From contig CBFFRP010000617.1 in NCBI GenBank assembly GCA_965644295.1, forward strand, positions 1-30,116: a stretch of 30,116 nucleotides of DNA, written 5' to 3'. Below, piece by piece: positions 1 to 30,116 of this stretch. The DNA is from Paraphysomonas bandaiensis. Lineage: Eukaryota > Protista > Chrysophyceae. Within the stretch, counting starts at the first letter, position 1. The number at the start of each line of letters is the position of its first letter. The notes beneath the pieces were generated by a model. That model was not told the DNA's origin. It worked only from the letters and a program-made list of their open reading frames with translations, and searched no databases. The translations under genes and the position numbers were made by a program.

Positions 1-293
1 TATTAGAATATGGACTGTATCCTAGTATATTCAATGTGGTACTTGAAGACAATGTACGAGAATACAGTGAAGTATGGTGATGTGTAGATGCTGTTATGAT
101 ATTGAGAAAACTGAAATAGTTTGCTCTTTCAAGATATGTTTAGTAGCGAAAGGTCTACAGAAGTAGTGATTTATGCATGGCACAAAACGAGCTTGTGTTG
201 TTTAACACAATTCGTGTAAACGATATTAATAAATCTATCTAGTCTAACAACTTAATCTCTCTTTGATCTAAGTAAAATGAGCATTTCCCAACA
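1..293 (+). repeat. 5' LTR of copia A (TATT...AACA)
   Basis: Matches 5164-5456 with no difference found by eye; followed directly by the PBS. Confidence 0.95.
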
Positions 294-1276
294 TGGTAGC
301 GAGCGAGGAGGGAGAGAAGGAGGATAGAGGAGTAGTTCCTCAGTTCAACGAGACTAACGTTGAACAATGGATTGAGGACTTCGAGACATTCCTTATGAGG
401 AAGGAACAAAGCGAGGTAGCGGTGGAACTGCCACCTAAGGAGAGCGACTTCGGGGAGCAGCCACTTACGTTGATGGAGGAGAAGGCGTACAGACAGGCTG
501 TGAAGAGGTATTGGAAGGCGAACGCCATAGCTTATTCTTACTGCAGGGATGCGGTGCAGCATTCCCCGAAAGCGCTGCGTAAATTCCATCTTACCCACAA
601 AGCGTTCAAGGCAGAAGGGAGTGGTGTAAACAGGTTCAAAACACATGTAATGATTGATGAGTTGAAGAAGTGTTTTGCTGGAGGGAAGCAAAATAGGATC
701 AGTGACCTCTTAACTCAATATGGTTCTTTCCGTATGCGTCCGGAGGAGACGGCGAAGGACTACGTACTACGGTTCGAACTACTGCTGAAGGAACTACAGG
801 AGCAGCAGCAGGATATCTCGGAGGTATCAAAAACAAGTCGACTACGAGAAGGCTTGCTCAATGAAGAGTATGCTCAACTGAGAGTTGGATTATACTTGAT
901 GGATGATGATGTTAATTATGTAACTGTATCACGTAAGATAGAAGGCTATGATGATACTATGGCTGGGAAGGAAGCGTTGGAGAAGAAGCGTAAAAGAGTG
1001 GAGGAGCTGAACCTGATAGACAGTAAGAAACGATATCGCAGAGAGAGGGATCATCGTAAGAAGAACAACGGTAAGAAGAAGCCGATGAAGAAGGATACAG
1101 AGATTACAGGGCAGCGACCTGGAAGTGCCGAATATACTGGGTGCAGAAATTGTAAGTCAAAGGAACATCTTGCCATCGATTGTCCAGCATCGAAAAAAGA
1201 AGTACTCGCAAAGCAAGAGCAAGGCTGTGAGGTTTCAAGATGGAAGGAAACCAGACAAAAGACTACTTACAGTTGA
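293..1276 (+). CDS. gag: Gag of copia A (true product probably continues into pol near 1191-1200)
   Basis: VPQFNETNVEQWIEDFETFL N-terminus, MRPEETAKDYVLRFELL copia gag motif, CCHC zinc knuckle CRNCKSKEHLAIDC. Confidence 0.9.
   Translation: MVASEEGEKEDRGVVPQFNETNVEQWIEDFETFLMRKEQSEVAVELPPKESDFGEQPLTLMEEKAYRQAVKRYWKANAIAYSYCRDAVQHSPKALRKFHLTHKAFKAEGSGVNRFKTHVMIDELKKCFAGGKQNRISDLLTQYGSFRMRPEETAKDYVLRFELLLKELQEQQQDISEVSKTSRLREGLLNEEYAQLRVGLYLMDDDVNYVTVSRKIEGYDDTMAGKEALEKKRKRVEELNLIDSKKRYRRERDHRKKNNGKKKPMKKDTEITGQRPGSAEYTGCRNCKSKEHLAIDCPASKKEVLAKQEQGCEVSRWKETRQKTTYS
294..304 (+). promoter_or_regulatory. Primer-binding site, probably for initiator tRNA-Met
   Basis: TGGTAGCGAGC is complementary to a tRNA 3' end GCUCGCUACCA, with the U72-A73-CCA pattern of iMet tRNA. 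The same TGGTAGCGA occurs at 25623 (+) and at 16906 (-). Confidence 0.8.
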
Positions 1277-4200
1277 AAACATCAGGCGTGGAGAGCCAGC
1301 GGATTTGTCTGACGAAGACGAAGCAAATATGATCGAGCAACAGGAAGAGTATCACTTGTCATGTAATGTGTATGAGACGAATATATGCAGTAGTGTGCAT
1401 GAGGATATTCACTATACATACATTGATACCTGTTGTTCGTCATCAATGTTTTTGATAAATGATGTGAATATACTTGATAGTCATATGCACACATCAAAGG
1501 TTATTAATGGTTCGAAAAAAGGGTCAGAGATATGCGTCACGAGTGTAGGTTCCCGTGGAGCATGGAAGAACATTGAGGTATCAAGTCAGATAAATCGGTG
1601 TCTTTGTTCTGGACGGAAGTTGAACGATATGGGATATCGATTTACTGTATGGTATGGTATACAGATATATGACAGAAATACGGATGAGCTGGTGTTGGAG
1701 GGACCTATGAAGAATGGAATGACTGCTGTGCCAACACAGCAGTTATTGGAGCTTCCAGACGTATCGACATCCAGTGATTCAGAAGTAAATCTCAGTGACC
1801 GTACGGGTGAGGATGAACTGGAGCTGTTACATAGGAGAGCGGGTCATTTTAACAAGCATGCGTTGGTAGAAGCCCACAAAAGAATGCTAATTATTGGGAC
1901 TGGACTGAAACGAAAACATCTCTCGAAACGTGTTTCCAAAGAACAGTGTCTATGTGATGTATGCGCCAGGGCGAAGATCACCAGAGTAAGTTTTCGGACA
2001 AAGGATGAGGACTCCGTTCGTCCAAATTTCTCGGCCGATATAGCAGTATACTTAAATTGTCCAGCTCGAGGAGGGGAAATATATGTGCTCAAACTAACAC
2101 ACCATGCCAGTCGGATGTTCTGGTCGGAAGGGCTTGTTCATAGGACTGGGTCATCGGTACTGCAGGTTTTCAAGAAGATTTTTGAAGGAGATGTGAAAAG
2201 GTACAAATTAGAAATGCATCATTACCATGCAGATGGAGCAGGGGAGCTAATATGTGATGAGCTGCGACAATATCTTAGGTCACAGGGTTGCTATCAACAT
2301 ACGTGGAGCTCTACGGACTCTCCTGAGATGAACGCGATTGAGGAGCGGAAATTCAGGACCTGTGGTGAGATGACATTAGCGATGCTGATTCAGTCAGGAT
2401 TGCCTTCACAGTTTTGGCTAGATGCCTACATGGCAGCCAGGTACATATTAATTCGATTGCCTACAAAGACAGCGAAGGGGTATATGTCCCCTCTTGAATT
2501 TTTGACTGGTGAGGCTCCCAACCTGAAATATCTCAGAGTATGGGGGTGTCGTGCGTATGTCATCACTACAAAGGCGGATCGACGGAAAGACTGGGACGAC
2601 AAGGCCCTTATCGGATATCTGATAGGATATTCAGATGAAAAGGTAGGATATGATGTATATCTACCTGCGACTGATAGGGTCGTCACGTCGGTACATGTAT
2701 TAACTGATGAGTCCATACCGTCACGCTCGGAGAGCTATTTCGCTGAGATAGATGCTCTTCGAGTGAAGGAGGCCGAGAGACCGAAAATTGTGTCTGACTA
2801 TGCGGGCTTAGAAGGTACATATCATATTGATGATGAGGATGGTCTTCTCTACAAGACCACGAGAGTAGTAGAACGAAAGGGGGTAATAGTAGCCTATCGA
2901 TCTCTGGTAACTGCAGGTCGGAAGCATATCGAGCACCGGGTGCCGATTCACGTCGAGGACGTAGTGCGAATGACTGCAGAAACTCCCGGGAATACCGGAT
3001 ATATCGGAAAGGGGGACGCCCTGAGTACTATGCCAGCCAGGGTGCTGGACCAGGGAAGACCTGGAGGGTTACAGGAGAGTCCTGACCCAACCTGTCAGGA
3101 GACAGCTGTGAGGTTGCAGACCTCTGAAGACTATGAGTCTGGGGTTGTGAGCGGGGCTCCTCCCACAACGCACGATGTGCGTGCTCAGGATGAGCAAGGT
3201 ACGGGTTCTTATATACCTCGTCGACCGATTGAACTAGATGGTGATGGTCGGGTCCGACGCAAACGGCTGCAGCGGAGACTGGCAAACGCGTCAGTTTTAG
3301 GAGAGATTAATATGGTTGAAGTACCGGATGCGCATAATATTGATCTTAACCATGCAGAGACAGAAGATATCAAGATACCAAATTCATATGCCGAGGCAGA
3401 GAGATCTCCACAGTATCAACAATGGAGAAAAGCTCGAATGGTGGAGAAGACATCATTGCTGAAAAGACGTGTCTTGAAGATCGTGAAAATTCCAAGCGGA
3501 GTGAAATTAGTTAGAGCGAAATATGTGCATACGGTGAAGCGAGACATACTAGGGAATATAGTAAAGTACAAGGCTCGGCTAGTGGCATTAGGAAATCTCC
3601 AAGAGAAGAAGGAGGAGGAGCCGTCCACTTTCGCTCCAGTGGTTAAGGGTATAACCATTAGACTAGTGTTAGCGATTGCGTTTATGTTACAGATGCATGT
3701 GCATCAATTAGATGTATCATCCGCATTTTGCTATGCAGATCTGGAGGATGACGTGTATATGGCACCTCCACCAGATGAGGAATTACTAGCTGGATGGTGT
3801 TTTCAACTAATCAAGGCATTGTATGGACTGCGATCTTCACCGCGACAGTGGAATAAACATATTGACAAGTTTATTAAATCATTGCATTTTACTCCGTGTA
3901 TTTTGGATACGTGTTTGTATATGCGATGGAGTAACGGAAAACTGCATTTATTATTGATATATGTTGATGATATCATAATTGCATCCGCTGATCTGACTTA
4001 CTTGGAAAGCGTAAAGCGTAGGTTCTGTGAAACATTCGAGATGCATGATCTGGGAGTGTGTAAGCGATTTCTGAACATCAGGATAACCAGAGGAGAAAAT
4101 TGGTATATGTTAGATCAATCTGAGTATGCTAAGAATATTATCAAGAAATTCAGCTCAGTTATGGGAAAGAGTAGTAAGAATAAGGAGGCCCCACTACCTA

Positions 4201-4990
4201 CTAATGTTCAGGATCTGTTGGCAGAGGAACGTGAACTTACGGAGGAGCAGAAGCAGTGGGTTGACTCATTTCCGTATCGGCAAATTATTGGAGCAGTGTT
4301 GTATCTAGCAATGCATACTAGACCTGATCTGGCTTATGCAGTGGGGTTATTGTCTCGATTTAGTAGTTGTCCGACATATGCATCGTGCAAACTGGCGATT
4401 CACTTATTGAAATATTTGCGTGGAACAATTGATGAGGGCATCAGATTCAGTGGGAGTGAGTTCGACTTACATGTGTTCAGTGATTCAGATTGGGCTGGTG
4501 ATAGACTGACTCGGCGATCGACAACAGGATACATTGTGTTCTTATGTGCAGGCGCATTGGCCTGGCAGTCTAAACTACAGACCACAGTTGCAACTTCGAG
4601 CATGGAATCTGAATATATGGCGGAGTATGCGGCTATGCAAGAACTGGTGTGGCTTCGGGGGTGTTCAAGGAGCTCGGGCTCTTAGTTGCGAAGCCGACTC
4701 CATTCTTTATGGATAGCAAGAGTGCGAAAGATCTCTCCGAGAATCCTGTGTATCATAAGAGGTCGAAGCATATAGACATCAAGTATCACTGGGTGAGAGA
4801 GCATGTAAATGGAAAATTTCCTACGGCAAAGTTGATTCATGTGTCGACGGATGATATGGCGGCTGATATTTTCACGAAGGCATTGTCAACGAAACTTTTC
4901 AGTCGTCATGAGAAAACTATTACCGGGGTTAAGAGAAGTGTGTCAACCAGAGTTGAGGAGCAGCAGAAGAAGCGACCCCGAAGAGGTTAA
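1125..4990 (+). CDS. pol: Pol of copia A: protease, integrase, RT, RNase H (one frameshift at a G-run near 4657-4661)
   Basis: HHCC (LLHRRAGH...CDVC), integrase ADI / HADGAGE / NAIEER, YKARLVALG, QLDVSSAF, LYGLRSSPRQW, YVDD, SDSDWAG, then KHIDIKYH and ADIFTK in ORF 4649-4990. Confidence 0.93.
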
Positions 4991-5163
4991 AGGTGTGTTT
5001 TAGTGGGTGAGAATCCCACATAACTATATATCTAGTTGACTGCTAGTTATATATGTATCTTGATAAGATTTCACATCTATTTTACCTATGAGACTAGTTT
5101 ATAGCATGAAGATCACTGTACTCATTGTTGTTTCGTATCACTGCATTCTACATTGAGTGGGAG

Positions 5164-5456
5164 TATTAGAATATGGACTGTATCCTAGTATATTCAATGT
5201 GGTACTTGAAGACAATGTACGAGAATACAGTGAAGTATGGTGATGTGTAGATGCTGTTATGATATTGAGAAAACTGAAATAGTTTGCTCTTTCAAGATAT
5301 GTTTAGTAGCGAAAGGTCTACAGAAGTAGTGATTTATGCATGGCACAAAACGAGCTTGTGTTGTTTAACACAATTCGTGTAAACGATATTAATAAATCTA
5401 TCTAGTCTAACAACTTAATCTCTCTTTGATCTAAGTAAAATGAGCATTTCCCAACA
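5164..5456 (+). repeat. 3' LTR of copia A
   Basis: Direct repeat of 1-293, preceded by the purine tract GAGTGGGAG. Confidence 0.95.
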
Positions 5457-6369
5457 CTTACAACTTCCGAGGGAATGCCGATAGTTTAAATATGAAATAC
5501 AATAGGAAGAAGATATGTACTTTCTCATAGTTTATAGGGATAAAGTGCAGTGTCATTTTCCATTTGTTTCTACTAAGCTAAAGAGTGCGATTTTTTGTTC
5601 CTATTAACTTTTCATATGTTACTTCTCGACTGGAAGTGGTAGTTGAGCCTTATAATCTAGTATAATCGAAGAAAATTCTTAAAGCTTAGAGTAGTAGGTA
5701 TGTCTGAAAAAAATAGTAGACTTAGCTGCCATTTTGCAAAATCTTGTAGGAACAAATGGCACTTCTTAATTATAGGGTTAGACTTAGTATAGCGACAAAT
5801 ATATACCTGTATAAAGGTATGATAACATGTTGTAGTTTCACGTATTTAATTTCCTAGTCCCACGAATTTTCATGTAAATACCTAGTCAGTAATAGCGTTA
5901 AACCTAGTCGTTTTTGTATCCACTACTTATTGATTACTTGATTATACTGCTAACATAGTTGTAGATCATCAAAACAAACATACACACACACGAATTAATT
6001 CATTATATACATAGCTACTGAGCACAGTGTATATCTATCTATCATATTGCATAACTTCTGAGTATATAATGTTGTGGGAAAGAGGAGTGGGCAGTGAAGC
6101 TATCGACATGAATGATAGCTCTTATTTTCTCCCCACTTCGAATATTGCATTGGCTTCCCGCTGTTATTAGACCATGAGGTGGTGTTCTATTCGTAAAACA
6201 GTAACATGAAGTATATATCATGTAGTGATGCCCATTACTCGAGATGAAATAGAGGATACCAACACTCTGTCACGGAATTGATCACTGGCAGTCTTCTCAT
6301 CCCTCAATAGTCTGTTGATGCTCCGATGGACCCCTGAGCAGGACCACGTATCAATTAATTGTAAATAAC

Positions 6370-6975
6370 TGCAGTAGGCGACGGTTTATATGTAAGAACA
6401 TCAGTAACTCTTGGGCAAATCCATTATAACCATTTTAGCTCTACTGAACAGCCTTTCAACCTTATATTGGGATATGCAAGTGCTTCATGCTGCGATAACG
6501 ATTGTGCTGGTTAAGACTTGCTCGCTTCCGTACTCTGCTACCATCAATCAAACTTTGCGCTGCGTTTTGATTCGGAGCTAGACTCTCACTGTCATCATCT
6601 TCTTCATCCCCATCGAGCAAAAATAATATAATTTGATCCTTTTCCGTCCGAGTTAGTGCGGCTTCATTGCTACATTGAATTTTCACGACTGACTTTTCAA
6701 AAGCAGCGTTATGAATAAAAGCAGCATTGTTGCCCAAATGACGCTCGACAATTGAGTGCTTTATGATTAGTTCGTCTAAAAGTATGCCAACGTTGTGGAG
6801 GTCAGTGGTGTTCACCTTCCTTCTGTAATTTTTGTAAGGACACTAGTTGAACCAACTCCATTTCGTGCCGTAATTGCACGAGTTTGACATGCTCCATTTC
6901 ACTAGAACACGTCGGAACCAAACTCGTATGATCGCAAATGTGGAGCCCCACCTGGTATCGTGTTTGATTAAGGCC
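6370..6975 (-). pseudogene. Degenerate hAT-superfamily transposase, C-terminal part
   Basis: The minus strand reads HDTRWGSTFAIIR (TRWxST motif, about 6925-6963), then ORF 6462-6815 (FEKSVVKIQ...LTRTEK), then VERLFSRAK and ELLMFLHIN (hAT dimerization region) in shifted frames. Confidence 0.75.
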
Positions 6976-7137
6976 TTTCTGACGGAGCTTACTACCATTC
7001 TTCAGAGTTCGTAGCTGGTACCAGTTTATCGCTCATATCGCTAATTAGTTAAATTACTTGTACTAAGCTTATTATTAAGAAGGAAATGTGATACACATAA
7101 TACGCCGAATATTCGACCTCATATAATTATTAGCACT

Positions 7138-7599
7138 TTAAAAATCTACATTTTGGGTTCTGCCTGCATCATGATAGCTATGCTGTTGAGGTTGATATAT
7201 ATCACCCACGGTGCTATATGGCCCACTAGACTCCTGAGGTGACAACTCAGTGATTGAATATAGAGATAATCCGTGTTCTTTCATCAATGAATATGCAAAT
7301 ATCGACCATGGCACCTTTAAAACCATTAGAAAGAATGTGAATATAATAGACACTGCTTGTGTATACTGTGCAGTGGAAGCAAACCATAAAATATCAATAC
7401 ATGCTGTTACAGGGACTATAATTGATATTATAATATATAGCTGTGTATTATCCATCACAGACCCCATCAGAGAGAAGAGAGCCACAGGTGCATTGTATGA
7501 GGGCACTGATCGGCCTATAGATGCTATGAATGAGAGTGCTACAGCACATAATGATGTTAAGCGTAAACCTAGTTTACTTGGAGGTAAAAGATGGAACAT
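7138..7599 (-). CDS. Small multi-pass membrane protein, possibly AGTRAP-like
   Basis: Intact 153-aa ORF with 3-4 hydrophobic segments (SYNAPVALFSL, VTACIDILWF) and a polar C-terminal tail. The family call is tentative. Confidence 0.55.
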   Translation of the reverse strand: MFHLLPPSKLGLRLTSLCAVALSFIASIGRSVPSYNAPVALFSLMGSVMDNTQLYIIISIIVPVTACIDILWFASTAQYTQAVSIIFTFFLMVLKVPWSIFAYSLMKEHGLSLYSITELSPQESSGPYSTVGDIYQPQQHSYHDAGRTQNVDF

Positions 7600-7684
7600 G
7601 TTGGAGTTTAATGGTGTGATGTGATCAAGTGATATATGACCTCATATACACGCACATACAGCCACAGTGTATGTATATATATAG

Positions 7685-7857
7685 ACCCGTTCTGTTTTCA
7701 TTCAGTGGATTTTTAGTAGGATACTGGATTTTTTTCAAAAAATCTGCTATATAATTACTACTGTATCAGGAAAATCCAGCAAATGGTGAAAGACAAAACT
7801 AAATTATCTGGATTTTTTCCAGTGGATGACCCACAATTCTGGATGAACCAAACGGCA
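7685..7857. mobile_element. Possible degenerate Tourist/Harbinger-type MITE in the divergent intergenic region
   Basis: Imperfect inverted ends ACCCGTTCTGTTTTCATTCAG ... CTGGATGAACCAAACGGCA, internal CTGGATTTT/AAAATCCAG repeats, TAG on both flanks. Confidence 0.4.
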
Positions 7858-8128
7858 TAGCTAGCCGTATGTTTAACATACACAGAGTACACAAGCAGGA
7901 GTACATACATATGTACATGAATTGATGTATTGAAGTACGAGAAGTAGTGTGGAGCAGTACTCTACTACTTGTTGTATGTCTGGATGTATGTATGGTCATG
8001 TACACGTCGAGCAGACCGAAATCTATCTAGAGGTACATCTCTGCCTCTCTCTCATATATGGCTGTATATATAAGCATCCAGTCATCAGTCACATCAAATA
8101 GATATCTTACATCTCATCCAACCAAACC

Positions 8129-9166
8129 ATGTACCATGAGAGTCGTATTGATAAAGTATCCTCTGACATACATACATTTCACCACAACAGTGACGATAAC
8201 GAGCTATCAATATCTAGATATGAAATACTTATACCAATACATACACACAGTGCTAATATAGAGAGGGATGAGGATAGTATTACTGATAAATGTGTTAGAA
8301 AAAGACGTAAACGGTCCAGAAGTTCATGTTTTTTGACAATGTATCATCTTAGAAATACCCCAATATGGGATGTTGGCAAACAATTATGGAGAGGAGCGTT
8401 ATTACTAGCTGATTATATTATATATCAGAGAGAGCAATTGTGTCACAGGATTGTATTTGAACTTGGAGCAGGTATTGGACTATTAGGAAAAGTTGCTAGT
8501 TTGTTGCCGTGTAGGAGTGTGTATGTTACTGATGTGAACCAGTCTGTGGTCGACCTAATGATAAAGAACATGAACACAAACAGTCATGTATTACCTTTTC
8601 ACAATAATGCGACCATTGCACAGACTCATCCCAGGGTGCTGAACTGGTGTAATGAAAAGTCATGCAGAGATAGACTTGATCCCGCTGATAAATGGACGCC
8701 GCAAGACACTTCAGAATTGAACAATCACAATGTGCTATGGCTTGCTGCAGATGTCATATACGACGACCAGCTGACAGATGCATTCTTTGCAACGCTAACG
8801 CGGTTTATGAACCCAGGTGAGCACTTATGGTTGGCCTTAGAAAAGAGATTCAACTTTACAGTGGAAGAAATGTCCCTTGTCGCTCATGGCTACAGACGTT
8901 TCTTGTCATATATTGGAGAAAATATATCTGCTAGCAGTGTAGCACCTCTAGAATCAGATATTGATGAAAGAACTGACAAGGATAATACTTCCCATACTCC
9001 GCAGTGTGGTAGTATGACCAGCGTAGATGAGTCATCGAATAACGAATCTTCGCCAACCGTGAGCTTCAAAGGGCACAGGATTCCGATGAATTTTCCACAG
9101 TACGTATTAGATTATGATCGCGTGAAAGACCTTGAGCTGTGGGATATTGTACTACTAAACAAATAA
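8129..9166 (+). CDS. METTL22: METTL22-like class I SAM-dependent protein lysine methyltransferase (Methyltransf_16 family)
   Basis: VGKQLWRGALLLADYI, FELGAGIGL (motif I), VTD, LAADVIYDDQLTDAFF and EKRFNFT, motifs typical of METTL22. Confidence 0.85.
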   Translation: MYHESRIDKVSSDIHTFHHNSDDNELSISRYEILIPIHTHSANIERDEDSITDKCVRKRRKRSRSSCFLTMYHLRNTPIWDVGKQLWRGALLLADYIIYQREQLCHRIVFELGAGIGLLGKVASLLPCRSVYVTDVNQSVVDLMIKNMNTNSHVLPFHNNATIAQTHPRVLNWCNEKSCRDRLDPADKWTPQDTSELNNHNVLWLAADVIYDDQLTDAFFATLTRFMNPGEHLWLALEKRFNFTVEEMSLVAHGYRRFLSYIGENISASSVAPLESDIDERTDKDNTSHTPQCGSMTSVDESSNNESSPTVSFKGHRIPMNFPQYVLDYDRVKDLELWDIVLLNK

Positions 9167-9777
9167 ATTTTGTTTATTTTCTTTTTAATATTTGAAGGAC
9201 GGCATGGAGCATATATAATGCCAGATTATTTTCTACACGTATAAATGTGAATCTGTTAAATTATTTAAACTGCCATATATATTTGTTACGCTCTATTTGC
9301 GAGGAAAAGAGCCCGCGGTATGAATATCAGAGGTACAGATGCTTGGCTTTTAGAGACAAGAAGTATGTAAATTGTAAACCAGCCAAAACAGGAGTACAGC
9401 CCAACAAATCAGATAGGGTTTAATCATAAATGAAGCAGTTTCATGCTCTGTCAGTAGCTACTTTATGTCGCCAATCGTACTCATATTTAAATAAATACTC
9501 ATATCAGATATATTTGATGTACCGTCTACAAGTGTATAGCATGTAGTAGCCATATATTACCGGGTGTTATTAGTACTTTTAACTTCTAATATACAACAGC
9601 ACATGAAAATTGCAAAGACCTTAATATGTGTGGTGGTAGCTAGAGTATTAGTTGCAAAGAGAAGTCTAGACTTTAATTATAAAAAAATAAAAACTGAGAG
9701 ATTATACTCTTAATTAGACCAGACGAATCATGTGCGGTGATGAATATACATACATATATATTAATATCCACATATAC

Positions 9778-10064
9778 TGCCCCATATTGACAGCGTAACT
9801 AATTACTGCGTGCGGCCCCCTAGTGGGTGCGGCTGAGTGCTACTGCGATTGATCGCCTCTACCTATGTACACATTGCTTAGTTCAGCACTACCCCACCCG
9901 GGGTCTCACTGCATATTCAGCGCTGAATACCATGTGATAATGATGTAGCTAGTTGGGTTCAGTAGGTAGCTAGCAAATAACGTATGCGACTTAAATCAAA
10001 TATTAGTTACGTACCCACCCGACCCCCATCCGAATCTACCTAAGTACGCGCTCAGAATGGGGCA
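9778..10064 (+). repeat. 287-bp inverted repeat, left copy
   Basis: Reverse complement of 15403-15689 with about 2 mismatches. The unit itself runs TGCCCCAT...ATGGGGCA. Confidence 0.95.
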
Positions 10065-10689
10065 CCCCCCACCCGTATTCCTAAATACAACTGTAGTACA
10101 GTATTCGCATATGTGATCAACTCGGCCACTGGGACTAAGGAGAGTGTCCCACACAACTCATTTGACCACCATCCTTTTCTTACCCTAAGTCGCCGTGGAC
10201 CAGGCCGCATGGTTGACTAGTCCATTTCTCCAATTAGGGACAAGATTAGATATTTATTTTTTTAATCGGGCGCCGGAATTGAATATATATATATAAATTT
10301 ATTTTGACGCCTGATCCCTCCCAAATTGATTGCCGTAGAAGTTTTTTTTCAAAAAACACACACAAAATTTTGAAAAAATTAAATTCATTTCAAATCTATG
10401 TGTGTTTTTTTCCACCAATCAGAATCGCTCTTTCTGACCCCATATGTAATAACAAAAAAATGTTGAGCTCACTCTCAGCGCCGTCTTATACAAAACATGC
10501 GACAAAACACAAAAAAATTGATTACTACGAAATTTTTTAGGGTTTGTCGTTTTGCCACCGTGCAACTTGTCGCTCTCCCACTTCTTTTTTTTTAATCGCC
10601 AGGTGTCTGTTCACTCACATGAGAGTGTTTAGCATATCATATAGATATATGAGGGCTCTAGGTTGTCATTCTGTATTAGATATTGCAAG

Positions 10690-11428
10690 ATGCTGGATAC
10701 GGAAGAATTAGCTGTCTTCATCTTAACAGTTTCGCGGAATGTCGGCTTTACTGATGCAGTTGCTTGGACGCTAATCATTTCGCTATTCGCTAGATCTATA
10801 GAAGTATGTGGACTACTCCTCTAAAGTAGTAACGAAATGATTGATTTTCATGTAGGTAGTAAAGGTACTGAGAAGTAGAGACAGAAACCGAGTAAGAAAT
10901 CGGTAGTATGCATTGGACAAAATGGACAAATTAACAGAAAGGGAGTTTAAGAGAATGTTCAGAATGTCAAGGCGTCATTGCTGGTTGTGAGGCTAATCTA
11001 AAGTTCCATATGTTCAGTGCAAGGAACTCTGGGTCGACGAATGACGTGCTCGCCTGGAGCAATTCAGACATGAGACAATGCTTGGACGACTCAATGCTAC
11101 CGGAACCGTACTACTTTATTTTGGTGACGAAGCTTTCGTAAATACACAGCAGTTTCTAGTTCCATGGTCTGGAAGGGGATTAGATCCCTGGAAAGTTTCT
11201 TTCAATTACCACTTGTCATCAATGAGACAGTGTATTGAAAGATCTTTCTCTCATTTAACTCAGAGATGGGGAATTTTTTGGAGACCTCTACAGTGCGGGG
11301 TTGATAAGTGGACACTTGTTTGTACTGTGACAGCTAAACTTCATAACTACATCATAGACATGGGCGAGGGTGGTGATAACGACATGCCAGTGGTTCGAGC
11401 AATTGCTCCTGGCGTCGTTGCAAGTTGA
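10690..11428 (+). pseudogene. Harbinger (DDE_Tnp_4/HARBI1-like) transposase, fragmented
   Basis: LTEREFKRMFRMSR, GSTNDVLAW, FGDEAF, FNYHLSSMRQCIERSFSHLTQRWGIFWRPL, LHNYIID. The central part is missing. Confidence 0.85.
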
Positions 11429-11439
11429 CGCTTCTTTGG

Positions 11440-12484
11440 AACATGAGGCTCTGATGGTAACGCTCCAGTGTCCCTCTGCATATGCTTCGGAAGGGCCTTT
11501 CCGAGCTGGTCCATTTTACTGCTATCAATTATGCAGTATGCGTAATAGTAAACGTCCGAGTAGTTTGTGCAGAACTTGCACCACTCATCGTAGAGATTTT
11601 CGGCTTCCTGGTTTCCACTTCGTCTAAAATTTTCGAATATCTATACGTATGTTGTTAATTAGCGTAATATTGTACGATAAGTATATATATCATTATTTAC
11701 CTTAGTTAAGTTGCTTCGAATCTCTCCGATAGTTTTTCTTATCCAACCTCCATCTCGTTTAGGTCGTCCAGGTGTGCTGGGATTTAGTTCAAAACACTTC
11801 TTAGCTATTGATTCAAGTCGCGGAGCAGGCCTATACGAACAATGGAATGATATAGTTTACTCACGAAAGTATACAACATACTGATAGGGCACTTTGCGAA
11901 TGCCGTCCCATCATACATAATAGTCTGGTTCTGAAATAACAAACTCTCATCATTGAATAGAGCGGCCAGTTGCTGCCAGGGATCAGCCTGGGTGGCAACT
12001 TCTTGCCCCTGTGCATCCAGCTCTCTCCTATTCATTGGGTGATATGCTCTAGTCCATTGAGCTTGTGCTGATGGCAGCACGTATAAGTGCATCAAACGAC
12101 ACCTATAAATATTCACAATTTATCAGATATACTAACCCTAAGCAGTAATATTACACCTATCGTGCTTGTTAGTGTTCTCGGCGCGGGCACTTGCTTCAGT
12201 AATAGATGCAGCTGATTCAGACAAAGCACTAGAGTCTCAACAGCCTTCTTCACACACTCCGGAAGTGAAATAAAGAAGGTATGAGTCTTGTTCTGTTGTA
12301 ATTGACTCATCTTATCCCAATCTGGGTAAGATGAGAAGAACGGTTTCTTCTCCGGGCATTGTTCTGCCTGCAATTTACGCAATTGTGTCACAACGTAGTT
12401 AGGGTGACACATGGGCCACCCTGGGGGCACCACAGTGTCCCCTTGTCTCATATCAACGTCACTGCTATGGTCGGAGCTGATCAT
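11440..12484 (-). pseudogene. Harbinger second (putative DNA-binding partner) gene, spliced or decayed
   Basis: ORFs 12113-12484 and 11805-12116 (RLMHL..RRELD..WQQLAALFND) plus a downstream piece RRSGNQEAENLYDEWCKFC. It lies opposite the transposase inside the TIRs. Confidence 0.6.
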
Positions 12485-12812
12485 CTTAAAATTTAAATGA
12501 ATACTTCTAATTTAAATGCTCGAAGTGAGTGATAGACAATACAGCGGTATAAAGCCGTATAAAAAATTTTTATTTCATGACATGAAAATCAAAACTTGTG
12601 CAATGAAACCAAAAACTTTATGTGACAAGATGAGAGGAAAGTGTCGTTTTGGTTTGTATAAGGACGTCGCACGACATTTCTACAAAAAAAAATACTAAAA
12701 AAATCGTAGGACGATGTCGTTTTGTTTTGTATAAGACGGCCCTCACTTATCAATAGCTATACAACCCGCCCCCACCAAAGCCCACCCGCACTCACCAACA
12801 CCATGTATCCGA

Positions 12813-13535
12813 ATGTATCAATCTGATGTGACATTCCCAAATGATTTCACGGGTTTGAGATCGGTGTTTGACGGTCAAGATATATTTGATACTCATATGA
12901 CGAAAACTTATTCCGCGGGCAGTGGTCCAACCGCATATGCAAACGGAGACTACAATTTGAAATGCTCTTCATATGGTAAGTACAGGACGGTAGATCCTTT
13001 AAATTCATGTAACTTATTATTTGATGATAGTGACGAGACTTTCTGGGGCAATAACAGAAATAACACGGGCCCGAATGGTATAGACAATTATAGAGACGGT
13101 GTTTTTTATGCGATGCCATCTGGTGAAGCTTATGATGGAACAACCGGCAATTATATAGGCAGTAGTGGAACAGATTATTACTTCTCAACAATGTATGATA
13201 CATCACACTCCATTGATGGAGAATGGGTGCAAATACAATTGCCTTTTAAGATGCGATTGACATTTATATCAACACAGGAAAGAAGCACACAACAGGAAAG
13301 AACAATGAAAGCTTGTTATATCCTTGGTTCCGATGATGGAACAACATGGAGTTATATAGATGACGTAGCATTTCCAGCAACTCAAGACTCAACTTTATAT
13401 ACTGAGCCGGTGACAACAACAAAGAGATATTCAATCATACGGATTGTAATCGCATCTGCCGGTTATATTATGTTTAATACGATCAACTTTAGATTGACAG
13501 GTGATACGTGGAGTCTTGAGTCGTCAACTGAATAA
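12813..13535 (+). CDS. Discoidin/F5-8 type C-like (galactose-binding fold) protein, virus-like
   Basis: GEWVQIQLP and YILGSDDGTTWSYI motifs; intronless, Y/G/T/N-rich. The real N-terminus may lie at 10460, before the Harbinger insertion. Confidence 0.7.
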   Translation: MYQSDVTFPNDFTGLRSVFDGQDIFDTHMTKTYSAGSGPTAYANGDYNLKCSSYGKYRTVDPLNSCNLLFDDSDETFWGNNRNNTGPNGIDNYRDGVFYAMPSGEAYDGTTGNYIGSSGTDYYFSTMYDTSHSIDGEWVQIQLPFKMRLTFISTQERSTQQERTMKACYILGSDDGTTWSYIDDVAFPATQDSTLYTEPVTTTKRYSIIRIVIASAGYIMFNTINFRLTGDTWSLESSTE

Positions 13536-13631
13536 TGTTTCTTTCTAGTATAATATATTACACGGCGGCGAGTATGAGTGGAAGGATATATCGAAATCCA
13601 ATTTGAATCGATTTTCTTGTGAGGTGTGAGG

Positions 13632-13847
13632 TTACTTCGTCAAAAGCAAGTTTGCAAAAAAACGGATTGCTTTCTTCATGATACGACGGAACCATTTGTA
13701 GTTTTTAATTTTTGGCATGAGGAGTTGGATCATTTTGCGAATGATATCTTCGTCACCGCTGAAGAAATCGGACACACATTCGATGACAAGTCGTTCGCGG
13801 AATAAACCCCGTGATTTCCCCAAGATGAAATTTTCAACACATTGCAT
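13632..13847 (-). CDS. Small hypothetical protein with basic amphipathic C-terminus
   Basis: 71-aa ORF in a gene-dense virus-like module, ending KWFRRIMKKAIRFFANLLLTK. Confidence 0.45.
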   Translation of the reverse strand: MQCVENFILGKSRGLFRERLVIECVSDFFSGDEDIIRKMIQLLMPKIKNYKWFRRIMKKAIRFFANLLLTK

Positions 13848-13909
13848 CGTACACGCGTATGTGTACTCATATCAAGGGTTAATGGGACCCGCACACCCCG
13901 CACCCCGCA

Positions 13910-14461
13910 ATGGATCCGTATAACAGAGGTAGTGGAAAAGTAAAACGCGGTGGTTCGTTTTTACTATCCTAATACATAAACGAATAGAACTAGGAATTAC
14001 AACATCCTCGCAGTTGACTCGATTGGGAAAACAAATGGGGTTTCGAATATATGAGGTTGGTAAACACCAATTAGCCAATCGAACTCCCATTCAAAATGAA
14101 ATGATTATCGTCAACATCGATGACGGCTCTAAAGGTACACATTGGGTCGCCATATTTTCACAGGGTAAACGCTATTTATATTTCGACTCCTTTGCCCTCG
14201 CGCCACCAACAAATATCGCGGCGTATATTAAACGTGTGAATGGAAACAAAAAAATACCCTACAACAATTCCAAAAACTACAGGATCCTCGTGCAGAATCG
14301 TGTGGTTATTGGTGTGTGCTCTGGTTGGACTATATGAGAAAGCGATCCATATTCTGACAAAATGGTCACTTACCCGAATTCACAACGTATTCACTTCACT
14401 ATTCAATAATGTAGAACAAAACGAAATCATATTGTACAAACTATACTCCGGCTTTTTTTAG
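13910..14461 (+). pseudogene. Adenain-like (clan CE) cysteine maturation protease, polinton/virophage type, frameshifted
   Basis: IIVNIDDGSKGTHWVAI (His), YFDSF (Asp), YNNSK, then after a frameshift in an A-run near 14272 LQDPRAESCGYWC (Gln, Cys). The tail FNNVEQNEIIL is in a third frame. Confidence 0.85.
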
Positions 14462-14687
14462 TGCTCTACTAGTAAAAGTAGATGATTCGCAACGACATAA
14501 ATCCACTACCCGAGCCACCACGCCCACTGCAACACTCACGCGATGAAGGCAAGTCGCAGCCACCACTCGTTCCCAATATAAACGCGTCTTCGGGGTTCTT
14601 TTTGAAGGAACGGAACAGGAAATAAAACGAATTCGAGACGAGAAACATGCGTTCGAATTTGTTAAAGCAGTTCGTACCCATCTAATG

Positions 14688-15335
14688 TTATTCGACAAAT
14701 CGCAAAACAAATACAGCGACCGGATATTGCTGCCCTGTGACCGAACCACCGACATAATTTGAGGCCGCTTTTTTACCTACTTTGCTGACGCGCTTGGCTA
14801 CCTTTGCATTCACACCGCGGTTGACCGCTTCTTCCTCGAGACGATTGACCGCTATATCTGTGAGTGACTCGCCCACCACCGCTTTGGATGCTTTGTTGGC
14901 AAGTGCCGCTGCTTGTTTTCCTTCTTTGATTGCTTTTCCCAAATTGATCTTACCTCCATGTTTGTTTTTCGCGTCAATCAATATATCGGAAGCTCGATGG
15001 GATACACTTTCAGGAACAAACATTCCCAAACATTTATCGACCCCTTCGCGGATAAGTACGTCGCTGACACTTTCACCAAGAACCCCCTTTGATGCTTTAT
15101 CGACAACTTTGCGGATTTTGTTTGCTTTCTTTAGTGTTTTACCGAGTTTGAATTTACCACCCTCAAAATCACTGAAATCCTCGGCGGAAATGCGTACCGT
15201 TTTTCCACGTGAACGGTTGAGTTTATTAGCGATGGCGGGGTTTTGTAAGTCATGTGAAGTAAATTTGGACTTATCGATTTGAACGACTTTTCCGTCGCGT
15301 AGTTTTGCTTGTTGAGTTGGGGTCAATTGTGGCAT
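14688..15335 (-). CDS. Basic putative virion core/membrane precursor with three regularly spaced GG motifs
   Basis: Lys-rich 215 aa, N-terminal LTPTQQAKL, GG at aa 59-60, 127-128 and 196-197, internal duplication of about 68 aa, adjacent to the protease gene. Confidence 0.6.
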   Translation of the reverse strand: MPQLTPTQQAKLRDGKVVQIDKSKFTSHDLQNPAIANKLNRSRGKTVRISAEDFSDFEGGKFKLGKTLKKANKIRKVVDKASKGVLGESVSDVLIREGVDKCLGMFVPESVSHRASDILIDAKNKHGGKINLGKAIKEGKQAAALANKASKAVVGESLTDIAVNRLEEEAVNRGVNAKVAKRVSKVGKKAASNYVGGSVTGQQYPVAVFVLRFVE

Positions 15336-15402
15336 TAGTTTTTTTAATAGTGTGCATATATAAAAAACGTTAAACTGCAGTTAAACGAGCACCTGTCAAA
15401 CC

Positions 15403-15689
15403 TGCCCCATTCTGAGCGCGTACTTAGGTAGATTCGGATGGGGGTCGGGTGGGTACCTAACTAATATTTGATTTAAGTCGCATACGTTATTTGCTAGCTA
15501 CCTACTGAACCCAACTAGCTACATCATTATCACATGGTATTCAGCGCTGAATATGCAGTGAGACCCCGGGTGGGGTAGTGCTGAACTAAGCAATGTGTAC
15601 ATAGGTAGAGGCGATCAATCGCAGCAGCACTCAGCCGCACCCACTAGGGGGCCGCACGCAGTAATTAGTTACGCTGTCAATATGGGGCA
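15403..15689 (-). repeat. 287-bp inverted repeat, right copy
   Basis: Reverse complement of 9778-10064. Confidence 0.95.
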
Positions 15690-16000
15690 CATACAGGACC
15701 TTATGACAATACATACTGACGGTGACTTGTAGAGCAGTGGCATCATACAGTCTTTTCAGGGTTTGGATCACGTCGTGCTCCTTATCAGGATTATTGGCGT
15801 CATATCACACACACACCATTCGAGTCAGTTGCATTAGAAGGGGATCGTGATACGCTGAGCCGAGTGATGTACATACACGTGTGATTGGAAGACTGGCATT
15901 CAAACAGCTAAGGTTGATTTGTTGGATCCTTTCCCAGAAGTGTTTGCATTGTGAAGCGATATGTCCTCCTCTATTCCATCACATCTGACACACTTACGAG

Positions 16001-16436
16001 TGTGCATATCGATTTTATCAATTTTGTCATTGAAAAGTCATGGTTTTTTCATTGAAAAGTAAGAAAAAGTGACTTTTTAATGAAAAAACCATGACTTTTC
16101 AATGAAATAAACGATGACCAAATCTATAAAATCGATATGCACAACCACCCCAATGTTTGGGTTTATTGAAGCGGTTTCTGAAAGATGTCCCTTTTTTTGC
16201 GCTTGGAAATCGATTTATTTCGGGAAAATAGGGGTTTTGAAGCTGAATACTGTCGGTTTTTGTGTCTTCTTTGCTTGATAGCTCAGAGCGTACCAACAGA
16301 CGAGCTTTAACCCACACAGCAGGTGGTTGTGCATATCGATTTTGTCATCGTTTATTTCATTGAAAAGCCATGTTTTTTTCATTAAAAAGTCACTTTTTCT
16401 CACTTTTCAATGAAAAAACCATGACTTTTCAATGAA
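16001..16436. repeat. Nested foldback/MITE-like inverted repeats
   Basis: 16001-16143 has 18-bp TIRs TGTGCATATCGATTTTAT and internal TCATTGAAAAGTCATGG palindromic arms. An inverted second copy lies at about 16322-16436. Confidence 0.8.
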
Positions 16437-16599
16437 TGAAACAATGACCAATTACGATCGTAATGCATGTTTTGTAATCATCAATAGGATGCAATTGATA
16501 TCAATAGACCTTAACGGACTCGTGATATCAAGTCTCAGTCACTTATCAACTGACCTTTGTTGATTTTTATCCTCTGGAACTGACCGAATCAGATCAGTG

Positions 16600-17219
16600 A
16601 TGACGTCATTTGTTGTGTTCCATCTCCATCAGGAACGTTCTTCATGATTCTGACCAATCATAGAGCTTGAAATGACTGACCATACATGTGTAGATACTGG
16701 TAGAGTCCTCGTCATCTGAGTTTTCTCCTGCTTCAGGCTTGATTGGATAAACGATCTTGGGCTTGCAATAGAACCATGTGCGGCTCTTCTACCACCTGGA
16801 GAAGTTCTTCGCATCGTATATCGGCATTGAGTCTTTTCGCTTGTTGGTTGTCGAATCCGAGTCGGTTGAGTCGTAACTTGTAACTTTAACTGACATCTCG
16901 CTACCAAATAAAGAATTGATCTTAGTAATATAGTAAATCAATGTTGTGATTATTAGAGTGTAAAGTAATGAACACAGTAGTGAAGTGAAAATTATGAATA
17001 ACAATATATTGAATGTCTGATTATTTAGCAATAGGCGTTGAAAGCCTGCACCAATTAGTGGCTAGAAGAATGCTAGACAAACTATTCGATTAGGGTTAGA
17101 CCTCTACCCGTAACTAATCAATAAATAACAATATAGAACATAACTATCATGCACAACGGAATAGTTAGAAGTGGAACTGATAATGACGACAATATGATGA
17201 CGATTATGTATCTTCGACA
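16600..17219 (-). mobile_element. Truncated, decayed copia-like element (putative LTR, PBS, start of gag)
   Basis: PBS TGGTAGCGAG at 16906-16897 followed at once by ATG. The frame reads ...MPIYDAKNFSRW, resembling a copia gag N-terminus, then hits stops. The LTR boundary at 17219 (TGTCGAAG) is a guess. Confidence 0.55.
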
Positions 17220-17637
17220 GATACTCTCTCTAGCAAATTCAGTTCATGATATATTTCATTGAACATTATAACTCACAGATACAATCTTGTATAAAGCTGA
17301 GTCCTAATAATCTCAACAAGTAAAATTTGCTTACTAGGAGCGAGATGACCATCTATCTGATCATTATGAGTGTAGCCAACAGAAGTCGTGAGGGCGGAAT
17401 GGCAAACAAACTGGTAAATACTAAATAGATTATTCCTCGACATCGCCTAACTAACCAGCTCCTAGTAACTAGCAACCACCCATAACCAGCCAGCAGACTT
17501 GCATTGCATTATGATATATATTCTCGACTACTTCTTCAATATTACAAACCTAGAAGCCAACGATCAAGGCAGGCAAGTATGCATAACTACAGCTAAATTC
17601 AGTCAGTAAATCATCAACCATCTAGCTTTTATTCACC

Positions 17638-20600
17638 TTACACTAATACCATATCCTTGATCTGCTGCTTAGCAGCAGCATGTCCTTGATCTGCTGCCAG
17701 CCGATACCATCTCACGGCCTCAGCCTTGTCCACAGACACTCCTTCGCCATTAGCATAGCACACTCCAAGGTTAAACTGAGCAACAGCATTTCCTTGATCT
17801 GCTGCCAGCCGATACCATCTCACGGCCTCAGCCTTGTCCACAGACACTCCTCTGCCATTAGCATAGCACATTCCAAGGTTAAACTGAGCATCAGCATTTC
17901 CTTGATCTGCTGCCAGCCGATACCATCTCACGGCCTCAGCCTTGTCCACAGACACTCCTTCGCCATTAGCATAGCATATTCCAAGGATAAACTGAGCAAC
18001 AGCATCTCCTTGATCTGCTGCCAGCCGATACCATCTCACGGCCTCAGCCTTGTCCCCAGACACTCCTATGCCATTAGCATAGCACATTCCAAGGTTACGC
18101 TGAGCAACAGCATGTCCTTGATCTGCTGCCAGCCGATACCATCTCACGGCCTCAGCCTTGTCCACAGACACTCCTATGCCATCAGCATAGCACATTCCAA
18201 GGTTACAATGAGCATCAGCATGTCCTTGATCTGCTGCCAGCCGAAACCATCTCACGGCCTCAGCCTTGTCCACAGACACTCCTCTGCCATTAGCATAGCA
18301 CATTCCAAGGTTAAACTGAGCATCAGCATTTCCTTGATATGCTGCCAGCCGATACCATCTCACGGCCTCAGCCTTGTCCACAGACACTCCTTCGCCATTA
18401 GCATAGCATATTCCAAGGATAAACTGAGCAACAGCATCTCCTTGATCTGCTGCCAGCCGATACCATCTCACGGCCTCAGCCTTGTCCCCAGACACTCCTA
18501 TGCCATTAGCATAGCACACTCCAAGGTAAAACTGAGCAACAGCATGTCCTTGATCTGCTGCCAGCCGATACCATCTCACGGCCTCAGCCTTGTCCACAGA
18601 CACTCCTCTGCCATCAGCATAGCACACTCCAAGGTTACACTGAGCAACAGCATCTCCTTGATCTGCTGCCAGCCGATACCATCTCACGGCCTCAGCCTTG
18701 TCCCCAGACACTCCTATGCCATTAGCATAGCACACTCCAAGGTAAAACTGAGCAACAGCATTTCCTTGATCTGCTGCCAGCCGATACCATCTCACGGCCT
18801 CAGCCTTGTCCACAGGCACTCCTCTGCCATTAGCATAGCACACTCCAAGGTTACACTGAGCAGCAGCATCTCCTTGATCTGCTGCCAGCCGATACCATCT
18901 CACGGCCTCAGCCTTGTCCACAGACACTCCTTCGCCATTAGCATAGCACATTCCAAGGTTAAACTGAGCATCAGCATTTCCTTGATCTGCTGCCAGCCGA
19001 TACCATCTCACGGCCTCAGCCTTGTCCACAGACACTCCTTCGCCATTAGCATAGCATATTCCAAGGATAAACTGAGCAACAGCATCTCCTTGATCTGCTG
19101 CCAGCCGATACCATCTCACGGCCTCAGCCTTGTCCCCAGACACTCCTATGCCATTAGCATAGCACACTCCAAGGTAAAACTGAGCAACAGCATGTCCTTG
19201 ATCTGCTGCCAGCCGATACCATCTCACGGCCTCAGCCTTGTCCACAGACACTCCTATGCCATCAGCATAGCACATTCCAAGGTTACAATGAGCATCAGCA
19301 TGTCCTTGATCTGCTGCCAGCCGAAACCATCTCACGGCCTCAGCCTTGTCCACAGACACTCCTCTGCCATTAGCATAGCACATTCCAAGGTTAAACTGAG
19401 CATCAGCATTTCCTTGATATGCTGCCAGCCGATACCATCTCACGGCCTCAGCCTTGTCCACAGACACTCCTTCGCCATTAGCATAGCACACTCCAAGGTA
19501 AAACTGAGCAACAGCATCTCCTTGATATGCTGCCAGCCGAAACCATCTCACGGCCTCAGCCTTGTCCACAGACACTCCTTCGCCATTAGCATAGCACATT
19601 CCAAGGTTACGCTGAGCAACAGCATTTCCTTGATCTGCTGCCAGCCAATACCATCTCACGGCCTCAGCCTTGTCCACGGGCACTCCTCTGCCATTAGCAT
19701 AGCACACTCCAAGGTTAAACTGAGCAACAGCATCTCCTTGATCTGCTGCCAGCCGATACCATCTCACGGCCTCAGCCTTGTCCACGGGCACTCCTCTGCC
19801 ATTAGCATAGCACATTCCAAGGTTACACTGAGCAACAGCATGTCCTTGATCTGCTGCCAGCCGATACCATCTCACGGCCTCAGCCTTGTCCACAGACACT
19901 CCTTCGCCATTAGCATAGCACACTCCAAGGTAAAACTGAGCAACAGCATCTCCTTGATATGCTGCCAGCCGAAACCATCTCACGGCCTCAGCCTTGTCCA
20001 CAGACACTCCTTCGCCATTAGCATAGCACATTCCAAGGTTACGCTGAGCAACAGCATGTCCTTGATCTGCTGCCAGCCAATACCATCTCACGGCCTCAGC
20101 CTTGTCCACGGGCACTCCTCTGCCATTAGCATAGCACACTCCAAGGTTAAACTGAGCAACAGCATCTCCTTGATCTGCTGCCAGCCGATACCATCTCACG
20201 GCCTCAGCCTTGTCCACGGGCACTCCTCTGCCATTAGCATAGCATATTCCAAGGTAAAACTGAGCAACAGCATTTCCTTGATCTGCTGCCAGCCGATACC
20301 ATCTCACGGCCTCAGCCTTGTCCACGGGCACTCCTCTGCCATTAGCATAGCACACTCCGAGGTTACACTGAGCAACAGCATTTCCTTGATCTGCTGCCAG
20401 CCGATACCATCTCACGGCCTCAGCCTTGTCCACGGGCACTCCTCTGCCATTAGCATAGCACACTCCAAGGTAAAACTGAGCAACAGCATCTCCTTGATAT
20501 GCTGCCAGCCGAAACCATCTCACGGCCTCAGCCTTGTCCACAGACACTCCTTCGCCATTAGCATAGCACATTCCAAGGTTACGCTGAGCAACAGCATTTC

Positions 20601-23373
20601 CTTGATCTGCTGCCAGCCAATACCATCTCACGGCCTCAGCCTTGTCCACGGGCACTCCTCTGCCATTAGCATAGCACACTCCAAGGTTAAACTGAGCAAC
20701 AGCATCTCCTTGATCTGCTGCCAGCCGATACCATCTCACGGCCTCAGCCTTGTCCACGGGCACTCCTCTGCCATTAGCATAGCACATTCCAAGGTTACAC
20801 TGAGCAACAGCATGTCCTTGATCTGCTGCCAGCCGATACCATCTCACGGCCTCAGCCTTGTCCACAGACACTCCTTCGCCATTAGCATAGCATATTCCAA
20901 GGTAAAACTGAGCAACAGCATTTCCTTGATCTGCTGCCAGCCGATACCATCTCACGGCCTCAGCCTTGTCCACGGGCACTCCTCTGCCATTAGCATAGCA
21001 CACTCCGAGGTTACACTGAGCAACAGCATTTCCTTGATCTGCTGCCAGCCGATACCATCTCACGGCCTCAGCCTTGTCCACGGGCACTCCTCTGCCATTA
21101 GCATAGCACACTCCGAGGTTACAATGAGCAAGAGCATGTCCTTGATCTGCTGCCAGCCGAAACCATCTCACGGCCTCAGCCTTGTCCACAGACACTCCTC
21201 TGCCATTAGCATAGCACACTCCAAGGTTACACTGAGCATCAGCATGTCCTTGATATGCTGCCAGCCGATACCATCTCACGGCCTCAGCCTTGTCCACAGA
21301 CACTCCTTCGCCATTAGCATAGCACATTCCAAGGTTACACTGAGCAACAGCATTTCCTTGATCTGCTGCCAGCCGAAACCATCTCACGGCCTCAGTCTCG
21401 TTTTTAGCTAGACCAATACCTTCGCAATAAAAATACCCAAGTAGAAAGTGCTTATGAGCATATAAAGAAGGGTCACATAAAGCTTCCAGTCCTGGCAGAA
21501 TAGACTTTACCAAACCACGTGCTCTTTCGATATCTTTGGGAATGGTACATACACTACTCGCATTGAGTAATACAGCTAAATAGCCCTTAGCTAGCACATT
21601 ATCATGTTTAGCTACTGCTTTCAGTGCCTGCCACGCATGCACCTCTCCACATCGCGCCCGACAATATAATTCAAATGCTTGACTCGCAACAGCCACATTA
21701 GTGAAAGAATCATCAGATACAACTAGATTTGCACTAATAACAGCACTCACTGCTGACATGTCATCATCGTCGCCAGCGGCTCCTACGCCCCTCACATTCG
21801 CTAATATTTGTTTCACATCGGCAGCAAGATCGATCGTGTTTGGTCGTTCCCTAGGGTCCTGGTGGAGACAGCCGCTTTTACCGTCTTTATCTCCCACAAT
21901 CCTCATTAGAGAAGCAGCATGGATGTCCTCGCTCTGGGGCTCAAACAATTTAGGACGGAGACTTTTGAGGACCACATTTCTCACAATTACTCCGATTCCA
22001 CAATCTTTCCATGGAACATCCCGCGTCAGGATTTCGTTGACTGTAATGCCATATGCGTAGTTATCTGACCTGTCCGAATAGGGTGCACGACCTTCGCCAT
22101 CGTGGTCCAGCAGCTCTGGAGACATGTAAGCATTGCTTCCCACTGCCATGCCCATTGACGAGGAACTCGTAGAGTGGGATAGTGTGGCGGCAGTCGCCAG
22201 ACCGAAATCAGATATCTTAGCGGTGTAAGTGCGGCTATGAGTGTTCCAGACGAGCAGTATGTTCTGCGACTTGACGTCTCTGTGGGTAATTCTATGGTAG
22301 TGCAGATACAGCAACCCAGCAGCCACATCAGCACACACAGTCAATTGAGAGGCAAAGTGATCCAGACGGTCTCCGTTAGGCATGCACACATCTCGGTGCA
22401 GCAAGTCGTACAGAGAACAATGGGCCAGCTCCAGCACAATGATACCTTTCGACAACGAGGCGCCAAAGTAACCTATCACATTACAGTGCTGCACCAGCTT
22501 CATGATACGAGCTTCTCGGGAGAATTTGCGGGTTTCTTTTGCAGATGGCACTGCCTGTAGGGTAATGTGCTTGATAGCACTAGGGTTACCATTGTAGACA
22601 CCTTTGTATACCGTGCCATAGGCCCCTCTGCCAATGACATGCTCATCTATCTTCGACCACGCCAGCAGAGCAAGTTCTATATCTTCAAAGGTTACAGGGC
22701 GGCTATTAGAAGGTGGTGCTGGTGGTGGAGGAGGTGTATTGGGCGAAGTGCTCGTGTTACTGTTGTCACTGTCAGTGCTGACGTCTGCATCATCTACCGC
22801 CTGCTGGAGCGCGAGACTTGACGCGGCTGCTTGCTGTAAGGCTGCACGGATGTCAGTGGAGTCACGAGGGATTGGTAAGCCGATCGTAGCCACAAACTTC
22901 ATCACATCATCTCGTGTATCTCTATTATCGCGCAAGAGCTCCTGATGGGAGATGGTCTGAGCAATGGAAACTACAAAGAAGAAGAAAGGTAAGCAACATC
23001 ACACGATACAAAACCAAACTTGCAGGTTCGTCTTACCTTCTAGATGCAGATCAGCACACAGCTGGGTGATGCGCTGGTTGAGACTGTCAAACTCGAACCC
23101 TTTAAACATAGACGTCAACACCTTCCGTACATAAGTCTTTGATGTAAACTTCTGACAGTAATCAGCACAATCCTGCATGAGAAGGAGGAGTTTATGAAGG
23201 TTGGAGGTTGTTGTATCTTGGAACGATGGCATCTTTGCTAGTTGTCTAAGAAGGCCTTCAAAACTCATACACCGCTGGAGAATGTTATGACACTGAGCTT
23301 TCTGTCCTTCGATGTCATCATACAGTGCCTTTAATCCCGCTAATATGTCAAATAGAGTGGAGAGAATATCCAT
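17638..23373 (-). CDS. MLKL-like N-terminal helical domain + TKL protein kinase + Sel1-like repeat array; exons 23373-23037 and 22970-17638, about 1889 aa
   Basis: Exon 1 pattern (QKAQCHNILQRC...LHKLLLLMQDCADYCQKF...FDSLNQRITQLCADLHL) resembles MLKL_NTD/RPW8-type bundles. A 66-bp GTAAG...pyrimidine tract-TAG intron (23036-22971) joins in frame. Kinase motifs are GRGAYG, AIK, HRDVKSQN, DFG, YMSPE. Sel1 consensus is AQxNLGxCYANGxGV..DKAEAVRWYRLAADQG. Confidence 0.88.
17684..21400 (-). repeat. 34 near-identical 108-bp (36-aa) Sel1 coding repeats plus a partial, diverged first unit
   Basis: Phase anchors CCTTG at 17684 and 21356 are 3672 bp apart, which is 34 x 108. The frame is kept throughout. 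Confidence 0.95.
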
Positions 23374-23596
23374 GTTTCCTCACTGCATTCGATATGGTCC
23401 CTTTAGGGAAATCTTAGATAGGGATCTTGGTAGGCACATGTATGCGTATAGGCAGTCAGCATCTTATTTTTTCGGAAATTATTTGAAGCAAATATACTCT
23501 ATATCACTGCAATATAACTACGGCTAGAATACATATAATTGTCGTCTCAATATTTGAGACATCTTTGAACAAAAATATACAAAGGATGCCAATACG

Positions 23597-24426
23597 TGTA
23601 TGTATGTATGTATGTATGTATGTATGTATGTATGTATGTATGTATGTATGTATGTATGTATGTATGTATGTATGTATGTATGTATGTATGTATGTATGTA
23701 TGTATGTATGTATGTATGTATGTATGTATGTATGTATGTATGTATGTATGTATGTATGTATGTATGTATGTATGTATGTATGTATGTAGGTATGTATGTA
23801 TGTAGGTATGTATGTATGTATGTATGTATGTATGTATGTATGTATGTATGTATGTATGTATCTATGTAGGTATGTATGTATGTATGTATGTATGTATGTA
23901 TGTATGTATGTATGTATGTATGTATGTATGTATGTATGTATGTATGTATGTATGTATGTATGTATGTATGTATGTATGTATGTATGTATGTATGTATGTA
24001 TGTATGTATGTAGGTATGTATGTATGTATGTATGTATGTATGTATGTATGTATGTATGTATGTATGTATGTATGTATGTATGTATGTATGTATGTATGTA
24101 TGTATGTATGTATGTATGTATGTATGTATGTATGTATGTATGTATGTATGTATGTATGTATGTATGTATGTATGTATGTATGTATGTATGTATGTATGTA
24201 TGTATGTATGTATGTATGTATGTATGTATGTATGTATGTATGTATGTATGTATGTATGTATGTATGTATGTATGTATGTATGTATGTATGTATGTATGTA
24301 TGTATGTATGTATGTATGTATGTATGTATGTATGTATGTATGTATGTATGTATGTATGTATGTATGTATGTATGTATGTATGTATGTATGTATGTATGTA
24401 TGTAGGTATGTATGTATGTACGTATG
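23597..24426. repeat. (TATG)n microsatellite, about 830 bp
   Basis: Nearly pure tetranucleotide array with a few TAGG/TATC/TACG variants. Confidence 0.99.
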
Positions 24427-25136
24427 TTCGCTGTAAATTTTTCTGATCGCCCCTTTCTGTACTTAATCGCATTGAATAGTTGATTCCTGGCTTTCTCAGC
24501 AATTAGTTTTTCGTAACAGTACTCACGGATAGCGTAAAAAACTTTCGAAGGACTTGATCCCGATTTCTCCAGAATATTCTTTCTCCAGTGTGGATTCCAC
24601 TGATTATTGACTTGTTTCTTTGTGTTTAAATACGTGGTTAGGACATGTTTTCCAAAGTATCTTAGTCGCAATTTCTCCTCGCTCAATTTGCTGTATTTAT
24701 TCCGGAAATCTTCAGTTGGCTGCTTTCCCGAATAGCTATCCACATATGTCTGAAAAAAACTTGGCCACTTCTGCTCAGGCAAATAAGCAAAAAAATTATC
24801 GCGCTCGTACGTCTTGGTGGGAACAGAAGTAATGGCATCAATCAATTTCACCGCTGCCTGGTTCCATAAAGAAGGGTTTCTGTCGTGATCTGATTCTACG
24901 CCGATATCGTCGCCAACAATGCTGCACAGGAAGGTGAAGCATACTTGTGCTAATCGCTTCTGTTTTGATGGAGTATTATCACTGGTTAAATACTTCAGCA
25001 TTTCTTCCATCTGGACGATAGCTGGTACATCCTTCAGTTCGAGACAGGATGTGACCTCGGCATCATCAGACGTGAGGGTGACGATTTCTTCGCTTTCTAC
25101 CTCTTCTTGTTCCAGATCATCGTTGAATTCACTCAT
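24427..25136 (-). pseudogene. Unknown protein (about 237 codons) running into the microsatellite; possibly TE-derived
   Basis: ATG-started, protein-like ORF with an acidic N-terminus and no stop before the TATG array. No family recognised. Confidence 0.5.
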
Positions 25137-25301
25137 ATTCTCATTAAATTAATGATAAATTAACCGTCTCATTGATGTTGAAATATGGCACTCCACACAA
25201 CACACATGGAACATCAATCACTATTTTTTACCTTTTCACCTTTTGGAGGGTTCGGGTAATCAGCTGATTACCCAAGCATTTCACGATTATTTTTTGGATA
25301 C

Positions 25302-25622
25302 TGTTGGAATACGTATGGTTCTCTAAGATAGTACTGTAGAATACGTTAAATACAATGTGAAAAACAGTAATACGTAGTCAATAGTCAAAAGGTGCTATAT
25401 AGCTATAACTGTGAAACTGAAGTATTATATCATGACGATTCAAGATACGGAAGTTGAGCAGTGGTTAACATGAACGAAATAATTTATCATGTTGTTGACA
25501 TGTGCTACATGACAACACACACAATTGTGTATACAATCATAATAAAGTAATCTATCTAGTTTGACTAACTTAAACTTCTCTTACAACGATCTTAATCATC
25601 TGAAAATGGTCTTTAGTCAATA
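25302..25622 (+). repeat. Putative 5' LTR of copia B
   Basis: Starts TGTTGGAATA, shares patches with LTR A (AATAAA..TCTATCTAGT), and ends right before the PBS. The partner LTR is outside the window. Confidence 0.7.
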
Positions 25623-28600
25623 TGGTAGCGAATGCGGAGGAGAGAAGGAGGATAGAGCTGATGTTCCATGGTTCGACGAGAGCAACGTTGAACAATGGAT
25701 CGAAGACTTTGAGACGTTCCTTATGAGAAAGGAGCAGAGTGAGGTGGCTCTAGAAAGGCCACCAGAGGAAGAGGATTTCGGAATTCAACCCCTGAATAGT
25801 CTTGAGACCAAGTCCTACAAAGAAGCGGTGGACAAGTATTGGAAGGCGAATGCAATTGCCTACTCATACTGCAGAGAGGCGGTGAAGCGATCTCCGAAGG
25901 CGCTGCAGAAGTTTCATCTGAAGCACAAGGAGTTCAAGGCAGCTGAAGGAAGAGTTAATAAGTTCAGCGCCAGAGAGATGGTTAGCACTCTTAAATCGTG
26001 TTTTGAAGGGGGAACACAAAACAAGATTAGTGCTCTGCTTGCTCAGTTTGGATCATTCGAGATGAAGCCAGGGGAGACCGCGAAAGAGTATGTACTGCGT
26101 TTTGAGCTGCTTCTTCGTGAACTTCAGGCGCATAACCAAACGGTAACGGAAGAATCAAAAATTAGTAGGCTGAAGGAGGGAATTATCAGTGATGAATATG
26201 ACGGTTTGAATTATGCCCTGTATTTAATGCCCGATGATGTACCATATGAATTGCTATCCAAACGTATCGAACAGTTCGACGACACCAAGTATGGGAGGAA
26301 AATCATAGAGAAGAAGCGCAAGAGCACGGAGGAGCTGAATCATATTGAAAAGCCTCGAAAGAAAGAGAGAGTATCTACAAAGAGGAAGTGCACTTATTGC
26401 TCGAAGAAAGGTATAATACACAATCATAATACAGAACAATGTAGGAAGAAAAAGGGGGAAACGAAGGGACAAAGACCGGGCAGTAAGGAATATACAGGAT
26501 GCAGAGTATGCAAATCCAAAAACCATCGCGCGAACGAATGTCCCCGAAATTCGACTGGAAAGACCAAGAAACCCCAGAAATCTGGGAAGGTTTTCACATT
26601 CGAGAATATCCGCAGAGGAGGAACCGAGTCTGACTCGGAGTCCGAAGCGAATATGCTTTATGACTGTGCTGTTGATATATATGATAAAAGTGACACATGT
26701 TGTATGATTGGTACTGCTGAACACTATACATACATAGATACATGCTGTTCATCATCAATGTTCTTGATGAATGATGTGACCATGCTTGACACTCATATGA
26801 ATACATCAAAGGTGATAAACGGATCTAAGAAGGGATCAGAGATTCATATCACAAGTGTGGGTTCCCGTGGAGCATGGAGAGACATAGAAATTTCAGATCA
26901 GATCAATCGATGCCTGTGCTCCGGACGTAAGCTGAACGAAATGGGCTATCGATTCACGGTGTGGTATGGGATCCAAATTTATGACTGTAATACCGGTGAG
27001 CTGGTACTGGAGGGACCCATGAAAAATGGAATGACTGCAGTTCCAACTCAGCAGCTGTTGGAGCTTCCAGATGTGTCTACACCGAGTAATTGTGAAGTAA
27101 ATCTTAGCGATAGGACTGGTGAGGACGAGCTGGAACTGCTGCATAGGAGAATGGGCCATTTCAACAAAGGGGCTCTAACGGAGGCACATAGAAGGATGTT
27201 GTTCACTGGCTCAAATCTGCAGAGGAAGCACCTATCGAAGACTGCATTAAAAAAATCTTGTCTCTGTAGCATATGTGCCAGATCAAAGATTACGAGAGTT
27301 TCGTTTCACACAAAGGAGGATACGGATGTCAAGCCGGACATATCGGCTGATGTGCAAGTATTTCTGAATACTCCCGCTCGAGGTGATGAGCGCTACGTGA
27401 TCAAACTAACTCATCACCCGAGTAGGATGTTCTGGGTAAAAGGCGTAAACCAGCGTACTAAAGAAGAAGTGATTCAGTTTTTTAGAGAGGTGTTCGAAGG
27501 AGAGATTAGGCAATATAAGCTGAGAGTGGACCACTACCACGCTGATGGAGCTGGAGAACTCATAAATCAAGAACTTAGGAGCTATTTGAGATCACAAGGC
27601 TGAGCTATTTGAGATCACAAGGCTGCTACAAACATACTTGGTCTTCAACAGATAGTCCGGAAATGAATGCAGTAGAGGAGCGAAAATTCAGGACTGCATC
27701 AGAGATGGCGTTGGCGATGTTGTTGCAGTCAGGCCTACCGGTTCCATTCTGGTTAGACGCGTATCCATGCTGCTCGCACATGCACTGATCCAGACTCCCT
27801 ACAAGGACGGACAGAGGATACATGTCCCCATATGAGTATGTGCCTGGAATAAGCCACCCAGTTTGAAATATTTTAGAGTATGGGGGTGCAAAACTTATAT
27901 ATTGACACCTAAGGCGGATAGGCGAAAGGACTGGGACGATAAATCAAAGAATTGGATACCTAGTGGGATATTCGGAAGATAAAGTTGGATACCAGGTGTA
28001 TCTCCCAGCAACCGATAAGAATATTACGCAATCGACGCTCTCCGAGTACGAACAGCACCTAGACCAAAGACGGTGAATGATTATCAGCATCTCGTGAAGA
28101 CTTTTCACATAGACGATGAAGACAGGCTGTTGTACAAGACCACCAGAGTGGTAGAAGAAAGGGTGTCATTGTTGGTTATCAGTCACTTATATGCGGGAGA
28201 ATCCACATTGAGCAGAAGGTACCCATACATATAGAAGATGTTCAGGTAATGACAAAGGAATACGCCTGGATACACGGGATATCGGGAACGAGGGACGCCT
28301 CTAGTACCACTGATGGACGGAGTACGTCCACTATCCCAGAAGCCTGAGAGCCATCAGGAGCAGCTAGTTAACCATGGTATTATTCAGGGAGCACCTGATG
28401 AAGATATGACTCAAGGAGTACTTGATGAAGATGCAGCTCAGGGAGTACCTGAATATGCTGATACTATAAATTCTAACAGTACTAATACCCTACAGAGAGT
28501 ATCTAAAGGGATGCAGAGAAACGTAAGCGTTTACGGAGGAGGCTAGCTAATGCTTCAGTGTTAGGAGAAATTAACATGATAGAGGTAATGGATGCCGATG

Positions 28601-30116
28601 TAAATGTCATGGATTCAGAGGAGAGTACTGAGAATAAACACGTCCATGAACCGAACAGTTTTCTAGAGGCGGAGAGGTCCCCTCAAGCGGACGAATGGAG
28701 AACAGCCAGACGAATAGAGAAGAAAGCTCTTTTACGAAGAGGCGTTTTGAAGATAGTACGTCGACCATCTGGGGTCAAATTAATCAGATGTAAGTATGTT
28801 CACAAACTCAAGCGTGACATGCTAGGCAACATACAGAAGTATAAAGCTCGACTAGTCGCACTGAGGAAATCTTCAGGAGAAAACTGAGGAGGAGCCATCT
28901 ACATTTGCACCGGTCGTAAAAGGGATAACTATCAGGCTCGTGATTGCAATTGCTTTTATAATAGCATATGCATGTACACCAGCTTGATGTCAGTTCTGCA
29001 TTTTGTTATACAAATTTAGATGAAGATGTCTACATGTACCCACACTCAGATGAGGAGCTCAGCAATGGATGGTGCTTTAAAACTGTGCAGGCACTCTTGG
29101 TTTGAGCCTCACCGCGTCAGTGGAATCGCCACATCGATAAATTCATAAAGTCAGCCAGTTTCCGATCATGACTAGATACCTGCTTATATTATCGTTGGCA
29201 CCAAGGCAAACTTACGTTATTACTCCTGTATGTAGATGACATCATTATCGCATCTGTGGATTTTGAATTCCTTGTTTTTGTCAAGAACAAGTTCTGCCCT
29301 AAATAAATTTGAAATGAGGGACATGGGGAGAGTGAAGTTTCCCTAAATATTCGAATCACGAGAGGCGAAGACTGGTTCAAACTAGATCAATCTGATGGCA
29401 GAGAAAGTGATTCAGAAATTCAACCATGTCATGGGAAACAGTAGAAAGAATAAGGAAGCTCCGTTGCCATCAAATGCACAAGAACTACTAGCTGCAGAAC
29501 GGGAGCTACATCAGAACAGGAGGAATGGGTCTCAAAATTTCCGTATCGTAGTATTGTTGGAGCAATCCTGTATCTCGCACTCCACACAAGACCAGATCTC
29601 GCCTATGCAATCGGACTACTATCGAGATACAGCAGTAATCCTACATACGCATCGTGTCGTTTAGCTATTCATTTATTGAAATATTTGAGAGGCACCACCA
29701 GCAAAGGAATCAAATTCAGTGGGAGTAAGTTTGATTTACATGTATTTAGTGATGCGGACTGGGCAGGTGATATACTAACGAGACGTTCAACTACCGGTTA
29801 TATTGTATTCTTATGTGCTGGAGCAATCGCATGGCAGTCCAAATTGCAGACTACAGTTGCAACTTCCAGTATGGAGTCCGAGTATATGGCAGAATATGCG
29901 GCCATGCAAGAACTGGTGTGGCTACGGGGGGTGTTACGAGAGCTAGGACTCGCATTGACGAAGCCAACCCCATTTATGACAGCAAGGTACCAGAGAATCA
30001 CATAAATCCAGTCTTACCACAAAAGGTCAAAACATATTCAGATAAAGTACCACTGGGTTCGGGAACACGTAAATGGAAGGTTTCCTACAGCCAGATTGAT
30101 TCATGTATCGACTAAG
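25622..30116 (+). pseudogene. gag-pol of copia B, open to 27603 then heavily frameshifted
   Basis: 680-aa ORF with zinc knuckles, YIDTCCSS protease and HHCC. A 23-bp tandem duplication at 27579-27624 is followed by many indels. Confidence 0.88.

Follow-up and report, generated by a model that had tools for sequence, protein, structure and literature searches.

An MLKL-type helical bundle, an apparently active kinase and a homogenised Sel1 array encoded by one gene of Paraphysomonas bandaiensis: a candidate sensor-plus-killer protein

The four-helix bundle of MLKL type is a cell-killing fold known from animals, plants and fungi. In vertebrate MLKL this bundle is joined to a pseudokinase that RIPK3 activates in trans, and the protein has no C-terminal repeat domain. 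Plant MLKLs (AtMLKL1-3 and wheat Pm13) are built of bundle, brace and kinase with an extra C-terminal region; their kinase is a pseudokinase or atypical, their C-terminus is short and serine-rich without a repeat sensor, and they are not based on internally conserved repeats. Two sources describe an immune role in plants for these proteins and for the RPW8/CC-R domains of helper NLRs (10.1101/681015, PMC10951266). Fungal NLRs are known with highly internally conserved WD40, ANK or TPR repeats (Dyrka et al. 2014, PMC4986451; Paoletti et al. 2007, PMC1805685). In HET-E, HET-D and NWD proteins, units of one gene are about 85-100% identical and are shuffled by unequal crossing-over within a family exchanging repeats, variation is limited to few binding-face positions, and the N-terminal effector is of death type, sometimes HeLo/HELL, followed by NACHT or NB-ARC.

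Proteins with MLKL_N, kinase and Sel1 domains in this order, of approximately 600 aa and with active-looking kinases, are found in bacteria. MLKL-family homologues with Sel1 repeats were also recorded in Glomeromycotina (PMC8778642), where kinase-Sel1 proteins are greatly expanded and are seen as signalling genes of unassigned role (PMC8647823; PMC8778642). Pfam called no MLKL_N in the listed proteins of Rhizophagus and Glomus, and any death function of the kinase-Sel1 relatives in mycorrhizal fungi and bacteria is putative. Necroptosis-type machinery has been reported absent in protists (PMC7539657).

We analysed a window of 30,116 nucleotides, i.e. the whole stretch of contig CBFFRP010000617.1 studied here, from the chrysophyte Paraphysomonas bandaiensis. 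Its minus strand carries at 23373..17638 a gene of two exons with a spliced product of 1889 aa (all gene coordinates below refer to this strand). The two open reading frames present, 22999..23373 and 17638..22935, are joined by a 66-nt intron (22971..23036), as the initial annotation had proposed. Read by eye from 23036 to 22971, the intron has GT..AG borders (GTAAG...TAG, with TTTGTAG at the 3' end) and is in phase 1. Exon 1 (23037..23373) opens with the start codon 23373-23371 and supplies aa 1-112; codon 113 is split after its first base and restored in frame as G|TT (Val113), whereupon SIAQTISHQELLRDNRD leads into the long frame. The connection of exon 1 to the kinase is supported by homology, because two homologues read across the junction (DLHLE|VSIAQ) colinearly and without gaps, namely P0122 (49% identity, aa 14-177) and P0158 (33% identity over 526 aa, aa 1-526), the latter with its Met1 aligned to Met1 of the window protein. 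Furthermore, MLKL_N and kinase lie within one open reading frame in a paralogue on contig C135 and in many database homologues. The locus was absent from all runs recorded as RNA. Among four runs examined, one contig from a run of unrecorded type crosses the intron unspliced (22959-23071), and a joint of low depth (22986->23042) shows GT..AG borders for the plus strand, in antisense orientation relative to the gene; these two observations neither confirm nor refute the splice. Structure and family tools were applied to each exon by itself, the spliced sequence serving in scripts only.

Exon 2 first completes the last helix of the bundle and then runs through a brace-like, presumably helical region (together 22780..22970, aa 113-176), all of it within the part 49% identical to P0122. 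It is followed by a Ser/Asn/Pro-rich linker (22696..22779, aa 177-204; TPPPPPAPP, with PPPPPAPP from aa 192 on), a TKL-like protein kinase domain (21835..22644, aa 222-491), a post-kinase segment without a Pfam match of its own, containing degenerate helical-repeat capping units besides an acidic stretch (21448..21834), the Sel1 array (17671..21447) and a C-terminal tail ending in KQQIKDMVLV (17638..17670, with the stop codon at 17638-17640). The succession predicted by the initial annotation, an MLKL-like helical N-domain, a Pro-rich linker, a kinase with all catalytic motifs and 34 near-identical Sel1 repeats, agrees with Pfam and the translation as to layout, and the analyses of its single parts bear it out.

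The product of exon 1 (23037..23373) matches the Pfam profile PF22215 (MLKL_N) with 30.6 bits, above the curated cut-off of 27, over model positions 16-110 of 142; the six-frame genome search gave 29.3 bits. Its AF2 model (pLDDT 86.8) contains helices at 3-20, 25-46, 57-74 and 85-111, arranged as an up-down four-helix bundle. Using VIA, the model was overlaid on residues 1-115 of the human MLKL N-terminal domain (Z 11.0-11.5, rmsd 3.0, 111 of 112 residues), with a sequence identity of about 15%; next came AtMLKL2 (6lba, Z 11.0) and NRG1.1 (7l7v, Z 10.3), and AtMLKL3 (6ka4) reached Z 9.5, all below 13, where helical bundles can match through a common arrangement and the score is not decisive. 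The top Foldseek match was 6zvo_A (TM 0.73), with E-values that are not significant. In Atlas, which reports language-model neighbours, the MLKL_N cluster was the first match (score 0.95), the nearest clusters being MLKL_N, MCAfunc and RPW8. Three methods (Pfam, VIA and Atlas) place the N-domain specifically with the MLKL_N, RPW8 and MCAfunc domains. Basic residues do not predominate in the bundle (12 K+R vs 13 D+E), which sets it apart from the lipid-binding face of MLKL.

The kinase domain scores 135.7 bits against Pfam Pkinase (model positions 4-254), and every motif was found in the translation: the G-loop GRGAYG (226-231), the VAIK Lys (in SAIKH), the alphaC Glu (in REARIM), HRDVKSQN (342-349), DFG (367-369), SPE and DPRERP. 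Among solved structures, CTR1 and B-RAF come closest (E about 1e-25), and all these motifs are likewise present in P0158, the nearest homologue. The kinase is apparently active, being catalytically competent by its motifs. While the order of bundle, brace (with putative helices) and kinase is that of MLKL, the intact motifs differ from the pseudokinase switch of MLKL proper. No P-loop NTPase family (NACHT, NB-ARC) was among the Pfam matches on any part of the protein, and the statement of the initial annotation that a kinase replaces the NTPase is correct as a description of layout. The tripartite order of effector, switch and C-terminal repeats is shared with NLR/STAND proteins as an analogy of layout only; in contrast to the fungal NLRs, the repeats are Sel1 and not WD40, ANK or TPR proper, and this is one gene of a protist.

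Tandem Repeats Finder recorded 34.5 copies of a 108-nt unit (17671-21395) with 93% matches and no indels, and Pfam Sel1 gave 1281.6 bits in 35 stretches. The first unit of the array diverges slightly and the last is partial; between them lie 33 full units that are nearly identical. An AF2 model of eight units had pLDDT 97. The mean pairwise DNA identity across the 33 full units (1188 aa) is 93.8%, which exceeds the level of at least 85% between units over at least 100 aa used for internally conserved repeats. Twenty-two of the 36 codons are invariant in all 33 units, synonymous sites included, 13 vary with a change of amino acid and one varies only synonymously. The amino acid is altered at 18 of the 20 variable nucleotide sites, and pN/pS is 2.75, a ratio based on these 20 sites in paralogous units of one allele. 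In 45 of 78 site pairs the haplotypes exceed those that mutation without recombination allows.

The variable Sel1 positions are 2, 4, 5, 6, 9, 13, 15, 18, 19, 28, 29, 33 and 36. Concave-face or ligand-contact positions of TPRs are 2, 5, 6, 9, 12, 13, 33 and 34 (PMC1261162). When mapped by TPR/Sel1 position equivalence, six of the 13 variable sites (p=0.016), and five of the six sites with at least three states (p=0.0008), fall on this face. The data on one allele, with this equivalence, support variation that is nearly all non-synonymous, at few positions and mainly on the predicted binding face. The same regime of variation was described for fungal NLR repeats (PMC4986451).

In our reading, which we judge about evenly poised between right and wrong, the locus is a single, intact eukaryotic gene encoding a cytosolic effector-switch-sensor protein of 1889 aa, and a sensor-plus-killer. 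The N-terminal MLKL/HeLo/RPW8-type bundle, followed by the brace-like helical region and the Pro-rich linker, would be the effector, the catalytically competent TKL-type kinase the switch, and the Sel1 solenoid of roughly 1250 aa (about 34 units) the sensor, in which unequal crossing-over or gene conversion may homogenise the units while few surface positions remain diverse. As in MLKL, brace and kinase would restrain the bundle at rest. A ligand on the variable Sel1 face might then gather molecules or lift the autoinhibition, the kinase would autophosphorylate, filling the role that RIPK3 has for MLKL, and the freed bundle would oligomerise and permeabilise the membrane, with death of the infected cell as the likely outcome. 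If this holds, an MLKL-type executioner can be coupled directly to an active kinase and a ligand sensor of its own, sensor diversification by repeat shuffling is not limited to fungal NLRs, and suicide receptors resembling abortive infection exist in marine protists, which die largely from viruses.

The genome harbours two further giant MLKL_N-headed proteins with different C-terminal modules, which brings the number of such genes to three, against the reported protist absence (PMC7539657). One of the three is a true bundle-pseudokinase: the paralogue on C135 is without the G-loop, the HRD Asp and DFG. More tentatively, and less probably than not, the three genes, which are not NLRs, may form a small set of all-in-one immune sensors of this marine, stramenopile-like protist, with the MLKL-type bundle as killing head; the window gene would add an active kinase as switch and a Sel1 sensor diversifying by a regime of the fungal NLR type, concerted evolution plus positive selection. 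This would imply a convergent invention of repeat-shuffling recognition outside fungi and a self-activating MLKL with no need for RIPK3.

The initial annotation had considered the architecture possibly undescribed. This did not hold: apart from the Glomeromycotina homologues with Sel1 repeats noted in PMC8778642, MLKL_N, kinase and Sel1 in one polypeptide and in this order occur in >50 database clusters (about 600 aa, 2-3 repeats), mostly bacterial (Coxiella/Thiotrichales-like). Their contexts include T6SS/IcmF neighbours, contigs of 2.3-2.4 Mb, one Coxiella MAG and a Thiotrichales MAG in which copies stand in tandem. Judging by these matches, the three-domain architecture itself is not new; what is new is that a protein of this kind, in a protist, bears a huge Sel1 array that is internally homogenised and diversifying, with about 34 near-identical units against 2-3 divergent ones in the bacterial proteins. 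For the MLKL_N-kinase-Sel1 proteins of intracellular bacteria, which are uncharacterised, and for the expanded kinase-Sel1 genes of mycorrhizal fungi, the present gene may provide a context. Among other searches, a word-indexed, length-filtered full-length search with residues 1-520 of the long frame returned only generic kinases (at most 32% identity), and that with the 523-aa N-part of exon 2 a single match, P0397. JGI metagenomes yielded only two unrelated kinase matches (24%), a 42-nt degenerate repeat pattern had no match in the metagenome scan, and no relatives were found in viral contigs.

Several other explanations were weighed against the sensor-plus-killer reading. The protein might be an ordinary signalling or scaffold kinase, with a regulatory or membrane-tethering N-domain and Sel1 repeats that form a protein-protein scaffold; the near-identity of the units would stem from a recent, neutral tandem expansion, and their amino-acid differences from relaxed constraint at the surface. 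We regard this as possible, if somewhat unlikely: it would agree with the view of the Glomeromycotina kinase-Sel1 expansion as signalling (PMC8647823, PMC8778642), with an active-looking kinase rather than a pseudokinase, with the single copy of the gene, with a bundle that is not basic and with fold matches that are not decisive at Z 11. Neutrality, however, would let one expect synonymous and non-synonymous changes at about 1:3 over all surface sites, whereas 18 of 20 change the amino acid, the variable sites cluster at positions that correspond to the binding groove of TPRs, and the N-domain is assigned specifically to the MLKL_N/RPW8/MCAfunc kind by three methods. Quite improbably, the array may in part be an assembly product of collapsed, expanded or shuffled units, which would make unit number, unit order and some mosaic variation unreliable in a gene that is real. 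Repeat number is given as in the assembly, short-read contigs break at the array edge (that of run X3 begins there, about 45 nt outside the compared stretch), units are 88-100% identical over 3.7 kb, and multi-unit blocks recur in the unit string (...EFG...EFG..., LM, NO). Such recurrence is nevertheless expected from unequal crossing-over; no indel or stop interrupts the 1776 codons of open frame that span all units, and confinement of the variation to the same 14 codons is not expected from random mis-joins.

An exchange with intracellular bacteria, of the whole gene or of its kinase-Sel1 core, is similarly doubtful; a protist would have acquired a bacterial effector family, or the transfer went the other way, and the protein would act in host manipulation rather than self-defence. 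The >50 clusters on bacterial contigs, with their T6SS/IcmF neighbours, Thiotrichales tandem copies and Coxiella MAG, would fit such an exchange. Against it stand the spliceosomal intron and eukaryotic TE neighbours of the gene, and an identity of 22-25% to the bacterial proteins compared with 33-49% to intron-bearing or protist-like sequences (P0122, P0158); moreover, eukaryote-like domains of Legionellales-type bacteria are usually acquired from hosts. Foreign origin by composition was rejected: GC3 of 0.42-0.46 is close to the 0.33-0.43 of other genes of the genome, and the raised GC of the array is not evidence of transfer, because it stems from Ala/Gly codons.

Genome searches with the exon 1 protein, the kinase (E<=1e-20) and the repeat DNA each returned only their own locus; the gene is single-copy without a close paralogue, and an expanded gene family is ruled out. 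This differs from typical expanded immune receptor families. The initial annotation had named a gene single-copy and invariant across strains as evidence against its proposal, and the copy-number half of this applies. Other runs with the same species label contain only 6-12% of the words of the locus, at low depth. Of the TE- and virus-rich surroundings which it had also described, the viral part was not confirmed, with no viral gene found in the window, and the transposable elements stood: a copia gag-pol (293-4685), a DDE_Tnp_4 fragment (11078-11428), a copia gag/integrase (25561-27603) and a reverse transcriptase (RT) fragment (28558-28887).

The gene extends on the minus strand from 23373 to 17638 and consists of two exons, carried by ORFs of 124 codons (23373..22999) and 1765 codons (22935..17638) in the ORF listing. 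The 66-bp intron proposed in the initial annotation was recovered upon reading of the minus-strand DNA: exon 1 ends at 23037 (…CTA GAA G), a GT..AG intron of 66 nt (GTAAGACG…TTCTTTGTAG) occupies 23036-22971, and 22970 is the first base of exon 2. The reading frame is kept across the join, with G+TT forming Val113, followed by SIAQTISHQELLRDNRD… into the 1765-codon ORF, and the predicted spliced product comprises 1889 aa. At its junction (DLHLE/VSIAQTIS), two homologous proteins align with it without gaps: P0122, at 49% identity over aa 14-177, and P0158, at 33% over aa 1-526 (Met1 to Met1, E 4e-84). Furthermore, the MLKL_N and kinase domains lie within one uninterrupted ORF in a paralogue on contig C135 of the same genome and in many database proteins. 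The comparative support for the join of exon 1 and kinase is strong, and we consider the gene model settled, short of cDNA. The locus was absent from every run recorded as RNA in our search of runs on record, and one contig, from a run of uncertain type, traverses the 66-nt intron unspliced.

A low-depth contig assembled from X1, a sequencing run of uncertain type, omits 55 nt at 22986-23044 (+ strand), with GT..AG ends antisense to the gene and in near-mirror position to the intron; this may reflect either antisense splicing of a transcript or an allele with a deletion. The exact sequence of exon 1 recurs in a contig of the Tara Oceans metagenomes (L009:1-789), which is 100% identical over 591 nt to 23438-22848, including the upstream region, exon 1, the intron and the first 41 codons of exon 2. 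At 22848 it departs completely into non-coding-looking sequence missing from this genome, being either a natural structural variant or a chimeric contig. An X1 contig likewise departs from the window at 22804.

The N-terminal domain scored 30.6 bits against Pfam MLKL_N (PF22215; cut-off 27), and its language-model neighbours were MLKL_N, MCAfunc and RPW8 clusters (top match 0.95). In Foldseek, the AlphaFold model (97-sequence alignment, pLDDT 86.8) was matched best by the executioner domain of human MLKL (6zvo_A), with TM 0.73 and E-values that were not significant. In VIA-align, where Z below 13 can come from a common helical arrangement, the top rows were human MLKL 6ux8, 6zz1 and 6zvo (Z 11.0-11.5, rmsd 3.0), with 111 of 112 residues superposed onto MLKL residues 1-115, followed by AtMLKL2 (Z 11.0), the NRG1.1 CC-R (Z 10.3) and AtMLKL3 (Z 9.5). 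The three independent approaches are concordant, and the predicted fold of the MLKL/RPW8/HeLo kind, as the initial annotation had it, is well supported. It should be added that the domain has no net basic charge.

The kinase domain (Pfam Pkinase, 135.7 bits, model positions 4-254) can be placed in the TKL group, since its closest solved relatives are CTR1 and RAF. The full set of catalytic motifs claimed for it was found in the translation, so that the enzyme looks active: GRGAYG (226-231), the Lys of SAIKH, the Glu of REARIM, HRDVKSQN (342-349), DFG (367-369), SPE and DPRERP. The Pfam scan returned no NTPase domain in the protein, which is therefore not an NLR; nor is it an MLKL in the strict sense, from which it differs by the active-looking kinase and the repeat sensor.

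When 1.84 billion representatives were searched with a profile, 273 proteins with this type of N-domain were found; 156 hits and cluster members were retrieved, and 145 of these have it at the N-terminus. Together with a follow-up search, this revealed over 50 clusters whose members, about 600 aa long and encoded on bacterial contigs, combine MLKL_N, an active-looking kinase and 2-3 Sel1 repeats. Such genes were located beside a T6SS cluster (IcmF, DotU, VasE, SciN) and as one of three kinase genes in tandem in a Thiotrichales MAG (bacterial contigs L010:400-2310 and L011:13-5489); other members came from a Coxiella MAG and contigs of 2.3-2.4 Mb. In Glomeromycotina, MLKL-family homologues bearing Sel1 repeats have been reported (PMC8778642), and kinase and Sel1-like genes are expanded families (PMC8647823). 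A recent review on fungi notes fusions of HeLo-like domains with kinases or pseudokinases (PMC12881547). The three-domain architecture is thus present elsewhere, and its possible novelty, raised earlier, had to be given up. By its domain content the protein belongs to this loosely known architecture, which is barely described and uncharacterised. Its nearest relatives are sparse environmental sequences.

Within the 62.6-Mb genome, searches with exon 1, with the kinase (E<=1e-20) and with the repeat DNA returned no locus but this one. The gene is present as a single copy, and further Sel1 genes of the genome are short and ordinary. Two additional genes carry an N-terminal MLKL_N bundle. Chrysophytes supply homologues of these paralogues; with the Tara Oceans occurrence of exon 1, this makes a marine stramenopile the probable, though not firm, identity of the organism. 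The paralogue on C135 (G000:C135:20462-26441, + strand; L008:1463-7442) combines the bundle (31.2 bits) with a true pseudokinase that has LGGSQHARVY in place of the G-loop, HGH in place of HRD and no DFG. About 570 aa further on, an overlapping ORF in another frame encodes a translational GTPase resembling HBS1/eRF3 (GTP_EFTU, 113 bits). The same combination occurs in a single 2065-aa protein (P0150) of the chrysophyte Epipyxis, and C135 could couple an executioner like MLKL to a GTPase of the stalled-ribosome type. The second gene is a single minus-strand ORF of 3407 aa on contig C367 (G000:C367:41703-51923; L006/L007). Its N-terminal MLKL_N match is weak, scoring 21.5 bits when scanned against Pfam, below the cut-off of 27, and 25.7 when the genome was searched; behind it come armadillo and LRRK2-type ARM repeats. 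A relative of 3482 aa (P0125) is found in ENA metagenomes.

The Sel1 array, initially described as 34 near-identical repeats, gave 1281.6 bits in 35 stretches against Pfam Sel1. Tandem Repeats Finder placed a 108-nt unit at 17671-21395 in 34.5 copies, with 93% matches and zero indels, a count that rests on the assembly, short-read contigs ending at the array edge. The full units number 33, and each is exactly 36 codons long. Of these codons, 22 were identical throughout, synonymous sites included, 13 varied with amino-acid change and one only synonymously; 18 of the 20 variable nucleotide sites were non-synonymous, and Nei-Gojobori pN/pS between units was 2.75 (few variable sites, units of one allele). 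Multi-unit blocks repeat along the array, and 45 of 78 pairs of variable sites had more haplotypes than mutation alone permits, which points to unit shuffling. An antisense ORF of 1243 codons crosses the array (17680-21411, + strand); it is not evidence of a second gene, because the repeat unit has no stops in that frame.

In the AlphaFold model of eight units (pLDDT 97), helix A covers positions 1-13, the loop 14-20 and helix B 21-33. In Pfam numbering, the invariant residues L7, G8, Y11, G14, G16, D20, A24, W27, A31, A32 and G35 represent the structural consensus, and positions 2, 4, 5, 6, 9, 13, 15, 18, 19, 28, 29, 33 and 36 vary. In TPRs, the most variable positions (2, 5, 9, 12, 13, 33, 34) line the concave ligand-binding face, and HOP contacts its ligands via 2, 5, 6, 9, 12 and 13 (PMC1261162). 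With positions equated via the common L7-G8-Y11 register, not by measured exposure, 6 of the 13 variable Sel1 positions (hypergeometric p=0.016) and 5 of the 6 with at least three states (p=0.0008) belong to the TPR binding set in this one allele. On this mapping, the diversity of the solenoid is concentrated where TPR-type repeats bind ligands. The same regime is described for fungal NLR repeats, which are highly alike within a protein, evolve in concert and diversify at concave-face positions (PMC4986451). Diversifying homogenised repeats are already described for the WD40, ANK and TPR repeats of these NLRs; in the literature we did not find this mode described for Sel1 repeats, a kinase-switched MLKL-type protein or a protist. 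The novelty lies in how large the sensor is and how it evolves, with about 34 Sel1 units that are homogenised yet diversify.

What the sequence shows is a bundle of the MLKL/RPW8/HeLo kind, joined through a connector to a kinase with complete catalytic machinery and then a long Sel1 solenoid. By analogy with MLKL, plant MLKL and fungal NLRs, the kinase and brace would keep the bundle inactive until a ligand at the Sel1 face made the molecules cluster or open; the kinase would then autophosphorylate, in place of RIPK3, and the freed bundle would oligomerise and permeabilise the membrane. We give such a sensor-switch-executioner about an even chance. An ordinary signalling or scaffold kinase, its array amplified neutrally, is a more doubtful reading, to be set against the excess of non-synonymous variation. 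Smaller weight is given to an unreliable assembly of the array and to a history primarily that of a bacterial effector. The bacterial proteins are possibly eukaryote-like effectors of intracellular bacteria; the window protein shares just 22-25% identity with them, and its GC3 is similar to other genes of the genome, hence there is no compositional sign of recent transfer. As for the all-in-one immune or cell-death receptor of the initial annotation, its sequence observations stood, save 'virus-rich', and its interpretation is partly supported.

The gene is positioned between transposable elements: a complete-looking copia-type retrotransposon with gag, zinc knuckle, integrase and RVT_2 (293-4685), a Harbinger-type DDE_Tnp_4 transposase fragment (11078-11428) and a second, partial copia element (25561-28887). 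The region is TE-rich as described; no viral gene was seen in the 30,116-nt window. Just upstream of the gene, at 23597-24000 and beyond, lies a microsatellite in which (TGTA)n is repeated at least 101 times. It gives rise to the long spurious ORFs on both strands at 23504-25136, for which Pfam had no match. Ordinary host-type ORFs on the + strand encode a Methyltransf_16 lysine methyltransferase (8129-9166) and a protein with an F5/8 type C (discoidin) domain (12813-13535).

Follow-up and report, generated by a model that had tools for sequence, protein, structure and literature searches.

The closest described systems are the WD40 arrays of HET-E, HET-D and the NWD family together with the TPR and ANK arrays of fungal NLRs (Paoletti 2007; Dyrka et al. 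2014, PMC4986451). In these proteins, repeats of at least 85% internal identity undergo concerted evolution and unit shuffling, a few hypervariable positions lie on the concave binding face, and a cell-death or signalling domain sits at the N-terminus. Dyrka et al. 2014 set the criterion for highly internally conserved (HIC) repeats at an internal identity of at least 85% over at least 100 residues, and report WD, ANK and TPR repeats only, not Sel1 (PMC4986451). A second system comprises the LRR-ROCO and NB-ARC-TPR candidate receptors of Ectocarpus, in which near-identical repeat modules with positively selected concave-face residues are attached to a signalling domain, and in which shuffling is exon-based, with one exon per repeat (Zambounis et al. 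2012, PMC3341825). Ectocarpus belongs to neither the animal nor the plant lineage, and the same holds for Paraphysomonas bandaiensis, the host of the gene described here. Both are stramenopiles. We read the regime found at this locus, concerted evolution combined with a hypervariable binding face, as already known from these fungal and brown-algal immune-like genes; what is new is the repeat type and the domain build.

The window analysed here is the whole contig CBFFRP010000617.1 (30,116 nucleotides). Its Sel1 array belongs to a gene on the minus strand, which encodes an MLKL_N four-helix bundle, a catalytically intact kinase and 35 Sel1 units, in this order, with a 66-nt intron between the bundle and the kinase. 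Exon 1 (23037..23373; 112 codons plus 1 base, ATG at 23373) holds the MLKL_N-type, executioner-like bundle. The intron (22971..23036) is predicted from a reading of the sequence: it has GT...AG ends, a polypyrimidine tract and phase 1, and splicing it out restores the frame (G joined to TT). Beside this predicted splice, the order of MLKL_N followed by kinase is kept in the nearest relatives. Exon 2 (17638..22970) contains a linker, the protein kinase, degenerate capping repeats, a 34-unit Sel1 array, a C-terminal cap and the stop codon (17638-17640). Within it, the minus-strand open reading frame 17638-22935 gave Pfam matches to Pkinase (E 2.8e-38) and to Sel1 (35 matches, E=0). The kinase domain occupies 21835..22644 (residues 98-367 of this frame; PF00069 and PF07714). 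It is followed by a degenerate Sel1/TPR-like N-terminal capping region (21355..21699), recognised in translation, which includes a diverged 'unit 0' (21355-21462) and is 31-37% identical to the ordinary Sel1 arrays of three contigs (C236, C184 and C128). The array proper spans 17683..21354 at 108 bp per unit, and the translated C-terminal cap, HAAAKQQIKDMVLV (17641..17682), consists of 14 residues with a truncated helix A. Pfam on the predicted protein reported MLKL_N, Pkinase and Sel1 only, without a NOD/STAND NTPase (NACHT or NB-ARC). Unlike HET-E/NWD and the fungal NLRs, the protein thus uses Sel1 repeats and has a protein kinase in place of the NACHT/NB-ARC NTPase. The gene is single-copy, with no paralogue found in the same genome assembly, and no close public homologue of the protein was found.

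Tandem Repeats Finder placed the array at 17671-21395, with a period of 108 bp, 34.5 copies, 93% matches and 0% indels. The 34 units stand in a perfect 36-codon register from unit 1 (21354-21247) to unit 34 (17790-17683), and the 35 tandem matches to Pfam PF08238 (Sel1-like; 1281.9 bits against a cut-off of 30.7) follow the same exact 36-residue register. The mean pairwise identity of the 34 units is about 94% for nucleotides and 85.5% for amino acids over 1224 residues, which places the array in the HIC range. Invariant columns make up 88 of the 108 nucleotide positions, including all synonymous sites but two; the 20 variable columns hold 23 minimal changes, of which 21 are nonsynonymous (N) and 2 synonymous (S). 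The replacements concern 13 residue positions: 1 (N/H/D), 3 (V/D/L/A), 5 (Q/H), 6 (C/F/R), 7 (N/Y/I), 10 (M/V/I), 14 (N/D), 16 (E/R/I), 19 (S/P), 20 (V/G), 29 (Y/F), 30 (R/W) and 34 (D/Y). The sole synonymous variants are Leu8 CTT/CTC (31/3 units) and Pro19 CCC/CCT (10/1). An earlier note on this DNA had described a motif with listed alternatives for the 34 units, only these two synonymous variants against about 13 variable residues, and variation mostly in the first helix and the following loop; it gave no coding strand. The alignment agreed exactly: every listed alternative is present and none is additional, and 20 of the 23 changes lie within nucleotides 1-60 of the unit (P = 0.0015).

All alleles except three are present in at least three units. 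The 34 units comprise 25 distinct types, which recur as partial multi-unit blocks (19-23 resembles 29-33, and 6-8 resembles 15-17). Because alleles recur in units and blocks of units recur, the variants are not random read errors. All four gametes were found at 67 of 171 site pairs, with a Hudson-Kaplan Rm of 7 or more in the 108 bp. Variants have thus been reshuffled from unit to unit. Several variable positions are nevertheless linked, with Pro19 occurring only together with Arg16. The concerted evolution proposed in the earlier note is supported, with recent unit duplication, unequal recombination or gene conversion keeping the units near-identical in DNA, and the other Sel1 arrays in the same genome have an internal identity of only 42-44%. 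The number or order of units, or some of the variants, could instead stem from mis-assembly or collapse of a 3.7-kb, 94%-identical array, and both ends of the contig do lie in a Copia element with at least 40 identical copies. We consider such an artefact improbable, given that no indel occurs over 3.7 kb, that the frame is intact for 5.3 kb, that the variants recur in the 20 fixed columns with fixed alternative bases, mostly in at least three units each, and that variation falls at positions which also vary in 18 unrelated arrays, a match that assembly errors would not produce. Unit mis-ordering would also leave the N:S and positional results unchanged.

Unlike in HET-E/NWD, there is a single gene that has no paralogues for repeat exchange, and the shuffling seen is within the array; the host is a protist, and the hosts of HET-E/NWD and the fungal NLRs are dikaryan fungi. 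All 34 units share one exon, in contrast to the exon-per-repeat layout of Ectocarpus, and the receptors of that alga have another repeat type and other signalling domains. The earlier analogy with HET-E WD40 repeats consequently holds for the evolutionary regime, and not for a NOD/STAND domain or exchange among paralogues.

We then considered whether the replacements exceed neutral expectation. Changes were counted as alleles among recombining paralogous units, without a tree. For the whole unit, the 21 N and 2 S changes correspond to an omega of 3.4-4.3, a marginal departure from strict neutrality (P 0.02-0.05). The Nei-Gojobori (NG86) piN/piS of the whole unit was 2.8-3.0, with 2.4% of codon bootstraps at or below 1, and a null that accepted changes at non-consensus codons only gave P = 0.005 to 1e-4. 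Since there are only 2 synonymous changes, every dN/dS figure for the array, including those that follow, rests on small counts. A concave site class (positions 1, 3, 6, 7, 10, 13, 14 and 16) was set a priori, on the basis of 18 further Sel1 arrays of high conservation. In the focal array this class holds 15 N and 0 S (omega ~10, P = 1.7e-4; P 7e-3 with first-half synonymous sites only), and the positions outside it hold 6 N and 2 S (omega ~1.0). Both synonymous changes lie in the variable half of the unit, and one of them (CCC) always accompanies the replacement of Ser by Pro; a first half that is older or more prone to mutation could therefore still explain part of the pattern. Overall, the retention of excess amino-acid replacements at a few positions, that is, diversifying selection on a binding surface, is moderately to well supported. 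The earlier note had suggested such selection and a per-site dN/dS comparison of the aligned units; the whole-unit ratio of about 3 lies above neutral with marginal significance, and the concave class carries the stronger part of the signal.

The variable positions were mapped on a predicted structure. An AF2 model of 8 units (pLDDT 97.1) was assigned by DSSP to helix A (2-14), a loop (15-21), helix B (22-34) and a second loop (35-37). The model and its fold matches have the helix(13)-loop(7)-helix(13)-loop(3) build and the right-handed superhelix of SLR proteins, a layout tabulated for c5321 too (PMC3851747). The array model matched the solved SLR proteins 6ok3, 8sxq and 4bwr with TM 0.86-0.95, and c5321/EsiB with 39% identity and TMq 0.86. 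Residues 3, 6, 7, 10 and 14 span a 40-140 degree arc of helix A (entropy moment 0.70), and together with the N-cap (1) and the A-B loop (16, 19, 20) form an exposed stripe. The earlier note had named buried or scattered variable residues as evidence against a binding surface. In c5321/EsiB, helix 1 forms the concave face, and residue 6r, which corresponds to position 7 of the focal unit, is an Asn that hydrogen-bonds the bound peptide; 6r contacts peptide in both c5321 and HcpC, and positions 29 and 30 are packing residues in c5321, not groove residues (PMC3851747). By homology to these solved Sel1 proteins, the variable stripe probably forms the lining of the peptide-binding groove on the concave side of the superhelix, which would put the variable positions on the face known for binding. 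Not every SLR protein binds in the groove, however: the paper on LceB reports conservation on the convex, not concave, face of that SLR protein.

A neutral account would invoke a young array: a very recent amplification, near-neutral replacements at the least constrained surface positions, and an N excess that is a small-sample effect. The scarcity of synonymous changes, the marginal whole-unit P values and the omega near 1.0 outside the concave class are in its favour. Ordinary divergent Sel1 arrays are also most variable at these same positions of the focal array, and two of the comparator arrays, P0162 and P0135, have a concave-site omega of ~1-1.6, which is compatible with relaxed constraint too. 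By contrast, helix-B positions 22, 23, 26 and 27 are equally tolerant in divergent arrays and yet invariant in the focal array (Fisher P = 0.015). The absence of synonymous changes from the a-priori concave class also argues against neutrality, as do the many radical swaps (E/R/I, C/F/R, D/Y, R/W) and the two codons whose alternatives lie two nucleotide steps apart (AGA/GAA, TCT/CCC). We regard the neutral account as unlikely, and take diversifying selection on the groove as the working explanation.

Diversifying selection of this kind differs from a modular code, in which each Sel1 unit would read one element of a polymer and the order of unit types would spell the target, as in TALE, PPR or PUF proteins. 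The discrete unit types, the fixed variable positions and the long regular solenoid of about 35 units invite this comparison, and the earlier note had drawn it with TALE repeats under the term 'combinatorial code'. The analysis supported neither the comparison nor the term. TALE-like repeats have 1-2 specificity residues per unit, each reading one monomer; here 8-13 positions vary per unit rather than 2, with partial linkage, 25 types out of 124,416 possible residue combinations and no sign of a unit-to-monomer relation. The structural neighbours are without exception SLR/TPR proteins that bind proteins or peptides, the focal protein showed no features of nucleic-acid binding, and no register of one unit per monomer is known for SLRs. 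Such a code is highly improbable. One turn of the SLR superhelix takes 7-8 units and has a pitch of 60-65 A (PMC3851747), a geometry that also speaks against it; by analogy, 35 units would make ~4.5 superhelical turns of a patchwork binding surface.

The N-terminal part of the protein suggests what such a surface may control. The exon 1 bundle matched Pfam PF22215 with 30.6 bits (cut-off 27; E 2.7e-7), its language-model (Atlas) features scored 0.95 to MLKL_N clusters, and in a PDB fold search with its AF2 model (pLDDT 80.7) the best 9 matches were all MLKL executioner domains (TMq 0.69-0.80). Profile, language-model features and fold thus agree on the N-terminal four-helix-bundle executioner domain of the MLKL family, at a sequence identity to MLKL bundles of only 13-17%. 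The nearest kinase relatives have the same MLKL_N-kinase build, with N-termini 18-33% identical to the bundle. MLKL, the executioner of animal necroptosis, is together with the plant MLKLs a further close system. It is a pseudokinase activated by RIPK3, whereas the translation here retains all catalytic motifs (the Gly-loop GRGAYG of GxGxxG type, the AIK Lys, HRDVKSQN, DFG and SPE), so that the domain is predicted to be an active RD kinase and not the catalytically dead pseudokinase of the family. A further difference from MLKL is the 35-unit Sel1 array added at the C-terminus.

Protein kinases joined to Sel1 arrays are known from early-diverging fungi, including the Glomeromycotina 'MLKL family plus Sel1' proteins (PMC8778642) and proteins of Gonapodya and Actinomortierella. 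The latter two are 45-54% identical to the focal protein over the Sel1 stretch and, going by precomputed Pfam domains alone, lack MLKL_N; one Actinomortierella protein also appeared in the N-terminal/kinase search with 36% identity. No hypervariability analysis of these fungal proteins was found in the literature searched. The array may alternatively be a docking scaffold on a signalling kinase of the ordinary kind, its variation tuning self-assembly or partner choice without any part in non-self recognition or cell death: early-diverging fungi and bacteria have many kinase-Sel1 proteins that lack death domains, and Sel1 proteins such as SEL1L/Hrd3 are scaffolds. Nevertheless, the closest relatives retain the N-terminal MLKL-type executioner bundle, the combination of high internal conservation and a hypervariable face is elsewhere found with strong enrichment among NLR-type receptors (PMC4986451), and similar Sel1 arrays occur on NB-ARC, nSTAND1, caspase and TIR proteins. 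A non-immune scaffold is therefore, in our judgement, unlikely.

We consider it rather probable that the array serves as an alpha-solenoid for ligand sensing in a single protein of three parts, the other two being an MLKL-type bundle and an active kinase, with 35 Sel1 repeats making up the solenoid. Reshuffling, expansion and contraction of unit types could quickly change what the groove binds, as is the case for HET-E/NWD and the TPR/ANK arrays of NLRs in fungi. Once the solenoid had bound its ligand, autoinhibition would be lifted or oligomerisation triggered, upon which the kinase would be activated and the N-terminal bundle freed for membrane damage or signalling. The protein would then act as a NOD-less sensor of non-self or biotic stress, and it is on these grounds that we infer an immune function.

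Comparator arrays suggest that the pattern extends beyond this gene. The positions that vary in the 18 independent highly conserved Sel1 arrays are shared with the focal array (Spearman 0.66, P 1e-5), and several of the scanned comparator proteins carry NB-ARC, nSTAND1, caspase or TIR domains. The bacterial and metagenomic arrays (on NB-ARC, nSTAND1, caspase, CHAT and TIR proteins) have the same 36-residue unit, with up to 66% identity to the focal one, and are hypervariable at positions 3, 10, 13, 14, 6, 1, 16 and 7, as in the focal array, at an internal identity of 65-77%. They differ in being older (84-86% nucleotide identity, with many synonymous changes), in their partner domains and in that most are apparently prokaryotic. 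A bolder reading, possible though doubtful at present, is that a bacterivorous protist here uses a NOD-less receptor for innate immunity or non-self recognition that consists of a single chain. Its hypervariable Sel1 groove of ~35 units would directly recognise ligands from prey, viruses or conspecifics and gate the active kinase and a membrane-attacking MLKL-type bundle; more broadly, highly conserved Sel1 arrays with this hypervariable helix-A stripe would then be an unrecognised fifth class of fast-diversifying sensors after LRR, WD40, ANK and TPR. If so, this class would be common to eukaryotic MLKL-like kinases and to bacterial conflict proteins with NB-ARC, nSTAND, caspase and TIR domains.

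The stop-free repeat also leaves, as a by-product, an open frame of 1243 codons on the plus strand (17680..21411). It was rejected as a gene: its translation is periodic and of low complexity, and the matches to Sel1 and kinase lie on the minus strand.

Tandem Repeats Finder delimited the array at 17671-21395 and counted 34.5 copies of a 108-bp period, matching at 93% and free of indels. On the minus strand of the assembled sequence we aligned 34 Sel1 units in exact 36-codon register, running from unit 1 (21354-21247) to unit 34 (17790-17683). Overall, 20 of the 108 nucleotide columns were variable, distributed over 14 codons and 13 residue positions, and units differed pairwise by a mean of 6.6 of 108 nt, with an amino-acid identity of 85.5%. 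The residue alternatives listed per position in the earlier note matched the aligned units exactly, and the only synonymous variants were the two it had reported: Leu8 CTT/CTC (31/3) and Pro19 CCC/CCT (10/1). Minimally, 23 nucleotide changes were needed among the 34 units, 21 nonsynonymous and two synonymous. Random read errors were ruled out as the source of the variants: the same alternative bases recurred in the same columns, each in at least three units, and the absence of indels across the 3.7 kb of array also argues against such errors.

Apart from these two, the synonymous sites were identical over the 34 units. Elsewhere in the genome, the Sel1 arrays on contigs C128, C134 and C236 showed internal identities of only 42-44%, and this difference supports the concerted evolution proposed earlier. 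The edges of the array, namely a degenerate repeat before unit 1 and the C-terminal cap, were diverged, as expected. Of 171 site pairs, 67 had all four gametes, and the Hudson-Kaplan Rm was at least 7 within 108 bp, indicating that variants have recombined among units. This recombination was not free: Pro19 was confined to units with Arg16, and an association linked positions 6, 7 and 10. The 34 units comprised 25 distinct types, out of 124,416 possible combinations, and with positions linked in this way the TALE-like "combinatorial code" suggested by the earlier note was not supported. Multi-unit blocks partially recurred (units 19-23 resemble 29-33, units 6-8 resemble 15-17, and units 7-8 resemble 12-13 and 16-17), showing that the array grew partly by segmental duplication. 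We rejected DGR-like targeted mutagenesis because the variable columns had no adenine or other single-base bias, and import of variants from paralogous arrays because the assembly contains no similar donor.

The positions of the variable residues were then considered on a structural model. AlphaFold2 was run on eight units, with sliding windows of the array as the alignment. The resulting model (pLDDT 97.1) placed helix A at residues 2-14, a loop at 15-21, helix B at 22-34 and the inter-repeat turn at 35-37; for the E. coli protein c5321/EsiB, whose crystal structure has been solved, the identical 13/7/13/3 layout is tabulated (PMC3851747). Against solved SLR proteins (6ok3; 8sxq, LceB; 4bwr, c5321) the model reached TMq values of 0.86-0.95. 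Helix A and the A-B loop together held ten of the 13 variable positions, and 20 of the 23 changes fell within the first 60 nt of the unit (P = 0.0015). On a helical wheel, residues 3, 6, 7, 10 and 14 shared one 100-degree arc (entropy moment 0.70), and the rest of the helix-A wheel was made up of the invariant A2, A4, L8, G9, C11, Y12 and A13. This site mapping relies on DSSP, on helical-wheel geometry and on the published description of the c5321 structure. In c5321, the first helices form the concave face, which is less conserved, and the second helices form the convex face; in both c5321 and HcpC, a conserved Asn at position 6r hydrogen-bonds peptide in the concave groove, as in TPR proteins (PMC3851747). 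Position 6r corresponds to position 7 in our array, which varies among N, Y and I. Therefore, the part of the proposed binding surface formed by the helix-A arc and the loop stands as concave by homology to c5321, but variable positions 29 (Y/F) and 30 (R/W) correspond to inter-repeat packing residues there and not to the groove. Groove binding is typical of SLR proteins rather than universal: in the LceB study it was the convex rather than the concave face that showed conservation.

We asked how other Sel1 arrays vary. When the repeat region was the query of a word-indexed search, the long Sel1 proteins retrieved were no more than 66% identical to it. Eighteen of these proteins had at least 10 in-register units and internal identities of 65-77%, and none reached the 85.5% of our array. 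Their within-array entropy peaked at positions 3, 10, 13, 14, 6, 1, 16 and 7, and their entropy profile correlated with ours (Spearman 0.66, P = 1e-5). The eight highest-entropy positions in these other highly conserved arrays gave us a concave set (1, 3, 6, 7, 10, 13, 14 and 16) that was defined without the array under study.

The excess of replacements was quantified for the whole unit and for this set. Among random non-stop mutations of the consensus unit, 25-29% would be synonymous (kappa 1-4), so that at most two synonymous changes among 23 gave P = 0.053-0.019 and omega 3.4-4.3 for the whole unit. The Nei-Gojobori piN/piS was 2.8-3.0, with 2.4% of codon-bootstrap replicates at or below 1. 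By itself, the whole-unit excess is only nominal support. Strict neutrality is an over-generous null, however, given the obvious constraint on the Sel1 consensus residues; with only the 21 non-consensus codons free to change, P was 0.005, and with only 13 free it was 1e-4. The eight concave-set codons carried 15 nonsynonymous changes and no synonymous one, and the remaining 28 codons carried six and two (omega about 1.0). For the concave set, omega was about 10 against the whole-unit synonymous rate (P = 1.7e-4) and about 5.5 against the synonymous sites of codons 1-20 only (P = 0.007); these are small counts of alleles among recombining units rather than of events on a tree, and one of the synonymous changes (CCC) is fully linked to a Ser-to-Pro replacement. 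Alleles, paralogues and orthologues were sought for dN/dS in the same genome and among public proteins, and none was found. On these small counts, the diversifying selection claimed earlier is probable on the concave set and only nominally supported over the whole unit.

General tolerance of surface positions is another possible reason for such a pattern. Surface positions 22, 23, 26 and 27 of helix B varied as much as those of helix A in 24 divergent arrays of the ordinary kind. In our array, eight of ten tolerant helix-A or loop positions varied and none of the four tolerant helix-B positions did (Fisher P = 0.015). The constancy of these helix-B sites indicates that the variation does not reflect mere general tolerance and is restricted to the concave half. 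At the DNA level we examined two further arrays, whose units were 84-86% identical in nucleotides and differed by many synonymous changes. One belongs to P0162, a Sel1-kinase gene on the metagenome contig L026 (Ga0645781_11936), whose 14 units include two identical ones and many synonymous differences. A gene for an IS110-family transposase separates two adjacent Sel1-kinase genes there, and the contig is therefore probably bacterial. The other belongs to P0135, a 1815-residue Sel1 protein with a highly conserved 19-unit array on the metagenome contig L027 (Ga0392394_0010031); it adjoins a Copia-type RVT_2 ORF, which suggests a eukaryotic origin in a transposon-rich setting like that of our gene. 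In P0162 and P0135, the concave set had an omega of about 1.0-1.6, against 0.2-0.4 at the other positions (Fisher P = 0.002 and 0.007). This shows that, given time for synonymous change, helix-B constancy is kept by purifying selection. The concave omega of these older arrays fits relaxed constraint and diversifying selection alike.

Partner domains were scanned in ten highly conserved arrays, which overlap with the 18 in-register arrays without being identical to them. The scan identified NB-ARC (P0181), nSTAND1 (P0224), caspase (P0187) and TIR_2 (P0143), and precomputed domain lists added CHAT, NACHT and trypsin-like domains in other array proteins. The long arrays with 65-77% internal identity and the same hypervariable positions in helix A included P0181, P0224, P0187, P0143, P0161, P0122, P0157 and P0167 along with others; their partners were NB-ARC, nSTAND1, AAA_16, caspase, TIR and CHAT, and their sources were mostly bacteria and metagenomes. 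The hypervariable stripe common to bacterial NB-ARC, nSTAND1, caspase and TIR Sel1 arrays points to a general sensor module. Such a module would be a feature of conflict systems at the level of a class, and we found no description of it in the searchable literature.

Our array belongs to a minus-strand ORF of 1765 codons (17638-22935) that encodes a kinase and then the Sel1 repeats. ORF residues 98-367 matched the protein kinase domain PF00069 (E 2.8e-38), and 35 PF08238 matches (1281.9 bits) followed C-terminally. Both strands were stop-free across the array; a plus-strand gene was rejected, since its translation was periodic and of low complexity and the Sel1 and kinase matches were on the minus strand. 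5' of the kinase-Sel1 ORF, a further minus-strand ORF (22999-23373) matched MLKL_N (PF22215, 30.6 bits, cut-off 27). A 66-nt intron was predicted at 23036-22971 on the minus strand, with canonical GT...AG ends and a polypyrimidine tract, and the final base G of exon 1 with the first two bases TT of exon 2 restores the frame. The two exons were analysed as separate sequences. Exon 1 scored 0.95 against MLKL_N clusters on language-model features, and the nine best PDB matches of its AlphaFold2 model (pLDDT 80.7) were all MLKL executioner domains (TMq 0.69-0.80). Exon 1 is accordingly modelled as an MLKL-type four-helix bundle by HMM, language-model and fold evidence, all computational and not fully independent. 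Since the Gly-loop, AIK lysine, HRD, DFG and SPE motifs are all retained, the kinase is predicted to be active, whereas MLKL is a pseudokinase. About 220 bp upstream of the ATG (23373) lies a pure (TGTA)208 tetranucleotide microsatellite (23597-24427, 830 bp, 98% matches), unusually long for a promoter region, whose length changes might influence expression. A 22-bp AT-rich tandem repeat forms three short arrays at 16070-16448, about 1.2 kb downstream of the stop codon.

A DNA search of the genome recovered this array only and no second copy, and in protein searches identity did not exceed 51% for Sel1 arrays or 34% for kinases, and there was no second MLKL_N. The gene is thus without a paralogue in its own genome for any of its three parts. 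The word search for close homologues reached at most 33% identity for the kinase and 66% for Sel1, and exhaustive phmmer with the 527 residues before the array found no orthologue among 1.84 billion representatives. Its best kinase-domain matches had 35-45% identity; higher figures were short matches to the degenerate Sel1 unit that closes the query. The nearest kinase relatives were the database proteins P0243, P0257, P0276, P0259, P0289, P0265, P0303, P0305, P0262 and P0291 (492-764 residues, 35-44% identity), almost all with an MLKL_N-like bundle at the N-terminus. We inspected eleven nearby short relatives (494-764 residues), and the five looked up came from environmental assemblies. Ten of the eleven had an N-terminal MLKL_N match, three above the Pfam cut-off and seven sub-threshold at or near the N-terminus, with 18-33% identity to exon 1. 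This order of MLKL_N and then kinase supports the predicted splice. It also supports a candidate, unannotated "MLKL_N plus kinase" clade of kinase-fold proteins, to which the lineage of our gene would have added the Sel1 array.

Concerted evolution of near-identical repeats that share a hypervariable binding face is the hallmark of rapidly evolving recognition genes of fungi and brown algae, and engineered DARPin and consensus-TPR binders follow the same principle. Its occurrence in Sel1 repeats adds a new repeat fold, along with a signalling chassis and a lineage that are likewise new. In our proposal, the Sel1 solenoid would serve as a ligand sensor under concerted evolution, with replacements retained on the concave face, and would be linked to a kinase and a bundle of the executioner type. 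We hold the evolutionary regime, concerted evolution with replacements retained on the concave face, to be probable, and we lean towards the overall reading of a concertedly evolving, ligand-sensing solenoid on a kinase and bundle. A non-self or immune function, suggested by architecture and analogy, is a tentative idea that we favour somewhat less than its opposite. The closest precedents are fungal arrays, both the WD40 type of HET-E/NWD and the highly conserved TPR/ANK type of NLRs (PMC4986451), and the exon-shuffled LRR/TPR receptors of Ectocarpus (PMC3341825). Unlike these, our gene has Sel1 repeats, lacks a NOD/STAND NTPase, carries its array in a single exon and is a singleton. The array sits on an MLKL bundle and a predicted active kinase, not an NLR, in a free-living protist. 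In early-diverging fungi, "MLKL family" homologues with Sel1 repeats and "no clear function" are described from Glomeromycotina (PMC8778642); our literature search found no paper on highly conserved, hypervariable Sel1 arrays. Outside animals and plants, the gene would connect MLKL-type executioner domains with direct ligand sensing in a way open to experiment, and it provides a natural template for Sel1 binder design, with a fixed framework and about eight variable positions.

The 30-kb window spans one entire contig of an assembly that totals 62.5 Mb in 669 contigs. It contains a Copia-type LTR element (293-4685) with gag (293-1276, zinc knuckle) and pol (1125-4685, RVT_2 and integrase). A 3-kb segment of this pol occurred in at least 40 copies, 100% identical, on other contigs (292 candidates), which places the contig within the genome. 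Several contigs began at the same offset inside the element, suggesting a very recent burst that broke the assembly. At 25561-27603 there is a second gag/pre-integrase ORF, and two intronless ORFs encode a lysine methyltransferase (Methyltransf_16, 8129-9166) and a discoidin (F5/8 type C) domain protein (12813-13535).
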